Part shown: positions 1-64,000 of the stretch, in pieces
Layout of the letters: every line of letters begins with the position of its first letter
How positions within the stretch are numbered: the stretch's first letter is position 1
Source of the DNA: Escherichia coli
GTDB lineage: Bacteria; Pseudomonadota; Gammaproteobacteria; Enterobacterales; Enterobacteriaceae
Assembly (NCBI RefSeq): GCF_003334315.1
Contig: NZ_QOWR01000024.1
Length of the DNA stretch: 64,000 bases
Direction: 5' to 3' (one strand)
Notes under the pieces: model-generated
Told to the model about the DNA's origin: nothing
The model's input: only the letters and a program-made list of their open reading frames with translations
Databases searched by the model: none
Program-made: the position numbers and the translations under genes

Positions 1-110
1 CCGTTGATCTGGAACGCGTCATGACCGCGCGCAAGAAATATTTTACAACATCGGCGGAGAAGCAAAGTGCTAAAGCCGCCAGGGAGAAAAAGCAGGAGGC
101 TGCTGAATGA
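1..110 (+). CDS. casA: CasA/Cse1 (Cascade large subunit), C-terminal fragment truncated by window start
   Basis: Open frame from position 3 to TGA at 108-110 with no internal stop; stop overlaps casB ATG (ATGA); position upstream of cse2 in type I-E operon. Confidence 0.55.
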   Translation, partial: VDLERVMTARKKYFTTSAEKQSAKAAREKKQEAAE

Positions 111-643
111 GTATTGTAAAAGAGGAGCACAAAGCCACGCTGCGCAAATGGCACGAGGAATTGCAGGAGAAACGTGGCGAACGTGCCAGTCTGCGGCGTA
201 GTACGACGGTTAATGATGTTTGTCTGACGGATGGATTTCGCCTGTTTCTGAAGAACAGACAAATAAAGTGGCAGGATGAACCTGAGTGGCGTATCACCGC
301 ACTGGCGCTGATAGCCGCAGTTAGCGCCAATGTTAAAGCTATTGATGAACGGCAGCCTTTTGCCGCGCAGCTGGCGGCGGTAATGTCAAAGGGGCGTTTT
401 ACTCGTCTGTCGGCAGTAAAAACACCGGATGAATTACTGCGCCAGTTACGCCGCGCAGTCAGATTATTAAACGGTTCCGTCAATCTTGACTCTCTGGCAG
501 AGGGGGTCTTCCGTTGGTGCCAGGAGAGCGACGACCTGCTCAATCATCACCGCCGCCAGCAGCGGCCAACCGAATTTATCCGTATCCGCTGGGCGCTGGA
601 ATATTACCAGGCTGGCGACGCCGATAACGAACAAAATCAATAA
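107..643 (+). CDS. casB: CasB/Cse2 (Cascade small subunit), 178 aa
   Basis: ORF immediately upstream of cas7e/cas5e/cas6e/cas1/cas2; size typical of Cse2; synteny-based call. Confidence 0.75.
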   Translation: MSIVKEEHKATLRKWHEELQEKRGERASLRRSTTVNDVCLTDGFRLFLKNRQIKWQDEPEWRITALALIAAVSANVKAIDERQPFAAQLAAVMSKGRFTRLSAVKTPDELLRQLRRAVRLLNGSVNLDSLAEGVFRWCQESDDLLNHHRRQQRPTEFIRIRWALEYYQAGDADNEQNQ

Positions 644-654
644 AGGACTATCTC

Positions 655-1710
655 ATGACAACATTTATTCAGCTTCATTTGTTAACCGCTTACCCTGCTG
701 CCAACCTTAACCGTGATGATACCGGTGCGCCAAAAACTGTGGTGCTGGGTGGAGCAACGCGTCTGCGCGTTTCCTCGCAAAGTCTGAAATGTGCGTGGCG
801 CACTTCTGCACTTTTTGAACAGGCACTGGCGGGCCATATTGGTATTCGCAGTGGGCGTATTGCGCGTGAGGCGGCAACTATCCTGATTGAGAAAGGAATC
901 GAAGAGAAAAAAGCCATCGAATGGGCGGCAAAAATTGCAGATTATCTTGGGAAAGCTAAAAACGACAAAAAACCAAAAGATCCGCTCACTAACGCCGAAA
1001 CTGAACAGTTAGTCCATATCAGCCCGGCAGAATTTGACGCCGTAAAAGTGCTGGCCCATCAGCTTGCAGAAGAAAAGCGCGCGCCAAAAGAGGAAGATCT
1101 CGCGTTGTTACGCAAAGACCGTATGGCGGTAGATATTGCCATGTTTGGTCGTATGCTGGCGAATAAACCCGAGTTTAATGTTGAAGCCGCCTGCCAGGTA
1201 GCGCACGCATTTGGTGTCAGTGAAATGATTGTCGAAGATGATTTTTTCACCGCCGTTGATGATTTGCGCCAGGCTTCTGAAGATGCCGGTGCCGGGCATC
1301 TTGGTGAAACCGGATTCGGTTCTGCACTGTTCTACACCTATATCTGCATTGATAAAGATCTGCTGGTCGAAAACCTTGGCGGTGACGAAGCGTTAGCTAA
1401 TCAGACCATACGTGCCTTTACGGAAGCCGCACTTAAAGTCTCCCCAACCGGCAAACAGAACAGCTTTGCCAGCCGTGCCTACGCCTCCTGGGCGCTGGCA
1501 GAAAAAGGCACCGATCAACCGCGTTCTCTGGCGGCAGCTTTCTATGAACCCATTAATGGCACCCGTCAGTTAGAGGTGGCGGTGCAGCGTATTACAACTC
1601 TTCGCGAAAATATGAATACGGTCTACGAACAGAAGACCGATTACGCAAGTTTTGACGTGATGAACAAACAGGGAAGCATGAAGGACGTGCTGGACTTTAT
1701 CTGCGCGTAA
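655..1710 (+). CDS. casC: CasC/Cas7e (Cascade backbone subunit), 351 aa
   Basis: N-terminus MTTFIQLHLLTAYPAANLNRDD typical of Cas7e; operon position. Confidence 0.85.
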   Translation: MTTFIQLHLLTAYPAANLNRDDTGAPKTVVLGGATRLRVSSQSLKCAWRTSALFEQALAGHIGIRSGRIAREAATILIEKGIEEKKAIEWAAKIADYLGKAKNDKKPKDPLTNAETEQLVHISPAEFDAVKVLAHQLAEEKRAPKEEDLALLRKDRMAVDIAMFGRMLANKPEFNVEAACQVAHAFGVSEMIVEDDFFTAVDDLRQASEDAGAGHLGETGFGSALFYTYICIDKDLLVENLGGDEALANQTIRAFTEAALKVSPTGKQNSFASRAYASWALAEKGTDQPRSLAAAFYEPINGTRQLEVAVQRITTLRENMNTVYEQKTDYASFDVMNKQGSMKDVLDFICA

Positions 1711-1720
1711 GGGGCGGCTT

Positions 1721-2467
1721 ATGAGCCAATATCTGATTTTTCAGCTTCATGGGCCGATGGCGTCCTGGGGTGTCGATGCTCCAGGTGAAGTTCGTCATAC
1801 CCATGAACTTCCTTCGCGCTCAGCATTGCTGGGGCTACTGGCTGCCGGGGTAGGGATTCGGCGTGATGATACCGAACGCTTAAACGCGTTTAATCGCCAC
1901 TATTCACTGGTGGTTTGCGCCAGCCGTAACCCGCGCTGGGCACGGGATTATCACACGGTCCAGATGCCAAAAGAGGTGCGTAAAGCACGTTATTTCAGCC
2001 GTCGCGAAGAGTTGAGCGACCCTGAGCTTTTGAGCGCGATTATCTCCCGGCGCGACTACTACACCGATGCCTGGTGGATGGTGGCGGTGGCAACAACCCC
2101 CGATGCGCCTTACAGCCTCGAACAGTTGCAGGACGGTTTACGCCATCCGGTTTTTCCGCTTTATCTGGGGCGAAAAAGTCATCCGCTGGCGTTACCACTT
2201 GCGCCGTTACTGCTCGAAGGCAACGCGTCTGATGTCTTACGTAACGCATACCAACAGTATCAGGATCGTTTCCGCGAACTGAAAGTCTCACTCCCGAAAC
2301 TTCAGGATGAATGCTGGTGGGAAGGGGAGCACGATGGTTTGGTCGCAAGCAAAATATTACGCCGCCGGGATGTTCCTTTAAATCGTCAGCAGTGGCTGTT
2401 TGGGGAACGCACCATCAATCAGGGGCCGTGGCTCAGCAAGGAGGAACCATGTACCTCTCAAGAATAA
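1721..2467 (+). CDS. casD: CasD/Cas5e, 248 aa
   Basis: N-terminus MSQYLIFQLHGPMASWG resembles Cas5e (K-12 CasD MRSYLILRLAGPMQAWG); operon position. Confidence 0.85.
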   Translation: MSQYLIFQLHGPMASWGVDAPGEVRHTHELPSRSALLGLLAAGVGIRRDDTERLNAFNRHYSLVVCASRNPRWARDYHTVQMPKEVRKARYFSRREELSDPELLSAIISRRDYYTDAWWMVAVATTPDAPYSLEQLQDGLRHPVFPLYLGRKSHPLALPLAPLLLEGNASDVLRNAYQQYQDRFRELKVSLPKLQDECWWEGEHDGLVASKILRRRDVPLNRQQWLFGERTINQGPWLSKEEPCTSQE

Positions 2468-3095
2468 CCTTACATACCGGCCAGCTTTCGCCTGCGCAGT
2501 TGCTGCATCTGGTGGATCGCGGTGAATATGTGATGCATCAGTGGTTGTGGGATCTCTTCCCTGGCGGCAAAGAAAGGCAATTTCTTTATCGTCGGGAAGA
2601 ACTCCAGGGCGCGTTTCGCTTTTTTGTCCTCTCGCAGGAACGCCCGGCAGAAAGTGAAACTTTCACCATCGAATGCCGGTCATTTACGCCCGAGCTGAGT
2701 ACCGGACAACAACTTTGTTTCAACCTGCGGGCGAATCCAACAATCTGTAAAGCGGGCAAGCGCCACGATCTGCTGATGGAGGCGAAACGGCAGGTGAGGG
2801 GACAGGCGGAAGGAAGTGATGTCTGGTTGCATCAACAACAGGCGGCGCTGGACTGGCTGGCAGCGCAGGGGGAAAGAAGTGGTTTTACACTACTGGATAC
2901 CTCGGTTGATGCCTACCGACAACAACAACTCCGGCGGGAAAACTCCTGGCAACTGATCCAGTTCAGTAGTGTGGATTATACGGGGATGCTTACGGTCACC
3001 GATCCTGGGTTATTTCTGCAACGTCTCAGTCAGGGGTATGGCAAAAGCCGGGCGTTCGGTTGTGGTCTGATGCTGATCAAACCTGGAGCAGAGGC

Positions 3096-3099
<4 letters not shown>
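2449..3099 (+). CDS. casE: CasE/Cas6e crRNA endoribonuclease, 216 aa
   Basis: Start moved to internal ATG 2449 (MYLSRITLHTG, matches Cas6e N-terminus MYLS...) preceded by AGGAGG at 2438-2443; overlaps casD 3' end. Confidence 0.85.
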
Positions 3100-4309
<1,210 letters not shown>

Positions 4310-4404
4310 GTTATCCGTTCTTTAAAAATAAGGAAATGTTTTAATTTAGTTGGTAGATTGTTGATGCGGAATAAATTTGTTTAAAACAGTTATGTATGCT
4401 TAGT
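4310..4404 (+). promoter_or_regulatory. CRISPR leader (AT-rich, between cas2 stop and first repeat)
   Basis: 95-bp AT-rich segment directly upstream of first repeat, downstream of cas2; standard leader position for I-E arrays. Confidence 0.6.
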
Positions 4405-4921
4405 GTGTTCCCCGCGCCAGCGGGGATAAACCGGAGCGTAGAGATTCTCGAAACCGATCCGGACGGTGTTCCCCGCGCCAGCGGGGATAAACCGAATAAA
4501 TAATAATCCAGTAGCCCCATGTATTAGTGTTCCCCGCGCCAGCGGGTATAAACCGGTAATAAAAAATATTCTATTTCTGCTGAATCAGTGTTCCCCGCGC
4601 CAGCGGGGATAAACCGCTTGCGAGCAAAAGATCCAGGCCGAGAAAGACGTGTTCCCCGCGCCAGCGGGGATAAACCGCGATAACCGCGTCAGTATTGGAC
4701 AGGATATCAGTGTTCCCCGCGCCAGCGGGGATAAACCGAATCTATTGTGAATTTGAAATGGTCCAGCACTGTGTTCCCCGCGCCAGCGGGGATAAACCGG
4801 GTAAAAACACGGTCTGAACCGACATTCATGTGTGTTCCCCGCGTCAGCGGGGATAAACCGGGCGCACTGGATGCGATGATGGATATCACTTGGAGTTCCC
4901 CGCCCCTGCGGTAGAACTCCC
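4405..4921 (+). CRISPR. Type I-E CRISPR array, 9 repeats (29 bp) and 8 spacers (32 bp each)
   Basis: Repeat GTGTTCCCCGCGCCAGCGGGGATAAACCG starting at 4405, 4466, 4527, 4588, 4649, 4710, 4771, 4832, plus degenerate terminal copy GAGTTCCCCGCCCCTGCGGTAGAACTCCC at 4893; period 61 bp; single-base variants in repeat 3 (GGGTATAAA) and repeat 8 (GCGTCAG). Confidence 0.97.
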
Positions 4922-4941
4922 AACTCCCATTTTCATACCCA

Positions 4942-5979
4942 TCAAGACGCCTTCGCCAGCTCCTTCACCAGCGGTAGCATTATCCGCATAACATCACGGC
5001 AGCGACGTTCTATTCTTCCTGGAAGTGCCTTATCAATATGTTGTTGATTATCCAGTCTTACGTCATGCCAGCTATTTCCCGCAGGGAATGCAGCTGTTTT
5101 TGCGCGTTGCTGATAACCATCCTTATTCCCAAGATTCCAATTTGTTGCTTCTACCGAAAGTACGGCAATACCGGCTTTGTCGAAAACTTCGGCGTCATTA
5201 CAACAGCCAGTACCCTTCGGATAATTTTTATTCAAACCCGGATTGGTCGTTGCGGCAATTCCATGACTACGCGCAATTGCCAGTGCCCTGTCGCGCGTTA
5301 ATTTCCTTACTGCTTCAGGGGTTTTTACACCACTGTTGAAATACAATTTATCGCCAACAATTAAGTTATCGAGATTAATCACCAGCAGCGTATTTTTCTT
5401 TTCGGTGTCACTCATCCGCTTGAGTAAATTCTCAGCGCCTAATTTCCCTTCCTCTTCACCGCTGGTCGCTACAAATCGAATACCATACTCGGTAGGCGTA
5501 TTTTTCAGGCGTTCTGCCAATTCCAGCATGACACCTAAACCTGCGGCGTTATCATCCATTCCTTGTAACGTCAGCCCGCCGAGATTGGCATCGGCGTCAG
5601 CATCGCTCAGCGGGGCGTAAGTATCCAGATGCGCCATAATGATGATCTGCTGCGGCGCTTTGCCTTCATGAGCGGCAATCACCGTACTTCCCGTCACGTT
5701 ATGCCAGCTCTTACGATTATCGCGGGCGGTATAAATATACCGACTATTAAATGTCCGAATATCACTGCGATAACCCATTTGCTGAAACTGTTGGCGAATA
5801 TAATCGGCAGATAACATTTCTGCAGGAGTTCCGGTCATGCGTCCCGGAAAGAAAGTAGCAATATGTCGTGCCTGAGTATTAGCAAAATCGCCAGGTTTAG
5901 GTGACGAGGCGTGTACGGGGAGAATAAAGCATACGCCGAGCGCCAGGGCAGCGGTACGGTGGCGCAATGCGGAAAACAT
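4942..5979 (-). CDS. iap: Alkaline phosphatase isozyme conversion aminopeptidase, 345 aa
   Basis: Protein MFSALRHRTAALALGVCF... and length match Iap; position between CRISPR array and cysD. Confidence 0.9.
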   Translation of the reverse strand: MFSALRHRTAALALGVCFILPVHASSPKPGDFANTQARHIATFFPGRMTGTPAEMLSADYIRQQFQQMGYRSDIRTFNSRYIYTARDNRKSWHNVTGSTVIAAHEGKAPQQIIIMAHLDTYAPLSDADADANLGGLTLQGMDDNAAGLGVMLELAERLKNTPTEYGIRFVATSGEEEGKLGAENLLKRMSDTEKKNTLLVINLDNLIVGDKLYFNSGVKTPEAVRKLTRDRALAIARSHGIAATTNPGLNKNYPKGTGCCNDAEVFDKAGIAVLSVEATNWNLGNKDGYQQRAKTAAFPAGNSWHDVRLDNQQHIDKALPGRIERRCRDVMRIMLPLVKELAKAS

Positions 5980-6230
5980 AGTGAGTCCTTAAATACCATG
6001 CAAATTTTTTTACCGCCATAGTATGAAACTGCCGCTGCGCTAAAACAATTTCAAATCTTCCTAAACGCCCGAAATCCGGTGCCTTAAGCACTTTTTGATA
6101 TTAGCTTTGCCAAATCGTTATTCCGTTAAGGAACTACTCATTCTAATTGGTAATTTCATTCGTTCTCTTACGCTCCCTATAGTCGAAACATCTGATGGCA
6201 AGAAAATAGCGGTATTGCAAAGGAACGGTT

Positions 6231-7139
6231 ATGGATCAAATACGACTTACTCACCTGCGGCAACTGGAGGCGGAAAGCATCCACATTATTCGCGAGGTGG
6301 CGGCAGAATTCTCAAATCCGGTGATGCTCTACTCTATCGGTAAAGATTCCAGCGTCATGCTGCATCTGGCGCGCAAGGCGTTTTATCCAGGTACGCTGCC
6401 TTTCCCGTTGCTGCATGTCGATACCGGCTGGAAATTCCGCGAGATGTATGAGTTCCGCGATCGTACGGCGAAAGCCTACGGCTGCGAGCTGCTGGTGCAT
6501 AAAAACCCGGAAGGCGTGGCGATGGGGATTAATCCATTCGTGCACGGCAGCGCGAAACATACCGATATTATGAAAACTGAAGGCCTGAAACAGGCGCTGA
6601 ACAAATACGGTTTTGATGCCGCCTTCGGTGGTGCGCGCCGTGACGAAGAGAAATCCCGCGCTAAAGAGCGAATCTACTCTTTCCGTGACCGCTTCCATCG
6701 CTGGGATCCGAAAAATCAGCGCCCAGAGCTGTGGCACAACTACAACGGGCAAATTAACAAAGGCGAAAGCATCCGCGTCTTCCCGCTCTCTAACTGGACC
6801 GAGCAGGATATCTGGCAATACATCTGGCTGGAAAATATCGACATTGTGCCGCTGTATCTCGCTGCGGAACGTCCGGTTCTGGAACGCGACGGTATGTTGA
6901 TGATGATTGATGACAACCGTATCGACCTGCAACCGGGCGAAGTGATTAAAAAACGGATGGTGCGTTTCCGTACGCTGGGCTGCTGGCCGCTGACCGGTGC
7001 GGTGGAGTCAAATGCACAAACACTACCGGAGATCATCGAAGAGATGCTGGTTTCTACCACCAGTGAACGTCAGGGCCGCGTGATTGACCGCGACCAGGCG
7101 GGGTCTATGGAGCTGAAAAAACGTCAGGGGTATTTTTAA
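6231..7139 (+). CDS. cysD: Sulfate adenylyltransferase subunit 2, 302 aa
   Basis: [27 protein letters not shown]... PAPS-reductase-like fold; length and sequence match CysD. Confidence 0.95.
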
Positions 7140-7140
7140 G

Positions 7141-8568
7141 ATGAACACCGCACTTGCACAACAAATCGCCAATGAAGGCGGCGTCGAAGCCTGGATGATT
7201 GCGCAACAACATAAAAGCCTGCTGCGTTTTCTGACCTGTGGTAGCGTCGATGACGGCAAAAGTACCCTGATTGGTCGCCTGCTGCACGATACCCGCCAAA
7301 TCTACGAAGATCAGCTCTCATCGCTGCATAACGACAGTAAACGTCACGGCACCCAGGGCGAAAAGCTGGATCTGGCACTGCTGGTGGACGGCCTGCAAGC
7401 TGAGCGCGAACAGGGCATCACCATTGACGTGGCTTACCGCTATTTCTCTACCGAGAAGCGTAAATTTATTATCGCCGACACCCCAGGGCACGAGCAGTAC
7501 ACCCGCAATATGGCGACTGGCGCATCGACATGTGAACTGGCGATCTTACTGATCGATGCCCGTAAAGGCGTGCTCGATCAAACCCGTCGTCACAGTTTTA
7601 TCTCCACACTGTTGGGGATCAAACATCTGGTCGTGGCGATCAACAAAATGGATCTGGTGGATTACAGTGAAAAGACGTTCACCCGTATTCGTGAAGATTA
7701 TCTGACCTTTGCCGGGCAGCTGCCGGGTAATCTGGATATCCGCTTTGTGCCGCTCTCTGCACTGGAAGGCGACAACGTGGCTTCGCAAAGTGAAAGTATG
7801 GCGTGGTACAGCGGTCCAACACTGCTCGAAGTGCTGGAAACCGTGGAGATCCAGCGAGTGGTGGATGCTCAGCCAATGCGCTTCCCGGTGCAGTACGTTA
7901 ATCGCCCGAATCTCGATTTTCGTGGTTACGCCGGAACGCTGGCATCCGGTCGCGTAGAAGTCGGGCAACGAGTCAAAGTGCTGCCCTCTGGTGTGGAATC
8001 AAACGTCGCCCGGATCGTGACTTTTGATGGCGATCGCGAAGAAGCCTTTGCCGGAGAAGCGATCACCCTGGTGCTGACGGATGAGATCGACATCAGCCGT
8101 GGCGATCTGCTGCTGGCGGCAGACGAAGCGTTACCAGCTGTGCAGAGCGCGTCGGTGGATGTGGTATGGATGGCGGAACAGCCGCTTTCCCCGGGCCAGA
8201 GTTATGACATCAAAATTGCCGGTAAGAAGACGCGTGCTCGTGTTGATGGCATTCGTTATCAGGTTGATATTAATAACCTTACCCAACGCGAAGTTGAAAA
8301 CCTGCCGCTGAACGGCATCGGCCTGGTGGATCTCACTTTTGACGAGCCACTGGTGTTAGATCGTTATCAGCAAAACCCGGTTACCGGTGGGCTGATTTTT
8401 ATCGATCGCCTGAGCAATGTGACCGTAGGTGCCGGTATGGTGCATGAGCCAGTTAGCCAGGCAACTGCTGCGCCATCTGAATTTAGTGCATTCGAACTGG
8501 AATTGAATGCCCTGGTTCGCCGCCACTTTCCACACTGGGGCGCGCGCGATTTGCTGGGGGATAAATAA
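7141..8568 (+). CDS. cysN: Sulfate adenylyltransferase subunit 1 (GTPase), 475 aa
   Basis: GTP-binding motifs [18 protein letters not shown]; matches CysN. Confidence 0.95.
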
Positions 8569-9173
8569 TGGCGCTGCATGACGAAAACGTCGTCTGGCAT
8601 AGCCATCCGGTCACTGTGCAACAACGCGAGCTACACCACGGTCATCGTGGTGTAGTGCTGTGGTTTACCGGCCTCTCCGGGTCCGGTAAATCAACGGTCG
8701 CCGGGGCGCTGGAGGAGGCGTTACATAAACTCGGCGTCAGTACGTATCTGCTGGATGGCGATAATGTTCGCCACGGATTATGCAGCGATCTCGGTTTTAG
8801 CGATGCCGATCGTAAAGAGAATATCCGTCGCGTCGGTGAAGTGGCGAATTTGATGGTTGAAGCCGGACTGGTGGTGCTGACCGCATTTATCTCGCCACAC
8901 CGCGCCGAACGCCAGATGGTTCGTGAACGCGTAGGAGAAGGGCGCTTTATCGAAGTGTTTGTCGATACGCCGCTGGCGATTTGCGAAGCCCGCGATCCAA
9001 AAGGCTTATATAAGAAAGCGCGTGCCGGTGAACTGCGCTACTTTACGGGAATAGATTCCGTTTACGAAGCGCCTGAATCGGCAGAAATTCATCTCAATGG
9101 TGAACAATTAGTAACAAATTTGGTACAGCAATTATTAGATCTGTTGAGACAGAACGATATTATCAGATCCTGA
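8568..9173 (+). CDS. cysC: Adenylylsulfate (APS) kinase, 201 aa
   Basis: P-loop GLSGSGKST; overlaps cysN stop; matches CysC. Confidence 0.95.
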
Positions 9174-9222
9174 GACACCACCGGGTTTCCATGCCCGGTT
9201 CGTCAAAGTAACAGGATCAAAT

Positions 9223-9546
9223 ATGCGTAATAGCCATAACATTACACTAACAAATAACGACAGCCTTACTGAGGATGAAGAAACCACATGGTCACTGCCT
9301 GGTGCCGTGGTCGGTTTTATCTCCTGGTTATTTGCGCTGGCGATGCCGATGTTGATTTATGGCTCTAACACGCTGTTCTTCTTTATCTACACCTGGCCTT
9401 TCTTTCTTGCGCTGATGCCCGTCGCGGTAGTGGTGGGGATTGCGCTGCATTCATTGATGGACGGAAAGCTACGCTACAGTATTGTTTTCACCCTGGTGAC
9501 AGTAGGCATTATGTTTGGCGCACTGTTTATGTGGCTACTGGGCTAA
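9223..9546 (+). CDS. ygbE: Small inner-membrane protein YgbE, 107 aa
   Basis: Hydrophobic 107-aa ORF in conserved position between cysC and ftsB. Confidence 0.8.
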   Translation: MRNSHNITLTNNDSLTEDEETTWSLPGAVVGFISWLFALAMPMLIYGSNTLFFFIYTWPFFLALMPVAVVVGIALHSLMDGKLRYSIVFTLVTVGIMFGALFMWLLG

Positions 9547-9739
9547 TTTGTACTTTCCCGTCTCCTCTGTTCATAATTCAAACCGTAACTAATAATGAGA
9601 TTATGTTCTGCACGCCCTGGGTATACGTAACAATGGACAAATGTGGTACATTTGCCCGCGTTGTCGCGGTATCCCCAACAGAGGATGTAGAGTCGTCTTC
9701 GGATGCATGGGATGATGATGCCGTTTTTCAGGGGGCAGG

Positions 9740-10051
9740 ATGGGTAAACTAACGCTGCTGTTGCTGGCTATTCTGGTCTGGCTACAGTATTCGCTGTGGT
9801 TCGGTAAGAACGGTATACATGACTATACCCGCGTCAATGATGATGTGGCGGCACAGCAAGCTACAAACGCGAAACTTAAAGCGCGAAACGATCAACTTTT
9901 TGCCGAAATTGACGATCTCAATGGCGGCCAGGAGGCGCTCGAAGAGCGTGCGCGTAATGAACTCAGCATGACCAGGCCGGGCGAAACTTTTTATCGTCTG
10001 GTGCCTGACGCGTCGAAGCGCGCACAGTCTGCGGGGCAAAACAATCGATAA
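9740..10051 (+). CDS. ftsB: Cell division protein FtsB, 103 aa
   Basis: [29 protein letters not shown]... matches FtsB. Confidence 0.92.
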
Positions 10052-10069
10052 ATCAGCCCGGGAATTAAC

Positions 10070-10780
10070 ATGGCAACCACTCATTTGGATGTTTGCGCCG
10101 TGGTTCCGGCGGCCGGATTTGGCCGTCGAATGCAAACGGAATGTCCTAAGCAATATCTCTCAATCGGTAATCAAACCATTCTTGAACACTCGGTGCATGC
10201 GCTGCTGGCGCATCCCCGGGTGAAACGAGTCGTCATTGCCATAAGTCCTGGCGATAGCCGTTTTGCACAACTTCCTCTGGCGAATCATCCGCAAATCACC
10301 GTTGTAGATGGCGGTGATGAGCGTGCCGATTCCGTGCTGGCAGGTCTGAAAGCCGCTGGCGACGCGCAGTGGGTATTGGTGCATGACGCCGCTCGTCCTT
10401 GTTTGCATCAGGATGACCTCGCGCGATTGTTGGCGTTGAGCGAAACCAGCCGCACGGGGGGGATCCTCGCCGCACCAGTGCGCGATACTATGAAACGTGC
10501 CGAACCGGGCAAAAATGCCATTGCTCATACCGTTGATCGCAACGGCTTATGGCACGCGCTGACGCCGCAATTTTTCCCTCGTGAGCTGTTACATGACTGT
10601 CTGACGCGCGCTCTAAATGAAGGCGCGACTATTACCGACGAAGCCTCGGCGCTGGAATATTGCGGATTCCATCCTCAGTTGGTCGAAGGCCGTGCGGATA
10701 ACATTAAAGTCACGCGCCCGGAAGATTTGGCACTGGCCGAGTTTTACCTCACCCGAACCATCCATCAGGAGAATACATAA
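10070..10780 (+). CDS. ispD: 2-C-methyl-D-erythritol 4-phosphate cytidylyltransferase, 236 aa
   Basis: Sequence and length match IspD; followed by overlapping ispF. Confidence 0.95.
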
Positions 10781-11259
10781 TGCGAATTGGACACGGTTTT
10801 GACGTACATGCCTTTGGCGGTGAAGGCCCAATTATCATTGGTGGCGTACGCATTCCTTACGAAAAAGGATTGCTGGCGCATTCTGATGGCGACGTGGCGC
10901 TCCATGCGTTGACCGATGCATTGCTTGGCGCGGCGGCGCTGGGGGATATCGGCAAGCTGTTCCCGGATACCGATCCGGCATTTAAAGGTGCCGATAGCCG
11001 CGAGCTGCTACGCGAAGCCTGGCGTCGTATTCAGGCGAAGGGTTATACCCTTGGCAACGTCGATGTCACTATCATCGCTCAGGCACCGAAGATGTTGCCG
11101 CACATTCCACAAATGCGCGTGTTTATTGCCGAAGATCTCGGCTGCCATATGGATGATGTTAACGTGAAAGCCACTACTACGGAAAAACTGGGATTTACCG
11201 GACGTGGGGAAGGGATTGCCTGTGAAGCGGTGGCGCTACTCATTAAGGCAACAAAATGA
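10780..11259 (+). CDS. ispF: 2-C-methyl-D-erythritol 2,4-cyclodiphosphate synthase, 159 aa
   Basis: [39 protein letters not shown]... matches IspF. Confidence 0.95.
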
Positions 11260-12285
11260 TTGAGTTTGATAATCTCACTTACCTCCACGGTAAACCGCAA
11301 GGCACCGGGCTGCTGAAAGCCAATCCGGAAGACTTTGTGGTGGTGGAAGATTTGGGCTTTGAGCCTGATGGTGAAGGTGAGCATATTCTGGTTAGAATCC
11401 TCAAAAACGGCTGCAATACCCGTTTTGTGGCGGATGCACTGGCGAAATTCCTGAAAATTCATGCCCGTGAAGTCAGCTTCGCTGGGCAAAAAGACAAACA
11501 TGCTGTTACGGAACAGTGGTTATGCGCTCGCGTGCCGGGCAAGGAAATGCCCGATCTGAGCGCCTTTCAACTGGAAGGCTGCCAGGTGCTGGAGTATGCG
11601 CGGCACAAGCGCAAGCTGCGTTTAGGCGCGCTGAAAGGTAACGCCTTTACCCTGGTTCTGCGCGAAGTGAGCAATCGCGATGACGTTGAACAACGTCTGA
11701 TCGATATTTGCGTAAAAGGTGTACCGAACTACTTCGGTGCCCAACGTTTTGGGATTGGCGGTAGCAACTTGCAGGGGGCGCAGCGCTGGGCGCAAACCAA
11801 TACTCCGGTGCGCGATCGCAATAAACGGAGTTTTTGGTTGTCGGCAGCCCGCAGTGCGTTGTTTAATCAGATTGTTGCTGAGCGCCTCAAAAAAGCAGAC
11901 GTTAATCAAGTTGTTGACGGCGATGCGCTACAATTAGCCGGACGTGGTAGCTGGTTTGTAGCAACCACCGAAGAACTGGCGGAATTACAGCGTCGCGTCA
12001 ACGATAAAGAGTTGATGATAACCGCCGCATTGCCAGGCAGTGGCGAATGGGGAACTCAGCGTGAAGCGCTGGCATTCGAACAAGCAGCTGTCGCCGCAGA
12101 AACTGAATTACAAGCTTTACTGGTGCGCGAAAAAGTTGAAGCCGCGCGCAGAGCGATGCTGCTGTATCCGCAACAATTAAGCTGGAATTGGTGGGATGAC
12201 GTCACCGTAGAGATCCGTTTCTGGCTTCCGGCGGGTAGTTTTGCAACCAGCGTTGTCAGGGAACTTATCAACACAACAGGTGATT

Positions 12286-12305
<20 letters not shown>
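11256..12305 (+). CDS. truD: tRNA pseudouridine(13) synthase, 349 aa
   Basis: Length and sequence match TruD; operon position. Confidence 0.92.
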
Positions 12306-13667
<1,362 letters not shown>

Positions 13668-13805
13668 AACGTGAGGAAATACCTGGATTTTTCCTGGTTA
13701 TTTTGCCGCAGGTCAGCGTATCGTGAACATCTTTTCCAGTGTTCAGTAGGGTGCCTTGCACGGTAATTATGTCACTGGTTATTAACCAATTTTCCTGGGG
13801 GATAA

Positions 13806-14945
13806 ATGAGCGCGGGAAGCCCAAAATTCACCGTTCGCCGCATTGCGGCTTTGTCACTGGTTTCGCTATGGCTGGCAGGCTGTTCTGACACTTCAAATCC
13901 ACCGGCACCGGTCAGCTCCGTTAATGGCAATGCGCCTGCAAATACCAATTCTGGTATGTTGATTACGCCGCCGCCGAAAATGGGGACGACGTCTACAGCC
14001 CAGCAACCGCAAATTCAGCCGGTACAGCAGCCACAAATTCAGGCTACTCAACAACCGCAAATCCAGCCAGTGCAGCCAGTAGCTCAGCAGCCGGTACAGA
14101 TGGAAAACGGACGCATCGTCTATAACCGTCAGTATGGGAACATTCCGAAAGGCAGTTATAGCGGCAGTACCTATACCGTGAAAAAAGGCGACACACTTTT
14201 CTATATCGCCTGGATTACTGGTAACGATTTCCGTGACCTTGCTCAGCGCAACAATATTCAGGCACCATACGCGCTGAACGTTGGTCAGACCTTGCAGGTG
14301 GGTAATGCTTCCGGTACGCCAATCACTGGCGGAAATGCCATTACCCAGGCCGACGCAGCAGAGCAAGGAGTTGTGATCAAGCCTGCACAAAATTCCACCG
14401 TTGCTGTTGCGTCGCAACCGACAATTACGTATTCTGAATCTTCGGGTGAACAGAGTGCTAACAAAATGTTGCCGAACAACAAGCCAGCTGCGACCACGGT
14501 CACAGCGCCTGTAACGGTACCAACAGCAAGCACAACCGAGCCAACTGTCAGCAGTACATCAACCAGTACGCCTATCTCCACCTGGCGCTGGCCGACTGAG
14601 GGCAAAGTGATCGAAACCTTTGGCGCTTCTGAGGGGGGCAACAAGGGGATTGATATCGCAGGCAGCAAAGGACAGGCAATTATCGCGACCGCAGATGGCC
14701 GCGTTGTTTATGCTGGTAACGCGCTGCGCGGCTACGGTAATCTGATTATCATCAAACATAATGATGATTACCTGAGTGCCTACGCCCATAACGACACAAT
14801 GCTGGTCCGGGAACAACAAGAAGTGAAGGCGGGGCAAAAAATAGCAACCATGGGTAGCACCGGAACCAGTTCAACACGCTTGCATTTTGAAATTCGTTAC
14901 AAGGGGAAATCCGTAAACCCGCTGCGTTATTTGCCGCAGCGATAA
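13806..14945 (+). CDS. nlpD: Murein hydrolase activator lipoprotein NlpD (LysM + M23 domains), 379 aa
   Basis: Lipobox LAGC, Q/P-rich repeats, C-terminal M23 peptidase-like domain; rpoS promoter is known to lie inside this gene. Confidence 0.92.
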
Positions 14946-15007
14946 ATCGGCGGAACCAGGCTTTTGCTTGAATGTTCCGTCAAGGGATCACGGGTAGGAG
15001 CCACCTT

Positions 15008-15646
15008 ATGAGTCAGAATACGCTGAAAGTTCATGATTTAAATGAAGATGCGGAATTTGATGAGAACGGAGTTGAGGTTTTTGACGAAAAGGCCTTAGTA
15101 GAAGAGGAACCCAGTGATAACGATTTGGCCGAAGAGGAACTGTTATCGCAGGGAGCCACACAGCGTGTGTTGGACGCGACTCAGCTTTACCTTGGTGAGA
15201 TTGGTTATTCACCACTGTTAACGGCCGAAGAAGAAGTTTATTTTGCGCGTCGCGCACTGCGTGGAGATGTCGCCTCTCGCCGCCGGATGATCGAGAGTAA
15301 CTTGCGTCTGGTGGTAAAAATTGCCCGCCGTTATGGCAATCGTGGTCTGGCGTTGCTGGACATCCTGGCCGATGAAAAAGAGAACGGTCCGGAAGATACC
15401 ACGCAAGATGACGATATGAAGCAGAGCATCGTCAAATGGCTGTTCGAGCTGAACGCCAAACAGCGTGAAGTGCTGGCACGTCGATTCGGTTTGCTGGGGT
15501 ACGAAGCGGCAACACTGGAAGATGTAGGTCGTGAAATTGGCCTCACCCGTGAACGTGTTCGCCAGATTCAGGTTGAAGGCCTGCGCCGTTTGCGCGAAAT
15601 CCTGCAAACGCAGGGGCTGAATATCGAAGCGCTGTTCCGCGAGTAA
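15008..15646 (+). CDS. rpoS: RNA polymerase sigma S (RpoS) allele with in-frame internal deletion; 212 aa instead of 330 aa, predicted non-functional
   Basis: N-terminal 118 aa ([21 protein letters not shown]...[11 protein letters not shown]) and C-terminal 94 aa ([14 protein letters not shown]...[10 protein letters not shown]) match RpoS; regions 2.2-3 (e.g. YATWWIRQ) absent. Confidence 0.9.
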
Positions 15647-15661
15647 GTAAGCATCTGTCAG

Positions 15662-15694
15662 AAAGGCCAGTCTCAAGCGAGGCTGGCCTTTTCT
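15662..15694 (+). terminator. rpoS rho-independent terminator
   Basis: 12-bp stem AAGGCCAGTCTC / GAGGCTGGCCTT (one G-U), 4-nt loop, followed by TTTCT, 16 bp after rpoS stop. Confidence 0.65.
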
Positions 15695-15703
15695 GTGCAC
15701 AAT

Positions 15704-15735
15704 AAAAGGTCCGATGCCCATCGGACCTTTTTATT
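15704..15735. terminator. Bidirectional hairpin terminator between convergent rpoS and ygbN
   Basis: Stem AGGTCCGAT / ATCGGACCT with T-run on + strand and A-run upstream (T-run on - strand). Confidence 0.5.
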
Positions 15736-15739
15736 AAGG

Positions 15740-17104
15740 TCAAATTACCGCCCATACGCACCAGGTAATTAAGAATCCGGTAAAACCGAGAATGGTCGTT
15801 AACACTGTCCAGGTTTTCAGACCGTCTGCTACCGACAACCCCAGATATTTGGTCACAATCCAGAACCCTGAGTCATTAATATGTGACGCACCAAGCCCAC
15901 CAAAGCAGGCTGCCAGCGTCACCAATACGCACTGAATCGGATTCAATCCCATCACCGCTTCTGAGAGTAACCCGCCGGTTGTCAGTATTGCTACGGTTGC
16001 TGACCCCTGCGATGCACGCAGCGCCAGTGAAATAATAAATGCGGCTGGTAACAGAGGCAGGTCAATCATTTGTAGCATGTTGGCAAGGGCTTTGCCGACG
16101 CCCGATTCCACCAGCACTTTGCCAAATACCCCTCCAGCACCAGTAACCAAAATCACTACCGCCGCAGTGGGAAGGGCTGAGCCCATAATGTCGCTGGTGT
16201 GTTGTAAGCTCCAGCCGCGACGTAAAGCCAATAACCAGAATGCCAGCACCAGCGCAATCATTAGAGCTACCATTGGTGAGCCGATCAGCTGTAGCGTACC
16301 AAGCAGGGGATGCGAAGGCGGCATCAGTGTTGCGGAAACCGTACCCGCCATGATAATCGCGATAGGAATAACAATTAGCGAGGTGACCAGCGCGACGCCC
16401 GGTGGATTTATTTTATCGCTTAATTTTGTCGCGCCTTCCTCACTGGCCGGAGCCAGTTGCATCTGTTCCAGTACTTCCACCGACATCGCATATTGGTGCT
16501 TATTGATTATTTTCGCTGCAAAGTAGCCAACAATCCCTACGGGAATAGAAATCGCAATACCGATGATGGTTAGCCAGCCGATGTCTGCGTGGAGTAACCC
16601 CGCTGCGGCGACAGGGCCTGGATGCGGCGGTACCGCCACATGTACAGTTAGCATGATCCCAGCGACAGGCAGGCCAAATTTGAGTGGCGATATTTTGGCA
16701 ACCTTGGCAAAACCGTAAATGATTGGCGCAAGAATAATAAAGCCGACATCAAAGAAGACGGGAATACCGAGGAAGAACGCTGCCAGAGTCAGCGCAGCGA
16801 TAGTTCGTTTGTCACCTAACTTGCGACTGAAATAATTAGCCAGTGACTCTGCACCACCAGAGTGTTCGATCATACGCCCCAGCATAGCGCCCAGACCAAT
16901 AATAATAGTGACGGAACCAAGCACACCGCCCATCCCGGCGATCATCACTTTACCCACTTCGCCCGCCGGTATACCCGCCGCAAGTGCGACTAACAGGCTG
17001 ACGAGGAGCAGAGCAACGAATGGTTGTACCTTTGCCTTGATGACCAGCAGCAACAGCATGATTACGCCAGCTAACGCAATGCATAACAATGTAATTGTGG
17101 ACAT
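15740..17104 (-). CDS. ygbN: GntP-family transporter, 454 aa
   Basis: Highly hydrophobic, GntP-like N-terminus; K-12 position adjacent to rpoS. Confidence 0.85.
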   Translation of the reverse strand: MSTITLLCIALAGVIMLLLLVIKAKVQPFVALLLVSLLVALAAGIPAGEVGKVMIAGMGGVLGSVTIIIGLGAMLGRMIEHSGGAESLANYFSRKLGDKRTIAALTLAAFFLGIPVFFDVGFIILAPIIYGFAKVAKISPLKFGLPVAGIMLTVHVAVPPHPGPVAAAGLLHADIGWLTIIGIAISIPVGIVGYFAAKIINKHQYAMSVEVLEQMQLAPASEEGATKLSDKINPPGVALVTSLIVIPIAIIMAGTVSATLMPPSHPLLGTLQLIGSPMVALMIALVLAFWLLALRRGWSLQHTSDIMGSALPTAAVVILVTGAGGVFGKVLVESGVGKALANMLQMIDLPLLPAAFIISLALRASQGSATVAILTTGGLLSEAVMGLNPIQCVLVTLAACFGGLGASHINDSGFWIVTKYLGLSVADGLKTWTVLTTILGFTGFLITWCVWAVI

Positions 17105-17192
17105 GGGAAACCCTGTCTGAAAGTTATAGTTAACCTACCCCATCCGTAGATGGGGGGATGTATGGGTACGTTGTAATTAGGGATTTAACGAA

Positions 17193-17969
17193 TTAGCGCC
17201 AGGCGTCAAACCAGCCAAGCCCTTCTTCGGTGAGGCCACGAGGTTTATATTCACAACCGATCCAGCCCTGATATCCCACCTCATCGAACAGGCGGAACAG
17301 CCACGGATAGTTGATTTCTCCATCGTCCGGTTCATGTCGATCAGGTAGTCCGGCAATTTGTACGTGCGCATATTTCCCGGCGTAGTCGCGGATTAAATGC
17401 GTCAGGTTGCCATCTACTTTTTGCGCATGAAAAGTATCTAGTTGAATAAACACGTTATCTCGCGCAACCTCTTCAACAATAGCCAGTGCCTGATACTGGC
17501 TGGAGAAGAGATAATGAGGCTTAACGTCGGGGCTGAGTGCTTCAACTAATATTCGCTTGCCGTGTAGCGCAAAGCGGTCGGCAGCGTAGCGGAGATTATC
17601 GATAAATACTGCCCGGTACCGTTCAGCGTCTTCGCCAGCGGGCACGACGCCTGCCATCACATGGACTTGTTCACAATTGAGCGCCAATGCATATTCCAGT
17701 GCCAGGTCGATGTCTGCGTGTGCTTCGTGCTCACGTCCGGGAAGGGCGGATAATCCCCATTCCCCCGCATTAATATCTCCGGGAGCGGTATTGAACAGCG
17801 CCAGTGTCAGATGGTTTTGCTCCAGTTGCTTTTGGATTTGCAGGGTGGAGTAGTCATAGGGAAACAGAAATTCCACAGCATCGAACCCGGCTTTTCGCGC
17901 TGCGGCGAAGCGTTCAATAAAAGGCACTTCGGTGAACATCATGGATAAATTAGCTGCAAAACGAGGCAT
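17193..17969 (-). CDS. ygbM: Hydroxypyruvate-isomerase-like protein (2-oxo-tetronate isomerase), 258 aa
   Basis: TIM-barrel xylose-isomerase-like sequence; synteny. Confidence 0.85.
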
Positions 17970-17973
17970 TGCA

Positions 17974-18612
17974 TTAACTCCTTAATTCCGCAATTTCACC
18001 TGCGGTCAGATAACGGATCGGGCGGTCACCGAGAATAAAAATCAGCTTTGCCGTTTCCTCCAGCTCTTCCATATTGTTGGCGGCTTCTTGCAGGCTTTCA
18101 CCGCAAACCACTGGGCCATGATTTGCCAGTAAAAAAGCCTGATTGTCTGCTGCCAGTTCCGCCAGATCCTGTGCGATGCGTTTATCGCCCGGTCGGTAAT
18201 AAGGCACCAGCGGGACATTTCCCATCCGCATCACCACGTATGGTGTGAACGGACGAATAACGTTGCTGCTGTCCAGCCCTTGCAGGCAGGAAAGCGCCGT
18301 CGACCATGTGCTGTGCAAATGCACCACCGCTTTACAACGCGGATTGTTGCGATACAGCGCCAGATGAAAGAGCACCTCTTTCGAGGGTTTGTCACCACTT
18401 AACCATTCGCCATCCGCGGCGACTTTGGAAAGCCGCTGCGGATCGAGATTGCCCAGGCATGAACCTGTCGGTGTCGCCAGTAAATTCCCGTCAGGTAAAA
18501 GCAGCGACAGATTGCCAGCCGAACCGGTTGCATAGCCGCGCTGAAAGAATGAACTGGCAATCCGCGTCATCTCCTCTCGCAAAGACTGCTCTACTTTTGC
18601 GAAATCGCTCAT
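17974..18612 (-). CDS. ygbL: Class II aldolase/adducin-family protein (3-oxo-tetronate 4-phosphate decarboxylase), 212 aa
   Basis: Class II aldolase-like sequence; synteny. Confidence 0.85.
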
Positions 18613-19871
18613 GATAAAAACTCTCTTTGGGCTCGTGAAAAAAAGGCGTCATCACCGAAGTTGCCAGATTTAAGGGCGAGTGAGACAGGCTTATCCAGTG
18701 CGTTTACCCACGGCACGCCGGGGGAAATGGTTGGGCCAATATGAAACCCTTTTATGCCCAGGCTCTGTGTGACTACGCCGGAGGTCTCACCGCCTGCGAC
18801 AATAAAGCGTGCCACGCCTTCCGCCGCTAACCGCGCCGCTAGTTGAGAAAACAGTGTTTCTACTGCCTGACTGGCTTTTTGTGCACCGTATTGCTGTTGA
18901 ATTGCTGCCAATGCGTCAGTGCTGGCGGTGGCAAAAACCAGTGGAGCAAGTACACTTTCCTGGCCCAGAACCCACTCTGCCAGTTCGTGTGCATAAGTGG
19001 CCAGAGTTTCAGTTGAGAGGCAGCGTGCCACATCAACTTCACGGGCTGGTGCAATTTGACGGTAATGTGCTACCTGGCGGTTGGTCATTTGAGAGCATGA
19101 ACCGGAGAGCACTACGCCGCGCCCAGCGAGCGGATGCCCTGCTTCGCGAGCCTGGTTACCGTTTTCTTGCGTCCACTGCCGGGCCAGGCCAATCGCCAGA
19201 CCAGAACCGCCCGTTACCAGTGGGGCATCGCGCAAGGCTTCTCCCTGAATTTCCAGATGGTGTTCGGTCAGCGCATCAAGCACCGCGTAGCGGTAGCCCT
19301 CTTGCTGTAAGCGAGCCAGCTCTTGACGAACGGCATCCACACCTTGTTCGAAAACATGTGCCGAAACGACGCCGCAGCGCCCTGTGGATTGCGCTTCAAC
19401 CAGACGGGGAAGATAGCTGTCGGTCATGGGATTTACCGGGTGATGGCGCATCCCGGATTCGGCCAGCAGTTGATTCATTACGAACAAATACCCCTGATAA
19501 ACCGTACGTCCGTTGACCGGCAGGGCCGGAGAGAAGACCGTAAACGGCGTGTCGAGAGCATCCATTAATGCATCGGTAACCGGGCCGATATTACCTTTAG
19601 CCGTACTGTCGAAAGTAGAGCAGTATTTGAAATAGATCTGTTTGCAACCTTGCTGTTGCAACCAGCTCAGAGCCGCCAGCGATTGCTGTGTGGCTTCAAC
19701 CACCGGACAGGAACGCGTTTTCAGGCTGATCACCAGTGCGTCGATTGCTTCCGGCATTTTACCTGTTGGAACACCGTTAATTTGTACCGTTGGTAGACCG
19801 TTTTCCACCAGAAAACTGGCGATATCCGTTGCGCCGGTAAAATCATCGGCGATAACGCCAATCTTGATCAT
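18609..19871 (-). CDS. ygbK: Four-carbon acid sugar kinase family protein (3-oxo-tetronate kinase), 420 aa as longest ORF
   Basis: N-terminus MIKIGVIADDFTGATD typical of this kinase family; 4-bp overlaps with ygbJ and ygbL. Confidence 0.8.
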   Translation of the reverse strand: MIKIGVIADDFTGATDIASFLVENGLPTVQINGVPTGKMPEAIDALVISLKTRSCPVVEATQQSLAALSWLQQQGCKQIYFKYCSTFDSTAKGNIGPVTDALMDALDTPFTVFSPALPVNGRTVYQGYLFVMNQLLAESGMRHHPVNPMTDSYLPRLVEAQSTGRCGVVSAHVFEQGVDAVRQELARLQQEGYRYAVLDALTEHHLEIQGEALRDAPLVTGGSGLAIGLARQWTQENGNQAREAGHPLAGRGVVLSGSCSQMTNRQVAHYRQIAPAREVDVARCLSTETLATYAHELAEWVLGQESVLAPLVFATASTDALAAIQQQYGAQKASQAVETLFSQLAARLAAEGVARFIVAGGETSGVVTQSLGIKGFHIGPTISPGVPWVNALDKPVSLALKSGNFGDDAFFSRAQREFLS

Positions 19872-20776
19872 GATTTCGCTCCCGGTAGAGTGATGCCAGA
19901 GAAAATCTTGATAACTGCGCTATCGTCTTCTTTCCCGTAACCCGCGTTACTGGCGCTGGTGAACATATTCAATGCTGTTGAGGCCAATGGCAGCGGGAAG
20001 TGCAGGGCTTTGGCTGTATCGGCAACCAGGCCAAGATCCTTAACAAAAATATCGACGGCTGAATGCGGGGTGTAATCGCCATCCACCACATGACGCATCC
20101 GGTTTTCGAACATCCAGGAATTTCCGGCGGCATTGGTCACGACGTCATACATCACATCCAGCGGGATCCCCGCACGGGCTGCAAGTGCCATCGCTTCGGC
20201 TCCGGCAGCAATATGTACGCCCGCTAACAACTGGTGAATAATTTTTACGGTCGAACCTAGTCCCGGTTCTGCACCTATGCGATAAACTTTTCCGGCAACG
20301 GCTTCCAGCACGGGTGCCAGTCGTTCAAAGGCAATATCGCTACCGGAGGCCATGACAGTCATTTCACCGTTAGCGGCTTTTACTGCACCACCAGAAACTG
20401 GCGCATCCAGCATTTCCAGATCGAATCCAGCCAGAGCGGTAGCAATTTCTTGCGCATCAGCACTAGCGATAGTGGAAGAAACCATTACTGCCGTACCGGG
20501 TTTCAGATGTTGTGCAACGCCTGTTTCACCAAACAGCACCTGTTTAACCTGGGCCGCATTGACCACCAGCACCAGCAGAGCGTCCAGTTTTTCGGCAAAC
20601 GTCGCGGCGTTATCAGAAACCCCGCAAGCACCTGCCTCTTTCAACGTAGCGCAGGCATTGCTGTTCAGGTCTGCGCCCCAGGTAGAAAGACCTGCGCGGA
20701 CACATGACAGTGCTGCTCCCATTCCCATTGACCCTAAGCCAACGATACCGACATGAAACTCAGATCCCGTTTTCAT
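19868..20776 (-). CDS. ygbJ: NAD-dependent 3-hydroxyisobutyrate-dehydrogenase-like enzyme (L-threonate dehydrogenase), 302 aa
   Basis: Rossmann motif GIVGLGSMGMGAA; synteny. Confidence 0.85.
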   Translation of the reverse strand: MKTGSEFHVGIVGLGSMGMGAALSCVRAGLSTWGADLNSNACATLKEAGACGVSDNAATFAEKLDALLVLVVNAAQVKQVLFGETGVAQHLKPGTAVMVSSTIASADAQEIATALAGFDLEMLDAPVSGGAVKAANGEMTVMASGSDIAFERLAPVLEAVAGKVYRIGAEPGLGSTVKIIHQLLAGVHIAAGAEAMALAARAGIPLDVMYDVVTNAAGNSWMFENRMRHVVDGDYTPHSAVDIFVKDLGLVADTAKALHFPLPLASTALNMFTSASNAGYGKEDDSAVIKIFSGITLPGAKS

Positions 20777-20971
20777 CTGCTCTCCTTGTTAATTTAAGTG
20801 ATATTTTGTTTGATATTGTGAATATAAGCGCTGGAAGATAACGATATGGTGAGCTGATTCACATAAATTAACATTGTGTGTTATTTTATGTGAACTAAGC
20901 GTTAGTTGCGCCGCGCACGTTTCGCAGGCAAATAGCGTAGAATGTCAGCAGGACAAAGGAAGGAGCAAAAG

Positions 20972-21739
20972 TTGATACCCGTAGAGCGTCGCCAAATCAT
21001 CCTTGAGATGGTAGCTGAAAAAGGCATTGTCAGTATTGCTGAACTAACGGACAGAATGAATGTGTCACATATGACCATTCGTCGGGATTTACAAAAACTG
21101 GAGCAGCAGGGAGCCGTTGTGCTGGTGTCCGGAGGCGTCCAGTCTCCGGGACGCGTGGCGCATGAACCTTCTCATCAGGTAAAAACTGCGCTGGCAATGA
21201 CGCAAAAAGCGGCTATTGGCAAGCTGGCGGCAAATCTTGTTCAGCCGGGAAGTTGTATCTATCTGGATGCGGGAACGACCACGTTAGCGATAGCACAGCA
21301 TCTGATTCACATGGAGTCACTGACTGTGGTCACAAACGATTTCGTTATTGCAGACTACTTGCTCGACAACAGTAATTGCACAATTATTCACACTGGCGGT
21401 GCAGTGTGTCGGGAAAACCGTTCCTGTGTCGGGGAAGCCGCTGCGACCATGCTGCGCAGCCTGATGATTGATCAGGCTTTTATTTCTGCATCGTCATGGA
21501 GTGTGCGGGGGATTTCTACGCCAGCGGAAGATAAAGTCACGGTGAAACGGGCGATTGCCAGTGCCAGCCGCCAGCGAGTTTTGGTCTGTGATGCGACGAA
21601 ATATGGTCAGGTGGCGACATGGCTGGCGTTACCATTAAGCGAGTTTGATCAGATTATCACAGACGACGGTTTGCCGGAGAGTGCCAGTCGCGCGCTGGCG
21701 AAGCAGGATCTCTCTTTGCTGGTAGCGAAAAATGAATAA
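20972..21739 (+). CDS. ygbI: DeoR-family transcriptional regulator, 255 aa (TTG start)
   Basis: HTH MNVSHMTIRRDLQKLE; TTG at 20972 (MIPVERRQ...) preceded by AAGGAAGGAG; alternative ATG at 20942. Confidence 0.8.
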   Translation: MIPVERRQIILEMVAEKGIVSIAELTDRMNVSHMTIRRDLQKLEQQGAVVLVSGGVQSPGRVAHEPSHQVKTALAMTQKAAIGKLAANLVQPGSCIYLDAGTTTLAIAQHLIHMESLTVVTNDFVIADYLLDNSNCTIIHTGGAVCRENRSCVGEAAATMLRSLMIDQAFISASSWSVRGISTPAEDKVTVKRAIASASRQRVLVCDATKYGQVATWLALPLSEFDQIITDDGLPESASRALAKQDLSLLVAKNE

Positions 21740-21789
21740 TGGCCTGCAATAACATTTGGTTACTCATGCTTCACAGAAGAAGCATGAGA

Positions 21790-22446
21790 CTACTTTATTT
21801 TATAAAATGACAGCCGCCCGCTTTTCGGCGTGCCGGTATCAATATAAATCTGGTTAGCGAACGTCTGAATGTTATCAAACATCATATGTCCAAATATAAA
21901 ATAATCAGCGCCGTTTATTTGTTGTAACTCGCCATTAAGCGATTTCTGCACACGATCAACAGGCCAGAGTAATTCGCTTTCTGCTATTTCTTTACCAAAC
22001 TGATATTCATCACCCGGATAATCTGCATGTGCGATGGCATATTTTATGTTGTCATTAATGATTTCAATAATATGTGGAAGGTGATGGAATTTCAGCAACA
22101 GATCTATTGCCTCTTGTTGCTCTGAATCATTTAAATCGAAAAACCAGTCACCACCGCTGGCAAGCCACATATTTCCATCGCCAGTTTCGAATGCATCCAA
22201 CGCCATCGCTTCGTGGTTGCCTTTAACCGACGTAAACCAGGGTTGGTTTAGCAGGCGCAGCACGTTAAGACTCTTCGGCCCACGATCAATATTATCGCCG
22301 ACAGAAATAAGTAAGTCGATTTCGGGGAAAAAAGAGAGTTGATGTAAGCGGGATTGTAATAACTGATATTCACCATGAATATCACCAACGACCCATATAT
22401 GGCGATAGTGATGGGCATTGATTTTTTGATAGCGTGTAGATGGCAT
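21790..22446 (-). CDS. pphB: Serine/threonine protein phosphatase 2, 218 aa
   Basis: Metallophosphatase motifs GDIHG, GDNIDRG, GNHE; matches PphB. Confidence 0.9.
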   Translation of the reverse strand: MPSTRYQKINAHHYRHIWVVGDIHGEYQLLQSRLHQLSFFPEIDLLISVGDNIDRGPKSLNVLRLLNQPWFTSVKGNHEAMALDAFETGDGNMWLASGGDWFFDLNDSEQQEAIDLLLKFHHLPHIIEIINDNIKYAIAHADYPGDEYQFGKEIAESELLWPVDRVQKSLNGELQQINGADYFIFGHMMFDNIQTFANQIYIDTGTPKSGRLSFYKIK

Positions 22447-22551
22447 GGTTTTACCCTGTAAAATAAGCTTTCCTATTATACAGGGTGTTTTTATTTTATT
22501 CGTCAGTTGTCGTTAATATTCCCGATAGCAAAAGACTATCGGGAATTGTTA

Positions 22552-25113
22552 TTACACCAGGCTCTTCAAGCGATAAATCCACTCCAGCGCCTGACGCGGG
22601 GTGAGTGAATCCGGATCAAGATTTTCCAGAGCTTCGACCGCAGGCGAAGTTTCTTCTGGTACTGACAGCAAAGACATTTGCGTACCATCCACTTGCGTAG
22701 CGGCGGCGTTCGGCGAAATGCTTTCCAGCTCACGCAGCTTTTGCCGTGCGCGCTTAATAACCTCTTTTGGCACGCCTGCCAGAGCTGCAACCGCCAGGCC
22801 GTAGCTTTTGCTCGCCGCGCCATCCTGCACGCTGTGCATAAAGGCAATGGTGTCGCCGTGCTCCAGTGCATCGAGATGCACGTTAGCGACGCCTTCCATT
22901 TTCTCCGGTAACTGGGTCAGCTCGAAATAGTGGGTAGCAAACAGCGTCAATGCCTTAATCTTATTCGCCAGATTTTCTGCGCACGCCCACGCCAGCGACA
23001 GACCATCGTAAGTGGACGTTCCACGCCCGATCTCATCCATCAATACCAGACTGTACTCGGTGGCGTTATGTAAAATATTGGCGGTTTCGGTCATCTCCAC
23101 CATAAAGGTTGAGCGCCCGGACGCCAGGTCATCTGCCGCGCCTACGCGGGTAAAGATGCGATCGATAGGTCCAATCTCGACTTTTTGTGCCGGTACATAG
23201 CTGCCGATGTAGGCCATCAGCGCAATCAGTGCGGTCTGGCGCATATAGGTACTTTTACCGCCCATGTTCGGACCGGTGATGATCAACATGCGGCGCTGCG
23301 GCGACAGATTCAGCGGGTTGGCGATAAATGGCTCATTCAGTACTTGTTCAACTACCGGATGGCGACCTTCGGTAATGCGAATGCCCGGTTTATCAATGAA
23401 GGTCGGGCAGGTGTAGTTCAGGGTATAGGCGCGTTCCGCCAGGTTCACCAGCACGTCGAGTTCCGCCAGCGCGCTCGCGCTCTGTTGCAACGCTTCCAGA
23501 TGCGGCAACAGCAGGTCGAACAACTCTTCATAAAGCTGTTTTTCCAGTGCCAGTGCTTTGCCTTTTGAGGTGAGAACTTTATCTTCGTACTCTTTTAGCT
23601 CTGGAATGATGTAGCGCTCGGCGTTTTTCAGCGTCTGGCGACGCATGTAGTTGATGGGTGCCAGATGGCTTTGCCCACGGCTGATTTGAATGTAGTAGCC
23701 GTGCACCGCATTAAAGCCAACTTTCAGCGTGTCCAGGCCGGTACGTTCACGCTCGCGGACTTCCAGACGCTCCAGATAATCGGTCGCGCCGTCAGCCAGC
23801 GCGCGCCACTCATCCAGCTCTTCGTTATAGCCCGATGCGATAACACCACCGTCGCGTACCAGCACCGGCGGTGTGTCGATGATTGCTCGCTCCAGCAGAT
23901 CGCGCAGCTCGGCAAACTCGCCCATCTTCTCACGTAGCGCCTGTACCGGTGCACTATCGACAGTTTCTAACTGCGCACGCAGCTCCGGCAGTTGCTGGAA
24001 AGCGTGGCGCATACGGGCCAGATCGCGTGGGCGAGCAGTTCGTAAAGCCAGACGTGCCAGAATACGTTCCAGGTCGCCGACCTGACGCAGTACCGGCTGT
24101 AGCCCGGCGGTGAAATCCTGCAATGCGCCAATAGTTTGCTGGCGCTCAAGCAACACGCGGGTATCGCGCACTGGCATATGCAGCCAGCGTTTCAGCATAC
24201 GGCTGCCCATCGGCGTGACGGTGCAGTCGAGCACAGAAGCCAGCGTATTTTCCGCACCACCCGCCAGGTTCTGGGTGATTTCCAGATTACGACGCGTCGC
24301 GGCATCCATAATGATGCTGTCCTGCTCACGTTCCATGGTGATGGAACGAATATGCGGCAGAGTCGTACGTTGGGTATCTTTCGCATACTGCAACAGACAA
24401 CCGGCAGCACAAAGTCCGCGCGGCGCGTTCTCGACGCCAAAACCGACCAGATCGCGGGTCCCAAATTGCAGATTCAACTGCTGGCGCGCGGTGTCGATTT
24501 CAAACTCCCACAGCGGGCGACGGCGCAGGCCGCGACGGCCTTCAATTAACGACATTTCAGCAAAATCTTCTGCATACAGCAGTTCCGCAGGATTAGTGCG
24601 TTGCAGTTCTGCCGCCATCGTTTCGCGGTCAGCCGGTTCGCTCAGGCGAAAACGCCCGGAACTGATATCCAGCGTCGCGTAGCCGAAACCTTTGCTGTCC
24701 TGCCAGATAGCCGCCAGCAGGTTGTCCTGACGCTCCTGCAACAGGGCTTCATCGCTGATGGTGCCTGGCGTAACGATACGCACAACTTTGCGCTCAACCG
24801 GACCTTTGCTGGTCGCCGGATCGCCAATTTGTTCGCAGATGGCAACGGACTCTCCCTGATTCACCAGTTTGGCGAGATAGTTTTCCACCGCATGGTAGGG
24901 AATCCCCGCCATCGGGATCGGCTCTCCCGCCGAAGCACCGCGTTTGGTCAGTGAAATATCCAGCAGTTGCGACGCGCGTTTTGCGTCGTCATAAAACAGT
25001 TCATAAAAATCACCCATCCGGTAAAACAGCAGGATCTCGGGATGCTGGGCTTTCAGCCTGAGATACTGCTGCATCATGGGCGTATGGGCGTCGAAATTTT
25101 CTATTGCACTCAT
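22552..25113 (-). CDS. mutS: DNA mismatch repair protein MutS, 853 aa
   Basis: [40 protein letters not shown]...; Walker [10 protein letters not shown]; full length. Confidence 0.97.
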
Positions 25114-25359
25114 GGGGTTATGTCCGGTTCCCTGATATTAAATGGGGTGTGATGGTTTTTATTTTCGTTGTAATCACATAAGGCGCACATGATACCGGAG
25201 TTAATCATTTCAGGGGAAGAAGCGAACGGCGAGTTCTTGATGCTGGTTCCGGGAAAGATGCTGTTTTGCAGCTTTTGCGTGATGCTTATGAAGCAAGTAC
25301 GCAAAATTGTATCGGTTGGCGAACCCTTCTTCTTTGGAGTCATAGTGCCCTTTAAGATT

Positions 25360-25382
25360 AAGATGTAATATAAATACATCTT
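25360..25382. promoter_or_regulatory. NsrR-type operator (11-1-11 inverted repeat) upstream of ygbA
   Basis: AAGATGTAATATAAATACATCTT, inverted repeat AAGATG...CATCTT 18 bp upstream of the ygbA start; ygbA is a known NsrR-regulon gene. Confidence 0.5.
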
Positions 25383-25399
25383 AATGAGGTGGAGGCAGC

Positions 25400-25753
25400 A
25401 TGTCCGGCAAGCGTATCTCTCGTGAAAAACTGACGATTAAAAAAATGATCGATCTTTATCAAGCGAAATGCCCGCAGGCGTCAGCGGAGCCGGAGCATTA
25501 CGAGGCGTTGTTTGTTTACGCGCAAAAGCGGCTGGATAAATGTGTGTTCGGCGAAGAGAAACCAGCCTGTAAGCAGTGTCCGGTGCACTGTTACCAGCCT
25601 GCAAAGCGTGAAGAGATGAAACAGATTATGCGTTGGGCCGGGCCGAGAATGCTGTGGCGTCATCCGATCTTAACCGTGCGTCATCTCATCGATGACAAGC
25701 GTCCGGTGCCAGAACTGCCGGAAAAATATCGTCCGAAAAAACCTCATGAATAG
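25400..25753 (+). CDS. ygbA: Nitrosative-stress-induced protein YgbA, 117 aa
   Basis: Cys-rich 117-aa ORF in K-12 position between mutS and fhlA. Confidence 0.85.
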   Translation: MSGKRISREKLTIKKMIDLYQAKCPQASAEPEHYEALFVYAQKRLDKCVFGEEKPACKQCPVHCYQPAKREEMKQIMRWAGPRMLWRHPILTVRHLIDDKRPVPELPEKYRPKKPHE

Positions 25754-25789
25754 TATGCCGGACAGGCAGATCTGTCCGGCAATTTGCAG

Positions 25790-27868
25790 TTAAATCAATG
25801 CCGATTTATCAATTCCCAGCCGCTTCATCCGTGACAGCAGGGTCGTGCGTTTCAGCCCCAGACGTTGCGCAGCGCCTTTAGGCCCGGCAACCACGCCGTT
25901 GGTTTCTTTCAGCACGCGCACAATCAACTGATATTCATCTTCGCCCTCCAGGGCGACAACCGTTGCGGCAGGCGGCGTTTCAGGTTCCGGTAAAACAATA
26001 TCTGGCAATGACAGCTGCAGCACGTTACCGCGTGTTAGCAATACCGCGCGCTCAATGACGTTTTCCAGTTCGCGTACGTTACCCGGCCACTCCATGTTGC
26101 TCAAGGTGCGCAGCGTCTCGGCAGGAATGCTGTCGATATTGCGCCCCAGACGACGGGCAATTTTGAAGGTAAAGGCTTTCGCCAGCAGCGGAATATCTTC
26201 CGGACGCTCGCGTAGTGGCGGCAGGTGAATCGGGAATACGTTCAGGCGGTAATAGAGATCGCTACGGAACTCACGGTCGGCGACCATTTTTTTCAGATCG
26301 CGGTTAGTCGCGGCGATTAGACGCACGTCCGTCTGAATGATTTTGTTGCTGCCGAGACGTTCAAACTCCTGTTCCTGCAATACACGCAGCAACTTCGGCT
26401 GTAACTCCAGTGGCATATCGCCCACTTCGTCGAGGAACAGGGAGCTTTTATCCGCCAGTTCAAAACGACCGATACGCTGGGCGCTGGCACCGGTAAAAGC
26501 CCCACGCTCATGACCAAACAGATCGCTTTCCAGCAATCCGGCAGGCATCGCCGCGCAGTTCATTTTGACCATGCGGCGATTATTACGCCCACTGAGATTA
26601 TGGATCGCACGGGCAATCAGCTCTTTACCCGTGCCAGTTTCACCGAGGATCAGCACGGTACTGTCACTTTGCGCCACCATTTCAACTTGTTTAAGCACGC
26701 TGTACATGGCTTCGCTGCGGCCAATAATCTCGCCAAATTCACTATCAACATTGTTGAGCTGCTCGGTCAGGGCGAGGTTTTCATCAACCAGCCGTTCTTT
26801 CAGACGATGGATTTCCTGATAGGCGAGGGCGTTATCGACAGCGATTGCCACACGTTCGGCAATCTGGCGCAGTAAATTCAGATTGGTAGTGGTAAACACT
26901 TTCTCTTCGCATTGCGCCAGTTTCAGCACGCCCAGCATGGTGTCGCCAGACATCAGCGGTAACAGGCACAAGGTTTGAATCTGGTTGCCCCAGGTGTCGA
27001 ACAACATGCGTTCATAGGGGGCTAAATCGTCCCGCTCGTGGAGATTGATCAGCAGCATCTCTTTACTTTTGAACACGCGTTCGGTGAGGGTTCCGGCTTC
27101 ATCGACTTCGCTCTGTTCGTGGGCGGGATGCTGTTTATCAAGATAGTGAGTGGAGTAGATGTTGAGTTTGTTTTTACGGTGGCTGCGTAAGACGATACTG
27201 ATATCGTCAATGTCGAAATAGTAATGGATTTCTTTGGCGACTTCGCTGACCAGTTCGTCCATATCCAGGCGGGAAAGCACCGCGTTGGTGATGGCGACCA
27301 GGATGCGGAAGTTATCGCGTTCCCGGCATAACAACTCATAGTCGACATTGTTAACGACGCGGCTCTGGATTTGTTCGGTGACGACAGAAACGATCTGCGT
27401 AAATGTTTGCAGACGATTGAACTCTTTTTCGCTCCAGGGGCGATCGTCATAACGAATAAATTCACAGCCACCAAAAATATGCCCTTCCGCCGCCAGTGGC
27501 ATCAGGCAATAGTGACCAAATTTTGGGTATAGCCCACCTGCGTCCAGCTGCGGCCAGGTTTCACAAAATTCTTCGTAACTGCAATGCAGCGTATCAGGGC
27601 GCGACAAAATGCTGCGTACCGGACCGTGTGCCAGAACAGTTTCGTCTTCATATTTAATGGGGGTGTCTTTTTCACGCGACGCGTAATAAGACGCACGTTG
27701 AGTCTGCGCTTGCCACAACACAATAGCCGCGTTGTCGGCGAGCGCAGAACGCTTTACCAGTTGCGAAAGAGCCTCACACAGCGAGGCCAGATCGGGCTGC
27801 TGCAATAGTGTCCGAGTGATGTCGAACAACCCTTGTTGTCCGAGATCACTCATCGGTGTATATGACAT
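25790..27868 (-). CDS. fhlA: Formate hydrogenlyase transcriptional activator (sigma54 enhancer-binding protein), 692 aa
   Basis: Start set at MSYTPMSDLGQQGLF; AAA+ motifs GETGTGKE and GAFTGA; C-terminal HTH. Confidence 0.95.
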   Translation of the reverse strand: MSYTPMSDLGQQGLFDITRTLLQQPDLASLCEALSQLVKRSALADNAAIVLWQAQTQRASYYASREKDTPIKYEDETVLAHGPVRSILSRPDTLHCSYEEFCETWPQLDAGGLYPKFGHYCLMPLAAEGHIFGGCEFIRYDDRPWSEKEFNRLQTFTQIVSVVTEQIQSRVVNNVDYELLCRERDNFRILVAITNAVLSRLDMDELVSEVAKEIHYYFDIDDISIVLRSHRKNKLNIYSTHYLDKQHPAHEQSEVDEAGTLTERVFKSKEMLLINLHERDDLAPYERMLFDTWGNQIQTLCLLPLMSGDTMLGVLKLAQCEEKVFTTTNLNLLRQIAERVAIAVDNALAYQEIHRLKERLVDENLALTEQLNNVDSEFGEIIGRSEAMYSVLKQVEMVAQSDSTVLILGETGTGKELIARAIHNLSGRNNRRMVKMNCAAMPAGLLESDLFGHERGAFTGASAQRIGRFELADKSSLFLDEVGDMPLELQPKLLRVLQEQEFERLGSNKIIQTDVRLIAATNRDLKKMVADREFRSDLYYRLNVFPIHLPPLRERPEDIPLLAKAFTFKIARRLGRNIDSIPAETLRTLSNMEWPGNVRELENVIERAVLLTRGNVLQLSLPDIVLPEPETPPAATVVALEGEDEYQLIVRVLKETNGVVAGPKGAAQRLGLKRTTLLSRMKRLGIDKSALI

Positions 27869-27941
27869 TTTGTTCTTCCAGGAAAGCACCGCAAAGCGGT
27901 GCAAAAGGTCATTGACTAACTATAGGAGATTTAGAATTTTA

Positions 27942-28952
27942 TTAGCATATACGCGGAAGCGGTTCGGCGTGTGGTAAATCGAGGGTTCGTTTCACGCCAT
28001 ACAGACCGGCAAGACGAACACCTTTACGTTCCACCACTTCACCAATCAGCGCCGCGTCTTTCCCCAGTGGATGGGAATGTAACGCTGCCAGCACTTGCTC
28101 TGCCGCGTTGCGTTCAACAGCTATTACTAGTTTGCCTTCGTTGGCAAAGTTCAGGGCGTCCAGTCCCAGCAATTCGCAAACGCCACGCACGGCAGGTTTA
28201 ACAGGCAGTGCCGCTTCTGAAAGTTCAATACCACAACCGCAGGCTGCCGCGAACTCATGAACCACCGCGTTTACACCACCACGGGTGGCATCACGCAGCG
28301 CTTTCACGCCGGGAATGTCACGCAGCGTCTGAATAAGCGGCGTCAGCACCGCGCAGTCGCTGACCAGTTCGCCATCCAGCCCCAGCTGCTCACGCAGGTT
28401 AAGGATAGTCGCCCCGTGGTCGCCGAGTGTACCGCTCACCAGCAATACATCGCCTGCGGTTAGCGTCTGTGCGCCCCAGTGAATATTCGCCGGAATTGCG
28501 CCCATGCCAGCGGTGTTGATAAACAGTTTATCTACCGCGCCGCGCTGCACCACTTTAGTATCGCCAGTAACGATGGCAATGCCTGCCGCGCGGGCGGTTT
28601 CTGCCATGCTGGTCACTACGGCTTTCAGTGTCTCCATCGGCAATCCTTCTTCGAGGATAAAGCCACAGGAGAGATAGCGCGGAATAGCGCCACTGACCGC
28701 AACGTCATTGGCTGTGCCGCAAATCGCCAGCTTGCCGATATTACCACCAGGGAAGAACAGCGGGTCAATAACGTAACTGTCGGTGGAGAACGCCAGACGG
28801 TCGCCTTCCGCTACCAGCTGCGCCAGATCAAGACGTGCCTGATCTTCCTGCTCTGCCAGCCACGGGTTGGCAAAGGCTTCCATAAACAGGCTGTTGATTA
28901 ATTGCTGCATCGCCTGGCCGCCGCTACCGTGGGCGAGTTGGATATTATTCAC
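27942..28952 (-). CDS. hypE: Hydrogenase maturation carbamoyl dehydratase HypE, 336 aa
   Basis: MNNIQLAHGSGG ... C-terminal PRIC; matches HypE. Confidence 0.95.
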   Translation of the reverse strand: MNNIQLAHGSGGQAMQQLINSLFMEAFANPWLAEQEDQARLDLAQLVAEGDRLAFSTDSYVIDPLFFPGGNIGKLAICGTANDVAVSGAIPRYLSCGFILEEGLPMETLKAVVTSMAETARAAGIAIVTGDTKVVQRGAVDKLFINTAGMGAIPANIHWGAQTLTAGDVLLVSGTLGDHGATILNLREQLGLDGELVSDCAVLTPLIQTLRDIPGVKALRDATRGGVNAVVHEFAAACGCGIELSEAALPVKPAVRGVCELLGLDALNFANEGKLVIAVERNAAEQVLAALHSHPLGKDAALIGEVVERKGVRLAGLYGVKRTLDLPHAEPLPRIC

Positions 28953-30070
28953 GCTTCACTCTCCTGCTGACGATACTGATACCACGCGGCGCACGCTCCT
29001 TCGGAGGAAACCATCAGCGCACCAAACGCGGTTTGAGGATTACAGGTGTTACCAAACAGCGGGCATTGATGCGGCTTACATTTGCCCGTTAATACCTCAC
29101 CACAACGCGCGCGCGGGTCATCGCAGACCTGCTGCGGTGCCGGGCGGAAATGTGCTTCGGCATCGAATCGTTGATAATCCGGCGTCAGGTGCACGCCAGA
29201 AGATTCAATCACGCCTAAGCCGCGCCATTCGCTGTCGCCGTTGACACAGAACACATCGGCAATCGCCTGTTGCGCCAGCAGGTTACCGGCATCCGGTACC
29301 ACTCGACGATACTGATTCTCTACCTTGCTGTGGGCCGCTATTTTCTGCTCCACCAGCATCACCACGCCTTGCAGTAGATCAAGGGGTTCGAAACCAGCGA
29401 CCACCAGCGGACGATGAAAATCGCTGGCGATAAAATTATAGGCATCAGTGCCGATAACCATACTAACGTGGCCCGGCGCGAGGAACGCGTCGATACCGTT
29501 ATCCGGCTGTTCCAGCAAACTGCGCAGCGTCGGGATAAGCGTAATGTGCTGGCAGAAGAAGTAAAAATTCTGCACATCACGCGCTTTCGCCTGTTGCAGA
29601 GTGATAGCGGTGGTCGGCATAGTGGTTTCAAAACCTAAGCCGAAGAACACCACTTTGCGGGTTGGATTCTCCTGCGCCAGTTTCAACGCATCCATCGGCG
29701 AGTAAACGATGCGCACATCGGCACCGCGTGCTTTTGCCTGCAACAGCGATCCCTGTTTCCCCGGCACGCGCATGGCGTCGCCAAAGGTACAGAAGATGAC
29801 TTCCGGATGGCTGGCAATCTCCACGCAGGTGTCGATTCTACCCATCGGCAGTACGCACACCGGGCACCCCGGACCGTGGATAAACTCAACGTTTTCCGGC
29901 AGTAACTGGTCGAGGCCGAATTTAAAGATAGCGTGGGTATGACCGCCACACACTTCCATAATCCGCAGAGGGCGTTCGGCGGTGTAAGAGAGATGTGAAG
30001 CACGTTCGCGCAGATGCTCAATTAACTGCATCACCTGTTCCGGCGCGCGATATTCATCAACAAAACGCAT
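28949..30070 (-). CDS. hypD: Hydrogenase maturation factor HypD, 373 aa
   Basis: Sequence, length and Cys motifs match HypD; overlaps hypE. Confidence 0.95.
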   Translation of the reverse strand: MRFVDEYRAPEQVMQLIEHLRERASHLSYTAERPLRIMEVCGGHTHAIFKFGLDQLLPENVEFIHGPGCPVCVLPMGRIDTCVEIASHPEVIFCTFGDAMRVPGKQGSLLQAKARGADVRIVYSPMDALKLAQENPTRKVVFFGLGFETTMPTTAITLQQAKARDVQNFYFFCQHITLIPTLRSLLEQPDNGIDAFLAPGHVSMVIGTDAYNFIASDFHRPLVVAGFEPLDLLQGVVMLVEQKIAAHSKVENQYRRVVPDAGNLLAQQAIADVFCVNGDSEWRGLGVIESSGVHLTPDYQRFDAEAHFRPAPQQVCDDPRARCGEVLTGKCKPHQCPLFGNTCNPQTAFGALMVSSEGACAAWYQYRQQESEA

Positions 30071-30342
30071 TATTTTTCCTCGCCATACAACAGCGCGCCG
30101 ACATCCGGCTCAACGTCAAACATGTTTTGTAAGGCGTCGAGAGTGTCGCGTGCTTCGGCTTCATTAATTACGCTCATGGCAAAGCCAACGTGTACCAGTA
30201 CCCACTGGCCCACGCGCGGCTGACCGTTTTCATCGCAGCTGCCGACTAACGTTAAATCGACATCGCGCTGAATGCCGCAGACGTCGACTTTCGCCTGGTT
30301 GCCGTCAATGGTGCGGATCTGGCCGGGAACGCCTATGCACAT
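30070..30342 (-). CDS. hypC: Hydrogenase maturation chaperone HypC, 90 aa
   Basis: Start set at conserved MCIGVPGQ (essential N-terminal Cys). Confidence 0.93.
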
Positions 30343-31205
30343 CGCTGTGTCTCCAGCCAGTTCAGCCACTGGTCCATCCCTTCGCCGCTGGTGGCGGAAA
30401 TAAGGATGATTTCAATTTCTGGATTGACTTCGCGGGCGCAGGCGATGCACTTTTCAACGTCAAAGTTGAGATACGGCAACAGGTCAACTTTGTTGAGCAG
30501 CATCAGCGAGGCGGCGGCAAACATATGCGGATATTTCAGCGGTTTGTCTTCACCTTCGGTAACGGAAAGCACCGCCACTTTGTGTTTTTCACCGAGATCG
30601 AAGCTGGCCGGGCATACGAGGTTGCCAACGTTTTCGATAAACAGAATACCGTTATCGTCCAGTGGCAGACGCGGTGCGGCGTCGGCAATCATCTGTGCGT
30701 CAAGATGGCAGCCTTTACCGGTGTTCACCTGAATCGCTGGTGTGCCGGTAGCGCGAATGCGTGCGGCATCGTTCACGGTTTGCTGGTCGCCTTCAATAAC
30801 TGCGCACGGAACGCTGTCTTTCAGGCGCATTAGGGTTTCCGTCAGCAGGGTGGTTTTACCGGAACCAGGGCTGGAAACCAGGTTGAGCACCAGTTGCTTG
30901 CGGGCAGCAAAGCGCGCGCGGTTGCGTTCAGCCAGACGGTTATTTTTGTCCAGCACGTCAATTTCGACTTCCAGCATCCGACGCTGGCTCATGCCCGGTG
31001 CGTGAGTACCCGCTTCGCCATGACCGTAATGCAGGTCGCCTTCTTCAGTCTGGCTGGGGGTAAATTCAGGCGCTTTAATGCCGGTGATTTTCATCTTCGG
31101 GCGTGCCGCCGGGGCAAATGGCGCGCTACGAAACGCGGAATGAGGGTTATGTTCATCACCCTCGATATACAGGTTGCCTTCACCGCAACCGCATGTTGTA
31201 CACAT
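30333..31205 (-). CDS. hypB: Hydrogenase nickel-incorporation GTPase HypB, 290 aa
   Basis: N-terminal [10 protein letters not shown] metal-binding motif and GTPase P-loop GSGKTT. Confidence 0.95.
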
Positions 31206-31208
31206 CGC

Positions 31209-31559
31209 TCACTCCTGGTCTATTTCTATCCGCCGAATCTGTAAACCGTCGTCTGCCACAATCTGCAGCATGTCACCATGACACTGTGGACAGCGGCGGA
31301 CGCGCTGGGTCAGTAGCGTCACATACTGTTGGCATGTTTCACACCAGCATTCGGCCTCTTGTTCTTCGAGGTGCAGTTTACAACCTTCCGCCACGCTGCC
31401 GCGGCAAACCAGATCAAAACAAAAGGCAAGAGAGCTGGTTTCGACACAAGAAAATGCGCCAATTTTGAGCCAGACCCCAGTTACGCGTTTTGCGCCGTGT
31501 TTTGCGGCCTGCTGTTCGATCAATTCCAGTGCCCGTTGGCAGAGGGTTATTTCGTGCAT
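31209..31559 (-). CDS. hypA: Hydrogenase nickel-insertion protein HypA, 116 aa
   Basis: Start set at MHEITLCQRALE; zinc motif CxxC...CPxC. Confidence 0.93.
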   Translation of the reverse strand: MHEITLCQRALELIEQQAAKHGAKRVTGVWLKIGAFSCVETSSLAFCFDLVCRGSVAEGCKLHLEEQEAECWCETCQQYVTLLTQRVRRCPQCHGDMLQIVADDGLQIRRIEIDQE

Positions 31560-31590
31560 ATCGCCTCCCATTAACTATTGCCAGCTACAA

Positions 31591-31606
31591 GCAATAATTG
31601 TGCCAG
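31591..31606 (-). promoter_or_regulatory. Candidate sigma54 (-24/-12) promoter for the hyp operon
   Basis: Minus-strand TGGCAC-N5-TTGC (reverse complement of GCAATAATTGTGCCA), GG-N10-GC spacing, about 35 bp upstream of hypA. Confidence 0.5.
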
Positions 31607-31630
31607 TGTTGATTATCCCTGCGGTGAATA

Positions 31631-31678
31631 ATGTCGATGATGTCGAAATGACACGTCGACACGGCGACGAAATTCATC
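31631..31678. promoter_or_regulatory. Putative FhlA upstream activating sequence in hyp-hyc divergent region
   Basis: TGTCGAAATGACA and CGACGAAATTCA motifs; related motifs recur at 32283-32337 and 43955-43995. Confidence 0.4.
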
Positions 31679-31718
31679 TTTAGCTTAAAAATCTCTTTAA
31701 TAACAATAAATTAAAAGT

Positions 31719-31735
31719 TGGCACAAAAAATGCTT
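31719..31735 (+). promoter_or_regulatory. Candidate sigma54 (-24/-12) promoter for hycA operon
   Basis: TGGCACAAAAAATGCTT with GG-N10-GC spacing, about 35 bp upstream of hycA. Confidence 0.5.
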
Positions 31736-31770
31736 AAAGCTGGCATCTCTGTTAAACGGGTAACCTGACA

Positions 31771-32232
31771 ATGACTATTTGGGAAATAAGCGAGAAAGCC
31801 GATTACATCGCACAGCGGCATCGTCGCCTACAGGACCAGTGGCACATCTACTGCAATTCGCTGGTTCAGGGGATCACGTTATCGAAAGCGCGCCTGCATC
31901 ACGCCATGAGCTGCGCGCCGGACAAAGAACTCTGTTTCGTCCTTTTTGAACATTTTCGCATTTACGTCACCCTGGCGGATGGCTTTAACAGCCACACCAT
32001 CGAGTATTACGTCGAAACAAAAGATGGCGAAGACAAACAGCGGATTGCGCAGGCGCAACTGAGCATTGACGGCATGATTGATGGCAAGGTCAACATCCGC
32101 GATCGCGAACAGGTTCTGGAACACTATCTCGAAAAAATCGCTGGCGTTTACGACAGCTTATACACCGCTATTGAAAACAATGTGCCGGTGAATTTAAGCC
32201 AACTGGTAAAGGGACAAAGCCCGGCAGCATGA
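31771..32232 (+). CDS. hycA: Formate hydrogenlyase regulatory protein HycA, 153 aa
   Basis: MTIWEISEKADYIAQRHRRLQDQWHIY...; matches HycA. Confidence 0.93.
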   Translation: MTIWEISEKADYIAQRHRRLQDQWHIYCNSLVQGITLSKARLHHAMSCAPDKELCFVLFEHFRIYVTLADGFNSHTIEYYVETKDGEDKQRIAQAQLSIDGMIDGKVNIRDREQVLEHYLEKIAGVYDSLYTAIENNVPVNLSQLVKGQSPAA

Positions 32233-32356
32233 GCTGAGGCTTTGCCCGTTTTGCAGGCGTTACGCCTGTTTGGGGATGGGCGTGTCGATGAGTGTCGAAA
32301 ATGACATTTCATCGGCATGTTTTCGTCAAAAATGACAATCACCTGAGGAATGCCTG

Positions 32357-32968
32357 GTGAATCGTTTTGTAATTGCTGACTCCACGCTCTGTATCGGCTG
32401 CCACACTTGTGAGGCCGCCTGTTCAGAGACGCATCGCCAGCACGGCCTGCAATCAATGCCGCGCCTGAGAGTGATGCTGAATGAAAAAGAATCTGCGCCG
32501 CAGCTCTGTCACCACTGTGAAGATGCACCCTGCGCGGTGGTCTGCCCGGTTAACGCCATCACCCGCGTTGATGGGGCCGTGCAGTTGAATGAAAGCCTGT
32601 GCGTAAGCTGCAAGCTGTGCGGCATCGCCTGCCCGTTTGGCGCAATTGAATTTTCCGGCAGCCGTCCGCTGGATATTCCGGCAAACGCCAATACCCCGAA
32701 AGCGCCACCGGCACCGCCTGCTCCGGCGCGTGTCAGCACATTGCTTGACTGGGTGCCAGGTATTCGCGCGATCGCCGTCAAATGTGACCTTTGTAGCTTT
32801 GATGAACAAGGTCCGGCCTGCGTGCGGATGTGCCCGACTAAAGCCCTGCATCTGGTGGATAACACTGATATCGCCCGCGTCAGCAAACGTAAGCGTGAGC
32901 TGACTTTTAACACGGACTTTGGCGATCTCACCTTGTTTCAGCAGGCTCAAAGTGGAGAGGCTAAATGA
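32357..32968 (+). CDS. hycB: FHL complex iron-sulfur subunit HycB, 203 aa
   Basis: Multiple CxxCxxCxxxCP ferredoxin motifs. Confidence 0.95.
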   Translation: MNRFVIADSTLCIGCHTCEAACSETHRQHGLQSMPRLRVMLNEKESAPQLCHHCEDAPCAVVCPVNAITRVDGAVQLNESLCVSCKLCGIACPFGAIEFSGSRPLDIPANANTPKAPPAPPAPARVSTLLDWVPGIRAIAVKCDLCSFDEQGPACVRMCPTKALHLVDNTDIARVSKRKRELTFNTDFGDLTLFQQAQSGEAK

Positions 32969-34791
32969 GCGCAATTTCCCTGATCAATAGCGGCGTGGCG
33001 TGGTTTGTCGCCGCCGCTGTTCTGGCATTTCTCTTTTCTTTTCAAAAAGCGTTAAGTGGCTGGATAGCTGGAATTGGCGGCGCGGTTGGTAGTCTGTATA
33101 CGGCAGCCGCGGGCTTCACTGTACTGACTGGCGCGGTTGGCGTGAGCGGTGCGCTGTCGCTGGTAAGCTACGATGTGCAAATTTCTCCGCTTAACGCGAT
33201 TTGGCTGATTACGCTCGGTCTGTGCGGTCTGTTTGTCAGCCTCTACAACATTGACTGGCATCGCCACGCGCAGGTGAAGTGCAACGGCTTGCAGATCAAT
33301 ATGTTGATGGCTGCCGCCGTCTGCGCCGTCATTGCCAGCAACCTCGGCATGTTCGTGGTAATGGCCGAAATCATGGCCCTGTGCGCGGTGTTCCTCACCA
33401 GCAACAGCAAAGAGGGCAAACTGTGGTTTGCGCTGGGGCGTCTTGGCACTCTGCTGCTGGCGATTGCTTGCTGGCTGCTGTGGCAGCGTTATGGCACGCT
33501 GGATCTGCGCCTGCTGGATATGCGTATGCAACAGCTGCCGCTCGGTTCCGATATCTGGCTGCTCGGTGTGATTGGCTTTGGCCTGCTGGCCGGGATTATT
33601 CCGCTGCACGGCTGGGTGCCGCAGGCACATGCTAACGCCTCTGCGCCAGCTGCCGCGTTGTTTTCTACGGTAGTCATGAAAATTGGCCTGCTGGGCATTT
33701 TAACCCTGTCACTGCTGGGCGGTAATGCACCGCTGTGGTGGGGGATCGCGCTGCTGGTGCTCGGCATGATCACCGCGTTCGTCGGTGGTCTGTATGCGTT
33801 GATGGAACACAACATCCAGCGCCTGCTGGCTTACCACACCCTGGAAAATATCGGCATTATCCTGCTGGGGCTGGGCGCTGGCGTAACGGGTATCGCGCTC
33901 GAACAACCGGCACTGATTGCTCTTGGCCTGGTCGGTGGTCTGTACCATCTGCTTAACCATAGCCTGTTCAAAAGCGTACTGTTCCTCGGAGCGGGGAGCA
34001 TCTGGTTCCGTACCGGTCATCGCGATATCGAAAAACTCGGTGGTATTGGCAAGAAAATGCCGGTTATCTCCATCGCCATGTTAGTCGGGCTGATGGCAAT
34101 GGCTGCGCTGCCGCCGCTGAATGGTTTTGCCGGGGAATGGGTTATCTATCAATCCTTCTTCAAACTGAGCAATAGTGGCGCGTTTGTTGCCCGTCTGCTG
34201 GGGCCGCTGCTCGCCGTGGGTCTGGCAATTACCGGTGCGCTGGCGGTGATGTGTATGGCGAAAGTCTATGGCGTCACGTTCCTCGGCGCGCCGCGTACCA
34301 AAGAAGCCGAAAACGCCACCTGTGCACCGCTCCTGATGAGCGTAAGCGTAGTGGCACTGGCGATTTGCTGCGTAATTGGCGGTGTTGCTGCGCCGTGGCT
34401 GCTGCCGATGCTGTCTGCTGCTGTACCTCTGCCGCTGGAGCCTGCTAACACCACCGTTTCTCAACCGATGATCACGTTGCTGCTGATTGCCTGCCCGCTG
34501 CTGCCATTCATCATTATGGCGATTTGCAAAGGCGATCGTTTGCCATCGCGTTCCCGCGGCGCGGCCTGGGTGTGCGGCTACGACCACGAAAAATCAATGG
34601 TGATTACCGCTCACGGTTTTGCCATGCCGGTGAAACAGGCGTTTGCGCCAGTGCTGAAACTGCGCAAATGGCTGAATCCGGTGTCGCTGGTGCCGGGCTG
34701 GCAGTGCGAAGGTAGTGCGTTGCTGTTCCGCCGGATGGCGCTGGTTGAACTGGCGGTACTGGTGGTGATTATTGTTTCACGAGGAGCCTGA
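32965..34791 (+). CDS. hycC: FHL membrane subunit HycC (NuoL-like), 608 aa
   Basis: Polytopic membrane protein; synteny. Confidence 0.95.
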   Translation: MSAISLINSGVAWFVAAAVLAFLFSFQKALSGWIAGIGGAVGSLYTAAAGFTVLTGAVGVSGALSLVSYDVQISPLNAIWLITLGLCGLFVSLYNIDWHRHAQVKCNGLQINMLMAAAVCAVIASNLGMFVVMAEIMALCAVFLTSNSKEGKLWFALGRLGTLLLAIACWLLWQRYGTLDLRLLDMRMQQLPLGSDIWLLGVIGFGLLAGIIPLHGWVPQAHANASAPAAALFSTVVMKIGLLGILTLSLLGGNAPLWWGIALLVLGMITAFVGGLYALMEHNIQRLLAYHTLENIGIILLGLGAGVTGIALEQPALIALGLVGGLYHLLNHSLFKSVLFLGAGSIWFRTGHRDIEKLGGIGKKMPVISIAMLVGLMAMAALPPLNGFAGEWVIYQSFFKLSNSGAFVARLLGPLLAVGLAITGALAVMCMAKVYGVTFLGAPRTKEAENATCAPLLMSVSVVALAICCVIGGVAAPWLLPMLSAAVPLPLEPANTTVSQPMITLLLIACPLLPFIIMAICKGDRLPSRSRGAAWVCGYDHEKSMVITAHGFAMPVKQAFAPVLKLRKWLNPVSLVPGWQCEGSALLFRRMALVELAVLVVIIVSRGA

Positions 34792-34793
34792 GA

Positions 34794-35717
34794 ATGAGTG
34801 TTTTATATCCGTTAATTCAGGCGCTGGTGTTATTTGCCGTTGCGCCGCTGCTCTCCGGTATTACCCGCGTGGCGCGCGCCCGTCTGCATAACCGTCGTGG
34901 GCCGGGTGTGTTGCAGGAGTATCGTGACATTTTCAAACTGCTGGGCCGCCAGAGCGTTGGCCCGGATGCCTCCGGCTGGGTGTTCCGCCTGACGCCGTAT
35001 GTGATGGTGGGCGTCATGCTGACTATCGCTACTGCGCTGCCGGTGGTGACCGTCGGTTCTCCGCTGCCGCAACTGGGTGATTTGATCACCTTACTGTATC
35101 TCTTTGCCATCGCGCGTTTCTTCTTTGCCATTTCTGGTCTGGATACCGGTAGCCCGTTTACCGCTATCGGCGCGAGCCGTGAAGCGATGCTTGGCGTGCT
35201 GGTCGAACCGATGCTGCTGCTTGGTCTGTGGGTTGCCGCACAGGTTGCCGGTTCCACCAACATCAGCAACATCACCGACACCGTTTATCACTGGCCGCTG
35301 AGCCAGAGCATCCCGCTGGTACTGGCGCTTTGTGCCTGTGCGTTCGCCACCTTTATCGAAATGGGCAAACTGCCGTTCGACCTGGCGGAAGCCGAGCAGG
35401 AGCTGCAGGAAGGCCCGCTCTCTGAATACAGCGGCAGCGGCTTTGGCGTCATGAAATGGGGTATCAGCCTGAAACAGCTGGTGGTGTTGCAGATGTTCGT
35501 CGGGGTGTTTATTCCGTGGGGACAAATGGAAACCTTCACCGCCGGTGGACTGCTGCTGGCGCTGGTGATTGCCATCGTAAAACTGGTGGTCGGCGTCCTG
35601 GTTATCGCGCTGTTCGAAAACAGCATGGCCCGTCTGCGTCTTGATATTACTCCGCGCATTACCTGGGCTGGGTTTGGCTTTGCATTTTTAGCGTTCGTCT
35701 CCTTGCTGGCGGCGTGA
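34794..35717 (+). CDS. hycD: FHL membrane subunit HycD (NuoH-like), 307 aa
   Basis: Polytopic membrane protein; synteny. Confidence 0.95.
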   Translation: MSVLYPLIQALVLFAVAPLLSGITRVARARLHNRRGPGVLQEYRDIFKLLGRQSVGPDASGWVFRLTPYVMVGVMLTIATALPVVTVGSPLPQLGDLITLLYLFAIARFFFAISGLDTGSPFTAIGASREAMLGVLVEPMLLLGLWVAAQVAGSTNISNITDTVYHWPLSQSIPLVLALCACAFATFIEMGKLPFDLAEAEQELQEGPLSEYSGSGFGVMKWGISLKQLVVLQMFVGVFIPWGQMETFTAGGLLLALVIAIVKLVVGVLVIALFENSMARLRLDITPRITWAGFGFAFLAFVSLLAA

Positions 35718-35734
35718 TTAAAGAGAGTTTGAGC

Positions 35735-37444
35735 ATGTCTGAAGAAAAATTAGGTCAACATTATCTCGCCGCGCTGAATGAGGCATTTCCGGGCGTCGTG
35801 CTGGACCACGCCTGGCAGACCAAAGATCAGCTGACTGTCACCGTAAAGGTGAACTACCTGCCGGAAGTGGTGGAGTTTCTTTACTACAAACAGGGTGGCT
35901 GGCTGTCGGTGCTGTTTGGTAACGACGAACGCAAACTGAATGGTCATTACGCCGTTTACTACGTACTGTCGATGGAGAAGGGCACTAAGTGTTGGATTAC
36001 GGTTCGCGTCGAAGTTGACGCCAACAAACCGGAATATCCGTCCGTGACGCCGCGCGTTCCGGCGGCGGTGTGGGGCGAGCGTGAAGTGCGCGATATGTAC
36101 GGTTTGATTCCGGTTGGTCTGCCGGATGAACGTCGTCTGGTGCTGCCGGATGACTGGCCGGATGAACTTTATCCGCTGCGTAAAGACAGCATGGATTATC
36201 GTCAGCGTCCGGCACCGACCACCGATGCTGAAACCTACGAGTTCATCAACGAACTGGGCGACAAGAAAAACAACGTCGTGCCGATTGGTCCGCTGCACGT
36301 CACTTCTGATGAACCGGGCCACTTCCGTCTGTTCGTCGATGGCGAAAACATTATCGACGCCGACTACCGTCTGTTCTACGTCCATCGCGGCATGGAAAAA
36401 CTGGCGGAAACCCGTATGGGTTATAACGAAGTGACCTTCCTCTCTGACCGTGTGTGCGGGATCTGCGGCTTTGCCCACAGCACCGCCTACACCACGTCGG
36501 TGGAAAACGCGATGGGGATTCAGGTGCCAGAACGTGCGCAGATGATCCGCGCCATTCTGCTGGAGGTAGAACGCTTGCACTCGCATCTGCTCAACCTTGG
36601 CCTGGCCTGTCACTTTACCGGCTTCGACTCCGGCTTTATGCAGTTCTTCCGCGTGCGTGAAACCTCCATGAAAATGGCAGAGATCCTTACCGGTGCGCGT
36701 AAAACCTACGGCCTGAACTTGATCGGCGGGATTCGTCGCGATCTGCTGAAAGACGACATGATCCAGACCCGCCAGCTGGCACAACAGATGCGTCGTGAAG
36801 TGCAGGAGCTGGTGGATGTGCTGCTGAGCACTCCGAACATGGAACAGCGCACTGTCGGCATTGGTCGTCTGGACCCGGAAATCGCTCGCGACTTCAGTAA
36901 CGTCGGCCCGATGGTCCGTGCCAGCGGTCACGCCCGTGATACCCGCGCCGATCACCCGTTTGTCGGCTATGGCCTGCTGCCAATGGAAGTCCACAGCGAG
37001 CAGGGCTGCGACGTTATTTCCCGTCTGAAAGTGCGTATCAACGAAGTCTATACCGCGCTGAACATGATCGACTACGGTCTGGATAACCTGCCGGGTGGCC
37101 CACTGATGGTGGAAGGCTTTACCTACATTCCGCACCGCTTTGCGCTGGGCTTTGCCGAAGCGCCGCGCGGCGATGATATCCACTGGAGCATGACCGGCGA
37201 CAACCAGAAGCTGTACCGCTGGCGCTGCCGTGCCGCGACCTACGCGAACTGGCCGACCCTGCGCTACATGCTGCGCGGCAACACCGTTTCCGATGCGCCG
37301 CTGATTATCGGTAGCCTCGACCCTTGCTACTCCTGTACCGACCGCATGACCGTGGTCGATGTGCGTAAGAAGAAGAGCAAAGTGGTGCCGTACAAAGAAC
37401 TCGAGCGTTACAGCATTGAGCGTAAAAACTCGCCGCTGAAATAA
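35735..37444 (+). CDS. hycE: Hydrogenase 3 large subunit HycE, 569 aa
   Basis: Start set at MSEEKLGQHY; NiFe ligands RVCGICGFAH and C-terminal DPCYSCTDR. Confidence 0.95.
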   Translation: MSEEKLGQHYLAALNEAFPGVVLDHAWQTKDQLTVTVKVNYLPEVVEFLYYKQGGWLSVLFGNDERKLNGHYAVYYVLSMEKGTKCWITVRVEVDANKPEYPSVTPRVPAAVWGEREVRDMYGLIPVGLPDERRLVLPDDWPDELYPLRKDSMDYRQRPAPTTDAETYEFINELGDKKNNVVPIGPLHVTSDEPGHFRLFVDGENIIDADYRLFYVHRGMEKLAETRMGYNEVTFLSDRVCGICGFAHSTAYTTSVENAMGIQVPERAQMIRAILLEVERLHSHLLNLGLACHFTGFDSGFMQFFRVRETSMKMAEILTGARKTYGLNLIGGIRRDLLKDDMIQTRQLAQQMRREVQELVDVLLSTPNMEQRTVGIGRLDPEIARDFSNVGPMVRASGHARDTRADHPFVGYGLLPMEVHSEQGCDVISRLKVRINEVYTALNMIDYGLDNLPGGPLMVEGFTYIPHRFALGFAEAPRGDDIHWSMTGDNQKLYRWRCRAATYANWPTLRYMLRGNTVSDAPLIIGSLDPCYSCTDRMTVVDVRKKKSKVVPYKELERYSIERKNSPLK

Positions 37445-37453
37445 GGAATCGCC

Positions 37454-37996
37454 ATGTTTACCTTTATCAAAAAAGTCATCAAAACCGGCACGGCGACCTC
37501 GTCTTATCCGCTGGAGCCGATTGCGGTTGATAAAAACTTCCGTGGTAAGCCAGAGCAGAACCCGCAGCAGTGCATCGGCTGCGCGGCCTGCGTCAATGCC
37601 TGCCCGTCAAACGCCTTAACGGTTGAAACTGACCTCGCCACAGGAGAGCTTGCCTGGGAGTTTAATCTTGGGCGCTGCATCTTCTGTGGACGCTGCGAAG
37701 AAGTCTGCCCGACGGCGGCGATCAAACTGTCGCAAGAGTACGAACTGGCGGTGTGGAAGAAAGAAGACTTCCTGCAACAGTCCCGCTTCGCGCTGTGCAA
37801 CTGCCGCGTCTGCAATCGTCCTTTCGCCGTCCAGAAAGAGATCGACTACGCCATTGCGCTGCTTAAGCACAACGGCGACAGCCGCGCGGAAAACCACCGC
37901 GAAAGCTTTGAGACTTGCCCGGAATGTAAGCGCCAGAAATGCCTGGTGCCGTCCGACCGTATTGAACTGACTCGCCATATGAAAGAGGCCATCTGA
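37454..37996 (+). CDS. hycF: FHL iron-sulfur subunit HycF, 180 aa
   Basis: Two 4Fe-4S ferredoxin motifs. Confidence 0.95.
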
Positions 37997-38763
37997 TGAG
38001 CAATTTATTAGGCCCCCGTGACGCCAACGGCATTCCGGTCCCCATGACGGTGGATGAATCCATCGCCAGCATGAAGGCGTCGTTACTGAAAAAAATCAAA
38101 CGTTCTGCCTATGTTTACCGCGTGGACTGCGGCGGCTGCAACGGTTGCGAAATCGAAATTTTCGCCACTTTATCGCCGCTGTTTGATGCAGAACGCTTCG
38201 GCATTAAAGTCGTTCCTTCACCGCGTCATGCGGATATTTTACTGTTTACCGGCGCGGTCACCCGTGCAATGCGATCCCCTGCGCTGCGTGCGTGGCAGTC
38301 CGCGCCGGACCCGAAAATTTGTATCTCCTACGGTGCCTGCGGTAACAGCGGCGGGATCTTCCACGATCTCTACTGCGTGTGGGGCGGTACGGATAAAATT
38401 GTCCCTGTGGATGTTTATATCCCTGGCTGCCCGCCAACGCCTGCCGCCACGCTGTACGGCTTTGCAATGGCGCTCGGCCTGCTGGAGCAGAAAATTCACG
38501 CCCGTGGGCCGGGTGAACTGGATGAACAACCGGCGGAGATCCTGCATGGCGATATGGTGCAGCCGCTGCGCGTGAAAGTGGATCGCGAAGCACGTCGCCT
38601 GGCGGGTTATCGTTACGGTCGTCAGATTGCCGATGATTACCTTACACAGTTAGGGCAGGGCGAAGAACAGGTTGCACGCTGGCTGGAAGCGGAAAACGAT
38701 CCGCGTCTGAACGAGATTGTCAGCCATCTGAATCATGTTGTTGAAGAGGCGCGTATCCGATGA
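37996..38763 (+). CDS. hycG: Hydrogenase 3 small subunit HycG, 255 aa
   Basis: NuoB-like Cys motifs; synteny. Confidence 0.95.
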
Positions 38764-39170
38764 GTGAAAAGGTGGTGTTCAGTCAACTGAGCCGTAAATT
38801 TATTGATGAGAACGATGCCACGCCCGCCGAGGCGCAGCAGGTGGTCTATTACAGCCTGGCGATTGGTCACCACCTTGGGGTTATCGATTGCCTGGAAGCG
38901 GCGCTCACCTGCCCGTGGGATGAATATCTGGCATGGATTGCCACTCTGGAGGCAGGCAGTGAAGCCCGCCGCAAAATGGAAGGCGTGCCGAAATATGGTG
39001 AGATCGTCATCGACATTAACCATGTGCCGATGCTGGCCAACGCATTCGATAAAGCCCGGGCAGCGCAAACTTCGCAGCAGCAGGAATGGAGTACAATGCT
39101 GTTAAGTATGCTGCATGATATTCATCAGGAAAACGCCATCTATTTGATGGTGAGGAGACTGCGTGACTGA
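38760..39170 (+). CDS. hycH: FHL maturation protein HycH, 136 aa
   Basis: Synteny and length. Confidence 0.9.
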
Positions 39171-39633
39171 CGTTTTACTCTGTGTTGGCAATAGCATGAT
39201 GGGCGATGATGGCGCAGGTCCGCTGCTGGCGGAAAAGTGCGCCGCCGCGCCGAAAGGTAACTGGGTGGTGATTGACGGCGGTAGCGCACCGGAAAACGAC
39301 ATCGTCGCTATCCGTGAACTGCGCCCGACACGACTGCTGATTGTCGACGCCACGGATATGGGGCTAAACCCCGGCGAGATCCGCATCATCGACCCGGATG
39401 ATATCGCCGAGATGTTTATGATGACTACCCATAACATGCCGTTGAATTACCTTATCGACCAGTTGAAAGAAGATATTGGCGAAGTGATTTTCCTCGGCAT
39501 TCAGCCGGATATCGTCGGCTTTTACTACCCGATGACCCAGCCGATTAAAGATGCGGTAGAAACCGTTTATCAACGACTGGAAGGCTGGGAAGGAAATGGC
39601 GGCTTCGCGCAGTTAGCGGTGGAAGAAGAGTAG
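39163..39633 (+). CDS. hycI: Hydrogenase 3 maturation endopeptidase HycI, 156 aa
   Basis: [25 protein letters not shown]...; matches HycI. Confidence 0.95.
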   Translation: MTDVLLCVGNSMMGDDGAGPLLAEKCAAAPKGNWVVIDGGSAPENDIVAIRELRPTRLLIVDATDMGLNPGEIRIIDPDDIAEMFMMTTHNMPLNYLIDQLKEDIGEVIFLGIQPDIVGFYYPMTQPIKDAVETVYQRLEGWEGNGGFAQLAVEEE

Positions 39634-39704
39634 TTTTTCATTAAGGAATCAGGACAGGGATGTTCTTGATGGGGTGAACCAGCTCTGATGCCAAATGCTA
39701 AATT

Positions 39705-39783
39705 GCCCGATGCGCTGCGCTTATCGGGCCTTCATGGTTCGTGCGACATGTAGGCCGGATAAGGCGTTCACGCCGCATCCGGC
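39705..39783. repeat. REP/BIME palindromic units (two) between hycI and ascB
   Basis: GCCCGATGCGCTGCGCTTATCGGGC and GCCGGATAAGGCGTTCACGCCGCATCCGGC inverted-repeat units. Confidence 0.65.
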
Positions 39784-39791
39784 ACTGTTAC

Positions 39792-42682
<2,891 letters not shown>

Positions 42683-42767
42683 CGGATTTTATCCTGTTAT
42701 CAGTAGGGTAGATGTAGTTGTTATCAGTCGACGTGACGGAAAAATGCCGATGCTGAAACGGAATTAA

Positions 42768-42854
42768 GAAACCGGTTTCACAAAATCATGAATAGTTGTC
42801 ACTAAATAAGCAAGAGAGTGAATTGTTCATTTTTTATATTTGTGAAACCGGTCA
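42768..42854. promoter_or_regulatory. asc promoter region with two AscG-type (GalR/LacI family) operator palindromes
   Basis: Perfect palindrome GAAACCGGTTTC at 42768-42779 and related TGAAACCGGTCA at 42843-42854 in the ascF-ascG divergent region. Confidence 0.45.
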
Positions 42855-42941
42855 CCTGAATATTTTTCCCGCCGATTGTGCAAGGACAATCGGCAAACGG
42901 TGCAGTACACTGCGTTGATTGCGTGTAAAGGGATGAAAATG

Positions 42942-43952
42942 ATGACGACGATGCTGGAAGTGGCGAAGCGCGCCGGGGTTTCAAAAGCGACCGTTTCCCG
43001 CGTGCTTTCAGGTAATGGCTACGTCAGCCAGGAGACTAAAGATCGCGTGTTTCAGGCGGTAGAAGAGAGCGGTTACCGTCCAAACTTGCTGGCGCGCAAT
43101 CTGTCGGCGAAGAGTACTCAGACGCTGGGGCTGGTAGTGACCAACACGCTTTACCACGGCATTTATTTTAGTGAATTACTCTTTCATGCCGCGCGAATGG
43201 CGGAAGAGAAAGGGCGGCAGTTGCTATTGGCAGATGGTAAACACAGCGCAGAAGAAGAGCGCCAGGCGATTCAGTATCTGCTGGATCTGCGCTGCGACGC
43301 GATCATGATTTACCCGCGTTTTTTAAGCGTGGATGAGATCGATGACATCATTGACGCGCACAGTCAGCCGATAATGGTGCTTAATCGCCGCCTGCGCAAA
43401 AACAGCAGCCATAGCGTCTGGTGCGATCATAAACAGACCAGTTTTAACGCCGTGGCAGAGTTGATAAACGCCGGGCATCAGGAGATTGCTTTCCTTACCG
43501 GCTCGATGGATTCCCCCACCAGCATTGAACGTCTTGCCGGGTATAAAGACGCGCTGGCGCAGCATGGTATTGCGCTCAATGAAAAACTTATCGCTAACGG
43601 TAAATGGACGCCTGCCAGCGGGGCCGAAGGGGTAGAAATGTTGCTCGAACGTGGGGCTAAATTTAGCGCGTTAGTTGCCAGTAACGACGATATGGCGATA
43701 GGTGCGATGAAAGCGTTACACGAGCGCGGCGTAGCGGTGCCAGAGCAGGTGTCAGTTATCGGATTCGATGATATCGCTATTGCCCCCTACACCGTTCCGG
43801 CGCTCTCCAGCGTAAAAATTCCGGTGACTGAGATGATTCAGGAAATTATTGGACGGCTGATTTTTATGCTCGATGGCGGGGATTTCTCACCGCCGAAAAC
43901 CTTCAGCGGAAAACTGATCCGCCGCGACTCACTCATTGCTCCTTCGCGATAA
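42942..43952 (+). CDS. ascG: LacI/GalR-family repressor of asc operon, 336 aa
   Basis: Start set at MTTMLEVAKRAGVSKATVSRV (HTH); periplasmic-binding-protein-like core. Confidence 0.9.
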   Translation: MTTMLEVAKRAGVSKATVSRVLSGNGYVSQETKDRVFQAVEESGYRPNLLARNLSAKSTQTLGLVVTNTLYHGIYFSELLFHAARMAEEKGRQLLLADGKHSAEEERQAIQYLLDLRCDAIMIYPRFLSVDEIDDIIDAHSQPIMVLNRRLRKNSSHSVWCDHKQTSFNAVAELINAGHQEIAFLTGSMDSPTSIERLAGYKDALAQHGIALNEKLIANGKWTPASGAEGVEMLLERGAKFSALVASNDDMAIGAMKALHERGVAVPEQVSVIGFDDIAIAPYTVPALSSVKIPVTEMIQEIIGRLIFMLDGGDFSPPKTFSGKLIRRDSLIAPSR

Positions 43953-44100
43953 ACATTGTCATCACATGTCATCGTCACTAGTGTCGATGACATCGTTTTT
44001 CCTGCATTACAGAAATTAATTTCCTTAAATAACAGTAAATTAAAAACTGGCATGATTTGTGAATGTATCGGCGCATTAACTGTCATTGCTGGAGAATTTG

Positions 44101-44628
44101 ATGAACCGTTTCATCATTGCTGACGCGAGTAAATGTATTGGTTGCCGTACCTGTGAAGTAGCGTGCGTGGTTTCTCATCAGGAAAATCAGGATTGTGCAT
44201 CGCTGACCCCGGAAACTTTTTTACCGCGTATCCATGTCATTAAAGGTGTGAACATTTCCACGGCGACAGTTTGCCGTCAGTGTGAAGATGCACCGTGCGC
44301 TAACGTCTGCCCGAATGGTGCTATCAGCCGTGATAAAGGGTTTGTTCATGTGATGCAGGAACGTTGCATTGGTTGCAAAACCTGCGTTGTGGCTTGCCCG
44401 TATGGTGCGATGGAAGTGGTGGTACGTCCGGTGATCCGCAACAGCGGCGCGGGTCTGAATGTACGGGCTGACAAAGCCGAAGCCAATAAATGCGACCTGT
44501 GCAACCATCGTGAAGACGGCCCGGCGTGTATGGCGGCTTGCCCGACTCATGCGCTGATTTGTGTCGATCGTAATAAACTTGAACAACTGAGCGCAGAAAA
44601 ACGCCGCCGTACGGCGCTGATGTTCTAA
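44101..44628 (+). CDS. hydN: Electron-transport iron-sulfur protein HydN, 175 aa
   Basis: Start set at [22 protein letters not shown]; four ferredoxin Cys clusters. Confidence 0.93.
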
Positions 44629-44780
44629 AAATCTTACAGAACTGTTCTGGCATCAAAGGAATTCCCGGAAATATTCGTAGAATACGGAGCGGGCGGTATC
44701 GCCGACCTGTGACTGCCGGATGCGACGCTGTCGTGTCCGGCAGGGCGGGTTACGCAATTCATGATGGCGGGAATAACTCA

Positions 44781-47033
44781 ATGGCAAAAAACACATCTTG
44801 CGGTGTCCAACTGCGTATTCGTGGCAAAGTGCAGGGCGTCGGTTTTCGTCCGTTTGTCTGGCAGCTGGCACAGCAATTAAATCTTCACGGCGATGTCTGT
44901 AATGACGGCGATGGCGTAGAAGTCCGGCTGCGGGAAGACCCGGAAACGTTTCTTGTTCAATTGTATCAGCACTGCCCGCCGCTGGCGCGTATTGATAGCG
45001 TCGAGCGTGAGCCGTTTATCTGGTCACAACTGCCCACCGAGTTCACTATACGCCAGAGCACAGGCGGCACCATGAATACGCAAATTGTTCCCGATGCCGC
45101 TACTTGCCCTGCTTGCCTTGCCGAAATGAATACCCCAGGCGAACGGCGTTATCGTTATCCGTTTATCAACTGTACCCACTGCGGCCCGCGTTTCACCATT
45201 ATTCGCGCCATGCCTTACGACCGCCCGTTTACCGTGATGGCGGCGTTTCCGCTATGTCCGGCCTGTGACAAAGAGTACCGTGACCCGCTCGATCGTCGCT
45301 TCCACGCCCAGCCGGTGGCCTGCCCGGAGTGTGGCCCGCATCTTGAATGGGTAAGTCATGGTGAACATGCGGAACAAGAGGCGGCATTACAGGCAGCTAT
45401 CGCACAGTTAAAAATGGGCAAAATTGTCGCCATCAAAGGGATTGGCGGATTTCATCTTGCCTGCGATGCACGTAACAGTAACGCGGTGGCGACACTTCGG
45501 GCGCGCAAACATCGCCCGGCGAAACCGCTGGCGGTCATGTTGCCAGTGGCTGACGGTTTACCAGACGCTGCGCGCCAGTTGCTTACCACGCCCGCCGCGC
45601 CGATTGTGCTGGTGGATAAAAAATACGTTCCTGAGCTTTGTGATGATATCGCCCCTGACCTTAACGAAGTCGGGGTAATGTTGCCTGCGAACCCGCTCCA
45701 GCATTTGCTGTTACAGGAACTGCAATGCCCGCTGGTGATGACCTCCGGCAACCTGAGCGGTAAACCACCAGCTATCAGCAACGAACAGGCGCTGGCGGAT
45801 TTGCAGGGCATTGCCGACGGATTTTTGATACATAACCGCGACATCGTGCAGCGGATGGATGATTCGGTGGTGCGCGAAAGCGGCGAAATGCTGCGCCGTT
45901 CGCGGGGGTATGTGCCGGATGCGCTGGCTTTGCCTCCGGGCTTTAAAAATGTTCCGCCTGTGCTGTGTCTCGGCGCGGATCTGAAAAATACCTTCTGCCT
46001 GGTGCGCGGTGAACAAGCGGTGTTGAGTCAGCATCTGGGCGATTTAAGTGACGATGGCATCCAGATGCAGTGGCGCGAAGCGTTACGCCTGATGCAAAAC
46101 ATCTACGATTTCACCCCGCAATACGTTGTGCATGACGCACATCCGGGCTATGTCTCCAGCCAGTGGGCGCGCGAAATGAATCTGCCGACGCAAACGGTGC
46201 TGCATCATCATGCCCACGCAGCGGCGTGTCTGGCAGAGCATCAGTGGCCGCTGGATGGCGGTGATGTCATTGCTTTGACGCTCGACGGTATCGGTATGGG
46301 GGAGAATGGCGCTTTGTGGGGCGGCGAGTGCCTGCGGGTGAACTATCGCGAATGTGAGCACCTGGGCGGCTTGCCTGCAGTGGCGCTTGCTGGTGGCGAT
46401 TTGGCGGCGAAGCAGCCGTGGCGAAACCTGCTGGCGCAGTGCCTGCGCTTTGTGCCGGAGTGGCAGAATTATCCCGAAACAGCGAGTGTGCAACAGCAAA
46501 ACTGGAGCGTGCTGGCGCGGGCCATTGAGCGTGGAATTAACGCGCCGCTGGCGTCATCGTGTGGGCGTTTTTTCGATGCAGTGGCGGCGGCACTGGGCTG
46601 TGCGCCAGCCACGTTAAGTTATGAAGGTGAAGCGGCTTGTGCTCTGGAGGCGCTCGCAGCCTCATGCCACGGAGTGACGCATCCGGTGACAATGCCGCGG
46701 GTGGACAATCAACTGGATCTCGCCACTTTCTGGCAGCAGTGGCTGAACTGGCAGGCACCGGTTAATCAACGCGCGTGGGCGTTTCATGATGCGCTGGCGC
46801 AGGGTTTTGCCGCGTTGATGCGTGAGCAGGCCACGATGCGTGGTATCACTACGCTGGTATTTAGCGGCGGGGTTATTCATAACCGTTTGCTGCGTGCACG
46901 TCTGGCGCATTATCTCGCTGATTTCACATTGCTCTTTCCACAGAGTTTACCGGCGGGTGATGGCGGTTTGTCTCTGGGGCAGGGGGTTATTGCTGCGGCG
47001 CGTTGGTTAGCGGGTGAAGTCCAGAACGGATAA
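44781..47033 (+). CDS. hypF: Carbamoyltransferase HypF, 750 aa
   Basis: Start set at [27 protein letters not shown] (acylphosphatase domain); two zinc-finger CxxC pairs; YrdC and Kae1-like domains. Confidence 0.95.
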
Positions 47034-47057
47034 AACGTGTTGCATTTGGACACCATT

Positions 47058-47140
<83 letters not shown>

Positions 47141-47160
47141 TTTTAGGCACAGTAGCCCAC

Positions 47161-48294
47161 CTACATCGGCAATGTTTTCAACAATCCAAATGCCTCTTTC
47201 ATCCGATCCTCACTGACCACAAAGGCGCGAAGCTGGTCAGCATCGTCAACGCCGCGCGCCACCATTCCCTGGCGTTCGGTATTAATTTGCCAGCGTAAAT
47301 CCTGACGCTGGGTTTCGCCTGCCAGATGCAGCGGTAATTCCGGCGTTTTGATTTTCACCAGCATCGCCGGGAGTTTCAGCGGCGTGTTATTGCCGAGAAG
47401 ATTTTTTGCCAGCACCATCGCGCTAAGTTGAATCGGCTGGAGGAACGGCAATACCTGACCGTTAATTTCCGCGCAATCGCCCAGCGCGTAAATATCGGTA
47501 TTACTGGTTTGCAGATAACTATCGACGCAAACGCCGCGATTAATCGTCAGCCCGGCGCGTCGTGCCAGGGCGGTTTCCGGGCGCAGTCCGGTGGCGGCAA
47601 TTACCGCATCCACTTCGATATTGCGCTGGCGGTCCAGCGTTGCCTGAATGCCAGAATCCGTTTTTTCCAGCCCCTGTAACTGAGATTTCAACAGCAGATG
47701 AACGCCCATCTCCGTCAACCGATGCTGCAAGCGGCTGCTTACTTCCGGTGGCATTAACGACGCCAGAATACTGGCAGCGTTGTCGATTAGCGTGACCGCT
47801 TTGCCTGCACGACAAAAATCCATCGCCAGTTCGCTACCAATCAAACCACCGCCAACAATCAACACGCGTCGGGCATCCCGCAGTTGCGTTTCACAGGCGC
47901 GATACTCTTGCTGACTATTTAACGTCAGCATTAACTCACGCCCAGGCACAGGCGGGACAAAGGCACTGGCACCGGTTGCCAGTACTAGCTTGTCGTATTG
48001 CCACTGATTATTCTGGCTTTTCACCACACGGGCTTCGGCATCGATATCCGTCACCCAGGTTTGTGGAAACAGGTGCAGATTAAACTGCTCGGCAAATTCA
48101 CCCGCCGTCTGGCGGGTAAGGTCATCGGCACGTTGCCCCTGACTGATAACATGGCTGATGTCAGGTTTGTTGTACTCATCCATGCTGTCGGCGGCAATCA
48201 AGGTTAATGGAATAGTGGCGTCCTGTTTGCGAATATTTTTCACCAGTTGTCGGGCGGCGAAGCCCGAACCAATGATCACAATGCCGTTGCTCAT
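47161..48294 (-). CDS. norW: NADH:flavorubredoxin reductase, 377 aa
   Basis: FAD/NAD Rossmann motifs GSGFAA and GGGLIG; overlaps norV stop. Confidence 0.95.
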
Positions 48295-49730
48295 TTTGCC
48301 TCCGATGCCAGTTCGTCAAAGACGTCTTTGCCGAGGGAGCATTCCGGGCAGAGGAAGTTATCCGGAACTTCACTCCACGGCGTTCCTGGCGCAACGTCCT
48401 GCATTGGCTCGCCTTTTGCCGGATCGTAAATCCACTGGCAGACGCTGCACTGCATCCGTGGGCCGAGGTCAGCCGTCGTGGTGGCAGAGGTTTCTTCTTT
48501 AACCACCGAATTCACCGTGCTCTGCGGCAGCGGCGCGAGCGCCCACTGACGGGCGATTTCGCGACCGTGTTCACGGCATAACTCCAGAGCGTCCTGGTCT
48601 GGTCGCCATTTGGCTTTCAGGCTGAGCGACATTTCGAAACCCGCATCCTGCAGGCGCGTGGAAAGACGATCCACCGCACCGCCGCTCCAGCCGTGAGATC
48701 CGAAAGCACTGGCGCGTTTGTTACGGAAGCGTAATCCGGTCATCTCCTCCACCAGCCCGGCGATTTTCGGCATCATCACGTTATTCATCGTCGAAGTGCC
48801 GACCAGCACGCCTTTTGAGCGGAAGACATTGGTCAGGATTTCGTTTTTATCGCTTCGGGCGACGTTGAAAATTTTCACCGCCACGCGTGGGTCGGTTTCC
48901 GCAATTCCCTGGGCGATAGCGTCAGCCATCATGCGGGTGTTATTCGACATGGTGTCGTAGAAAATGGTGATTCTGTCTTCCTGATAATCAGCCGCCCATT
49001 TCAGGTACAGCTCGACAATTTGCGTCGGGTTATCGCGCCATACCACGCCGTGGGAAGTGGCTATCATATCGACTGGTAAGTTAAAGCCCAGGATCTCGGT
49101 AATTTTCGGCGTTACCAGGCGGCTGAACGGCGTCAGGATATTGGCGTAGTAACGTTGGCACTGCTCGAAAAGCTCCGTCTGATCCACTTCATCGTTGAAC
49201 AGATGCTCGTCGCAGTAGTGCTGACCGAAAGCATCGTTACTGAACAGCACCGCGTCGCCTGTCAGGTAAGTCATCATGCTGTCCGGCCAGTGCAGCATTG
49301 GTGTTTCGACAAAAATGAGCTGTTTGCCGTTGCCGATATCCAGCGTGTCGCCAGTTTTCACCACATTAAAATTCCACTCCGGATGATGGTGATGACCATT
49401 TATCGAGTCGATAGCGTTGGCAGTACAGTAGATCGGCGTATCGGGAATTTGTGCCATCAGTTCGGTCAGCGCCCCAGCGTGGTCCTCTTCTGCATGGTTA
49501 ATCACGATGTAATCGATATCCGCCAGATCGATTTCATTACGCAGGTTCTGCACAAATTCGCGGCTGAATTTATGGTCGACGGTGTCGATCAGCACGTTTT
49601 TTTCTTCGCGGATGAGGTAGCTATTGTAGCTGCTGCCGCGCAGCGTTTTATATTCCGTGCCGTGAAAATCACGCACTTCCCAGTCACGTTGACCAACCCA
49701 ATGAATGTTATTTTTCACCACAATAGACAT
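48291..49730 (-). CDS. norV: Anaerobic nitric oxide reductase flavorubredoxin, 479 aa
   Basis: Metallo-beta-lactamase, flavodoxin and C-terminal rubredoxin (CSVCQW...CPEC) domains. Confidence 0.95.
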
Positions 49731-49777
49731 AGCAACCTCAATTTATTCAGCGTGTTCTAAAAAGATGTCTTGCTAAT

Positions 49778-49794
49778 TGCAGATTGCGTGCCAG
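49778..49794 (-). promoter_or_regulatory. Candidate sigma54 (-24/-12) promoter for norVW
   Basis: Minus-strand TGGCACGCAATCTGCA (GG-N10-GC), about 50 bp upstream of norV. Confidence 0.55.
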
Positions 49795-49848
49795 TTTTTT
49801 ATCTGATTGTTTTTACTCTATAAATAAAATTATGCCCATTAATGAGTA

Positions 49849-49904
49849 GTCAAAATGACTATCAATCAAATGGTCGATATGACAATATCTATAGTCAAAT
49901 TGAC
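49849..49904. promoter_or_regulatory. Three NorR binding sites (GT-N7-AC)
   Basis: GTCAAAATGAC (49849-49859), GTCGATATGAC (49873-49883), GTCAAATTGAC (49894-49904) in norR-norV divergent region. Confidence 0.65.
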
Positions 49905-49916
49905 AGTGAGGCAAAG

Positions 49917-51431
49917 ATGAGTTTTTCCGTTGATGTGCTGGCGAATATCGCCATCGAATTGCAGCGTGGGATTGGTCATCAGGATCGTTTTCAGCGCCTG
50001 ATCACCACGCTACGTCAGGTGCTGGAGTGCGATGCGTCTGCGTTGCTACGTTACGATTCGCGGCAGTTTATTCCGCTTGCCATCGACGGTCTGGCAAAGG
50101 ATGTACTCGGTAGACGCTTTGCGCTGGAAGGGCATCCACGGCTGGAAGCGATTGCCCGCGCCGGGGATGTGGTGCGCTTTCCCGCAGACAGCGAATTGCC
50201 CGATCCCTATGACGGTTTGATTCCTGGGCAGGAGAGTCTGAAGGTTCACGCCTGCGTTGGTCTGCCATTGTTTGCCGGGCAAAACCTGATCGGCGCACTG
50301 ACGCTCGACGGGATGCAGCCCGATCAGTTCGATGTTTTCAGCGACGAAGAGCTACGGCTGATTGCTGCGCTGGCGGCGGGAGCGTTAAGCAATGCGTTGC
50401 TGATTGAACAACTGGAAAGCCAGAATATGCTGCCAGGCGATGCCACGCCGTTTGAAGCGGTGAAACAGACGCAGATGATTGGCTTGTCCCCTGGCATGAC
50501 GCAACTGAAAAAAGAGATTGAGATTGTGGCGGCGTCCGATCTCAACGTCCTGATCAGCGGTGAGACTGGAACCGGTAAGGAGCTAGTGGCGAAAGCGATT
50601 CATGAAGCCTCGCCACGGGCGGTGAATCCGCTGGTCTATCTCAACTGTGCTGCACTGCCGGAAAGTGTGGCGGAAAGTGAGTTGTTCGGGCATGTGAAAG
50701 GAGCGTTTACTGGCGCTATCAGTAATCGCAGCGGGAAGTTTGAAATGGCGGATAACGGCACGCTGTTTCTGGATGAGATCGGCGAGTTGTCGTTGGCATT
50801 GCAGGCCAAGCTGCTGAGGGTGTTGCAGTATGGCGATATTCAGCGCGTTGGCGATGACCGTTGTTTGCGGGTCGATGTGCGCGTGCTGGCGGCGACTAAC
50901 CGCGATTTACGCGAAGAGGTGCTGGCAGGGCGATTCCGCGCCGATTTGTTTCATCGCCTGAGCGTGTTTCCACTTTCGGTGCCGCCGCTGCGTGAGCGGG
51001 GCGATGATGTCATTCTGCTGGCGGGGTATTTCTGCGAGCAGTGTCGTTTGCGGCAGGGGCTCTCCCGCGTGGTATTAAGTGCCGGAGCGCGAAATTTACT
51101 GCAACACTACAGTTTTCCGGGAAACGTGCGCGAACTGGAACATGCTATTCATCGGGCGGTAGTTCTGGCGAGAGCCACCCGCAGCGGCGATGAAGTGATT
51201 CTTGAGGCGCAACATTTTGCTTTTCCTGAGGTGACGTTGCCGCCGCCAGAAGTGGCGGCGGTGCCCGTTGTTAAGCAAAACCTGCGTGAAGCGACAGAAG
51301 CGTTCCAGCGTGAAACTATTCGTCAGGCACTGGCACAAAATCATCACAACTGGGCTGCCTGCGCGCGGATGCTGGAAACCGACGTCGCCAACCTGCATCG
51401 GCTGGCGAAACGTCTGGGATTGAAGGATTAA
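49917..51431 (+). CDS. norR: NO-responsive sigma54-dependent activator NorR, 504 aa
   Basis: Start set at [18 protein letters not shown]; GAF domain, AAA+ GETGTGKE and GAFTGA motifs. Confidence 0.95.
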
Positions 51432-52393
51432 ATAATCCCGGCCTGATAGAAATCCTGCAGGTTTATTGCGCCGGTGAGTTTGCCGTTTTCATCCACCACC
51501 GGTGCGGCAGTGATTTTGCGCTTCATCAGGATCTCTTTGGCGTCGATGGCGCGACTTTGCGATTGCAACGTGGTGCCGCCGACCGTCATCGCTTCATTGA
51601 CTGGCGTGGTGAGTGCGCCGCCGCCAACCAGCCAGCGACGTAAATCGCCGTCGGTAAAGACGCCTTGTACCTGTTGTTGAGCGTCACATACCGCCACCAG
51701 CCCCAGACCGGTGCGGCTGAGTTCCAGCATCGCATCCATCACGCTGGCGGTTAACGCCACCTGTGGGATGGCATCGTCACGGCGCATCAGATGATGCACT
51801 TTATTCAGCAAGCGAGCGCCCAGTGCCCCGGCTGGGTGGGAGCGGGCAAAATCTTCTTCATTAAATCCGCGCGCCTGCATGACCGCCATCGCCAGCGCGT
51901 CACCCATCATCAGGGTATTGACGGTGCTGGAGGTCGGCGCAAGGTGCATCGGGCAGGCTTCGCGTTCTACGGAGATATCCAGCACCGCTTTTGCCGCCAG
52001 GCCCAGCGGTGACGTCGGTTTGCCGGTCATCGCCAGCAGCGCGATAGATTTATCTTCCAGACGCGGAATAATCAGATCCAGTTCCTTCGCGCCACCGGAG
52101 TAAGAGATAAACAGCATCACATCGCGGCTTTCGATCATCCCCAGATCGCCGTGCAGCGCTTCTGCCGGATGGACAAAAAAAGCCGGAGTGCCGGTACTGG
52201 CAAGCGTTGCGGCGATTTTCTTACCAATGTGGCCCGATTTGCCAATTCCCGAAACCACCACTTTGCCTTCACAGTGCAGGATGATATTGGCGGCGCGAAC
52301 AAAATCATCGCCCAGACGTTCCGGTAAACGGCTTGCTTCCTGCAACTCCAGCATTAACGTCTGACGTCCCGCGTTCAGTAGTGCTTCACTCAT
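51428..52393 (-). CDS. gutQ: D-arabinose 5-phosphate isomerase (SIS + CBS), 321 aa
   Basis: SIS-domain motif [11 protein letters not shown]; matches GutQ. Confidence 0.93.
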
Positions 52394-53159
52394 TGCTCTC
52401 TCCGGTTATGATCACATCGATCCCTTTCTCTTCCAGCGCCTGACGAAACGCCGGATCGATACCTGCGTCGGTAATCAGCTTATCGACGCTTTCAAGACTG
52501 CAAACTACGTTGGGGCTTTTACGGCCAAACTTTGATGAGTCCGCCATCAAAATCACTTCGCGCGCGGCATTGCACATTGCCTTACTGACGGTATAAACCT
52601 CGTTAAAGGTGGTTACGCCCGCATTGAGATCGATGCCGTCGGTGCCCATAAACAATTTATCGAAGGTGAAATGCTCGAAGGCATTCTCTGCCAGTTGCCC
52701 GTGAAATGAGGCCGATTTTTTGCGAAACGTTCCGCCTGGCATCAGGATAGTTTGTTCGTTATCCAGTTCGGATAGCGCATTGACGATATGCAGGCTGTTG
52801 GTCATCACCGTGATGTTATTAAAGCGCGAGAGCAGGGGAACCATCTGCAAAACGGTACTGCCAGCATCAAGAATGATCGAATCGCCATCATGGATAAAAC
52901 TAACGGCAGCTTCTGCAATCAGCTCTTTCTTGTGGGTGTTGATGAGTGTTTTATGATCGATAGGCGGATCGGATTCCTCTTTATTCAACACCACTCCGCC
53001 ATAAGTACGAATGACGGTTCCTGCATGTTCCAGAATGACCAGATCTTTGCGAATGGTTGTGCCTGTGGTGTCAAAGTATTGCGCCAATTCTTCAACCGAG
53101 CATTTACCCTGCTTTTGCAGATACTCCAGAATGGCGGCCTGACGCTGACGAGGTTTCAT
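52386..53159 (-). CDS. srlR: DeoR-family glucitol operon repressor, 257 aa
   Basis: [29 protein letters not shown]... Confidence 0.93.
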
Positions 53160-53225
53160 GGGCGTGATTACCTGATTTAGGTTTCAAAATGATAACTTCG
53201 CAAGCAAGTAACATTCACAACGAAA

Positions 53226-53585
53226 TTATCCACGTTTCAGTTTAAGCGCCAATGATAGAGCATTCTGTGATAGTGGATCATGGGGAAAGATCACATCGGG
53301 TTGTAAATCACCCGCATGCATGCCGGTAATTGCGGGAATTTTTTGCGGTCGGGCGAAGATGGTCAGTCCTTTCATAAACAAGGTGTCGACGATGCGCTGC
53401 TGATCGTCCAGCGCGATGGCGACCACGACCCGCGGTTTAAAGCGCCCGCTGGAACGGCCCACGCCAACCCGACCTTGCTGGCATAGTGTGTCGAAGGCAC
53501 GGTTAAAACGAGAAATTTGCCAGCCGCCTAAGGCCAGTTGCGCACACCAGGCGATAACGGCGACAGTGATGAGTGCGGATACCAT
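53226..53585 (-). CDS. gutM: Glucitol operon activator GutM, 119 aa
   Basis: Sequence, length and synteny. Confidence 0.9.
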   Translation of the reverse strand: MVSALITVAVIAWCAQLALGGWQISRFNRAFDTLCQQGRVGVGRSSGRFKPRVVVAIALDDQQRIVDTLFMKGLTIFARPQKIPAITGMHAGDLQPDVIFPHDPLSQNALSLALKLKRG

Positions 53586-53616
53586 AACTTTTCCTTAATG
53601 TAGTGGCGGAAGTCCT

Positions 53617-53683
53617 GTAGGCCTGATGAGCGTAGCGCATCAGGCATTCTATTAGTCTCACGGAGATCCTTAACGGATCTCCG
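53617..53683. repeat. REP-like palindrome plus hairpin between srlD and gutM
   Basis: GCCTGATGAGCGTAGCGCATCAGGC inverted repeat and CGGAGATCC-TTAAC-GGATCTCCG hairpin. Confidence 0.4.
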
Positions 53684-53690
53684 CTGTTGA

Positions 53691-54845
<1,155 letters not shown>

Positions 54846-54855
54846 GTTTCAGCCT

Positions 54856-56393
<1,538 letters not shown>

Positions 56394-56630
56394 TTATTGT
56401 TTTATTACCAAACGGCAACCTAATCTAATCAGATCGAAAGATTTAAAAGTGTTATTTTGATCGCAAAATGAAAGATAAATATTTTAATTTAAAAGTTTGA
56501 ATGAAAGGATAGCGAGGAGAATGAGTTGAGTTATGTAAAGTCCGTATCGGGCAGTGACTACCGCTTCCTTGTGCGGGGCGTGATGCTTTACCATACTTGC
56601 CCCTGGTTGAATCTGTTAAATGGACTCCTC

Positions 56631-57716
56631 ATGTTCAAGCGTCGTTATGTAACATTGCTTCCCCTTTTTGTGTTGCTTGCCGCCTGTAGCAGCAAGCCAA
56701 AACCTACTGAGACTGAAACGACCACCGGAACGCCGTCTGGCGGCTTCCTGCTTGAGCCGCAGCACAATGTGATGCAGATGGGCGGCGATTTCGCTAATAA
56801 CCCGAATGCCCAGCAGTTCATCGACAAAATGGTGAACAAACACGGTTTCGATCGTCAGCAGTTGCAGGAAATTCTCTCCCAGGCGAAGCGTCTGGATTCG
56901 GTACTGCGGCTGATGGATAACCAGGCACCAACCACATCGGTGAAACCGCCATCAGGTCCGAACGGCGCATGGCTGCGTTATCGCAAAAAATTTATTACGC
57001 CGGACAACGTGCAGAACGGTGTGGTTTTCTGGAATCAGTATGAAGATGCGTTGAATCGCGCGTGGCAGGTGTATGGTGTACCGCCGGAAATTATCGTCGG
57101 GATTATCGGCGTTGAAACCCGCTGGGGGCGCGTGATGGGGAAAACTCGCATCCTCGATGCGCTGGCAACGCTGTCATTTAACTACCCACGCCGCGCGGAG
57201 TATTTCTCTGGCGAGCTGGAAACCTTCCTGTTGATGGCGCGCGACGAGCAGGACGATCCGCTCAATCTGAAAGGTTCCTTTGCCGGGGCGATGGGCTACG
57301 GACAGTTTATGCCGTCGTCTTACAAACAATATGCGGTAGATTTCAGCGGCGACGGGCATATCAACCTGTGGGATCCGGTTGATGCGATCGGTAGCGTGGC
57401 GAACTATTTCAAAGCACACGGCTGGGTGAAAGGCGATCAGGTCGCGGTAATGGCAAACGGTCAGGCTCCAGGCTTGCCAAATGGCTTCAAAACCAGGTAC
57501 AGCATTTCGCAGCTTGCCGCGGCAGGTTTAACGCCACAGCAGCCGCTGGGCAACCATCAACAAGCCAGCCTGCTGCGTCTGGATGTCGGTACCGGTTACC
57601 AGTACTGGTACGGTCTGCCGAACTTCTACACCATCACCCGTTATAACCACAGCACCCATTACGCAATGGCGGTCTGGCAGTTAGGACAAGCCGTGGCGCT
57701 GGCGCGCGTACAGTAA
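56631..57716 (+). CDS. mltB: Membrane-bound lytic murein transglycosylase B (lipoprotein), 361 aa
   Basis: Start set at MFKRRYVTLLPLFVLLAACSS (lipobox LAAC); longest ORF extends 35 codons upstream. Confidence 0.92.
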   Translation: MFKRRYVTLLPLFVLLAACSSKPKPTETETTTGTPSGGFLLEPQHNVMQMGGDFANNPNAQQFIDKMVNKHGFDRQQLQEILSQAKRLDSVLRLMDNQAPTTSVKPPSGPNGAWLRYRKKFITPDNVQNGVVFWNQYEDALNRAWQVYGVPPEIIVGIIGVETRWGRVMGKTRILDALATLSFNYPRRAEYFSGELETFLLMARDEQDDPLNLKGSFAGAMGYGQFMPSSYKQYAVDFSGDGHINLWDPVDAIGSVANYFKAHGWVKGDQVAVMANGQAPGLPNGFKTRYSISQLAAAGLTPQQPLGNHQQASLLRLDVGTGYQYWYGLPNFYTITRYNHSTHYAMAVWQLGQAVALARVQ

Positions 57717-57860
57717 CTATTTGCAAGAGGGGGGCGTGAGCTTCCCTCTGGCTAATCAGCTTTTTTCTGAATCCTCCTCGTAAAATTGCAACGCCAACAC
57801 CATCTTCCTGACGAAAGTGTTATCTTGTCCGGCATAAATTTTTGACTGACAGAGGTTGTG

Positions 57861-58354
57861 ATGACTGACAGTGAACTGATGCAGTTAAGCGAACAGGTTG
57901 GGCAGGCGCTGAAAGCCCGTGGCGCAACCGTAACAACTGCTGAGTCTTGTACCGGCGGTTGGGTAGCGAAAGTGATTACCGATATTGCCGGTAGCTCCGC
58001 CTGGTTTGAACGCGGATTTGTCACCTACAGTAACGAAGCCAAAGCGCAGATGATCGGCGTACGTGAAGAGACGCTGGCGCAGCATGGCGCGGTGAGTGAA
58101 CCCGTCGTGGTGGAAATGGCGATAGGTGCACTGAAAGCGGCTCGTGCTGATTATGCCGTGTCTATTAGTGGTATCGCCGGGCCGGATGGCGGCAGTGAAG
58201 AGAAGCCTGTCGGCACCGTCTGGTTTGCTTTTGCCACTGCCCGCGGTGAAGGCATTACCCGGCGGGAATGCTTCAGCGGCGACCGTGATGCGGTGCGTCG
58301 TCAGGCTACTGCGTATGCATTGCAGACCTTGTGGCAACAATTTCTACAAAACAC

Positions 58355-58358
<4 letters not shown>
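57861..58358 (+). CDS. pncC: NMN amidohydrolase PncC (CinA-like C-terminal domain), 165 aa
   Basis: MTDSELMQLSEQVGQALKARGATVTTAESCTGGW... Confidence 0.9.
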
Positions 58359-59499
<1,141 letters not shown>

Positions 59500-59517
59500 T
59501 CGTCTTGTTTGATACAC

Positions 59518-59549
59518 AAGGGTCGCATCTGCGGCCCTTTTGCTTTTTT
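59518..59549 (+). terminator. recA rho-independent terminator (partial read-through into recX)
   Basis: Stem AAGGGTCGC / GCGGCCCTT, loop ATCT, followed by TTGCTTTTTT. Confidence 0.65.
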
Positions 59550-59567
59550 AAGTTGTAAGGATATGCC

Positions 59568-60068
59568 ATGACAGAATCAACATCCCGTCGCCCGGCATAT
59601 GCTCGCCTGTTGGATCGTGCGGTACGCATTCTGGCGGTGCGCGATCACAGTGAGCAAGAACTGCGACGTAAACTCGCGGCACCGATTATGGGCAAAAATG
59701 GCCCAGAAGAGATTGATGCTACGGCAGAAGATTACGAGCGCGTTATTGCCTGGTGCCATGAACATGGCTATCTCGATGACAGCCGATTTGTTGCGCGCTT
59801 TATCGCCAGCCGTAGCCGCAAAGGTTATGGACCTGCGCGTATTCGCCAGGAACTGAATCAGAAAGGTATTTCCCGCGAAGCGACAGAAAAAGCGATGCGT
59901 GAATGTGACATCGACTGGTGCGCACTGGCGCGCGATCAGGCGACGCGAAAATATGGCGAACCTTTGCCAACTGTCTTTTCAGAAAAAGTTAAGATCCAGC
60001 GTTTTCTGCTCTATCGTGGCTATCTGATGGAAGATATCCAGGAGATTTGGCGAAATTTTGCCGACTGA
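59568..60068 (+). CDS. recX: RecA regulator RecX, 166 aa
   Basis: Sequence, length and synteny. Confidence 0.93.
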
Positions 60069-60195
60069 ACGCATACGGTATTTTACTTCCCAGTCAAGAA
60101 AACTTATCTTATTCCCACTTTTCAGTTACCAGCCCGGCGGTTAAGACACGCTGGAGCTGGTGGCGATATTTCGTTAGCTTGATTTCAGGATAATT

Positions 60196-62826
60196 ATGAG
60201 CAAGAGCACCGCTGAGATCCGTCAGGCGTTTCTCGACTTTTTCCATAGTAAGGGACATCAGGTAGTTGCCAGCAGCTCCCTGGTACCCCATAACGACCCA
60301 ACTTTGTTGTTTACCAACGCCGGGATGAACCAGTTCAAGGATGTGTTCCTTGGGCTCGACAAGCGTAATTATTCCCGCGCTACCACTTCCCAACGCTGCG
60401 TGCGTGCGGGTGGTAAACACAACGACCTGGAAAACGTCGGTTACACCGCGCGTCACCATACCTTCTTCGAAATGCTGGGCAACTTCAGCTTCGGCGACTA
60501 TTTCAAACACGATGCCATTCAGTTTGCATGGGAACTGCTGACCAGCGAAAAATGGTTTGCCCTGCCGAAAGAGCGTCTGTGGGTTACCGTCTATGAAAGC
60601 GACGACGAAGCCTACGAAATCTGGGAAAAAGAAGTAGGGATCCCGCGCGAACGTATTATTCGCATCGGCGATAACAAAGGTGCGCCATACGCATCTGACA
60701 ACTTCTGGCAGATGGGTGACACTGGTCCGTGCGGCCCGTGCACCGAAATCTTCTACGATCACGGCGACCACATTTGGGGGGGCCCTCCGGGAAGCCCGGA
60801 AGAAGACGGCGACCGCTACATTGAGATCTGGAACATCGTCTTCATGCAGTTCAACCGCCAGGCCGATGGCACGATGGAACCGCTGCCGAAGCCGTCTGTA
60901 GATACCGGTATGGGTCTGGAGCGTATTGCTGCGGTGCTGCAACACGTTAACTCTAACTATGACATCGACCTGTTCCGCACGCTGATCCAGGCGGTAGCGA
61001 AAGTCACTGGCGCAACCGATCTGAGCAATAAATCGCTGCGCGTAATCGCTGACCACATTCGTTCTTGTGCGTTCCTGATCGCGGATGGCGTAATGCCGTC
61101 CAATGAAAACCGTGGTTATGTACTGCGTCGTATCATTCGTCGCGCAGTGCGTCACGGTAATATGCTCGGCGCGAAAGAAACCTTCTTCTACAAACTGGTT
61201 GGTCCGCTGATCGACGTTATGGGCTCTGCGGGTGAAGACCTGAAACGCCAGCAGGCGCAGGTTGAGCAGGTGCTGAAGACTGAAGAAGAGCAGTTTGCTC
61301 GTACTCTGGAGCGCGGTCTGGCGTTGCTGGATGAAGAGCTGGCAAAACTTTCTGGTGATACGCTGGATGGTGAAACTGCTTTCCGTCTGTACGACACCTA
61401 TGGCTTCCCGGTTGACCTGACGGCTGATGTTTGTCGTGAGCGCAACATCAAAGTTGACGAAGCTGGTTTTGAAGCTGCAATGGAAGAGCAGCGTCGTCGC
61501 GCGCGCGAAGCCAGCGGCTTTGGTGCCGATTACAACGCAATGATCCGTGTTGACAGTGCATCTGAATTTAAAGGCTATGACCATCTGGAACTGAACGGCA
61601 AAGTGACTGCGCTGTTTGTTGATGGTAAAGCGGTTGATGCCATCAATGCAGGCCAGGAAGCTGTGGTCGTGCTGGATCAAACGCCATTCTATGCGGAATC
61701 CGGCGGTCAGGTTGGCGATAAAGGCGAACTGAAAGGCGCTAACTTCTCCTTTGCGGTGGAAGATACGCAGAAATACGGCCAGGCGATTGGTCACATCGGT
61801 AAACTTGCTGCGGGTTCTCTGAAAGTGGGCGACGCGGTGCAGGCTGATGTTGATGAGGCTCGTCGCGCCCGTATTCGTCTGAATCACTCCGCAACGCACC
61901 TGATGCACGCTGCGCTGCGCCAGGTTCTGGGTACTCATGTATCGCAGAAAGGTTCACTGGTTAACGACAAGGTGCTGCGCTTCGACTTCTCACACAACGA
62001 AGCGATGAAACCAGAAGAGATTCGTGCGGTCGAAGACCTGGTGAACACACAGATTCGTCGCAATTTGCCGATCGAAACCAACATCATGGATCTCGAAGCG
62101 GCGAAAGCGAAAGGTGCGATGGCGCTGTTCGGCGAGAAGTATGATGAGCGCGTACGCGTGCTGAGCATGGGCGATTTCTCTACCGAGTTGTGTGGCGGTA
62201 CTCACGCCAGCCGCACTGGTGATATTGGTCTGTTCCGCATCATCTCTGAATCGGGTACTGCTGCAGGCGTTCGTCGTATCGAAGCGGTAACCGGAGAAGG
62301 TGCTATCGCCACCGTTCATGCAGACAGCGATCGCTTAAGCGAAGTCGCGCATCTGCTGAAAGGCGATAGCAATAATCTGGCTGATAAAGTGCGCTCAGTA
62401 CTGGAACGTACGCGTCAGCTGGAAAAAGAGTTACAACAGCTTAAAGAACAAGCTGCCGCACAGGAGAGCGCAAATCTTTCCAGTAAGGCAATTGATGTTA
62501 ATGGTGTTAAGCTGTTGGTTAGCGAGCTTAGCGGTGTTGAGCCGAAAATGTTGCGTACCATGGTTGACGATTTAAAAAATCAGCTGGGGTCGACAATTAT
62601 CGTGCTGGCAACGGTAGTCGAAGGTAAGGTTTCTCTGATTGCAGGCGTATCTAAGGACGTCACAGATCGTGTGAAAGCAGGGGAACTGATTGGTATGGTC
62701 GCTCAGCAGGTGGGCGGCAAGGGTGGTGGACGTCCTGACATGGCGCAAGCCGGTGGTACGGATGCTGCGGCCTTACCTGCAGCGTTAGCCAGTGTGAAAG
62801 GCTGGGTCAGCGCGAAATTGCAATAA
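60196..62826 (+). CDS. alaS: Alanine--tRNA ligase, 876 aa
   Basis: [24 protein letters not shown]...; full length. Confidence 0.98.
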
Positions 62827-62840
62827 TATAAGCGTCAGGC

Positions 62841-62867
62841 AATGCCGTGGACTCGCTTCACGGCATT
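62841..62867 (+). terminator. Hairpin downstream of alaS (possible terminator; no clear U-tract)
   Basis: Stem AATGCCGTG / CACGGCATT, 9-nt loop, 15 bp after alaS stop. Confidence 0.3.
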
Positions 62868-63060
62868 CGCATTAACGCTATCGACAACGATAAAGTCAGG
62901 TTGAAGTTGTGTATATCGGCTAAACTTAGGTTTAACAGAATGTAATGCCATGACTGCTTAGATGTAATGTGTTTGTCATTGCTTACTTTTTGGCGTTATA
63001 TGATGGATAATGCCGGGATACAGAGAGACCCGACTCTTTTAATCTTTCAAGGAGCAAAGA

Positions 63061-63246
63061 ATGCTGATTCTGACTCGTCGAGTTGGTGAGACCCTCATGA
63101 TTGGGGATGAGGTCACCGTGACAGTTTTAGGGGTAAAGGGCAACCAGGTACGTATTGGCGTAAATGCCCCGAAGGAAGTTTCTGTTCACCGTGAAGAGAT
63201 CTACCAGCGTATCCAGGCTGAAAAATCCCAGCAGTCCAGTTACTAA
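63061..63246 (+). CDS. csrA: Carbon storage regulator CsrA, 61 aa
   Basis: [61 protein letters not shown], exact CsrA sequence. Confidence 0.98.
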
Positions 63247-63471
63247 TCTTTCCGCGTCTCATCTTTATCGGTGAGACGCACCCTCAAAATTTCTCCTTCA
63301 CTCTATAGTCTTTTCGCTTTACTCCCGTTCATTCAACTTAAGTCTCCATTTTTTTGCATTACTACTATCTGTTAGACCTCCATTCTTCTGTTGATAAAAC
63401 ACTCTTTTTGACGTTTTTACAGACTAATTGAACGTGAAGTGTGCAAACGATAAAAGTGTAGGAAAAATTGT

Positions 63472-63499
63472 TTGACTTATAAGTCTCAGAAAGTAATAT
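63472..63499 (+). promoter_or_regulatory. Candidate sigma70 promoter for serV-argV tRNA operon
   Basis: TTGACT (63472-63477), 16-bp spacer, TAATAT (63494-63499), followed by GC-rich discriminator GCGCCACGC. Confidence 0.45.
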
Positions 63500-63561
63500 G
63501 TGCGCCACGCAGCGACGATGAGCGATAAACAAGTTCTTCGAAGCACTCGTAAGAGGCGTGT

Positions 63562-63654
63562 GGTGAGGTGGCCGAGAGGCTGAAGGCGCTCCCCTGCTAA
63601 GGGAGTATGCGGTCAAAAGCTGCATCCGGGGTTCGAATCCCCGCCTCACCGCCA
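63562..63654 (+). tRNA. serV: tRNA-Ser (anticodon GCU), 93 nt with long variable arm
   Basis: GGTGAGGTGGCCGAGAGGCTGAAGGCGCTCCCCTGCTAAGGGAG...CGCCTCACCGCCA; anticodon loop CT-GCT-AA; encoded CCA. Confidence 0.95.
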
Positions 63655-63657
63655 TTT

Positions 63658-63734
63658 GCATCCGTAGCTCAGCTGGATAGAGTACTCGGCTACGAACCGA
63701 GCGGTCGGAGGTTCGAATCCTCCCGGATGCACCA
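63658..63734 (+). tRNA. argV: tRNA-Arg (anticodon ACG), 77 nt
   Basis: GCATCCGTAGCTCAGCTGGATAGAGTACTCGGCTACGAACCGAGCGGTCGGAGGTTCGAATCCTCCCGGATGCACCA. Confidence 0.95.
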
Positions 63735-63849
63735 TATTCTACGTACTTTCAGCGATGAAGGTATGGAAGAGGTGGCGGTAATAACCGCAGGCACCAGGGA
63801 GGATAACGTTGCTTTAGCAACGGCCCGAAGGGCGAGCCGCAAGGCGAGT

Positions 63850-63868
63850 AATCCTCCCGGATGCACCA
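63850..63868 (+). other. 19-nt exact copy of tRNA-Arg 3' end in inter-tRNA spacer
   Basis: AATCCTCCCGGATGCACCA identical to the 3' end of argV (63716-63734). Confidence 0.8.
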
Positions 63869-63932
63869 TCTCTTACTTGATACGGCTTTAGTAGCGGTAT
63901 CAAAAAATCTGCAGTAAAGTAAGTTTCCCGAT

Positions 63933-64000
63933 GCATCCGTAGCTCAGCTGGATAGAGTACTCGGCTACGAACCGAGCGGTCGGAGGTTCGAATCCTCCCG
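63933..64000 (+). tRNA. argY: Second tRNA-Arg (ACG) copy, truncated by window end
   Basis: Identical to the first 68 nt of argV; window ends inside the T-arm. Confidence 0.9.

What the first reader, a model, noticed from the sequence alone, without database searches (positions are those of the whole stretch)
4405..4921. Short type I-E CRISPR array with eight 32-bp spacers of unknown target
The array is leader-proximal to an apparently complete cas operon. None of the spacers can be assigned a target by inspection. Spacers 2 and 3 (4495-4526, 4556-4587) are markedly AT-rich, suggesting phage or plasmid origin. Spacer content is strain-specific and records past invader exposure.
Basis: seen in the sequence. 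Interest (0 to 1): 0.4.

Follow-up and report, generated by a model that had tools for sequence, protein, structure and literature searches.

The report
Ordinary inherited E. coli CRISPR array
This is the well-known CRISPR array that sits next to the iap gene in Escherichia coli; the same eight spacers occur in dozens of other sequenced strains, and three of them match temperate phages, so it is real but ordinary.

Summary
Nine 29-nt repeats sit at exact 61-nt spacing (4405-4921) and enclose eight 32-nt spacers at the stated coordinates. A 95-nt leader separates the array from cas2.

It is the iap-adjacent type I-E array of E. coli, in the non-K-12 form (repeat GTG..., Cas6e 27% identical to K-12).

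- The window holds casB to cas2 only. cas3 and nearly all of casA lie off its 5' edge, so a complete operon cannot be seen.
- The array is not strain-specific. About 40 complete genomes carry the same spacer series. S8 is also the terminal K-12 spacer, and S7 occurs in about 1,000 genomes.
- Three spacers have targets.
  - S1 matches a prophage tail-sheath gene, 32/32, ATG PAM.
  - S5 matches a DUF2590 tail-module gene of a P2-like phage, 32/32, ATG PAM.
  - S7 matches the lxr homologue of P7/SJ46-type P1-like phage-plasmids, 32/32, but almost always with CTG instead of ATG.
- The AT-rich S2 and S3, plus S4, S6 and S8, match nothing outside CRISPR arrays.

There is no self-target in the window. 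This agrees with published work that E. coli spacers mostly target temperate phages. Verdict: already known, low interest.

The parts
1..110 (+). 3' end of casA (cse1), last 35 codons plus stop. The rest of casA and all of cas3 lie outside the window.
   Evidence: Reading frame 3 (first codon at base 3) of the first 110 nt is open to a stop. It is colinear with casA 4249-5811 of L001.
107..643 (+). casB / cse2, intact, 178 aa
   Evidence: TIGR02548, 99 bits against a cut-off of 28.5. Intact ORF.
655..1710 (+). cas7e / casC, intact, 351 aa
   Evidence: TIGR01869, 439 bits against a cut-off of 178.
1721..2467 (+). cas5e / casD, intact, 248 aa
   Evidence: TIGR01868, 160 bits against a cut-off of 69.
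2449..3099 (+). cas6e / casE, the pre-crRNA endonuclease, intact, 216 aa. Only 27% identical to K-12 CasE.
   Evidence: TIGR01907, 289 bits against a cut-off of 45. BLASTP against K-12.
3096..4019 (+). cas1e, intact, 307 aa, 85% identical to K-12 Cas1
   Evidence: TIGR03638, 381 bits against a cut-off of 216. BLASTP against K-12.
4016..4309 (+). cas2e, intact, 97 aa
   Evidence: TIGR01873, 132 bits against a cut-off of 33.
4310..4404 (+). AT-rich leader, non-K-12 type. It lacks one A of an A-run at about 4382 (about 22 nt before repeat 1), compared with the closest genome.
   Evidence: Sequence. Alignment with CP53. Alignment with the K-12 leader, 84% column identity. The simple sigma-70 scan found no site.
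4405..4921 (+). CRISPR array: nine 29-nt repeats (R1-R9) and eight 32-nt spacers, transcribed left to right from the leader
   Evidence: Annotated as CRISPR in near-identical genomes.
4434..4465 (+). Spacer 1 (leader-proximal). It targets the tail-sheath gene of a myovirus-type prophage, 32/32 with an ATG PAM.
   Evidence: IMG/VR contig L037 at 12090. E24377A prophage L039. Present in 220 E. coli genomes; 59 of 60 sampled rows are in arrays.
4495..4526 (+). Spacer 2, 28% GC, target unknown
   Evidence: No match in phages, plasmids, IMG/VR or JGI metagenome contigs, nor in E. coli genomes outside arrays.
4527..4555 (+). Repeat 3 with a private G21T change (4547). This is the stem-closing base just 5' of the Cas6e cleavage site.
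   Evidence: The predicted hairpin weakens from -15.2 to -10.1 kcal/mol and from 7 to 5 base pairs.
4556..4587 (+). Spacer 3, 22% GC, target unknown
4617..4648 (+). Spacer 4, target unknown
4678..4709 (+). Spacer 5. It targets a small DUF2590 gene between the tape-measure and baseplate-J genes of a P2-like temperate phage, 32/32 with an ATG PAM.
   Evidence: IMG/VR contig L038 at 5361. A 28/32 variant with a GTG flank lies in an E. coli N1420 prophage. The nearest isolated phages are ESSI-2-like, at about 66-69% DNA identity.
4739..4770 (+). Spacer 6, old and widely shared (also in E. coli B/BL21 derivatives), target unknown
4800..4831 (+). Spacer 7. It targets the lxr homologue (P7 upf94.2) of P1-like phage-plasmids. 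P7/SJ46-type alleles match 32/32 with a CTG flank. P1 itself matches 28/32 with an ATG flank.
4861..4892 (+). Spacer 8, the ancestral trailer-end spacer. It is identical to the last spacer of the K-12 and B arrays. Target unknown.
4893..4921 (+). Degenerate terminal repeat

Best explanation
This is the chromosomal CRISPR I array (also called CRISPR2.1, the iap-proximal array) of an E. coli type I-E system of the non-K-12 variant. It was inherited vertically with its lineage. It is not a record of this strain's own recent encounters.

Mechanism, from established knowledge of I-E systems and not shown here:
- The leader promotes transcription of the array.
- Cas6e cuts each repeat hairpin after G21. 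This yields 61-nt crRNAs with an 8-nt AUAAACCG 5' handle, the 32-nt spacer and a 21-nt 3' hairpin.
- Cascade (Cse1, Cse2, Cas7, Cas5, Cas6e) loads the crRNA. It binds DNA that carries a matching protospacer preceded by an AWG PAM, and recruits Cas3.

Shown here:
- The array and six intact cas genes.
- The targets of three spacers, all temperate phages. S1 hits the tail-sheath gene of an E. coli prophage with an ATG PAM. S5 hits a DUF2590 tail-module gene of a P2-like phage with an ATG PAM. S7 hits the lxr homologue of P7/SJ46-type phage-plasmids.

Inferred:
- S1 and S5 would give direct interference if the cas genes are expressed.
- S7 would mostly not, because nearly all perfectly matching targets carry CTG. 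In K-12 assays CTG blocks direct interference.
- Expression is probably low under ordinary conditions, as in K-12 where H-NS silences the operon.
- The five unmatched spacers derive from unsampled mobile elements.
For: Array anatomy.
The repeat folds into a 7-bp hairpin.
Six I-E cas genes are intact and score above curated cut-offs.
The locus lies between cas2 and iap, as in annotated E. coli genomes.
The same array occurs in at least 30 listed genomes and about 41-46 in all, from pigs, humans, cattle, chickens, dogs, frogs and river water.
S8 is the terminal spacer of K-12, and S6 plus S8 are in E. coli B.
S7 is in about 1,014 chromosomes.
S1 and S5 have 32/32 protospacers with an ATG PAM in phage tail-module genes.
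S7 matches P7, SJ46, 99 PLSDB plasmids and 33 IMG/VR contigs at 32/32.
The repeat has T at position 2 (GTG..., the 'CRISPR-A' type), and the Cascade genes are very divergent from K-12.
ATG (written CAT in the paper) is the motif reported for this leader and cas variant: PMC3737337.
E. coli CRISPR1 spacers almost exclusively target prophages and temperate phages. P1, RCS47 and SJ46 are the most often targeted known phages, and arrays are stable: PMC10910852.
Against: cas3 and casA are not in the window, so an intact interference module is not shown. cas3 carries an internal stop in the closest genome, CP53.
Five of eight spacers have no target in any collection searched.
Up to 11 complete genomes appear to carry both a chromosomal S7 and a plasmid with a near-perfect S7 protospacer, so S7 is no absolute barrier.
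The PAM data for CTG come from the K-12 Cascade. This variant's Cse1 is not visible here and may differ.
No expression or processing data exist.
The simple promoter scan found no sigma-70 site in the leader.
Confidence: 0.62

Rival explanations
1. Fossil array. The locus is retained by descent but gives no immunity today, because the cas operon is silent or broken. The spacers are then only phylogenetic markers.
For: The array is identical across about 40 genomes from many hosts and countries. cas3 is a pseudogene in the closest genome. Perfect-match P7-type plasmids co-occur with S7 arrays in up to 11 genomes, against 16 expected by chance. E. coli I-E is reported as silent in the laboratory and its arrays as stable (PMC10910852).
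Against: All six cas genes visible in the window are intact. cas3 and casA are intact in other genomes with the same array. No genome among 220 holds both S1 and its protospacer, although the expectation was only about 0.2, so this has little power. The tolerated S7 targets carry CTG, which is not an interference PAM (PMC4678831), so their tolerance does not show inactivity.
Confidence: 0.3
2. One reading: a strain-specific record of recent invader exposure, with the leader-end spacers recently acquired.
For: S1 sits at the leader end and has a perfect, canonical-PAM target in a prophage of present-day E. coli.
Against: S1 is in 220 genomes, more than the 115 that hold any of S2-S4. The full spacer series is shared by about 40 genomes. 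The window's only private differences are two point changes outside the spacers.
Confidence: 0.03
3. A non-immune role, in which crRNAs regulate the host's own genes by partial self-complementarity.
For: Such a role has been proposed computationally for E. coli I-E (PMC6413058; title and abstract only, seen).
Against: The best match of any spacer elsewhere in the 64-kb window has 10 or more mismatches. S2-S4 have no match outside arrays in 5,426 E. coli genomes at E <= 10. The three identified targets are all phage genes.
Confidence: 0.03

Closest known systems
CRISPR I arrays of E. coli CP53, PCN061, S1-INA-02-B, OkiPb01684 and about 40 other complete genomes
   Same: The same eight spacers in the same order, the same repeats and the same cas2-leader-array-iap context. 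Identity is 99.5-99.7% over 661 nt.
   Different: The window has two private changes: one A missing from an A-run in the leader (about 4382), and G21T in repeat 3 (4547).
E. coli K-12 MG1655 CRISPR I (iap array) and its type I-E system
   Same: The same chromosomal site, 29-nt repeat, 61-nt period and identical terminal spacer (S8). Cas1 is 85% identical.
   Different: The K-12 repeat begins GAG ('CRISPR-T' with leader-T). K-12 has 12 other spacers. Its Cascade genes are very divergent (Cas6e 27% identity). K-12 acquires with AAG only, whereas the non-K-12 variant uses AAG or ATG (PMC3737337).
E. coli B (BL21 / C43(DE3)) iap array
   Same: GTG-type repeats; shares S6 and S8.
   Different: No cas genes (an IS421 lies next to the array). 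It lacks S7 and has three other spacers.
E. coli spacers against P1-like phage-plasmids and prophage structural genes (Dion et al. 2024, PMC10910852)
   Same: Temperate-phage targets. P1 and SJ46 are among the most-hit known phages. Tail genes are among the most-hit genes. Most targets are found in prophages rather than in isolated phages.
   Different: Nothing of substance. The specific S7 haplotype pattern, of a PAM change or a seed change in every common allele, was not looked for in the parts of that paper that I read.

Membership tests
Type I-E CRISPR-Cas locus (E. coli CRISPR I / CRISPR2.1) | 29-nt repeat of the E. coli I-E consensus with a 7-bp GC-rich hairpin | tested here: met
   Seven of nine repeats differ from the K-12 repeat only at position 2 (six of them identical to each other, R8 with one further change); R3 has a further change at G21, and R9 is the degenerate terminal repeat. 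Hairpin -15.2 kcal/mol, z = -3.2.
Type I-E CRISPR-Cas locus (E. coli CRISPR I / CRISPR2.1) | 32-nt spacers with a 61-nt period and a degenerate terminal repeat | tested here: met
Type I-E CRISPR-Cas locus (E. coli CRISPR I / CRISPR2.1) | Subtype-specific genes cse2, cas7e, cas5e, cas6e, cas1e and cas2e next to the leader | tested here: met
   All six score above NCBIfam curated cut-offs and are intact ORFs.
Type I-E CRISPR-Cas locus (E. coli CRISPR I / CRISPR2.1) | cas3 and cse1 (casA) present and intact | not testable with these tools
   Only the last 110 nt of casA are in the window. In relatives both are present, but cas3 has an internal stop in CP53.
Type I-E CRISPR-Cas locus (E. coli CRISPR I / CRISPR2.1) | Protospacers preceded by an AWG PAM on the strand identical to the spacer | tested here: inconclusive
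   Met for S1 and S5 (ATG). The common 32/32 S7 targets have CTG (34 of 34). One plasmid has ATG. Five spacers have no target.
Type I-E CRISPR-Cas locus (E. coli CRISPR I / CRISPR2.1) | Chromosomal position between cas2 and iap | tested here: met
   iap lies on the minus strand at 4942-5979.
Type I-E CRISPR-Cas locus (E. coli CRISPR I / CRISPR2.1) | crRNA production and interference activity | not testable with these tools
   No expression data. The simple promoter scan of the leader found nothing.
Non-K-12 variant ('cas-EO' with CRISPR-A and leader-A; PMC3737337) | Repeat with T at position 2 in the direction of transcription (A in the paper's orientation) | tested here: met
   Repeats begin GTGTTCCCC, against GAGTTCCCC in K-12.
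Non-K-12 variant ('cas-EO' with CRISPR-A and leader-A; PMC3737337) | Cas effector genes distinct from the K-12 set | tested here: met
   Cas6e is 27% identical and Cas1 85% identical to K-12. Identity to the O157:H7 genes themselves was not tested.
Non-K-12 variant ('cas-EO' with CRISPR-A and leader-A; PMC3737337) | Acquisition motif CWT, including CAT (= ATG) | tested here: met
   S1 and S5 protospacers carry ATG. That is only two data points.

The most novel reading that the evidence does not exclude
The S7 protospacer in P1-like phage-plasmids may carry a footprint of natural CRISPR selection.

S7 sits in about 19% of complete E. coli genomes. Every common lxr haplotype seen has one of two features:
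- a non-consensus PAM: P7/SJ46 type, CTG with 32/32, where A at -3 looks ancestral because all other haplotypes keep it; or
- a synonymous mismatch at seed position 4: P1, Res13 and UTME-8 types, all with ATG.

The fully targetable combination, ATG with 32/32, was found in 1 of 184 PLSDB records. Mismatched alleles also co-occur with S7 arrays more often than perfect ones (at most 25 of 83 against at most 11 of 88).

If real, this would be population-level evidence that the supposedly silent E. coli I-E system acts in nature against phage-plasmids.
Probability: 0.15. Interest if true: 0.5.

Novelty: already known. Interest (0 to 1): 0.12.

Why it matters
It matters little beyond correct annotation. 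The array can serve as a lineage marker, because about 40 genomes share it. It also adds three concrete spacer-target pairs that agree with the published view of E. coli CRISPR as an anti-prophage and anti-phage-plasmid memory. The only thread with wider interest is the S7 PAM and seed pattern in P1-like elements. A proper population analysis of that pattern could bear on the long-standing question of whether E. coli type I-E immunity is active in nature.

Tried and rejected
**Searches that found nothing**
- Rfam at gathering thresholds found only three tRNAs near 63.5 kb and nothing in the array.
- Tandem Repeats Finder reports only part of the array, because the spacers differ.
- The simple sigma-70 and terminator scan of 4250-5000 found nothing.
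- Self-targeting within the window: the best match has 10 mismatches.
- S2, S3, S4, S6 and S8 have no hit in INPHARED phages or PLSDB at E <= 10, apart from S8 hits to arrays in records filed as plasmids and one chance hit of S3 (29 nt at 89.7% identity, E about 4) to leuB on a Buchnera plasmid.
- None has a hit in IMG/VR, searched with exact patterns that leave every sixth position free.
- S3 and S2 have no hit in JGI metagenome contigs.
- S4 and S6 have no hit in GTDB species-representative genomes.
- S2-S4 have no hit outside arrays in 5,426 E. coli genomes.
- No second spacer of this array matches the S1, S5 or S7 target regions that I hold, at up to 8 mismatches.

**Ideas considered and rejected**
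- S7 as a 'flipped' spacer. The opposite-strand flank would be AAA, not AAG or ATG.
- A local excess of variable sites in the S7 PAM plus protospacer. There are 7 variable sites in 35 nt, against a mean of 3.5 per 35-nt window of lxr. But 14% of windows reach 7, in a small and biased sample of six alleles, so this is not significant.
- Exclusion of perfect-match P7-type plasmids from S7 hosts. At most 11 were observed against 16.4 expected, p = 0.17, so this is not shown.

**Tool failures**
- Two scan attempts failed for lack of a free slot and were repeated.

Full report
**1. The observation**

The sequence at 4405-4921 holds nine copies of a 29-nt repeat at exactly 61-nt spacing.
- Six copies are identical: GTGTTCCCCGCGCCAGCGGGGATAAACCG.
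- R3 has G21T (4547) and R8 has C13T (4844).
- R9 (4893-4921) is a degenerate terminal repeat.

No other copy of the repeat exists in the 64 kb. S2 and S3 are 28% and 22% GC, against 53% for the window.

**2. Context**

The window is E. coli chromosome. It is 99.95% identical over its first 15 kb to strain CP53, and colinear with it to the end.

Upstream of the array lie intact casB, cas7e, cas5e, cas6e, cas1e and cas2e. All score above the NCBIfam curated cut-offs for the type I-E families. A 95-nt AT-rich leader (4310-4404) separates cas2 from repeat 1. iap lies on the other strand just after the terminal repeat.

The window begins 110 nt before the end of casA, so cas3 and casA cannot be assessed. 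In genomes with the same array they are present and intact. In CP53, cas3 is annotated as a pseudogene with an internal stop.

**3. Which E. coli variant**

The repeat begins GTG rather than the GAG of K-12. The leader differs from K-12's, with 84% column identity over the leader and first repeat. Cas6e is only 27% identical to K-12 CasE, although Cas1 is 85% identical.

This fits the non-K-12 variant described by Diez-Villasenor et al. (PMC3737337). That variant combines CRISPR-A repeats, leader-A and 'cas-EO' genes, and its acquisition motif is CWT. In the orientation used here, that is AAG or ATG. I did not compare directly with O157:H7 genes.

**4. How private is the array**

It is not private.
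- A 661-nt query across leader, array and flanks finds at least 30 listed complete genomes at 100% coverage and 99.5-99.7% identity.
- 41 genomes hold S1-S6 in one place, and 46 hold S2-S4.
- The hosts include pig, human, cattle, chicken, dog, frog and river water, from several countries.
- The window differs from these arrays by only two private changes: one A fewer in a leader A-run, and G21T in repeat 3.
- S8 is the terminal spacer of K-12, and S6 plus S8 are in E. coli B derivatives.
- S7 matches about 1,014 chromosomal records. Nearly all sampled rows were annotated as CRISPR, and a few carried no annotation.
- S1 is in 220 genomes.
- In strain 165, S1 is the third spacer of the other array, between queE and ygcE.

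**5. Targets**

All eight spacers were searched together against INPHARED phages and PLSDB plasmids at E <= 10. They were searched one by one against IMG/VR, with every sixth position left free. They were also searched against 5,426 complete E. coli genomes.

*S1*
- It matches 32/32, preceded by ATG, in the tail-sheath gene (PHROG 23) of an IMG/VR contig.
- It matches the same way in a prophage of E. coli E24377A with lambda-like head genes and P2-like tail genes.
- A second genome, YZMc3-1, also has it.
- The nearest isolated phages are only 84% identical, over 61% of the gene.

*S5*
- It matches 32/32, preceded by ATG, in a 111-aa DUF2590 gene between the tape-measure and baseplate-J genes of an IMG/VR contig.
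- A P2-family prophage of strain N1420 has a 28/32 version with GTG.
- The nearest isolated phages are ESSI-2-like, at 66-69% identity.

*S7*
- It matches 32/32 in upf94.2, the lxr homologue, of phage P7.
- It also matches 32/32 in Salmonella phage SJ46, 99 PLSDB plasmids and 33 IMG/VR contigs.
- P1 itself matches 28/32.

*The rest*
- S2, S3, S4, S6 and S8 match only CRISPR arrays.
- Extra scans of JGI metagenome contigs (S3, S2) and GTDB representative genomes (S4, S6) found nothing.
- No spacer has a near match elsewhere in the window.

**6. PAMs and likely activity**

ATG is a bona fide interference PAM in K-12 assays (group A in PMC4678831). It is also the motif associated with this leader and cas variant (PMC3737337). 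S1 and S5 therefore look like canonical, potentially protective spacers.

All 34 perfect S7 protospacers that I could read carry CTG. In K-12, CTG blocks direct interference and supports priming for one of two spacers tested (group C or D, PMC4678831). It was also among the variants assayed for priming in PMC6568314, but its group is given only in a figure I could not read. These data are for the K-12 Cascade and may not transfer to this variant.

**7. The S7 haplotypes**

Alleles with ATG all carry a synonymous mismatch at seed position 4, plus one to three more:

| Haplotype | Flank | Mismatch positions |
|---|---|---|
| P7 / SJ46 type | CTG | none |
| P1 | ATG | 4, 16, 17, 19 |
| Res13 type | ATG | 4, 13 |
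| UTME-8 type | ATG | 4, 17, 23 |
| pB16EC0268-4 | ATG | none |

A PLSDB search with a constructed 'ATG plus perfect' query found exactly one record within one mismatch. This is pB16EC0268-4, which is ATG with 32/32. Nine other contigs that encode the same protein have mismatches at positions 4 and 13. Because every other haplotype has A at -3, the C of the P7 type looks derived.

This pattern is what CRISPR escape would produce, but the evidence is thin. The PAM plus protospacer holds 7 variable sites, against a mean of 3.5 per 35-nt window of lxr, and 14% of windows reach 7, in six non-randomly sampled alleles.

From record and genome counts, at most 11 of 88 near-perfect plasmid protospacers share a genome with a chromosomal S7. 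For mismatched protospacers the figure is at most 25 of 83. The base rate is 18.7%.
- Fisher test between the two classes: p = 0.005.
- Perfect class against the base rate: p = 0.17.
- Mismatched class against the base rate: p = 0.011.

These counts are obtained by subtraction, are upper bounds and ignore phylogeny. Two co-occurrences were checked directly, and both have ATG plus a seed mismatch.

**8. Comparison with the literature**

Dion et al. (PMC10910852) report the following for E. coli CRISPR1:
- Spacers almost exclusively target prophages and temperate phages.
- P1, RCS47 and SJ46 are the most frequently hit known phages.
- Tail, portal and capsid genes are among the most targeted.
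- About 40% of spacers remain without a target.
- Arrays are stable.

The present array fits on every count: three of eight spacers are assigned, all to temperate elements, and two lie in tail-module genes.

**9. Verdict**

This is a real and correctly delimited type I-E array, but an ordinary and already sequenced one.
- 'Unknown targets' is overturned for three spacers.
- 'Strain-specific' is not supported.
- 'Complete operon' cannot be verified in the window.
- The AT-rich spacers remain unassigned.

Novelty: already known. Interest: low. One modest lead remains, the S7 PAM and seed pattern.

Noticed in passing
window 15008-15646 (+); junction at 15350-15361: rpoS encodes only 212 aa. It has an in-frame 354-bp deletion relative to CP53 rpoS (330 aa), between two 12-bp direct repeats GCGTTGCTGGAC. 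Roughly residues 118-235 are removed, so the strain is probably RpoS-defective.
   Followed up: partly
window 4547 (repeat 3, 4527-4555): A private G21T change at the stem-closing base next to the Cas6e cleavage site. The predicted hairpin drops from -15.2 to -10.1 kcal/mol. It may impair maturation of the S2 and S3 crRNAs, or it may be a sequencing error. None of the closest genomes has it.
   Followed up: partly
window about 4382 (leader, about 22 nt before repeat 1); also 13789 and 59544: One-base homopolymer length differences relative to CP53. One A is missing in the leader, one T is missing in the pcm-nlpD spacer, and there is one extra T near recA-recX. They are real variants or homopolymer sequencing errors. 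The leader one lies in the region where IHF binds in the K-12 leader (from memory, not tested).
   Followed up: no
L041 3001-3032 (E. coli strain 165, queE-ygcE array): Spacer S1 occurs as the third spacer of the other I-E array (CRISPR II) in another lineage. The same 32-mer therefore sits in two different arrays in different strains. This means either independent acquisition of a hot protospacer or exchange between arrays. S1 (220 genomes) is also more widespread than S2-S4 (115 genomes) although it is leader-proximal here.
   Followed up: partly
L002, L003, L046-L049, L051-L060 (lxr / upf94.2 of P1-like elements): Every common haplotype of the S7 protospacer has either CTG in place of ATG or a synonymous seed position-4 mismatch. 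ATG with 32/32 was seen once, in pB16EC0268-4. The pattern resembles escape but is not statistically established.
   Followed up: partly
L001 1-4151 (CP53); L042, L043, L045: An IS421 copy lies just upstream of cas3 in genomes with this array. CP53 has an additional IS5 there and a cas3 internal stop. In E. coli B derivatives the same IS421 abuts the array directly and the cas genes are gone.
   Followed up: no
PLSDB NZ_LC542972.1 at 246939-246968 (hit H84): A 293-kb record filed as a plasmid carries a 29/30 match to S8 with no annotated feature. It could be a plasmid-borne copy of the chromosomal CRISPR region or a mis-filed sequence.
   Followed up: no
window 14004-14068 and 19756-19802: Two short 24-nt-period tandem repeats of 2.7 and 2.0 copies. 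The first lies inside nlpD, by colinearity with CP53. Both look like ordinary coding repeats.
   Followed up: no

Follow-up and report, generated by a model that had tools for sequence, protein, structure and literature searches.

Maturation of the crRNAs of type I-E CRISPR-Cas systems depends on the endoribonuclease Cas6e, which cuts each repeat at a short hairpin. The resulting 3' handle spans 21 nt with a 7-bp stem and a 4-nt loop, and the cut lies 8 nt upstream of the spacer (PMC5965381), directly after G21 of the repeat (PMC3683919; PMC3890593). In Cas6e, Cas6f and TtCas6A/B, a beta-hairpin of the protein is straddled by the terminal base pair of this RNA structure (PMC3902920). Loop sequences vary among I-E systems and the GC-rich stem is conserved, according to both the repeat table and the text of PMC3890593. 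In vitro, Cascade requires every one of the eight nucleotides in the 5' handle and accepts nearly any 3' handle (PMC4288178). In E. coli, the I-E system is silenced by H-NS, and the catalytic residue of K-12 CasE is H20 (PMC5965381). At the iap end of the E. coli array known as CRISPR-I or CRISPR2.1, a tandem of a degenerate repeat and a spacer has been described as an "anchor", proposed to resist loss via recombination with other repeats (PMC3903273).

Here, we analyzed three deviating repeats in an array of this kind, carried on a 64,000-nt stretch of E. coli DNA (the window). The array shares its position, 29-nt repeat, 32-nt spacers and 61-nt period with CRISPR-I/CRISPR2.1 (Diez-Villasenor 2010; Almendros 2014, PMC3903273), and, like K-12, O157 and most other strains, it ends in the spacer GGCGCACTGGATGCGATGATGGATATCACTTG followed by a degenerate terminal repeat of the same type. 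It differs from K-12 in having 8 spacers and a cas-E1 set, where K-12 has E2, and nothing is different in kind. Two further differences concern the repeats: the penultimate loop reads GTCA here versus ATCA in K-12 and O157 and GCCA in other strains, and the third repeat carries a private G21T. The hairpin resembles those recognized by the K-12 and T. thermophilus Cas6e enzymes in having a GC-rich stem, a loop of 4 nt, a cut after position 21 and an 8-nt 5' handle; however, the Cas6e encoded here is 27% identical to K-12 CasE, and specificity transfers from K-12 or T. thermophilus by inference only.

Layout and polarity of the CRISPR2.1 locus

Gene order in the window is casB-cas7-cas5-cas6e-cas1-cas2-leader-array-iap, as given by the open reading frame list and the annotation of strain CP53, the closest complete genome. 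The features that matter for the following analysis are:

Start of window: casA, cut by the window edge, followed by casB, cas7 and cas5
2449..3099, + strand: cas6e (CasE/Cse3), the repeat-cutting endoribonuclease, intact, cas-E1 variant (TIGR01907 profile)
4016..4309, + strand: cas2, the last cas gene ahead of the leader (open reading frame list; the counterpart of cas2e annotated in CP53)
4310..4404, + strand: AT-rich CRISPR leader of the cas-E1 type, 95 nt (from the sequence)
4405..4921, + strand: CRISPR2.1 array, 9 repeats (R1-R9) of 29 nt and 8 spacers of 32 nt
4527..4555, + strand: R3, GTGTTCCCCGCGCCAGCGGGTATAAACCG, with G21T at window position 4547 as its sole difference from the consensus
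4832..4860, + strand: R8, GTGTTCCCCGCGTCAGCGGGGATAAACCG, with C13T at window position 4844, a tetraloop base, as its sole difference from the consensus
4861..4892, + strand: spacer 8, leader-distal and conserved species-wide, GGCGCACTGGATGCGATGATGGATATCACTTG
4893..4921, + strand: R9, terminal degenerate "anchor" repeat, GAGTTCCCCGCCCCTGCGGTAGAACTCCC
4942..5979, - strand: iap, convergent, bounding the array (open reading frame and CP53 annotation)

Repeats R1-R9 start at 4405+61i, a period of 61 nt, and their consensus is GTGTTCCCCGCGCCAGCGGGGATAAACCG. We scanned for the consensus core with at most one mismatch and recovered 8 copies, against none in 100 shuffles. The repeat is palindromic with a GC-rich stem and a 4-nt loop, the array lies directly downstream of cas1-cas2 and the AT-rich leader with iap at its far end, and a cognate, intact cas6e gene is present. 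Its product is a TIGR01907 equivalog (288.9 bits; cutoff 45.2), and the gene is identical over this span to the cas6e annotated in CP53. Identity to K-12 CasE reaches 27% only, and His30 aligns with position 20 of that protein. The two enzymes serve near-identical repeats (GTG... here versus GAG...), in line with the known cas-E1 and cas-E2 variants. The original prediction of a Cas6e (type I-E) array is thus borne out by the protein profile, the repeat architecture and the locus.

The tandem of an iap-proximal conserved spacer and a degenerate anchor repeat further places the array in CRISPR2.1. The leader matches those of CP53 and of a metagenome locus (L011) except for a 1-nt difference in an A-run. 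The array and its flanks are 99.7% identical to an annotated CRISPR/iap region in at least 29 complete E. coli genomes, and the array region has a partial or full match in 4,298 of the 5,426 complete genomes searched. This is a standard E. coli CRISPR2.1 array of the kind already described. Taken together, we consider it very probable that the array is the type I-E locus CRISPR-I (CRISPR2.1) on the chromosome of a cas-E1 strain and that its three repeat deviations are three unrelated events.

Polarity was deduced earlier from the degenerate last repeat, taken to mark the leader-distal and oldest end. The order cas2, AT-rich leader, R1 to R9 and iap confirms the leader-distal position, and the age of this end is borne out by spacer sharing that is nested from iap. 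Spacer 8 occurs in nearly all strains, and the longer shared blocks extend from it: K-12, O157 and others share spacer 8 alone, SCU-171 shares spacers 7-8, G4/9 and L011 share spacers 6-8, and strain 600055 shares spacers 2-8, differing only in the leader-proximal spacer. As judged from these shared spacers, the evidence for polarity reaches beyond the degenerate repeat itself.

Transcription of the array would start from the leader adjoining cas2; the lack of a strong sigma-70 consensus in a simple scan of the leader carries no weight. None of the 8 spacers targets the window itself at up to 8 mismatches. Spacer 7 (4800-4831) and the repeat G just before it match at 33 of 33 positions in the phages P1, P7 and SJ46, within the upf94.2 or "LexA regulated function" gene (L034; phage P7, 93995-94027). 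The bases at the PAM position of the P7 target are CTG, which differ from AWG, the PAM motif of K-12. A minus-strand open reading frame of 112 aa across the array (4585-4923) is a repeat artefact and no gene.

Two observations outside the array concern the strain background. In CP53, cas3 is an annotated pseudogene with an internal stop (5774-8473 of L033, upstream of the window), and copies of IS421 and IS5 lie between cysH and cas3. Given this state of cas3 in the nearest relative, the array may be under no selection, and the functional question would then be moot. Within the window, rpoS (15008-15646, + strand) carries, relative to CP53, an in-frame internal deletion of 354 bp that is bounded by a pair of 12-bp direct repeats (GCGTTGCTGGAC) and has its junction at about 15350-15361. 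The deletion removes 118 codons and leaves a product of 212 aa, versus 330 aa. In a search of the junction against 5,426 genomes, all among the top matches listed carry the undeleted allele; the deletion looks rare or private, and the allele is probably a loss-of-function one.

Folding of the variant repeats

The consensus repeat folds into a 7-bp stem (positions 5-11 with 16-22) that closes a GCCA loop at positions 12-15, in agreement with the 7-bp stem and 4-nt loop of the published handle (PMC5965381; PMC3683919; PMC3890593). Folding the variants alongside it gave the following structures:

Consensus: no change; -15.2 kcal/mol; 7 pairs
R8: C13U in the tetraloop; -15.2 kcal/mol; stem unaffected
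R3: G21U at the bottom of the stem, 5' of the cut; -10.1 kcal/mol; loss of the two lowest pairs
R9: 10 changes spread over the repeat; -12.6 kcal/mol (for an alternative, extended hairpin); retains the upper 4 canonical pairs

The original prediction had called a G to T change in R3, a C to T change in R8 and a degenerate R9, and all three calls are exact in base and position. It had also held that the change in R8 breaks the stem of the hairpin, and here the folds disagree: position 13 is a loop base, and R8 keeps the fold and the energy of the consensus. When R8 was folded with both flanking spacers, all stem-pair probabilities were equal for T and C. C13U is therefore predicted to be structurally neutral.

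The stem is broken in R3 instead, by a change on which the original prediction had made no remark. In the bottom C6-G21 pair, position 21 provides the 3' partner, and the Cas6e cut follows directly after it. In its spacer context, G21T lowers the probabilities of pairs 5-22 and 6-21 from 0.91 and 1.00 to 0.06 and 0.00, respectively, while the upper five stem pairs persist. These models reverse the earlier structural reading, and the concern over processing would belong to R3, not R8. R9 has 10 of 29 mismatches to the consensus, still in the 61-nt register; it retains the upper 4 of 7 stem pairs, without the GGGG|AUAAACCG cleavage context.

Separate histories of the three deviations

To follow the R8 variant across the species, we used a 40-mer in which every seed includes T13 and which extends over the first 11 nt of the last spacer. 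It finds T13 in the penultimate repeat of 2,757 complete E. coli genomes, a count that reflects inheritance of one or a few events and not repeated tests of tolerance. The count for the corresponding C13 40-mer is uninterpretable, since any consensus repeat followed by a few chance spacer bases matches; we therefore used the T13 count and the tandem total. The loop of the penultimate repeat is GTCA in the window, CP53, G4/9, SCU-171 and 600055, ATCA in K-12, O157 and L011, and GCCA in 504838, FORC_069 and AR24.2b. In K-12 and O157, T13 is accompanied by G12A. C13T is an old polymorphism, present in about half of complete E. coli genomes.

Repeat variants of both kinds also occur elsewhere. A metagenome array (L012; contig JADHEE010000210.1, 622-894) has four consecutive T13 repeats, as would be expected if the loop variant was copied each time a spacer was acquired. 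The same array ends in another degenerate terminal repeat, GTCTTCCCCGCCTTAGCGGGGATAACCCA. In CRISPR-I of K-12 MG1655 (L002), the loops of R11 and R13 read GTTA and ATCA, both leader-distal, and G18A in R12 breaks the C9-G18 stem pair. Stem and loop repeat variants exist even in the model strain.

The far end of the array has a different distribution. Spacer 8 is common to K-12, O157 and most sampled arrays, and the stretch of spacer 8, R9 and flank is found, one copy per genome, in 4,223 of the 5,426 complete E. coli genomes at 90-100% identity. R9 differs across strains by a few point or 1-nt indel differences only. Spacer 8 and the terminal repeat form an ancient tandem that most of the species has inherited. 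A scan with the terminal-repeat 19-mer CCCGCCHCTGCGGTAGAAC over one genome per species gave no match in Escherichia or related species, and no cross-species dating of the anchor repeat was obtained from it; the E. coli representative genome presumably lacks the CRISPR2.1 locus. The 17 matches to this 19-mer are unrelated sequence, nine of them contigs of one Saprospiraceae MAG.

R3 stands apart from both. A 55-mer centred on its T21, in which each 28-nt seed must include the T, has no match in any of the 5,426 complete genomes of E. coli with the threshold relaxed to E<=10, and CP53 has G at 4547. Over the first 10 kb compared, this G and the A-run in the leader (4382, 1 nt) are the only differences between CP53 and the window in the array region. 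In the metagenome collection, a base other than G at position 21 of the same repeat occurs in 3 contigs only, each in a different array (two G21A and one G21T), all in spacer contexts other than that of R3. From this distribution, G21T would be either a recent private mutation or a base-call error. The single metagenome G21T repeat lies in L012, after the four T13 repeats and near the trailer end.

The original prediction had grouped the three deviations into a pattern of decay along the array. The deviations themselves stand, whereas the gradient of erosion does not, since their ages are unrelated. A better account is an anchor repeat that is ancient and fixed, a loop polymorphism that is old and neutral, and a private change that may be an error.

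Alternative readings and predicted processing

It has been stated in general that Cas6e binding and cleavage can be lost when one nucleotide of the repeat is changed (PMC11317134), which would be an argument that C13T breaks the stem of R8 and impairs processing of the flanking crRNAs (spacers 7 and 8). We give this reading almost no weight: position 13 comes second in the tetraloop, minimum free energy structure, energy and pair probabilities are the same with C or T, the same T13 occurs in all of the genomes counted above, with G12A added in the K-12 version, and L012 carries it in four successive repeats. I-E loops also differ between systems with a conserved GC-rich stem (PMC3890593). The call in R3 deserves more caution, as a sequencing or assembly error at 4547 would leave an array identical to those of CP53-like strains and without any stem variant. 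The absence of G21T from all complete E. coli genomes searched, at least 29 of which have the same array with G, speaks for an error, as do two single-base homopolymer deletions relative to CP53 (4382 and 13789), an error type of some platforms. However, G21T is a substitution in non-repetitive context, outside any homopolymer, and the strain has truly diverged from CP53, with 11 other substitutions in 49.6 kb in addition to the private rpoS deletion. At this SNP density, the 232 nt that make up the non-terminal repeats would hold about 0.06 SNPs, so that a single one is uncommon, though not remarkable, and a natural G21T exists in L012. We regard an error as unlikely overall. The two homopolymer deletions, A5 to A4 in the leader (4379-4382) and T5 to T4 in the pcm-nlpD intergenic region (13789), may be real or consensus errors, and they bear on how far the G21T call can be trusted.

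The very wide conservation of R8, spacer 8 and R9 (4,223 genomes) could also point to a function of the tandem beyond anchoring, either as a CreR-like regulatory crRNA that represses a cas promoter by partial complementarity or as a transcription terminator for the array or for iap. Degenerate mini-CRISPRs in Salmonella were reported to autoregulate I-E cas genes (bioRxiv 10.1101/2023.03.10.532045), and the tandem resembles CreA/CreR mini-CRISPRs in that a spacer lies between imperfect and degenerate repeats and the 5'-handle part of the upstream repeat is intact. It differs from them in that it ends a normal array instead of lying in a cas intergenic region, and has no partial target at the cas promoters covered: across the window and 10 kb of CP53 spanning cysI-cas3-casA, spacer 8 has no PAM-proximal seed match of at least 10 nt, which leaves CreR-like autoregulation unsupported. 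An extended hairpin is available to R9 (-12.6 kcal/mol; z = -5.0), yet the O157-type allele (GAATTC...GAACAC) disrupts its outer stem with no compensating change. With this variation between alleles, and with no terminator-like site of a GC-rich hairpin and a T-run on either strand of 4200-5100, we rejected a terminator role. Vertical descent and protection from recombination explain the conservation (PMC3903273), and a separate function for the tandem seems highly improbable to us.

The predicted effects of the three deviations on processing can be considered one by one. Cas6e would cut every repeat hairpin after position 21, and C13U in R8, with stem and cleavage site intact, should leave the processing of crRNA-7 and crRNA-8 unaffected. 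R9 is probably not cut, so that crRNA-8 would have a correct 5' handle from R8 and an undefined 3' end. Following the published "anchor" idea, the divergence of R9 would shield the last unit from repeat-to-repeat recombination.

In R3, G21U would undo the two lowest pairs of the hairpin, C6-G21 and U5-A22, where Cas6-family enzymes are straddled by the terminal pair. Because it loses the bottom pair and alters the base beside the scissile phosphate, cleavage of R3 is the step at risk, and a real G21U should reduce or abolish the cut between spacers 2 and 3. At this cut, crRNA-2 obtains its 3' end and crRNA-3 its 5' end. Since Cascade needs the full 5' handle and tolerates variation in the 3' handle, the main loser would be crRNA-3, which requires an exact 8-nt 5' handle, whereas crRNA-2 would merely gain an extended 3' end of the kind tolerated by Cascade in vitro. 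G21T is accordingly the single-base variant for which an effect on processing is plausible. That G21U is real and still cut by the cas-E1 Cas6e (or cut 1 nt off), or that spacer 8 and R9 together yield a functional non-canonical crRNA, would surprise us considerably. If such processing of G21U were true, the cas-E1 Cas6e would need neither the bottom base pair nor a G at the cleavage site.

For E. coli arrays, all of this is textbook matter and already known: the last repeat is degenerate, leader-distal spacers are conserved, and a repeat occasionally varies by a single base. The useful outcome of this analysis is a correction: the variant flagged in R8 is predicted to be a neutral loop polymorphism, common to thousands of strains, and the plausible effect on processing lies with G21T in R3, which may be a base-call error and otherwise would mainly cost spacer 3.

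Follow-up and report, generated by a model that had tools for sequence, protein, structure and literature searches.

A 354-bp in-frame deletion between 12-bp direct repeats of Escherichia coli rpoS, probably inactivating and apparently recurrent

The window considered here is the whole stretch of Escherichia coli DNA that was analysed, 64,000 nt in length, and at the locus of interest within it the gene order is pcm-nlpD-rpoS-ygbN...mutS. Identification of the shortened gene as rpoS is by orthology, its position between nlpD and the variable rpoS-mutS segment being conserved and its sequence near-identical to that of reference genes outside a single gap. The features of the locus, in window coordinates, are these:

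13806-14945, plus strand: nlpD, intact, 379 codons, upstream of rpoS (from the list of open reading frames)
15008-15646, plus strand: rpoS open reading frame with the deletion (Δ354), RpoS residues 1-118 joined to 237-330
15008-15349, plus strand: retained 5′ part, codons 1-114 (acidic N-terminus, region 1.2 and region 2.1, from Pfam on the intact protein)
15350-15361, plus strand: deletion junction, the one remaining copy of the 12-bp direct repeat GCGTTGCTGGAC, codons Ala-Leu-Leu-Asp (from the alignment and repeat map)
15362-15646, plus strand: retained 3′ part, codons 237-330 and stop (end of region 3.2, then region 4 with its −35-binding helix-turn-helix, from Pfam; identical to the reference)
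15665-15696, plus strand: rpoS terminator, a hairpin whose stem is at 15665-15688 with a T-run after it (−27.8 kcal/mol on RNA folding, z = −5.8; identical to the references)
15740-17104, minus strand: ygbN, directly downstream of rpoS

Elsewhere the window holds, at 1-4310, Type I-E CRISPR-Cas genes from inside casA through cas2e, and at about 4400-4860 a CRISPR array whose repeat-spacer units are 61 nt long; identity to strain 3059 is only 94.5% in the cas region, as against about 98% elsewhere in the window. At the other extremity, 63562-64000, the serV-argV tRNA cluster begins (tRNA-Ser GCT and then copies of tRNA-Arg ACG) and is cut by the end of the window, and the minus-strand tRNA-Arg (TCG) that ARAGORN places at 63678-63749, overlapping this cluster, is probably spurious. 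Two other closed genomes have lesions of their own at this locus: strain B19374 (H1, NZ_CP142915.1) has an annotated IS200C transposase beneath its rpoS-region match, and strain Br_112_kylling (H93, NZ_CP182371.1) has ISVsa5 in its nlpD-rpoS region, with nlpD listed twice.

The rpoS frame runs without interruption from the ATG at 15008-15010 to the TAA at 15644-15646, 639 nt or 212 codons, which bears out the original prediction, made from the sequence alone, of an open frame for 212 amino acids instead of 330. Mechanically the frame grows to 224 aa by way of an in-frame ATG 36 nt upstream (window 14972-15007); alignment to the reference proteins favours the annotated start at 15008. Alignment with the rpoS genes of CP53 (L001:1709-2701) and MG1655 (L002:709-1701), both of them full-length and neither sharing the 212-aa architecture, gives a single gap of 354 columns with the 12-bp repeat at the junction, as had been anticipated, and establishes that residues 1-118 and the last 94 are indeed those of RpoS. 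All of the retained bases (639/639) are identical to the rpoS of CP53, an intact and common E33-type allele, and outside the gap the sole mismatch between MG1655 and the window is at nt 97, the familiar Q33E polymorphism. The junction motif had also been said to occur twice in full-length RpoS, and so it does: the 12-mer is at nt 343-354 and again at nt 697-708 of the intact gene, with ALLD at residues 115-118 and 233-236 of the protein. How widely is the intact arrangement shared? A 121-nt junction probe matches in two pieces over 475 bp (= 121 + 354) in 5,406 of the 5,413 complete E. coli genomes.

What does such a protein keep of a sigma factor? Pfam divides intact RpoS into region 1.2 (residues 56-88), region 2 (94-163), region 3 (174-248) and region 4 (262-315), and the residues lost are 119-236 (equivalently 115-232), which in these coordinates amounts to 45 of the 70 residues of region 2 and 63 of the 75 of region 3. 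The initial description of the lesion as a removal of regions 2.2-3 stands for the greater part of regions 2 and 3 and goes too far at the edges, for region 2.2 keeps its first residues and region 3 its last 12, and regions 1.2, 2.1 and 4 stay as well. Region 2.2 is the main core-binding helix, contacting the β′ coiled coil of core polymerase; regions 2.3-2.4 supply the helices for promoter melting and −10 recognition, region 3.0 makes the extended −10 contact and region 3.2 is the finger. Most of 2.2, all of 2.3-2.4, 3.0-3.1 and most of 3.2 are missing from the mutant. Structures of the E. coli σS holoenzyme are on record (5IPL, 6KJ6, 6OMF and others).

Profile searches tell the same story from another direction. 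Precomputed Pfam matches of the mutant protein are to regions 1.2 and 4 only, in place of the full set of four group-2 sigma domains (1.2, 2, 3 and 4). The NCBIfam RpoS equivalog NF004207 scores it at 312.5 bits, in an N-terminal and a C-terminal stretch and below the cutoff of 394 (intact CP53 scores 604.6), and TIGR02394 at 216.7 bits, again in two stretches and below the cutoff of 378.7 (480.7 for intact CP53). The Δ354 gene is thus rpoS by descent, and its protein does not pass as a functional RpoS equivalog. TIGR02937 matches mutant residues 124-199 only, at profile positions 94-165, which is its σ4 half. Classification as a two-domain sigma of ECF type was considered and rejected, regions 2.3 and 2.4 being deleted and σ2 incomplete. 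Within the deleted segment a single substitution in region 2.2, I128N, is enough for an rpoS-null phenotype although the protein is abundant (Spira et al. 2011, PMC3240573). Since one substitution there is already null, and most of regions 2 and 3 are lost here, the Δ354 product is, judging by its sequence, very probably inactive and the strain RpoS-deficient.

The signals for expression have been spared. The main rpoS promoter is located within nlpD, and a long 5′ UTR precedes rpoS. From 13791 to 15349, a segment that spans all of nlpD, there are zero differences between the window and strain DAM, whose rpoS is intact. The rpoS terminator was missed by a simple promoter/terminator scan, and it was folding that recovered the hairpin; an Rfam scan at gathering thresholds gave no match near rpoS. 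As promoter region, 5′ UTR and terminator are intact, a truncated rpoS mRNA should be made and translated.

DAM also bears on the age of the lesion. Comparison of all 64 kb with the complete genome of that strain turns up 20 SNPs and two 1-bp indels besides the 354-bp deletion, the rpoS of DAM having its full 993 bp. With so near-identical a genome retaining the intact gene, the deletion is derived, and recent, on this background. At both of the 1-bp indels the base is missing in the window: one is at 4383, just upstream of the CRISPR array, and the other at 13790, between pcm and nlpD and 16 bp short of the nlpD ATG. A homopolymer error in one or other assembly could account for either. A mutator contribution through a defect in mutS was considered for the window and rejected, its mutS being the intact mutS of DAM with no difference.

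At the junction itself the breakpoints fall in an exact direct repeat of which one copy has been kept. This repeat is the longest exact direct repeat in rpoS, and that both breakpoints lie exactly on it exceeds chance. The repeat as such is another matter: the probability that the longest repeat is of at least 12 bp is 0.17 when the protein is fixed and synonymous codons are shuffled, and 0.08 when codon order is shuffled, and the idea that it is statistically remarkable or designed was rejected on these codon shuffles (P = 0.08-0.17). It is a coincidence of two ALLD motifs using the same codons, and because both copies encode ALLD in the same reading frame the deletion between them is in frame. 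In the mechanism envisaged a nascent strand, or a single-strand annealing intermediate, would misalign between the two copies of the 12-mer 354 bp apart, and the misalignment would remove one copy and the 342 bp in between. Folded as single-stranded DNA the inter-repeat segment is a little more stable than its shuffled versions (z = −2.3), without a clean stem joining the repeats.

The anatomy is not confined to this one repeat. All exact rpoS repeats of at least 8 bp were listed and the junctions and products predicted from them were searched for in public assemblies, where 9 of the 10 deletion products predicted for the other repeats exist; the contig counts given with them below are not counts of events, mixing as they do mutation rate, spacing, clonal sampling (O157) and possibly retained function of Δ96:

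Δ273: 10-bp repeat, 8 contigs, 239 aa
Δ30: 10-bp repeat, 2 contigs
Δ68: 9-bp repeat, 69 contigs, the frameshifting 131-aa ‘truncated RpoS’ of O157:H7
Δ96: 9-bp repeat, 190 contigs, 298 aa, still named RpoS
Δ97: 9-bp repeat, 2 contigs
Δ456: 9-bp repeat, 1 contig
Δ216: 8-bp repeat, 1 contig
Δ173: 8-bp repeat, 4 contigs
Δ585: 8-bp repeat, 1 contig

The sole predicted product absent from public assemblies is Δ237, from an 8-bp repeat (0 contigs). Contig counts are not ordered by repeat length, Δ68 and Δ96, with 9-bp repeats at short spacing, exceeding Δ354. As Δ96 and Δ30 remove N-terminal residues only, function may have been retained in both. Closed genomes contain the junctions of Δ354 (1), Δ273 (1), Δ68 (2) and Δ96 (1), those with deletions other than Δ354 being the genomes of GB089 and F765 (H87 and H89), CEC01311 (H88) and CEC08123 (H90), with proteins P0034, P0050 and P0049. 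These other deletions share the anatomy of Δ354 and differ from it in their shorter repeats (8-10 bp), in their spacings and, for some, in shifting the frame.

The proposal that the window's lesion is a deletion between short direct repeats is therefore supported by these nine products, and also by the recurrence of Δ354 itself in at least 8 unrelated backgrounds, described below. The recurrence pattern appears to fit the signature of RecA-independent slippage between short direct repeats. The classical lacI deletions between such repeats are reportedly due to Albertini, Farabaugh and Miller, and Bzymek and Lovett are said to have treated RecA-independent deletion between short direct repeats in terms of slipped-strand mispairing. 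Like deletions of the lacI type, Δ354 has its breakpoints in an exact repeat, keeps one copy and recurs at the longest repeat; unlike the experimental lacI spectra it is known from genome sequences.

For the distribution of Δ354 a 40-nt probe across the junction (window 15336-15375) was used, with which intact rpoS is unable to seed a megablast match. Just one of the 5,426 complete genomes responds, that of strain 3059, a blood isolate from Houston whose genome is closed (NZ_CP103559.1; L003:19673-20311). That the window is simply this genome was considered and rejected: the flanks diverge by 2.1%, and in 3059 a MarR/decarboxylase insert of 2.9 kb separates rpoS from ygbN. The Δ354 gene of 3059 differs from that of the window at 3 silent sites, distributed to either side of the junction. 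Over 2.6 kb many complete genomes match 3059 at 100% identity and yet have rpoS intact.

Contigs recorded with exactly this 212-aa protein number 32, and some carry the label E. coli O157. Eight representative loci were examined and all have the identical junction. The backgrounds that carry it, at least 8 of them distinct, include phylogroup A-like, D-like, B2-like and O157-like ones, and with the exception of the draft closest to the window, L004 (GCA_012773515.1, a 68-kb contig identical to the window over 6.7 kb, with rpoS on the opposite strand of the record), carriers differ pairwise by 18-168 SNPs per 6.7 kb. Four rpoS-mutS architectures are found among them, namely rpoS-ygbN, rpoS-MarR-decarboxylase-ygbN, rpoS-MarR-decarboxylase-pphB-mutS and rpoS-flavodoxin-lactamase_B-ygbN. 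Their rpoS genes fall into five silent-site haplotypes, with sites differing on both sides of the junction, the nearest of them 73 bp before the repeat and 17 bp after it. Put into full-length coordinates these are the haplotypes, specific to phylogroups, that Ferenci et al. tabulated for the intact rpoS genes of ECOR strains; thus the gene of 3059 has C264T/T270C/G819A, as does ECOR50, and that of another carrier, L010, has T163C/C264T/C732T/G819A/C987T, as does ECOR55. The diversity of haplotypes and the existence of wild-type relatives argue that Δ354 arose many times and is not one spreading allele, and on this comparison it has recurred independently in at least 8 E. coli backgrounds.

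Why the same lesion should be met again and again brings in selection as well as mutation. The trade-off behind GASP and SPANC alleles of rpoS has been a subject of the Ferenci, Schellhorn, Stoebel and Denamur laboratories. Δ354 resembles the natural and laboratory polymorphism so described in the gene affected, in its predicted null outcome and in the selection presumed (PMC7527412, PMC2700278, PMC3074542, PMC3240573, PMC3484664); it differs in that the GASP/SPANC alleles in the literature consulted are mostly point mutations, small indels and frameshifts, whereas Δ354 is a large in-frame deletion with a translatable protein made of two fragments. In pathogenic E. coli rpoS nulls are selected on succinate at about 1e-8 (Dong et al. 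2009, PMC2700278), and they emerge in stabs and on strain transfer (PMC3240573). In carefully handled collections they are rare (about 2%) and laboratory-acquired, whereas the ECOR collection was kept in stabs (Snyder et al. 2012, PMC3484664), and a review (PMC7527412) agrees that nulls are selected, in storage included. With Δ354, the 212-aa product would not form a working σS holoenzyme, and the strain would act as an rpoS null, with low catalase HPII, no glycogen staining and poor stationary-phase stress resistance, while growing better on poor carbon sources. Nulls would be favoured under nutrient limitation and in stab or other long-term storage, and selection for loss of RpoS acting together with a mutationally favoured deletion would lead to the same Δ354 being sighted repeatedly.

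The allele is already known. Ewers et al. 2014 (Gut Pathog 6:37, PMC4209514) reported from PCR and Sanger sequencing a 354-bp rpoS deletion in ECOR6 and placed it at ‘position 298 to 651 bp’. With numbering that begins at the 3′ end of the gene, which is 993 bp long, these positions are nt 343-696, exactly the segment missing from the window. ECOR6 and the window also share the ‘pattern I’ arrangement of the rpoS-mutS region, that of MG1655, in which ygbN follows rpoS directly. The report (PMC4209514) gives the deletion one sentence, without mechanism, repeat, recurrence or phenotype, and we found no paper that notes the repeat or the recurrence of Δ354, nor a phenotype for it in the literature searched on rpoS variants. 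It is absent from the 21 laboratory-selected Suc++ rpoS mutants of Dong et al. 2009 (0/21) and from the 22 sequenced ECOR strains of Ferenci et al., and no direct observation of its emergence in the laboratory was found in the literature consulted. What is added here to the literature found is modest: recurrence in at least 8 backgrounds, a predictive repeat map and an annotation pitfall.

Could the deletion have been made by an assembler rather than a cell, the source rpoS being full-length and the two 12-bp repeats collapsed into one? The assembly that best matches the window, L004, is after all itself a read-derived draft. Against this, the k-mers usual in assembly are all longer than 12 bp, this junction is also present in the closed genome of 3059 and in at least 8 independent assemblies from different lineages, and in ECOR6 the same deletion was found by PCR and Sanger sequencing (PMC4209514), so that an artefact of assembly or sequencing seems to us vanishingly improbable. 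Nor does a single ancient deletion allele, spread by descent or homologous recombination with no recurrent mutation, fare well, even though all carriers share the exact junction and the 212-aa protein, for an identical junction is expected anyway from deletion mediated by a repeat. Such an allele would have to be reconciled with carriers up to 168 SNPs per 6.7 kb apart in four architectures, with each carrier's own phylogroup-specific silent sites closing to within 73 bp on one side of the repeat and 17 bp on the other, and with near-identical relatives that have intact rpoS in two of the backgrounds (DAM, and the relatives of 3059); we regard it as extremely unlikely.

A different kind of alternative accepts the deletion and its recurrence and asks whether the product is more than a null. 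A stable 212-aa mini-sigma of regions 1.2-2.1 plus 4 might escape RssB/ClpXP and be selected as a modulator, for example by occupying the β-flap, by titrating Crl or other σS partners, or by binding −35-like DNA. The determinant for RssB recognition is around K173 of RpoS, in the part deleted here, which might let the product accumulate, and Crl is a σS partner. Consistent with a product that matters are the intact frame, start, 5′ UTR, promoter region and terminator, the completeness of region 4 and the frequency of Δ354, one of the commoner rpoS deletions between repeats. An open frame follows of itself, however, with both repeats encoding ALLD in the same frame, and selection for a product is not needed when the frameshifting Δ68 (69 contigs) is at least as common. 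Loss of three helices of the σ2 bundle should, moreover, destabilize what remains of the N-terminal part, and PGAP and NCBIfam see nothing but RpoS fragments. Selection for such a mini-sigma is in our estimation very unlikely. By far the best account, and one that we hold to be highly probable, is that the rpoS of the window is a spontaneous loss-of-function allele formed by repeat slippage, RpoS-null and under selection.

That account has a practical side. The PGAP/RefSeq name for the Δ354 product is ‘sigma factor-like helix-turn-helix DNA-binding protein’ (WP_064562037.1; P0001), with neither gene name nor pseudogene flag: the name is not RpoS because the NCBIfam RpoS score is below cutoff, and with the frame open the NCBI pipeline flags no defective rpoS. 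Surveys of RpoS status by gene name or pseudogene flag miss Δ354 genomes, which the 40-nt junction probe detects directly.

More likely than selection for a mini-sigma is that the 12-mer, which nearly all E. coli rpoS genes share, is an intrinsic hotspot for deletion, Δ354 recurring because the longest repeat of the gene brackets its core-binding and −10-recognition regions. If so, Δ354 would mark RpoS loss in a way that can be predicted and is easy to screen for. The lesion may have arisen in storage rather than in the host. For the source strain itself the meaning is that it is very probably RpoS-deficient, with stress, biofilm, virulence-related and metabolic phenotypes that should not be read as those of its lineage in general.

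Follow-up and report, generated by a model that had tools for sequence, protein, structure and literature searches.

We analysed a stretch of 64,000 nucleotides of Escherichia coli DNA, hereafter the window, in which seven genes, from ygbN to pphB, occupy the interval between rpoS and mutS (Table 1). None of them contains an internal stop (0/7). A preliminary description of this DNA had given their content, order, orientation, functional labels and coordinates; all of these were confirmed with the ORF list, the RefSeq annotation and NCBIfam models, as was its statement that every frame is intact. Nothing besides the seven ygb/pphB genes lies ahead of mutS, according to the ORF list and to the RefSeq annotation of HS30-1, MG1655 and REL606, and the TPR gene present between pphB and mutS in MEI003 is absent from the window. 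At the other end, the spacer between rpoS and ygbN measures 93 bp (15647-15739), and its alignment to K-12, B and HS30-1 is collinear. An Rfam search of positions 13000 to 26000 found no RNA family.

Table 1. Genes, hairpins and other features of the rpoS-mutS interval and its flanks. Enzyme names are those of the predicted functions. Scores are bits against the NCBIfam model, with the cut-off in brackets.
Feature	Position	Strand	Model, score (cut-off)	Remarks
rpoS, left flank	15008-15646	+		212 aa, in-frame deletion
rpoS terminator hairpin	15659-15696	+		fold -27.8 kcal/mol, z -5.4
Hairpin and U-run right after the ygbN stop	15700-15736	-		fold -17.2 kcal/mol, z -3.6
ygbN (o454)	15740-17104	-	NF007332, 827 (524), residues 1-454	454 aa; GntP-family permease; intact ORF
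ygbM = otnI, 2-oxo-tetronate isomerase	17193-17969	-	NF043033 OxoTetrIsom, 395.4 (325)	258 aa; intact ORF
ygbL = otnC, class II aldolase-fold decarboxylase	17974-18612	-	NF043034, 334.8 (250)	212 aa; intact ORF
ygbK = otnK, 3-oxo-tetronate kinase	18609-19871	-	NF043035, 598.4 (350)	420 aa, full length; intact ORF
C5 run (coding strand) in otnK	18720-18724	-		K-12 has C4
ygbJ = ltnD, L-threonate 2-dehydrogenase	19868-20776	-	NF043037, 473.6 (350), residues 7-301	302 aa; intact ORF
Divergent ygbJ/ygbI control region	20777-20971			intergenic
ygbI, DeoR-family predicted repressor of ygbJKLMN	20972-21739	+	NF040890, 484.9 (400)	255 aa; longest ORF begins 20942
Hairpin between the convergent ygbI and pphB stops	21763-21788			terminator scan; fold z -3.9
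pphB (prpB), serine/threonine phosphoprotein phosphatase 2	21790-22446	-	NF007425, 467.1 (332), residues 1-218	218 aa; metallophosphoesterase family; intact ORF
mutS, right flank	22552-25113	-		853 aa; protein identical to K-12 MutS

All seven products (7/7) exceed the curated cut-off of their equivalog model over their full length. YgbJ also matches PDB 3g0o with an E value of 5e-149; the AP_endonuc_2 Pfam family is on record for the YgbM orthologue, and HTH_DeoR and DeoRC for a protein identical to the YgbI of the window. In OtnK, both DUF1537 domains are complete (SBD_N, 4-228, and NBD_C, 253-411), and the alignment to the full-length solved homologues PDB 3dqq and 1yzy reaches residues 418-419. 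The permease YgbN is presumed to be the acid-sugar importer.

The overlaps between ygbJ and ygbK and between ygbK and ygbL are of 4 bp each and translationally coupled, and ygbL and ygbM are spaced by 4 nt. We consider it very likely that ygbJKLMN (ltnD-otnK-otnC-otnI-ygbN) is a single catabolic unit with ygbI divergent from it, the best explanation of this arrangement including an L-threonate pathway and repression by YgbI. The last gene, pphB, stands outside the ygb operon: it is an unrelated, separately transcribed metallophosphatase gene, acting on phosphoproteins. It is AT-rich, with 41% GC. The interval is already known, and functions had previously been assigned to its genes by orthology.

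The ygbJ/ygbI control region and the hairpins

In the control region between ygbJ and ygbI, a 16-nt inverted repeat has its arms at 20858-20873 and 20879-20894, and a third half-site lies at 20787-20801; taken together, they make a candidate YgbI operator. A promoter-like site on the + strand (20858-20887) overlaps the palindrome. Consensus promoter and terminator scans gave hits no commoner than in shuffled sequences. The region is 99% conserved across six strains, i.e. too conserved to reveal covariation. In K-12, ChIP-exo detected one YgbI site between ygbI and ygbJ, and deletion of ygbI raises the expression of ygbJKLMN (PMC8464067). By analogy with these K-12 binding and knockout data, YgbI devoid of inducer would bind the palindrome, over the promoter of ygbJ, and keep the operon off.

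The YgbI of the window has an asparagine at position 88, versus a serine in K-12 and HS30-1, owing to a SNP at 21234. A private mutation of the repressor was considered and rejected: the public collection lists exactly this N88 protein in 102 blocks, and the residue is therefore a lineage variant.

Three hairpins, each folded individually, were found at gene ends. The rpoS terminator hairpin is kept in every interval type, the polymorphic break point being placed just after it, at 15693-15700; alignments to all other interval types end at 15692. The hairpin that follows the ygbN stop, which also exists in the ST130-type interval, is likely the ygbN terminator, and the one lying between the convergent stops of ygbI and pphB is probably a terminator shared by these two genes.

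A predicted L-threonate pathway

The E. coli enzymes are orthologous to a set reportedly characterised by Zhang et al. 2016 (PNAS 113:E4161), and the substrate and chemistry proposed here for ygbJKLM follow from this orthology. L-threonate, which is a breakdown product of ascorbate, would be imported by YgbN and oxidised by LtnD into 2-oxo-tetronate, which OtnI would isomerise into 3-oxo-tetronate. OtnK would then phosphorylate the C4 of 3-oxo-tetronate, and OtnC would decarboxylate the kinase product, yielding dihydroxyacetone phosphate (DHAP). Two later papers that refer to Zhang et al. (PMC12994016, PMC12540250) outline this four-step pathway and its enzyme names. All four of its enzyme families (4/4) are present in the window at the equivalog level, in one cluster with the genes of a transporter and of a repressor; the activities themselves are predicted from the genes. 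The cluster differs from the described system in that it comes without a D-erythronate dehydrogenase, no D-erythronate 2-dehydrogenase being found by model match among the seven genes of the interval. As the LtnD equivalog is present and this dehydrogenase is absent from the interval, gene content predicts the use of L-threonate rather than of D-erythronate (pathway according to PMC12994016).

Another small hydroxy-acid, e.g. a tartrate isomer, might be the physiological substrate in E. coli, if the threonate names had been over-propagated from other species. The phenotypes of ygbI loss in K-12 are indeed growth on L-tartrate, observed upon ygbI deletion (PMC8464067), and adaptation to m-tartrate, in which ygbI mutations appeared in both evolved lines (PMC6452873), not growth on threonate; moreover, the MG1655 record still labels the four pathway enzymes "putative". 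However, LtnD, OtnI, OtnK and OtnC are each far above the threonate-pathway equivalog cut-offs and below those of their paralogue models. Besides, the tartrate studies were done in K-12, where otnK is truncated, and their authors call the activities likely promiscuous. We regard a substrate other than threonate as improbable, and retain L-threonate as the predicted one. The tartrate and threonate readings can both hold.

Interval types and the rpoS deletion

Variation of the rpoS-mutS interval among E. coli lineages, already noted in the preliminary description, was recovered. The direct rpoS-ygbN junction of the window was present in 1950 of 5426 complete E. coli genomes (36%), as counted with a junction probe at 80% coverage or more, and in some arrangement or other the cluster is much more widespread, since 4575 of the 5426 (84%) carry at least 80% of positions 15000-23500 of the window. 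Three alternative intervals were seen: the first has a 2.9-kb insert with a MarR gene and a hydroxyarylic-acid decarboxylase BCD set, the second a 2.1-kb insert with flavodoxin and MBL-hydrolase genes, and the third has lost ygbN-ygbI. E. coli B REL606 has the same seven genes as the window, in identical order. In the o454-nlpD typing scheme of Ewers et al. 2014 (PMC4209514), which distinguishes patterns I to IV, the window matches pattern II, the type of K-12 and of ECOR group A, without insert between rpoS and ygbN. The other patterns were recovered as well: IV in ST130 and 3059, III in Nissle 1917, and I in the O157-type FORC_044.

Next to the interval, alignment to HS30-1 and K-12 shows that rpoS has suffered an in-frame deletion of 354 bp, so that its product has 212 aa instead of 330. 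The deletion lies between 12-bp direct repeats, GCGTTGCTGGAC, placed at nucleotides 343 and 697 of rpoS, with the junction in the repeat copy at 15350-15361. As a consequence, the diagnostic amplicon of Ewers et al. would be 354 bp shorter for the window, as was reported for ECOR6 (PMC4209514).

Could the pattern II junction and the rpoS deletion together be the signature of a single clone, e.g. that of ECOR6? This strain was reported to have both the MG1655 pattern and a 354-bp rpoS deletion (Ewers et al., PMC4209514), and a 40-mer across the deletion junction was found in only one of the 5426 complete genomes. However, this single carrier, strain 3059, has another interval type (IV), and the public collection lists the 212-aa product, in exactly this form, in 54 blocks. 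Among the places listed, it occurs in K-12-type, MarR/UbiD-type, O157-type and B2-type contexts, on differing rpoS SNP backgrounds. In addition, the 12-bp repeat at the break points is the longest direct repeat in rpoS, and the coordinates published for ECOR6 (298-651) do not match those of the window (343-696); no microhomology was found at 298/652 of rpoS. A clone-specific signature is thus very unlikely. The deletion is mediated by the repeats and has recurred in all four interval types; it therefore marks neither a clone nor a lineage.

The proposal that the interval and the rpoS lesion help to place the strain therefore holds in part: the lesion, found on all four interval types, does not mark a lineage, and the interval, with a junction shared by 36% of the genomes and a cluster present in 84%, allows no more than a coarse placement. 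As a typing marker the interval type has been published; it is a coarse one, of small importance beyond bookkeeping.

Comparison with HS30-1 and K-12

The closest relation was found with strains of commensal and animal origin such as the commensal HS30-1 (NZ_CP029492.1), which has an intact otnK of 420 aa and differs from the window by one mismatch in the 6905-bp interval (99.99% identity) and by 7 SNPs over 48.6 kb downstream. Unlike the window, HS30-1 has an intact rpoS and a serine at position 88 of YgbI; the run upstream of nlpD is T5 there and T4 in the window, and the CRISPR spacers differ as well.

In K-12 MG1655 (b2734-b2740; NC_000913.3, 2859760-2866465), the seven genes, their order, their orientation and the spacers are as in the window. 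The comparison with K-12 thus revealed the gene content expected from the preliminary description, and the term K-12-type that it used suits the architecture. It does not suit the sequence, which over 6.9 kb has 61 mismatches and 3 single-base gap positions relative to MG1655 (99.07% identity, versus 99.99% with HS30-1), nor does the window share the otnK frameshift of K-12. At the protein level, 9 amino acid differences were counted in PphB, 4 in YgbM, 2 in YgbN and 2 in YgbI, and YgbL is identical. That the window might come from K-12 or a laboratory derivative, the interval being simply reference sequence, would agree with the identical gene content and order and with the identical MutS and YgbL proteins, but it is refuted by these alignments and by the absence of the K-12-specific frameshift, to which are added the mere 7 SNPs separating the window from HS30-1 and its 100% identity over 6.6 kb to the draft assembly GCA_012773515.1, and its probability is practically nil.

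The difference in otnK stems from the loss, in K-12, of one base from the C5 run: beyond codon 384 the frame is altered, and the protein has 388 aa, versus 420 aa in the window. The window is thus more intact than the K-12 reference. Among the 5426 complete genomes, 3807 carry the intact allele and 371 the K-12 one, the named strains among the latter being K-12 derivatives. The base loss also creates, in the K-12 annotation, a false "intergenic" gap of 92 nt between ygbK and ygbL, and explains why the operon is annotated as split in K-12. It is conceivable, and we propose it tentatively, that wild-type E. coli, the strain of the window included, carries a single coupled ygbJKLMN operon whose full-length OtnK supports growth on L-threonate, and that K-12 is a natural mutant with a C-terminally truncated kinase. 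Statements based on K-12, i.e. separate ygbJK and ygbLM operons, a 92-nt gap, and a phenotype on tartrate but none on threonate, would then be artefacts of the laboratory lineage. The frameshift of K-12 otnK should in any case be borne in mind when this strain serves for the study of the pathway.

Gene content of the rpoS-mutS interval

The preliminary description placed a complete K-12-type gene set with all frames intact between rpoS and mutS, and its coordinates and gene list are correct: 15740-22446 is filled by seven intact frames, and the same genes in the same order, with none extra, are annotated in HS30-1, an E. coli commensal strain and the nearest RefSeq genome (NZ_CP029492.1), in K-12 MG1655 and in B REL606. 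Gene content is thus equal to that of K-12, and also of B.

Features of the interval and its surroundings (window positions; bits, NCBIfam score/curated cut-off)
Feature	Position	Strand	Bits	Remark
T-run	13786-13789			17 nt upstream of nlpD start codon
rpoS	15008-15646			carries a 354-bp in-frame deletion
rpoS deletion junction	15350-15361			12-bp repeat
ygbN	15740-17104	-	827/524	intact ORF
ygbM (otnI)	17193-17969	-	395/325	intact ORF
ygbL (otnC)	17974-18612	-	335/250	intact ORF
ygbK (otnK)	18609-19871	-	598/350	intact ORF
C5 run in ygbK	18720-18724
ygbJ (ltnD)	19868-20776	-	474/350	intact ORF
third half-site	20787-20801			candidate operator
16-nt inverted repeat	20858-20873, 20879-20894			candidate operator
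ygbI	20972-21739	+	485/400	intact ORF
pphB	21790-22446	-	467/332	intact ORF
pphB leader hairpin	22453-22486
mutS	22552-25113	-

Protein identity was assessed with NCBIfam equivalog models; all seven products matched end to end, each scoring above its curated cut-off. In OtnK, SBD_N (4-228) and NBD_C (253-411) are both complete and the alignment runs to the C-terminal end of two homologues of solved structure, 3dqq and 1yzy; LtnD matches 3g0o (E 5e-149). The RefSeq name of YgbM, given via model NF007441, is 'HPr family phosphocarrier protein'. This name looks like a misnomer, for YgbM belongs to the TIM-barrel AP_endonuc_2 proteins and scores above the cut-off of the 2-oxo-tetronate isomerase equivalog as well.

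As outlined in PMC12994016 and PMC12540250, citing Zhang et al. 2016, LtnD, OtnI, OtnK and OtnC are the enzymes of a four-step route from L-threonate through 2-oxo-tetronate, 3-oxo-tetronate and then 3-oxo-tetronate 4-phosphate to DHAP. Judging from their sequences, the ygbJKLM products would run this route here. D-erythronate dehydrogenase, the enzyme of its own that D-erythronate needs, is encoded by none of the interval's seven genes. The full-text literature on ygbJ/ygbK includes several papers on blaSHV plasmids and on Klebsiella pneumoniae.

Hairpins lie 3' of rpoS, of ygbN, of the convergent ygbI/pphB pair and of mutS. pphB, a separate gene, is rich in AT (41% GC versus about 51-55% in its neighbours) and the most divergent of the interval, with 9 amino acid changes from K-12 and only 85.5% nucleotide identity to the allele of strain MEI003. 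Its leader contains a strong hairpin that stops 7 nt short of the start codon and may limit pphB translation; folded whole, the pphB-mutS spacer has a z of -6.5. An Rfam scan of the interval region found no RNA family.

The K-12 otnK frameshift and the YgbI control region

K-12 ygbK lacks one base of the C5 run, which makes up one of the three gap positions in the alignment to K-12. The resulting C4 shifts the frame after codon 384, giving a protein of 388 aa that has lost the last part of NBD_C, versus 420 aa in the window. A 48-mer with the K-12 allele had matches in 371 of 5426 complete genomes, those listed being MG1655, W3110, DH1, DH10B, BW25113, C600, MC4100, AB1157 and similar strains, versus 3807 for the intact 49-mer. 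The window is therefore in the wild-type state, and the lesion is that of the reference strain and K-12-specific. In the window ygbK/ygbL overlap by 4 bp, as do ygbJ/ygbK; the 92-nt ygbK-ygbL gap of K-12 results from the frameshift, and in turn is the reason why RegulonDB lists ygbJK and ygbLM as two operons. PMC4168707 records, as an anomaly, a transcript across this gap.

In K-12, ChIP-exo mapped a single YgbI site to the ygbI-ygbJ intergenic region, where it overlaps the promoter of ygbJ, and ygbI deletion increased ygbJKLMN expression and permitted growth on L-tartrate (PMC8464067); ygbI was also mutated in the course of adaptation to m-tartrate (PMC6452873). Within the 195-bp ygbJ/ygbI control region lie an inverted repeat of 16 nt and a third half-site, together a candidate YgbI operator; this assignment is unproven because the control regions of six strains align at 99% identity. 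At 21234, YgbI has N88, versus S88 in K-12 and HS30-1, the only difference between window and HS30-1 across the whole interval. The exact N88 protein occurs in 102 indexed blocks of the public collection, all on contigs of at most 0.2 Mb, and is therefore a lineage variant, not a private mutation.

Interval types and recurrence of the rpoS deletion

At least 80% of 15000-23500 was present in 4575 of the 5426 complete E. coli genomes (84%); 3 of 5440 matching places were on plasmids. A 491-bp probe spanning the rpoS-ygbN junction was covered (at least 80%) in only 1950 genomes (36%) and several alternative arrangements were retrieved, which bears out the polymorphism ascribed to the interval. 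ST130 and strain 3059 carry a 2.9-kb insert (MarR and hydroxyarylic-acid decarboxylase BCD) and Nissle 1917 one of 2.1 kb (flavodoxin and MBL-hydrolase); O157-type FORC_044 has lost ygbN-ygbI and retains the decarboxylase segment and pphB; MEI003 shows a variant arrangement with a TPR gene. In the scheme of Ewers et al. 2014 (PMC4209514), the arrangements retrieved correspond to patterns IV, III and I, and the window to pattern II, the type of K-12 and ECOR group A. The rpoS terminator hairpin is retained in all types, divergence following immediately (15693-15700), and the ygbN terminator hairpin is common to K-12-type and ST130-type intervals.

A 354-bp in-frame deletion in rpoS lies between two 12-bp direct repeats, GCGTTGCTGGAC, whose copies at nt 343 and 697 form the longest direct repeat of the gene; the 212-aa product lacks regions 2.3 to 3.2. 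Among complete genomes the junction occurs only in strain 3059, whose interval is pattern IV. The exact product was found in 54 indexed blocks of the public collection, and the matches listed cover all four interval types (K-12-type, pattern IV, O157-type, B2-type) with differing SNP backgrounds. The deletion is therefore a recurrent hot-spot event and no lineage marker, contrary to the preliminary description, in which the rpoS lesion helped to place the strain. Overall, the initial reading of this ordinary interval holds, refined only by the K-12-specific otnK frameshift, the census figures and this recurrence.

Comparison with reference strains

Over 15647-22551, identity was 99.99% to HS30-1 (1 mismatch), 99.16% to B REL606 and 99.07% to K-12 MG1655 (61 mismatches, 3 single-base gap positions); over the shared part only, it was 99.26% to ST130 and 97.35% to Nissle 1917. 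A 68-kb draft contig (DABDHO010000020.1, GCA_012773515.1) is 100% identical to 12008-18646 (6639 bp), a stretch that takes in both the deletion in rpoS and the T4 run, and is probably the source of the window or a clone-mate. This run upstream of nlpD, also four T in that contig, has five in K-12 and HS30-1.

HS30-1 is collinear with the window, with 7 SNPs across 48.6 kb; their CRISPR spacers differ, the type I-E array adjoining cas2e (about 4466-4900) having a spacer content unlike that of the otherwise near-identical HS30-1. According to Ewers et al. (PMC4209514), ECOR6 shows the pattern of MG1655 and an rpoS deletion of 354 bp, the same size as in the window, but the coordinates published for it are different.

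Follow-up and report, generated by a model that had tools for sequence, protein, structure and literature searches.

Among the elements described between the genes of Escherichia coli operons, the REP hairpins of malE-malF, the subject of work by Newbury et al. in 1987, are said to be intercistronic 3'-protective stem-loops. The C(UNCG)G hairpins studied by Tuerk et al. in 1988 and by Cheong, Varani and Tinoco in 1990 are reportedly "extraordinarily stable" and found in phage T4 intercistronic regions and in rRNA; the C(UACG)G loop considered below is one that we take to be a UNCG-type tetraloop. C(UNCG)G is a structural motif and not a functional family, and it is therefore silent on mechanism at the junction described here. 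The term "protective RNA 3' structures" was used by Dar and Sorek (Dar and Sorek, 2018; PMC5927463), and the decay-barrier mechanism is documented for malE-malF and for approximately 12% of E. coli operons (PMC5927463). In addition, a model in which a hairpin acts on the gene downstream is documented for papBA (PMC5927463), where a 5' stem-loop is made by RNase E cleavage (Bricker and Belasco, 1999, as cited in PMC5927463).

The locus under study lies on a stretch of 64,000 nucleotides of E. coli DNA, hereafter the window, in which ygbM and ygbN, both on the minus strand, are separated by a gap of 88 nt (17105-17192). On the 5' side of this gap in the mRNA stands the last enzyme gene, ygbM (otnI, 2-oxo-tetronate isomerase; 17193-17969), assigned from its ORF, NCBIfam NF043033 and the RefSeq context, and on the 3' side ygbN (15740-17104), a GntP-family transporter according to its ORF and its RefSeq and protein-collection names. 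As originally predicted, and as the sequence and the ORF coordinates confirm, the gap contains a hairpin at 17138-17155 (CCCCATCCGTAGATGGGG on the plus strand) with a 4-nt loop and a perfect GC-rich stem of 7 bp, five of them G-C pairs. Because both genes are on the minus strand, the hairpin reads CCCCAUC-UACG-GAUGGGG in the mRNA, with its loop at 17145-17148, and the CGTA loop quoted in the original prediction has to be corrected as an antisense reading. A 4-nt U-N-C-G loop with a C-G closing pair exists on the mRNA strand only (the antisense loop being CGUA), and folding yields -12.7 kcal/mol for the sense and -10.9 for the antisense orientation. RNA folding, which had been proposed as a check, thus upholds the structure, every stem pair having a probability of 0.94-0.98 when folded with 388 nt of context. 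This minus-strand stem-loop, supported by sequence, energy, pair probability and conservation, begins 37 nt past the ygbM stop codon. It is preceded in the mRNA by a C-rich, G-poor, untranslated and poorly conserved spacer (17156-17192, minus strand) and followed by a conserved 33-nt ygbN leader (17105-17137, minus strand), which includes a single-stranded, AU-rich stretch and, at 17111-17114, an SD-like AGGG. A coding role or an upstream in-frame ygbN start was rejected, as an in-frame UAG stands right after the stem in E. coli.

Regarding the name of the upstream gene product, thousands of RefSeq genomes list YgbM as an "HPr family phosphocarrier protein", a name taken from NCBIfam NF007441 (587 bits). 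YgbM is a hydroxypyruvate-isomerase-fold enzyme and passes NF043033 (2-oxo-tetronate isomerase) with 395 bits versus a cutoff of 325; the "HPr" name looks like a wrongly expanded abbreviation.

Compared with the described systems, the ygbM-ygbN hairpin is like the malE-malF type in being a stable sense-strand structure soon past a stop codon within a polycistron, in apparently having the more abundant segment upstream (ygbN/ygbM ratio of 0.32, estimated from DESeq2 summary values) and in being conserved in relatives (E. albertii, a Citrobacter plasmid and a Citrobacter-type contig, with analogues in three more genera), Klebsiella-type junctions excepted. Unlike the REP hairpins of malE-malF, it is much smaller, with one 7-bp stem, and it is a single-copy element rather than a REP/BIME copy; an origin as REP/BIME or any other repeat was rejected on the basis of a single copy per genome in 4592 E. 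coli genomes. With the C(UNCG)G hairpins it shares a C-G-closed UACG loop, which is UCCG in the Citrobacter copy, as well as the mRNA orientation and an intercistronic site. A sense-strand RNA structure under selection at an enzyme/transporter gene boundary fits the evidence best, and we tentatively propose, as a possibility and not yet as the probable answer, that the hairpin is a segmental mRNA-decay barrier of the malE-malF type within the polycistronic mRNA of the ygbJKLMN sugar-acid operon, by which the enzyme message is kept above the transporter message. It is an ordinary kind of element, a candidate addition to the known class of intra-operon stabiliser hairpins, and alters no general concept.

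Taken by itself, the hairpin does not exceed what chance would produce. In the window, 21 perfect 7-bp stems have five or more G-C pairs, versus 10.5 +/- 2.7 in shuffles, 7 of the 21 being CRISPR repeats, and perfect 7-bp stems of any composition number 28 in shuffled windows. One C(UNCG)G hairpin whose stem reaches 7 bp or more is present in the window, versus 0.41 expected, and 33% of shuffled windows have such a hairpin too. For the energy of the best hairpin in the 88-nt gap, dinucleotide shuffles give a p-value of approximately 0.09. A scan against Rfam 15 at E <= 10 returned chance-level matches only, the sole one to overlap being SAM-Chlorobi (16.8 bits versus a gathering score of 35, E = 9). 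The CRISPR-like array of the window (4409-4853) is built on a hairpin-forming repeat, TCCCCGC-GCCA-GCGGGGA, spaced mostly by 61 bp, and its repeats make up one third of the GC-rich 7-bp stems of the window.

It is the conservation of the hairpin that makes a function likely, the sequence in isolation making no such case. Queries of 36 and 56 nt across the junction match one place per genome in 4592 of the 5426 complete E. coli genomes, and the window itself has one match to the hairpin query. The hairpin with 9 nt on either side is unchanged in 4570 of these 4592 genomes and carries one mismatch in the other 22, and the polymorphisms found in sampled E. coli strains and in 39 metagenomic contigs lie upstream of the hairpin, in the spacer that follows ygbM. 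Between E. albertii (L005) and E. coli there is no difference in the 55 positions from the hairpin to the ygbN ATG and there are four in the 33 positions that open the gap (Fisher p = 0.018), while third codon positions differ by 20% in ygbM and 36% in ygbN; at a rate of 20%, the probability of no change in 55 positions is approximately 5e-6.

A more distant comparison is provided by the complete ygbI-JKLMN island carried by plasmids of Citrobacter and Enterobacter (L085), 13 of which are alike across the junction. Identity with E. coli is 93% from the hairpin to the ATG (51/55) versus 58% over the first 33 gap nucleotides (19/33; p = 2e-4), for a coding sequence of ygbM and ygbN that is 79% identical overall and 48-55% identical at third codon positions. 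Within the hairpin alone, 17 of 18 bases are identical (p approximately 8e-4): the stem is unaltered, and the change of the loop from UACG to UCCG replaces nothing but the N of UNCG. A single stem change was found, in one metagenomic Citrobacter-type contig (L097) whose 5' arm reads CCCUAUC; a C-G pair becomes U.G, so that seven pairs are kept in the sense RNA (-11.2 kcal/mol) and an A.C mismatch arises in the antisense. These comparisons indicate that the hairpin is under purifying selection. In the alignment with the Citrobacter plasmid, the conserved block has a sharp onset at the 5' boundary of the hairpin and extends to approximately codon 22 of ygbN. Over these first codons of ygbN (window approximately 17040-17104), synonymous sites are unusually conserved relative to the plasmid copy, and the start of ygbN, with 93% identity in 30-nt bins versus a gene average of 79%, is the most conserved stretch of the 2.2-kb ygbM-ygbN region.

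The ygbM-ygbN junction is missing from 834 of the 5426 complete E. coli genomes, and conjugative IncF plasmids in Citrobacter and Enterobacter also carry the ygb operon together with its ygbI repressor; the operon thus behaves as an accessory, mobile catabolic island. In E. coli OkiPb01711, a Mu-like prophage with genes for Mom and Com has integrated 1-2 nt past the 3' side of the hairpin (L004 approximately 2666, corresponding to window position 17136) and splits ygbM from ygbN. In the window, rpoS (15008-15646, plus strand) has a 354-bp in-frame internal deletion with its junction near 15362, at a short ALLD(L/I) repeat (...RGLALLD|ILADEKENG...), which reduces the product to 212 aa versus 330; 141 nt around this junction map in other E. 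coli genomes as two pieces across 495 nt, and the strain is probably without functional sigma-S, judging from its gene sequence.

In more distant genomes whose ygbM has a ygbN orthologue directly behind it, the gap sequence cannot be aligned, but a hairpin is usually there. Entomohabitans has an 8-bp hairpin 33 nt from the AUG, Serratia a composite hairpin of -21 kcal/mol at 30 nt and Gallibacterium a 13-bp hairpin at 30-31 nt, all three unrelated in sequence to the E. coli hairpin and at about the same position. Pantoea has an 8-bp hairpin 79 nt from the AUG, and Actinobacillus a terminator-like hairpin with a U tract at approximately 20 nt. When the shuffle p-values of six independent junction gaps are combined by the Fisher method, the result is approximately 2e-4. 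RNAalifold applied to five diverged gaps gives a 5-pair stem with apparently compensatory pairs, on which we do not rely because, beyond the E. coli clade, the sequences are aligned almost at random; true compensatory (double) changes appear only in alignments too diverged for trust. The junctions of Klebsiella and of a Salmonella Rubislaw plasmid, with gaps of 56-57 nt, have no hairpin (MFE of -2.5 to -3.3 kcal/mol), so that the element is dispensable for the operon. These hairpin-less junctions (L086 4284-4339, L088 4284-4340) have CTGTACACCTGT in common, and the Gallibacterium hairpin (L014 approximately 3812-3840) is made of CTGTACAG...CTGTACAG; TGTACA may be an operator-like motif shared before ygbN in the Klebsiella, Salmonella-plasmid and Gallibacterium lineages.

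Could the hairpin nevertheless be a palindrome that arose by chance and does nothing by itself, conserved through the adjoining constrained ygbN translation-initiation region or through recent recombination? We regard this as doubtful. The absence of a match in Rfam, the local shuffle result, the approximately ten GC-rich 7-bp stems expected per 64 kb and the lack of a hairpin in Klebsiella-type junctions are all compatible with such an origin, as is the finding that its removal in silico leaves the predicted accessibility of the SD-AUG region unchanged. However, the hairpin lies at least 20 nt 5' of the SD, outside the usual ribosome-binding region, and is still so much better conserved than the spacer; the two changes observed exactly preserve the UNCG loop and a wobble pair; and other genera have independent hairpins at the same place. 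A role as a translational insulator, or in alternative pairing with the SD-AUG region, finds no support in folding, since the predicted unpaired probability of that region stays at 0.31 when either arm is mutated or the hairpin is deleted in silico.

Deletion of ygbI derepresses ygbJ, K, L, M and N, all five (PMC8464067), which agrees with the placing of the hairpin inside an operon, and a hairpin with a U run is found only after ygbN. The latter, a terminator-like structure at 15704-15733 (minus strand), has a GGTCCGATG/CATCGGACC stem, with perfect stems at 15707-15728, after which the ygbN strand reads UUUUAUU. This structure was found by direct reading of the sequence, is not listed by a simple terminator scan, and is likely the operon end. 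Per-nucleotide densities were estimated from the DESeq2 baseMean and fold-change values of the delta-ygbI RNA-seq (PMC8464067, Dataset S6), which are summary values and not coverage profiles. The estimates are 1.81 for ygbJ, 1.43 for ygbK (a step of 0.79 from ygbJ), 0.86 for ygbL (0.60 from ygbK), 0.76 for ygbM (0.88 from ygbL) and 0.24 for ygbN (0.32 from ygbM). On these summary values, the fall from ygbM to ygbN, about 3-fold and located at the hairpin junction, is the largest of the operon. The fall could equally reflect Rho polarity or an intrinsic instability of ygbN mRNA. Induction in delta-ygbI is approximately 15-fold for ygbN versus 25-fold for ygbM, the basal level being relatively higher for ygbN, and from the induction of ygbN it follows that transcription crosses the junction. 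The published tables of 3' ends, decay and transcription start sites (PMC7815308, PMC5927463, PMC4681348) have no entry at this junction, as expected because the operon is repressed in the wild type.

According to the mechanism that we envisage, transcription from the YgbI-repressed ygbJ promoter would read through the ygbM-ygbN junction, and RNase E, an endonuclease, would cut in the AU-rich, unstructured ygbN leader or in the ygbN coding region. The UNCG-capped hairpin would then stop 3'-to-5' exonucleases (PNPase, RNase II), such that the ygbJKLM enzyme segment would outlast the ygbN transporter segment and the transporter message would be several-fold lower. Matches to the RNase E-type pattern RN|WUU, which are pattern matches only, number two (17123|17122 and 17111|17110); both are in the ygbN leader, on the downstream side of the hairpin, and there is none upstream. 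The proposal thus has in its favour the stable fold on the mRNA strand, purifying selection, changes that preserve the features of the hairpin, analogous hairpins elsewhere, the step between ygbM and ygbN and the downstream-only RN|WUU matches; against it stand the chance-level expectation for the hairpin alone and the hairpin-less Klebsiella and Salmonella Rubislaw plasmid junctions. The part of the original prediction according to which the hairpin could modulate transporter expression through mRNA stability or processing stands as the best-fitting reading, owing to purifying selection, the sense-only pairing of the variant and the fall in density; the cleavage, the exonuclease block and the hairpin as cause of the step-down are what we infer.

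With its span from the 5' edge of the hairpin to approximately codon 22 of ygbN, the conserved block is as compatible with a ygbN-leader module, which would have a 5' function, as with a barrier on the 3' side. A papBA-type 5' cap, in which RNase E or a weak internal promoter would make a ygbN mRNA starting just 5' of the hairpin and the terminal stem-loop would guard it against 5'-end-dependent RNase E, is an explanation that we consider rather unlikely. The hairpin is intercistronic and 5' of the downstream gene, as in papBA, and the sharp onset of conservation at its edge, with a spacer that varies freely upstream, fits such a cap. In four lineages, 30-33 nt separate the hairpin from the AUG, slightly more than a ribosome footprint would cover, although this equal spacing may be mere inheritance. 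Similarly, the lower fold-change and relatively higher basal level of ygbN are compatible with some independent expression, but unlike in papBA the downstream gene is the less abundant one, its read density being approximately 3-fold below that of ygbM and not above; a promoter scan of the minus strand over the gap and the 3' end of ygbM gave no promoter-like site, and no RN|WUU match lies 5' of the hairpin.

Next comes a transcriptional attenuator, which we judge unlikely, whereby a pause or weak termination, possibly with Rho loading on the C-rich, G-poor untranslated spacer, would let only a fraction of polymerases enter ygbN. Like an intrinsic terminator, the hairpin is a GC-rich stem-loop past a stop codon (7 bp, five G-C), and a genuine hairpin and U-tract terminator is present at the Actinobacillus junction; the fall in density at the ygbM-ygbN junction would also be explained. 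Unlike an intrinsic terminator, it lacks a U tract (three U in the 9 nt after the stem, UAGGUUAAC), and it is unlisted by a terminator scan of the window, in line with the original view that it is not a clear terminator. Moreover, ygbN is co-induced with the upstream genes, and so most or much transcription passes the hairpin. Regarding Rho, the first 43 untranslated nucleotides past the ygbM stop codon, with 16 C and 2 G, are rut-like, but they are short relative to the untranslated C-rich, G-poor rut of approximately 60-80 nt and poorly conserved, the conserved part being the hairpin and leader. No Term-seq 3' end is listed at the junction, but the operon is silent in those data.

A more ambitious possibility, which strikes us as improbable, is that the transporter has a dedicated cis-regulatory RNA module, composed of the hairpin, the invariant 33-nt leader and the first approximately 22 codons of ygbN, instead of a passive exonuclease stop; an sRNA, a protein or a metabolite might be the signal in response to which this module sets the translation or decay of ygbN separately from the enzymes. 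By eye, the leader has no complement to UACG or UCCG that could form a pseudoknot between the loop and downstream sequence. A small hairpin, GACAGGG-UUU-CCC(A)UGUC (window 17100-17117, minus strand, -6.2 kcal/mol), pairs the SD-like AGGG with the ygbN start-codon region; its Citrobacter copy has CUC in place of CCC, with a G.U pair retained, and on this predicted fold it may hold ygbN translation low.

Very improbable, finally, is a DNA palindrome bound by a dimeric protein, serving YgbI or some other regulator as an auxiliary operator: although the site is a perfect 7+4+7 inverted repeat whose half-sites are conserved and whose centre differs between E. coli and Citrobacter, the sole YgbI ChIP-exo site is in the ygbI-ygbJ region (PMC8464067), that bound region is AT-rich (TTCACATAAA...TTTATGTGAA repeats) and unlike CCCCATC/GATGGGG, the L097 variant loses DNA symmetry and retains RNA pairing, and the palindromes at the same position in other genera differ. 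For the want of likeness to the ygbI-ygbJ site and the single ChIP-exo peak elsewhere (PMC8464067), the hairpin as a YgbI (DeoR-type) operator was rejected.

Should the hairpin indeed be a decay barrier, one YgbI-controlled promoter would supply the four enzymes of the threonate/tetronate pathway with several times as much message as the membrane transporter, and a compact UNCG-capped example would join the intra-operon decay barriers. This would be of practical relevance to those who use or evolve the ygb operon, e.g., for growth on tartrate or threonate.

Follow-up and report, generated by a model that had tools for sequence, protein, structure and literature searches.

The TGTCG/TGACA-like motifs that recur in the hyp, hyc and hydN control regions of Escherichia coli can be read with high confidence as upstream activating sequences of the formate regulon, that is, as predicted enhancers for the activator FhlA. 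This reading had been put forward in an earlier note on the same DNA, and it is supported by the location of the motifs in control regions of FhlA/sigma-54-dependent operons with sigma-54 promoters, by their rank in a scan with a published FhlA matrix, by their conservation and by their presence upstream of fdhF. The feature is already known, as it represents classical formate-regulon control and not a new finding. The E. coli formate-regulon FhlA sites reportedly go back to Birkmann & Böck 1989, Lutz et al. 1990, Schlensog et al. 1994 and Leonhartsberger et al. 2000. These studies are cited here through PMC3844500, PMC4987338 and PMC7658346.

The window, by which we mean the whole stretch of 64,000 nucleotides (64 kb) that was analysed, carries fhlA-hypEDCBA, hycABCDEFGHI, ascBFG and hydN-hypF, a gene order taken from the RefSeq annotation of a K-12 record identical to the window (Table 1). 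Its segment 31400-32500 matches E. coli K-12 MG1655 with 100% identity and was found in 5,426 of 5,426 complete E. coli genomes. All transcription start positions given here are estimates from the -12 elements. The distance from the hycA start to hydN, 12.3 kb in the window, is ~8.9-9.0 kb in Escherichia sp. MOD1-EC7003, E. whittamii and E. albertii, so that the ascBFG segment (compared with window positions 39792-43952) seems to be wholly or partly missing there.

Table 1. Genes, promoters and predicted regulatory elements of the formate regulon in the window.
Feature	Position	Strand	Sequence or remark
fhlA (formate-responsive sigma-54 activator gene)	25790-27868	-	RefSeq annotation, L001 8391-10469
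hypEDCBA	hypA start codon at 31559	-	Same strand as fhlA; RefSeq annotation
hyp operon sigma-54 promoter (-24/-12)	31590-31606	-	AGCAATAATTGTGCCAG; minus strand reads CTGGCACAATTATTGCT
hyp-hyc enhancer (predicted)	31632-31662		TGTCG (31632-31636), TGTCGAAATGACA (31641-31653), CGTCGACAC (31654-31662)
IHF-like site	31701-31713	+	TAACAATAAATTA, one mismatch to WATCAANNNNTTR, 18 bp upstream of hyc -24
hyc operon sigma-54 promoter	31718-31734	+	TTGGCACAAAAAATGCT
hycA	31771-32232	+	RefSeq annotation
hycA-hycB enhancer (predicted), distal module	32283-32306		TGTCG-ATGAG-TGTCG-AAAA-TGACA, a longer composite than in the earlier note
hycA-hycB enhancer (predicted), proximal module	32320-32337		TTTTCGTCAAAAATGACA; 20 nt between its end and the hycB start codon
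hycB	from 32357	+	GTG start codon; hyc operon continues to hycI
ascB, ascF		-	RefSeq annotation
ascG		+	RefSeq annotation
hydN enhancer (predicted)	43966-43993		Palindrome ATGTCATCGTCACT/AGTGTCGATGACAT with dyad CGTCACTAGTGTCG (43973-43986)
Candidate IHF-like site upstream of hydN	44030-44042	+	TAACAGTAAATTA, two mismatches to WATCAANNNNTTR
hydN-hypF sigma-54 promoter	44047-44063	+	CTGGCATGATTTGTGAA, non-canonical -12 element; conserved in 8 sequences
hydN, then hypF	hydN start codon at 44101	+	RefSeq annotation

A weight matrix for FhlA, derived from 13 characterised sites and with the consensus TGTC-RAWRA-TGACA, has been published (PMC7658346, Table 2). When the ~128,000 positions of the window were scanned with it, 32293-32306 ranked first (16.7 bits), 31632-31645 second (15.3 bits) and 32324-32337 fifth (12.5 bits). 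Column 14 of this matrix totals 14 rather than 13. The 13 sites behind the matrix were sought among the E. coli candidates with an ambiguous result; the matrix probably includes sites from other species or uses another register. Another consensus, CATTTCGTACGAAATG, is given in PMC4987338 and attributed there to Leonhartsberger 2000; TGTCGAAATGACA has one half of it, CGAAATG, at its centre. As dyads, the two published consensus sequences cannot be superimposed. As a scanner, the 16-mer CATTTCGTACGAAATG overlaps one of the sites (32319-32334, 5 mismatches), which is among 12 places that are equally mismatched, and it is a poor descriptor.

That closely related motifs recur in formate-regulon control regions is borne out by their clustering and by their conservation across species. 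The window contains a single copy each of the exact 13-mer and the exact 14-mer, and relaxed searches with these words alone were not significant, as would be expected if the recurrence were a chance likeness of short AT-rich palindromes in intergenic DNA. However, the sites cluster. The dyad YGWCR-N4-TGWCR gave 13 strand matches against 4.46 +/- 2.79 expected, a number reached in 1 of 100 shuffles; these matches represent 10 places in the 64 kb, four of which (31632, 32293, 32324 and 43973) fall within three control regions that together occupy ~480 bp, or ~0.75% of the window. For the half-site words TGWCR/YGWCA, the two densest 60-bp intervals are the hycA-hycB and hydN regions, and the hyp-hyc region ties for third place with an interval inside ygbL. 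The ygbL cluster (18466-18525) contains four such words and, as it is part of coding DNA and has no sigma-54 promoter close by, is probably due to chance. Because the dyad and the half-site words were chosen after the sites had been seen, the cross-species results are the stronger evidence.

A search with HycA provided 80 hyc loci of Enterobacteriaceae from more than 10 genera, including Escherichia, Citrobacter, Salmonella, Enterobacter, Klebsiella, Kluyvera, Kosakonia, Raoultella and Lelliottia. The arrangement of hypA, divergent hycA and then hycB is kept in all 80, and the most conserved intergenic DNA consists of the motif blocks and the sigma-54 promoters, whereas the DNA between the blocks is not conserved. 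Judged by this comparison, the motif blocks are under strong purifying selection. A search of the 80 hyc loci for fdhF found none; the fdhF upstream regions were collected by scanning metagenomes with the fdhF 5' coding sequence, which provided 99 distinct regions, of which most could be aligned to E. coli only with gaps. The earlier note had named a lack of the motif upstream of fdhF as the result that would speak against its reading. In E. coli, the dyad CGTCAAAACTGACG (L002 706-719) is located ~104 bp before the estimated fdhF start, and the search in other genomes detected the dyad in 96 of the 99 metagenomic regions, where ~0.02 per region would be expected by chance. Its distance from the -24 element is 85-87 bp in 90 of these 96 regions and 76-77 bp in the other 6. 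With sites that are deeply conserved and hold a fixed promoter distance in the fdhF regions, the probability of a mere chance likeness is practically negligible, and this explanation is refuted by the conservation data. The metagenomic fdhF footprint reads TTCGWCA-CGTCA-N4-TGACGA, followed by TTTTCGTCAG, which suggests that the recurring unit is an 8-bp half-site, TTTCGWCA (reverse complement TGWCGAAA), equal to the TGTCGAAA of the earlier note.

A matching dyad, CGACACGGGTGTCG, is also present upstream of hyfA, at about -128 from the estimated hyfA start, in a region that offers no good match to the A-rich 14-mer. HyfR, a paralogue of FhlA, has a DNA-binding domain related to that of FhlA. 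It could be argued on these grounds that the sites are read mainly by HyfR, or by an unrelated protein, rather than by FhlA, but we regard this as highly improbable. In the literature, including the sigma-54 regulon tables for Salmonella, FhlA is named as the activator of hyc, hyp, hydN-hypF and fdhF (PMC4987338), and secondary statements place FhlA binding upstream of fdhF and hyc. Moreover, the published FhlA matrix selects precisely these sites, fhlA itself is encoded beside them in the window, and the adjacent hypA-hycA-hycB arrangement is kept in the orthologous loci. Recognition by HyfR alongside FhlA is possible, and it would supplement the explanation by FhlA and not replace it.

In the hyp-hyc divergent region, direct reading of the sequence confirms TGTCGAAATGACA where it had been described, as well as the candidate sigma-54 promoters proposed on both sides. 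The hyp promoter is the top sigma-54 matrix match in the 64-kb window, and its TGCCA and GCAATAA show a conservation of at least 95% (79 sequences); the hyc promoter is the third-best match, with TGGCA and TGCT conserved. The second-best match, TGGCACGCAATCTGCA at 49778-49793 (minus strand), equals the published norV promoter motif CTGGCACGCAATCTGCA, which indicates that the window also contains the NorR/norVW sigma-54 system. The motifs reported for hypA, hycA and hydN from sigma-54 ChIP-seq (PMC4591121) are letter for letter CTGGCACAATTATTGCT, TTGGCACAAAAAATGCT and CTGGCATGATTTGTGAA, and those of fdhF and hyfA are likewise identical to the promoters located in this analysis. Between the hyp and hyc promoters, positions 31632-31653 read TGTCG-ATGA-TGTCG-AAA-TGACA, so that the element is a composite of three to five half-sites and longer than the single 13-mer of the earlier note. 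The FhlA matrix prefers an overlapping 14-mer, TGTCGATGATGTCG (31632-31645), over that 13-mer, and the spacing from TGTC to GACA in this element is N5 and not N6. Across genera, the element is kept as TGWCGA-N3-TGWCGAAATGACAYGTC, and it is one of four conserved features of the hyp-hyc spacer, the others being the two sigma-54 promoters and an AT-rich IHF-like site. The hycA 5' untranslated region TCTCTGTTAAACGGGTAACC (31747-31766) is conserved across genera as well, as TCTC...TTAA.CGG.TAACC, beyond the needs of a ribosome-binding site alone.

Relative to the estimated starts, the hyp-hyc cluster (31632-31662) occupies about -113 to -83 for hyc and about -53 to -83 for hyp. We measured enhancer-promoter spacings on the alignment columns of the orthologous loci (L004-L083). 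From the invariant GACA (31650), the hyc -24 element (31720) is 48, 59-62 or 70-71 bp away, with no intermediate distances, and the hyp -24 element (31604) is 44-46 or 55-57 bp away; the spacing of the enhancer core to both divergent promoters therefore shifts among genera only by steps of ~10-12 bp. Such changes by whole helical turns would fit looping activation from one face of the helix; the spacing classes track clades, so that they stand for no more than a few independent insertions or deletions. Of 81 orthologous sequences, 57 carry the IHF-like WATCAANNNNTTR with at most one mismatch, compared with 11% of shuffled segments, E. coli itself having one mismatch, and the site starts mostly 17-19 bp upstream of the hyc -24 element. 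Upstream of hydN, the candidate IHF-like site is offset from TGGCA by 18 bp, the same distance as at hyc. IHF may bind at both of these sites. The hyc (31697-31734) and hydN (44026-44063) promoter regions share a near-identical block, TTAAATAACA(A/G)TAAATTAAAA..TGGCA.

The motif arms described upstream of hydN were recovered as TGTCATCG (43967-43974) and CGATGACA (43985-43992), and they prove to be the outer arms of a 28-bp palindrome at 43966-43993 (14+14 nt, 93% complementary, no spacer), whose inner dyad CGTCACTAGTGTCG fits YGWCR-N4-TGWCR. The hydN element is thus a nested palindrome that arranges the same half-sites as the hyc-region motifs in a different way. Counted from the estimated hydN start, it occupies about -107 to -82. 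In 8 sequences from Escherichia, Salmonella, Citrobacter and Intestinirhabdus, GTCATCGTCACT.GTG.CGATGACA is invariant, and in Citrobacter the element is a perfect palindrome.

Between hycA and hycB, GTGTCGAAAATGACA is present at 32292-32306 as had been noted; CGTCAAAAATGACA is present too, at 32324-32337, one base from the position previously given to it (32323-32336). By contrast, the view that these motifs adjoin a sigma-54 promoter does not hold, as the cluster is in fact ~704-758 bp upstream of the hyp start and, at 32283-32337, ~540-590 bp downstream of the hyc start. A 13-nt direct repeat joins the two modules (32294-32306 and 32325-32337, 31 bp apart). The hycA-hycB spacer retains little beyond four motif blocks, GTGTCGA, GTGTCG, GACA and TTTCGTCAAAAATGAC, and the hycB ribosome-binding region. 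In 71 non-Escherichia sequences, the first three of these blocks are at least 90-95% conserved, and TTTCGTCAAAAATGAC (32321-32336) has at least 95% identity to E. coli at each position across more than 10 genera. Neither an internal sigma-70 promoter nor a terminator was found above chance between hycA and hycB. From its sequence and position, the pair of modules would be a remote enhancer inside the hyc operon rather than a promoter-adjacent one. Lutz 1990 and Schlensog 1994 reportedly identified the hycA-hycB site as an enhancer for the divergent hyp promoter ~700 bp away. A hairpin, CAGGCG-TTA-CGCCTG, is found 3' of the hycA stop codon (32254-32268); Citrobacter and Salmonella carry different, longer inverted repeats there, and the segment is missing in Enterobacter, Klebsiella and Kluyvera. 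Inside hycA, a sigma-54-like sequence, TGGCACATCTACTGCA (31840-31855, plus strand), scores 15.0 bits, compared with 15.3 for the true hyc promoter. It overlaps the hycA codons W24-H-I-Y-C28, and it looks like a by-product of coding constraint because the Cys codon is TGT in about one-quarter of the orthologues, which breaks the -12 GC. The main text of PMC4591121 gives no separate ChIP-seq peak for it.

With 20 nt between the end of the invariant block and the hycB start codon, the hycA-hycB blocks may be suspected of acting at the RNA level, as a hairpin or as a protein or small-RNA target that affects hycB translation, instead of or in addition to their role in DNA. The E. coli RNA 32278-32356 folds to -28.2 kcal/mol (z ~-4.1 relative to mononucleotide shuffles), and TTTCGTCAAAAATGAC is conserved more uniformly than the equivalent hyp-hyc half-sites. 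However, the consensus fold of 69 sequences retains only two short dyad stems and displays no compensatory change (covariation term -0.1). The long stem of E. coli needs 32307-32319, which is poorly conserved and deleted in Enterobacter, the blocks match no Rfam family, and the motif is also present ahead of fdhF and hydN, in DNA that is not transcribed. An RNA-level role is therefore very unlikely, and we continue to read the hycA-hycB modules as a predicted FhlA enhancer.

In comparison with known systems, the window sites correspond to the FhlA upstream activating sequences of fdhF, hyc, hyp, hydN-hypF and hyf in the same organism, at the same loci and with the same sequences; they share the location ~100 bp ahead of sigma-54 promoters, a candidate IHF-like site lies in between, the same element is found at fdhF, and nothing of substance differs. 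The departures in detail are that the 14-bp FhlA matrix exceeds the 13-mer described for the hyp-hyc region by one base and that the hydN element is a nested palindrome and not a single dyad. Other activators of sigma-54 promoters have related arrangements. The three NorR sites at norV (GT-N7-AC; PMC2831303) are also inverted repeats upstream of a -24/-12 promoter, and NorR, like FhlA, is a GAF-domain, ligand-sensing activator, but it is a different protein with another core and spacing, and its effector is NO instead of formate. GlrR, an activator of the same family, has sites at glmY/glmZ with the same TGTC/GACA arms (TGTC-N10-GACA; PMC4987338); their spacer is 10 nt, compared with 5-6 nt for FhlA sites, and they belong to another regulon. 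The NtrC enhancer at glnAp2 activates sigma-54 transcription by looping from clustered dyad sites, as proposed for FhlA, and it can work across hundreds of base pairs, as is reported for the hycA-hycB modules; NtrC differs in its sites (TGCACC-N5-GGTGCA) and in being controlled by phosphorylation rather than by ligand binding.

We can therefore outline how the sites may work. FhlA-type enhancers classically lie ~80-130 bp upstream of a sigma-54 (-24/-12) promoter. The estimated positions of the predicted enhancers relative to their promoters are -113 to -83 for hyc, -107 to -82 for hydN, about -104 for fdhF and about -128 for hyf, and the exception is the hycA-hycB pair of modules, 540-760 bp from either promoter. 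FhlA oligomers activated by formate, encoded in the same window, would bind clusters of half-sites of the type TGWCG(AAA)/(TTT)CGWCA, commonly as dyads with GWC-N6-GWC spacing and with additional half-sites about one helical turn from the dyad; the putative physical contacts of FhlA and its stoichiometry at each site belong to this model. A bend at the IHF-like site just upstream of -24 may then loop the DNA so that the bound oligomer meets the closed complex of RNA polymerase and sigma-54, and hydrolysis of ATP would open the promoter. The 31632-31662 cluster would serve the hyc promoter from about -100, and the 43966-43993 palindrome would serve hydN-hypF from about -95. The 32283-32337 modules would act as a remote enhancer, assigned to the divergent hyp promoter on the strength of what the classical literature is said to hold. 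A more elaborate proposal, which we consider doubtful, is that TTTCGTCAAAAATGAC is both the nucleating FhlA site of the remote enhancer and a cis element of the hyc mRNA that affects hycB translation and that, separately, FhlA reads the 8-bp TTTCGWCA in flexible arrangements, such as N5 and N6 dyads, nested palindromes and direct repeats one helical turn apart. If true, the flexible half-site reading would reconcile the two discordant published FhlA consensus sequences.

In summary, the sites belong to the classical control of fermentative hydrogen production in E. coli, and the value of the present analysis lies mainly in their correct annotation. The cross-species footprints provide a modest refinement, comprising the conserved hycA-hycB block, the promoter spacing by whole helical turns and the near-universal fdhF dyad at a fixed distance. 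These footprints could also aid the design of FhlA-responsive promoters for hydrogen engineering or formate biosensors.

Follow-up and report, generated by a model that had tools for sequence, protein, structure and literature searches.

An AscG operator and a CRP box with an overlapping AscG-type sequence in the ascF-ascG intergenic region of Escherichia coli

The DNA analysed here, a stretch of 64,000 nucleotides from Escherichia coli referred to below as the window, contains a K-12-type asc (arbutin-salicin-cellobiose) locus (ascB-ascF / ascG) in which ascFB and ascG are divergent. In the RefSeq annotation of an identical locus the gene order is hycGHI-ascB-ascF / ascG-hydN-hypF, with norW also among the neighbours. 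The ascF and ascB genes were identified with NCBIfam models (Table 1). The AscG protein matched LacI/GalR-family models, all below their equivalog cutoffs, and no AscG-specific NCBIfam model passed; the name AscG is therefore taken from the exact identity of the locus to the RefSeq AscG locus. The gene opens with ATGATG (42939–42944). RefSeq places the start at the second ATG, 42942, giving 336 codons; the first one (42939, 337 codons) is used by the open reading frame and by a published cloning primer.

The 256-bp intergenic region (42683–42938) is 100% identical to that of K-12-type E. coli; among 5426 complete genomes of the species, 4699 contained a match. Since the other 727 genomes carry no match to it, the asc locus is accessory in this species, in agreement with the report that ascG is absent from some lineages (PMC6550539). 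Upstream of ascG the region holds a perfect 9-bp inverted repeat, GCCGATTGT-N6-ACAATCGGC, at 42871–42894. The innermost pair of this repeat is broken by a T-to-C SNP in many other E. coli, and its conservation across genera is limited to a TTGTC core. The repeat could be part of the ascG promoter or leader.

Table 1. Genes and regulatory features of the asc locus, in positions of the window
Feature	Position	Strand	Basis
ascB, 6-phospho-beta-glucosidase, regulated gene	39792–41216	−	NF007356, 1088 bits (cutoff 623); RefSeq annotation
ascF, PTS cellobiose/arbutin/salicin IIBC component, regulated gene	41225–42682	−	NCBIfam equivalog NF007311, 1025 bits (cutoff 722); RefSeq annotation of identical locus
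AscG operator O1, TGAAACCGGTTTCT on the ascF strand, containing the perfect 12-bp palindrome 42768–42779	42767–42780	−	Sequence; PMC8667592; conservation; top matrix score
Left arm of perfect 14-bp inverted repeat, ACCGGTTTCACAAA	42771–42784		Computed
Predicted ascF transcription start (A), 96-nt leader	42778	−	7 nt downstream of conserved −10
54-bp promoter core (−35, spacer, −10) between the arms, inverted in TUM1226	42785–42838		Alignment
Predicted ascF −10 hexamer, CATGAT	42785–42790	−	Conserved cATgAT column block
Predicted ascF −35 hexamer, TTGCTT, 17 bp upstream of −10	42808–42813	−	Conserved cTTG block and spacing
Right arm of perfect 14-bp inverted repeat, TTTGTGAAACCGGT	42839–42852		Computed
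CRP box TGTGAAACCGGTCACC, overlapping in Escherichia the AscG-type O2 TGAAACCGGTCACC (42843–42856)	42841–42856		CRP ChIP-seq; conservation; matrix
ascG, LacI/GalR-family repressor, intact here	42939–43952	+	100% identical to locus annotated WP_001394680.1 AscG

A first-pass annotation of this DNA had pointed to a perfect 12-bp palindrome, GAAACCGGTTTC, at 42768–42779 (site 1) and a related half-degenerate copy, TGAAACCGGTCA, at 42843–42854 (site 2), lying about 75 bp apart between the divergent genes, and had proposed them as a candidate pair of AscG-binding sites of the LacI/GalR type. The positions of both sequences and their placement between ascF and ascG were borne out by a check of the sequence. 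In record NZ_CM183442.1 the segments 42767–42780 and 42843–42856 correspond to about 2839320–2839333 and 2839244–2839257. The distance between centres is 76 bp for the two AscG-type 14-mers and 75 bp when measured to the centre of the CRP box that, as described below, covers site 2. Perfect 12-bp palindromes are not rare per se, with 16 observed in the window against 15.6 expected. The exact 12-mer GAAACCGGTTTC occurs once in the window.

Scanning genomes with AscG gave 79 loci; the divergent ascF-ascG layout was present in 54 of them. Alignment of 53 distinct promoter sequences from Escherichia, Citrobacter, Enterobacter, Klebsiella, Raoultella, Yersinia, Rahnella, Aeromonas and others revealed four blocks conserved in the ascF direction: a CRP-type box, cTTG (−35), cATgAT (−10) 17 bp further on and, directly after it, TGTGgAACCGGTTtCcTA. 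Since a strict σ70 consensus scan of positions 42600–43000 called no promoter, the −35 and −10 elements of ascF were assigned by conservation, and it is from them that we infer the transcription start. Relative to this predicted start, the 14-bp operator that contains site 1 (O1) covers about −2 to +12 (centre +5.5), and the CRP box is centred at about −70.5; the offset of the box to the −10 element is conserved in about 50 species. In E. coli 04A19CPO007 (NZ_CM151383.1) the AscG operator and the promoter are separated from the ascF start codon by an IS1 insertion at about 42729, so that ascFB is cut off from both sites as well as from the native promoter.

Site 1 lies in a published operator of AscG. 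O1, AGAAACCGGTTTCA, agrees with a perfect palindrome at 13 of 14 positions and has a central CG, and so conforms to the operator pattern of the LacI/GalR family (a 14–18-bp dyad with central CG, of the TGnAAnCGnTTnCA type). It also matches, at 13 of 14 positions, the sequence TGAAACC-GGTTTCA, reportedly the AscG box of Ishida et al. 2009. In the 54 ascF-ascG loci, all of which keep the layout with the LacI-family ascG divergent from the sugar operon ascFB, there was one palindromic box of the form nGnAACCGGTTnCn per locus (54/54); the box accompanies ascG in each ortholog locus, and its place relative to the −10 element is fixed. Among E. coli records the 40-mer around site 1 was identical or had one mismatch; in EC93, the one mismatch strain inspected, the difference is an A-to-G change beside the palindrome, which is itself untouched. 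Finally, the reverse complement of positions 42767–42780 is listed in Table S3 of PMC8667592 as “AscG, P_ascF, TGAAACCGGTTTCT”, and in that 2021 study AscG repressed strongly when the P_ascF 14-mer was placed at +1 of a synthetic promoter. The earlier assignment of site 1 to the LacI/GalR-family regulator AscG thus coincides with a published AscG sequence.

Two observations were made on AscG boxes elsewhere. Aeromonas rivipollensis and A. media have divergent ascG-ascF loci, with AscG 71–73% and AscF 86% identical to the E. coli proteins, and in both loci a box that is perfectly palindromic, TGGAACCGGTTCCA, is accompanied by a CRP-like box at the usual offset. The Aeromonas asc loci suggest transfer between Enterobacterales and Aeromonas. 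The other published target of AscG, the prpR-prpB intergenic region, was inspected in NZ_CM183442.1 and contains no 14-mer within 3 mismatches of the box; it has four TGAAAC half-sites about 11–13 bp apart and a split AGAAACC...GGGTTT. Because no full AscG box is found there, this region was of no help in defining how much variation an AscG site tolerates.

To score the window, an 18-nt weight matrix was built from non-Escherichia orthologous O1 operators only and applied to 63,983 positions. With this matrix, which pools operators of orthologs of 62–87% identity and assumes that DNA specificity is unchanged among them, site 1 ranked first (25.8 bits) and site 2 second (15.9 bits); the third-ranking position scored 4.6 bits. 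The sequence TGAAACCGGATTCG at 1305–1318, which with 2 mismatches comes nearest to the AscG 14-mer elsewhere in the window, was not among the 12 best-scoring positions of the 18-nt matrix and probably reflects chance. The relation between the two sites was also found to extend further than the first-pass annotation had seen: the copies are indeed related, but what they share is a perfect inverted repeat of 14 bp (Table 1). When the 256-bp intergenic region was shuffled 1000 times with its dinucleotides preserved, a separated inverted repeat of at least 14 bp arose once. Given this frequency and the top two matrix ranks, the pairing of the sites is not a matter of chance.

Site 2 is probably a composite. 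The 16-mer TGTGAAACCGGTCACC matches TGTGA-N6-TCACA at 9 of 10 core positions, and CRP ChIP-seq in ETEC H10407 gave a high-confidence peak at ascG/ascF with a MEME-called site, GGTGACCGGTTTCACA, that is the reverse complement of site 2. What other genera keep is the pair of outer half-sites, TGTGA and either TCAC or TCGC, together with the 73–74-bp offset from site 1; the six inner bases of the box are free there (for example TTACGA, TTTTGA or GACGA). As regards both ancestry and occupancy in vivo, site 2 is a CRP site. In Escherichia only, the spacer of this box reads AACCGG, and the AscG-type sequence O2, TGAAACCGGTCACC, overlaps the box with a perfect left half and a right half matching at 4 of 7 positions. 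Outside Escherichia the AscG matrix gave this position −13 to −53 bits in every genus, and across species the co-occurrence of O2 with the regulator is found within Escherichia only. Of 4700 E. coli records, 4547 (97%) carry the identical 40-mer around site 2. Among 119 metagenome contigs carrying the junction between site 1 and the −10 element, 96 have the exact E. coli 16-mer of site 2, and more diverged metagenome contigs have ordinary CRP boxes with unrelated spacers. A metagenome-assembled genome labelled Citrobacter sp. (DXKH01000019.1) combines AscG and AscF about 99% identical to those of E. coli with a site 2 of the Escherichia type; this contig or bin is probably Escherichia.

Since the region holds no AscG-type sequence besides sites 1 and 2, the proposal of a candidate AscG site pair was right, but it had missed the overlap of site 2 with the CRP box. 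The observation is real, and the interpretation as a pair is supported with site 2 taken as a CRP/AscG composite. Agreement with published AscG sites is direct for the 14-mer of site 1 (PMC8667592). For site 2 it comes through a secondary citation, PMC3505978, which gives two AscG-binding sites for ascFB after Ishida et al. 2009. From this citation and the sequence score we infer that AscG can bind at site 2.

Taken together, these data make it likely that ascFB is transcribed from a CRP-dependent promoter that is repressed by AscG at O1, with an Escherichia-only O2 inside the CRP box. The σ70 promoter of ascFB (−35 TTGCTT, 17-bp spacer, −10 CATGAT) would need CRP at about −70.5, a position of the class I type. 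Occupation of the near-perfect O1 palindrome by an AscG dimer would cover the start and block RNA polymerase. A change of the 6-bp CRP-box spacer to AACCGG, restricted to Escherichia, would have created the second AscG site; AscG on O2 may then compete with CRP, in which case activation would be removed as well. The first-pass annotation had also raised the question of whether the IS insertions that activate asc in other strains disrupt ascG rather than the two sites. That they disrupt ascG agrees with PMC3505978, whose Table 1 cites IS186 in ascG, the classic case of activation. Cooperation of O1 and O2 by looping is possible but unsupported, since a LacI-AscG chimera did not act as a looping repressor according to PMC3505978. 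LacI is a looping tetramer, whereas AscG is not known to form tetramers.

The main alternative is that site 2 is a CRP site only, that its likeness to an AscG box is incidental, and that AscG acts via O1 alone. The likeness would stem from TGTGA, which belongs both to the CRP half-site and to the flank conserved in AscG boxes. Across genera it is the CRP half-sites that are conserved, CRP occupies the site in vivo in the ETEC ChIP-seq data, and other genera manage with one AscG box. The right half of O2, GGTGACC, breaks the nGnAACC half-site at one invariant position, and an AscG site placed at −61 of a synthetic promoter was almost without effect (PMC8667592). On the other hand, O2 has 15.9 bits against 4.6 for the next best of the 63,983 positions, the 14-bp identity with O1 is unlikely to be due to chance (1 of the 1000 shuffles), the AACCGG spacer hardly varies in E. 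coli, and PMC3505978 reports two AscG sites at ascFB. We therefore regard a purely CRP-binding site 2 as unlikely, though it is the strongest of the competing explanations, and prefer the composite of CRP box and O2.

A possible structural consequence of the 14-bp inverted repeat was found in one strain. In the complete genome of E. coli TUM1226 (NZ_CP135719.1, assembly GCF_032375145.1) the 54-bp core between the arms, 42785–42838, is exactly inverted: aligned directly, the core has 46 mismatches, against 3 under an inversion model, and these three residual mismatches are ordinary SNPs also present in EC93. As a result, ascFB is left without its promoter, which in TUM1226 faces ascG and has site 2 at its start. 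Such an arrangement, an exact inversion of a −35/−10 core bracketed by a perfect 14-bp inverted repeat, is what would be expected if the two sites were chiefly the arms of a programmed invertible promoter serving phase variation. Against this, TUM1226 alone among 4700 E. coli records was inverted; the flipped junction had 0 matches in metagenome contigs, compared with at least 120 for the normal junction; and the repeat is nonexistent outside Escherichia. No recombinase gene was found among the neighbours hycG/H/I, ascB/F/G, hydN, hypF and norW, and a literature search found no paper linking asc with invertons. A dedicated switch is thus very unlikely. The TUM1226 inversion is best read as a rare rearrangement mediated by the repeat, with an assembly error as another possibility.

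It is equally improbable that site 1 is mainly bound by another protein of the LacI/GalR family, GalR or GalS, instead of AscG. An information-theory scan predicts a GalR site, AAGAAACCGGTTTCAC, upstream of ascF at 42765–42782 with 12.7 bits. This in silico prediction lies outside the 15 GalR ChIP-chip regions of the same study, the box is present together with ascG in every locus, and AscG itself represses via this box (PMC8667592); GalR was therefore rejected as the main binder of site 1. Lastly, action of the palindrome in the transcript, be it as a hairpin of the leader, as an attenuator or as an antiterminator target of the kind found in the related bgl operon, would fit its location at the 5′ end of the predicted 96-nt ascF leader, but was dismissed as having next to no likelihood, since Rfam gave no family match (the sole sub-threshold match being a Drosophila mRNA element, E = 0.67), the leader folds no better than its shuffles (z = −0.19) and a terminator scan found no terminator-like site in 42600–43000.

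The preferred arrangement, AscG at O1 and a CRP box overlapped by O2, can be compared with several known systems. The lac control region has LacI operator O1 at +11, an auxiliary operator O3 and CRP at −61.5. As in lac, a LacI-family repressor at asc would be placed on a palindrome over or just downstream of the predicted start, with a putative auxiliary operator upstream and a class-I-type CRP site that would activate the same promoter; the difference is that the lac CRP site and O3 are adjacent and separate, whereas the putative upstream asc operator lies inside the spacer of the CRP box. Neutralisation of CRP-dependent activation by a LacI-family repressor is known from CytR anti-activation, for example at deoP2. 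The action proposed for AscG is alike in that a LacI-family repressor counters CRP activation, but CytR sits between tandem CRP sites and contacts CRP cooperatively, while binding at asc would be mutually exclusive at one overlapping site. The perfect palindrome TGAAACCGGTTTCA, the PtxS box of Pseudomonas, appears in four Pseudomonas papers on PtxS, a LacI-family protein, and related regulators. That regulon, for 2-ketogluconate, is unrelated and belongs to another organism, and the common motif is the family-wide TGnAAnCGnTTnCA pattern. With invertons of the fimS type the asc promoter shares short inverted repeats around a promoter and the existence of both orientations in nature; it differs in that the asc element is 54 bp long, has no recombinase nearby and is flipped in a singleton among 4700 genomes. 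AscG operators of the ascFB promoter were reportedly described by Ishida, Kori and Ishihama in 2009 (J Bacteriol 191:6136) and are said to be curated in RegulonDB/EcoCyc; O1 is no different from these, the locus, the regulator and the 14-mer being the same.

The AscG sites of the asc operon are thus already known biology: repression of ascFB by AscG via these boxes, as well as CRP dependence, has been in the literature and regulatory databases since 2009. What the comparison across species adds is that the pair of operators is not an ancestral feature. In about 50 other species a single AscG operator is accompanied by a normal CRP box; the merging of a second, putative AscG site with that box is confined to Escherichia, which offers a testable idea for the silence of the operon in E. 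coli. The full form of this idea is that the rewriting of the spacer to AACCGG in Escherichia put a second AscG site on the CRP box, may help to explain why asc is cryptic in E. coli while a plain CRP box is retained in relatives, and also made the 14-bp repeat that is able to flip the promoter toward ascG, as in TUM1226; as one connected account we consider it a long shot. Were the flip recurrent or selectable, it would amount to a recombinase-free promoter switch made from two transcription-factor sites. The single natural inversion, which may be an assembly artefact, would mean that two short inverted binding sites can be a substrate for rearrangement on the scale of a promoter.
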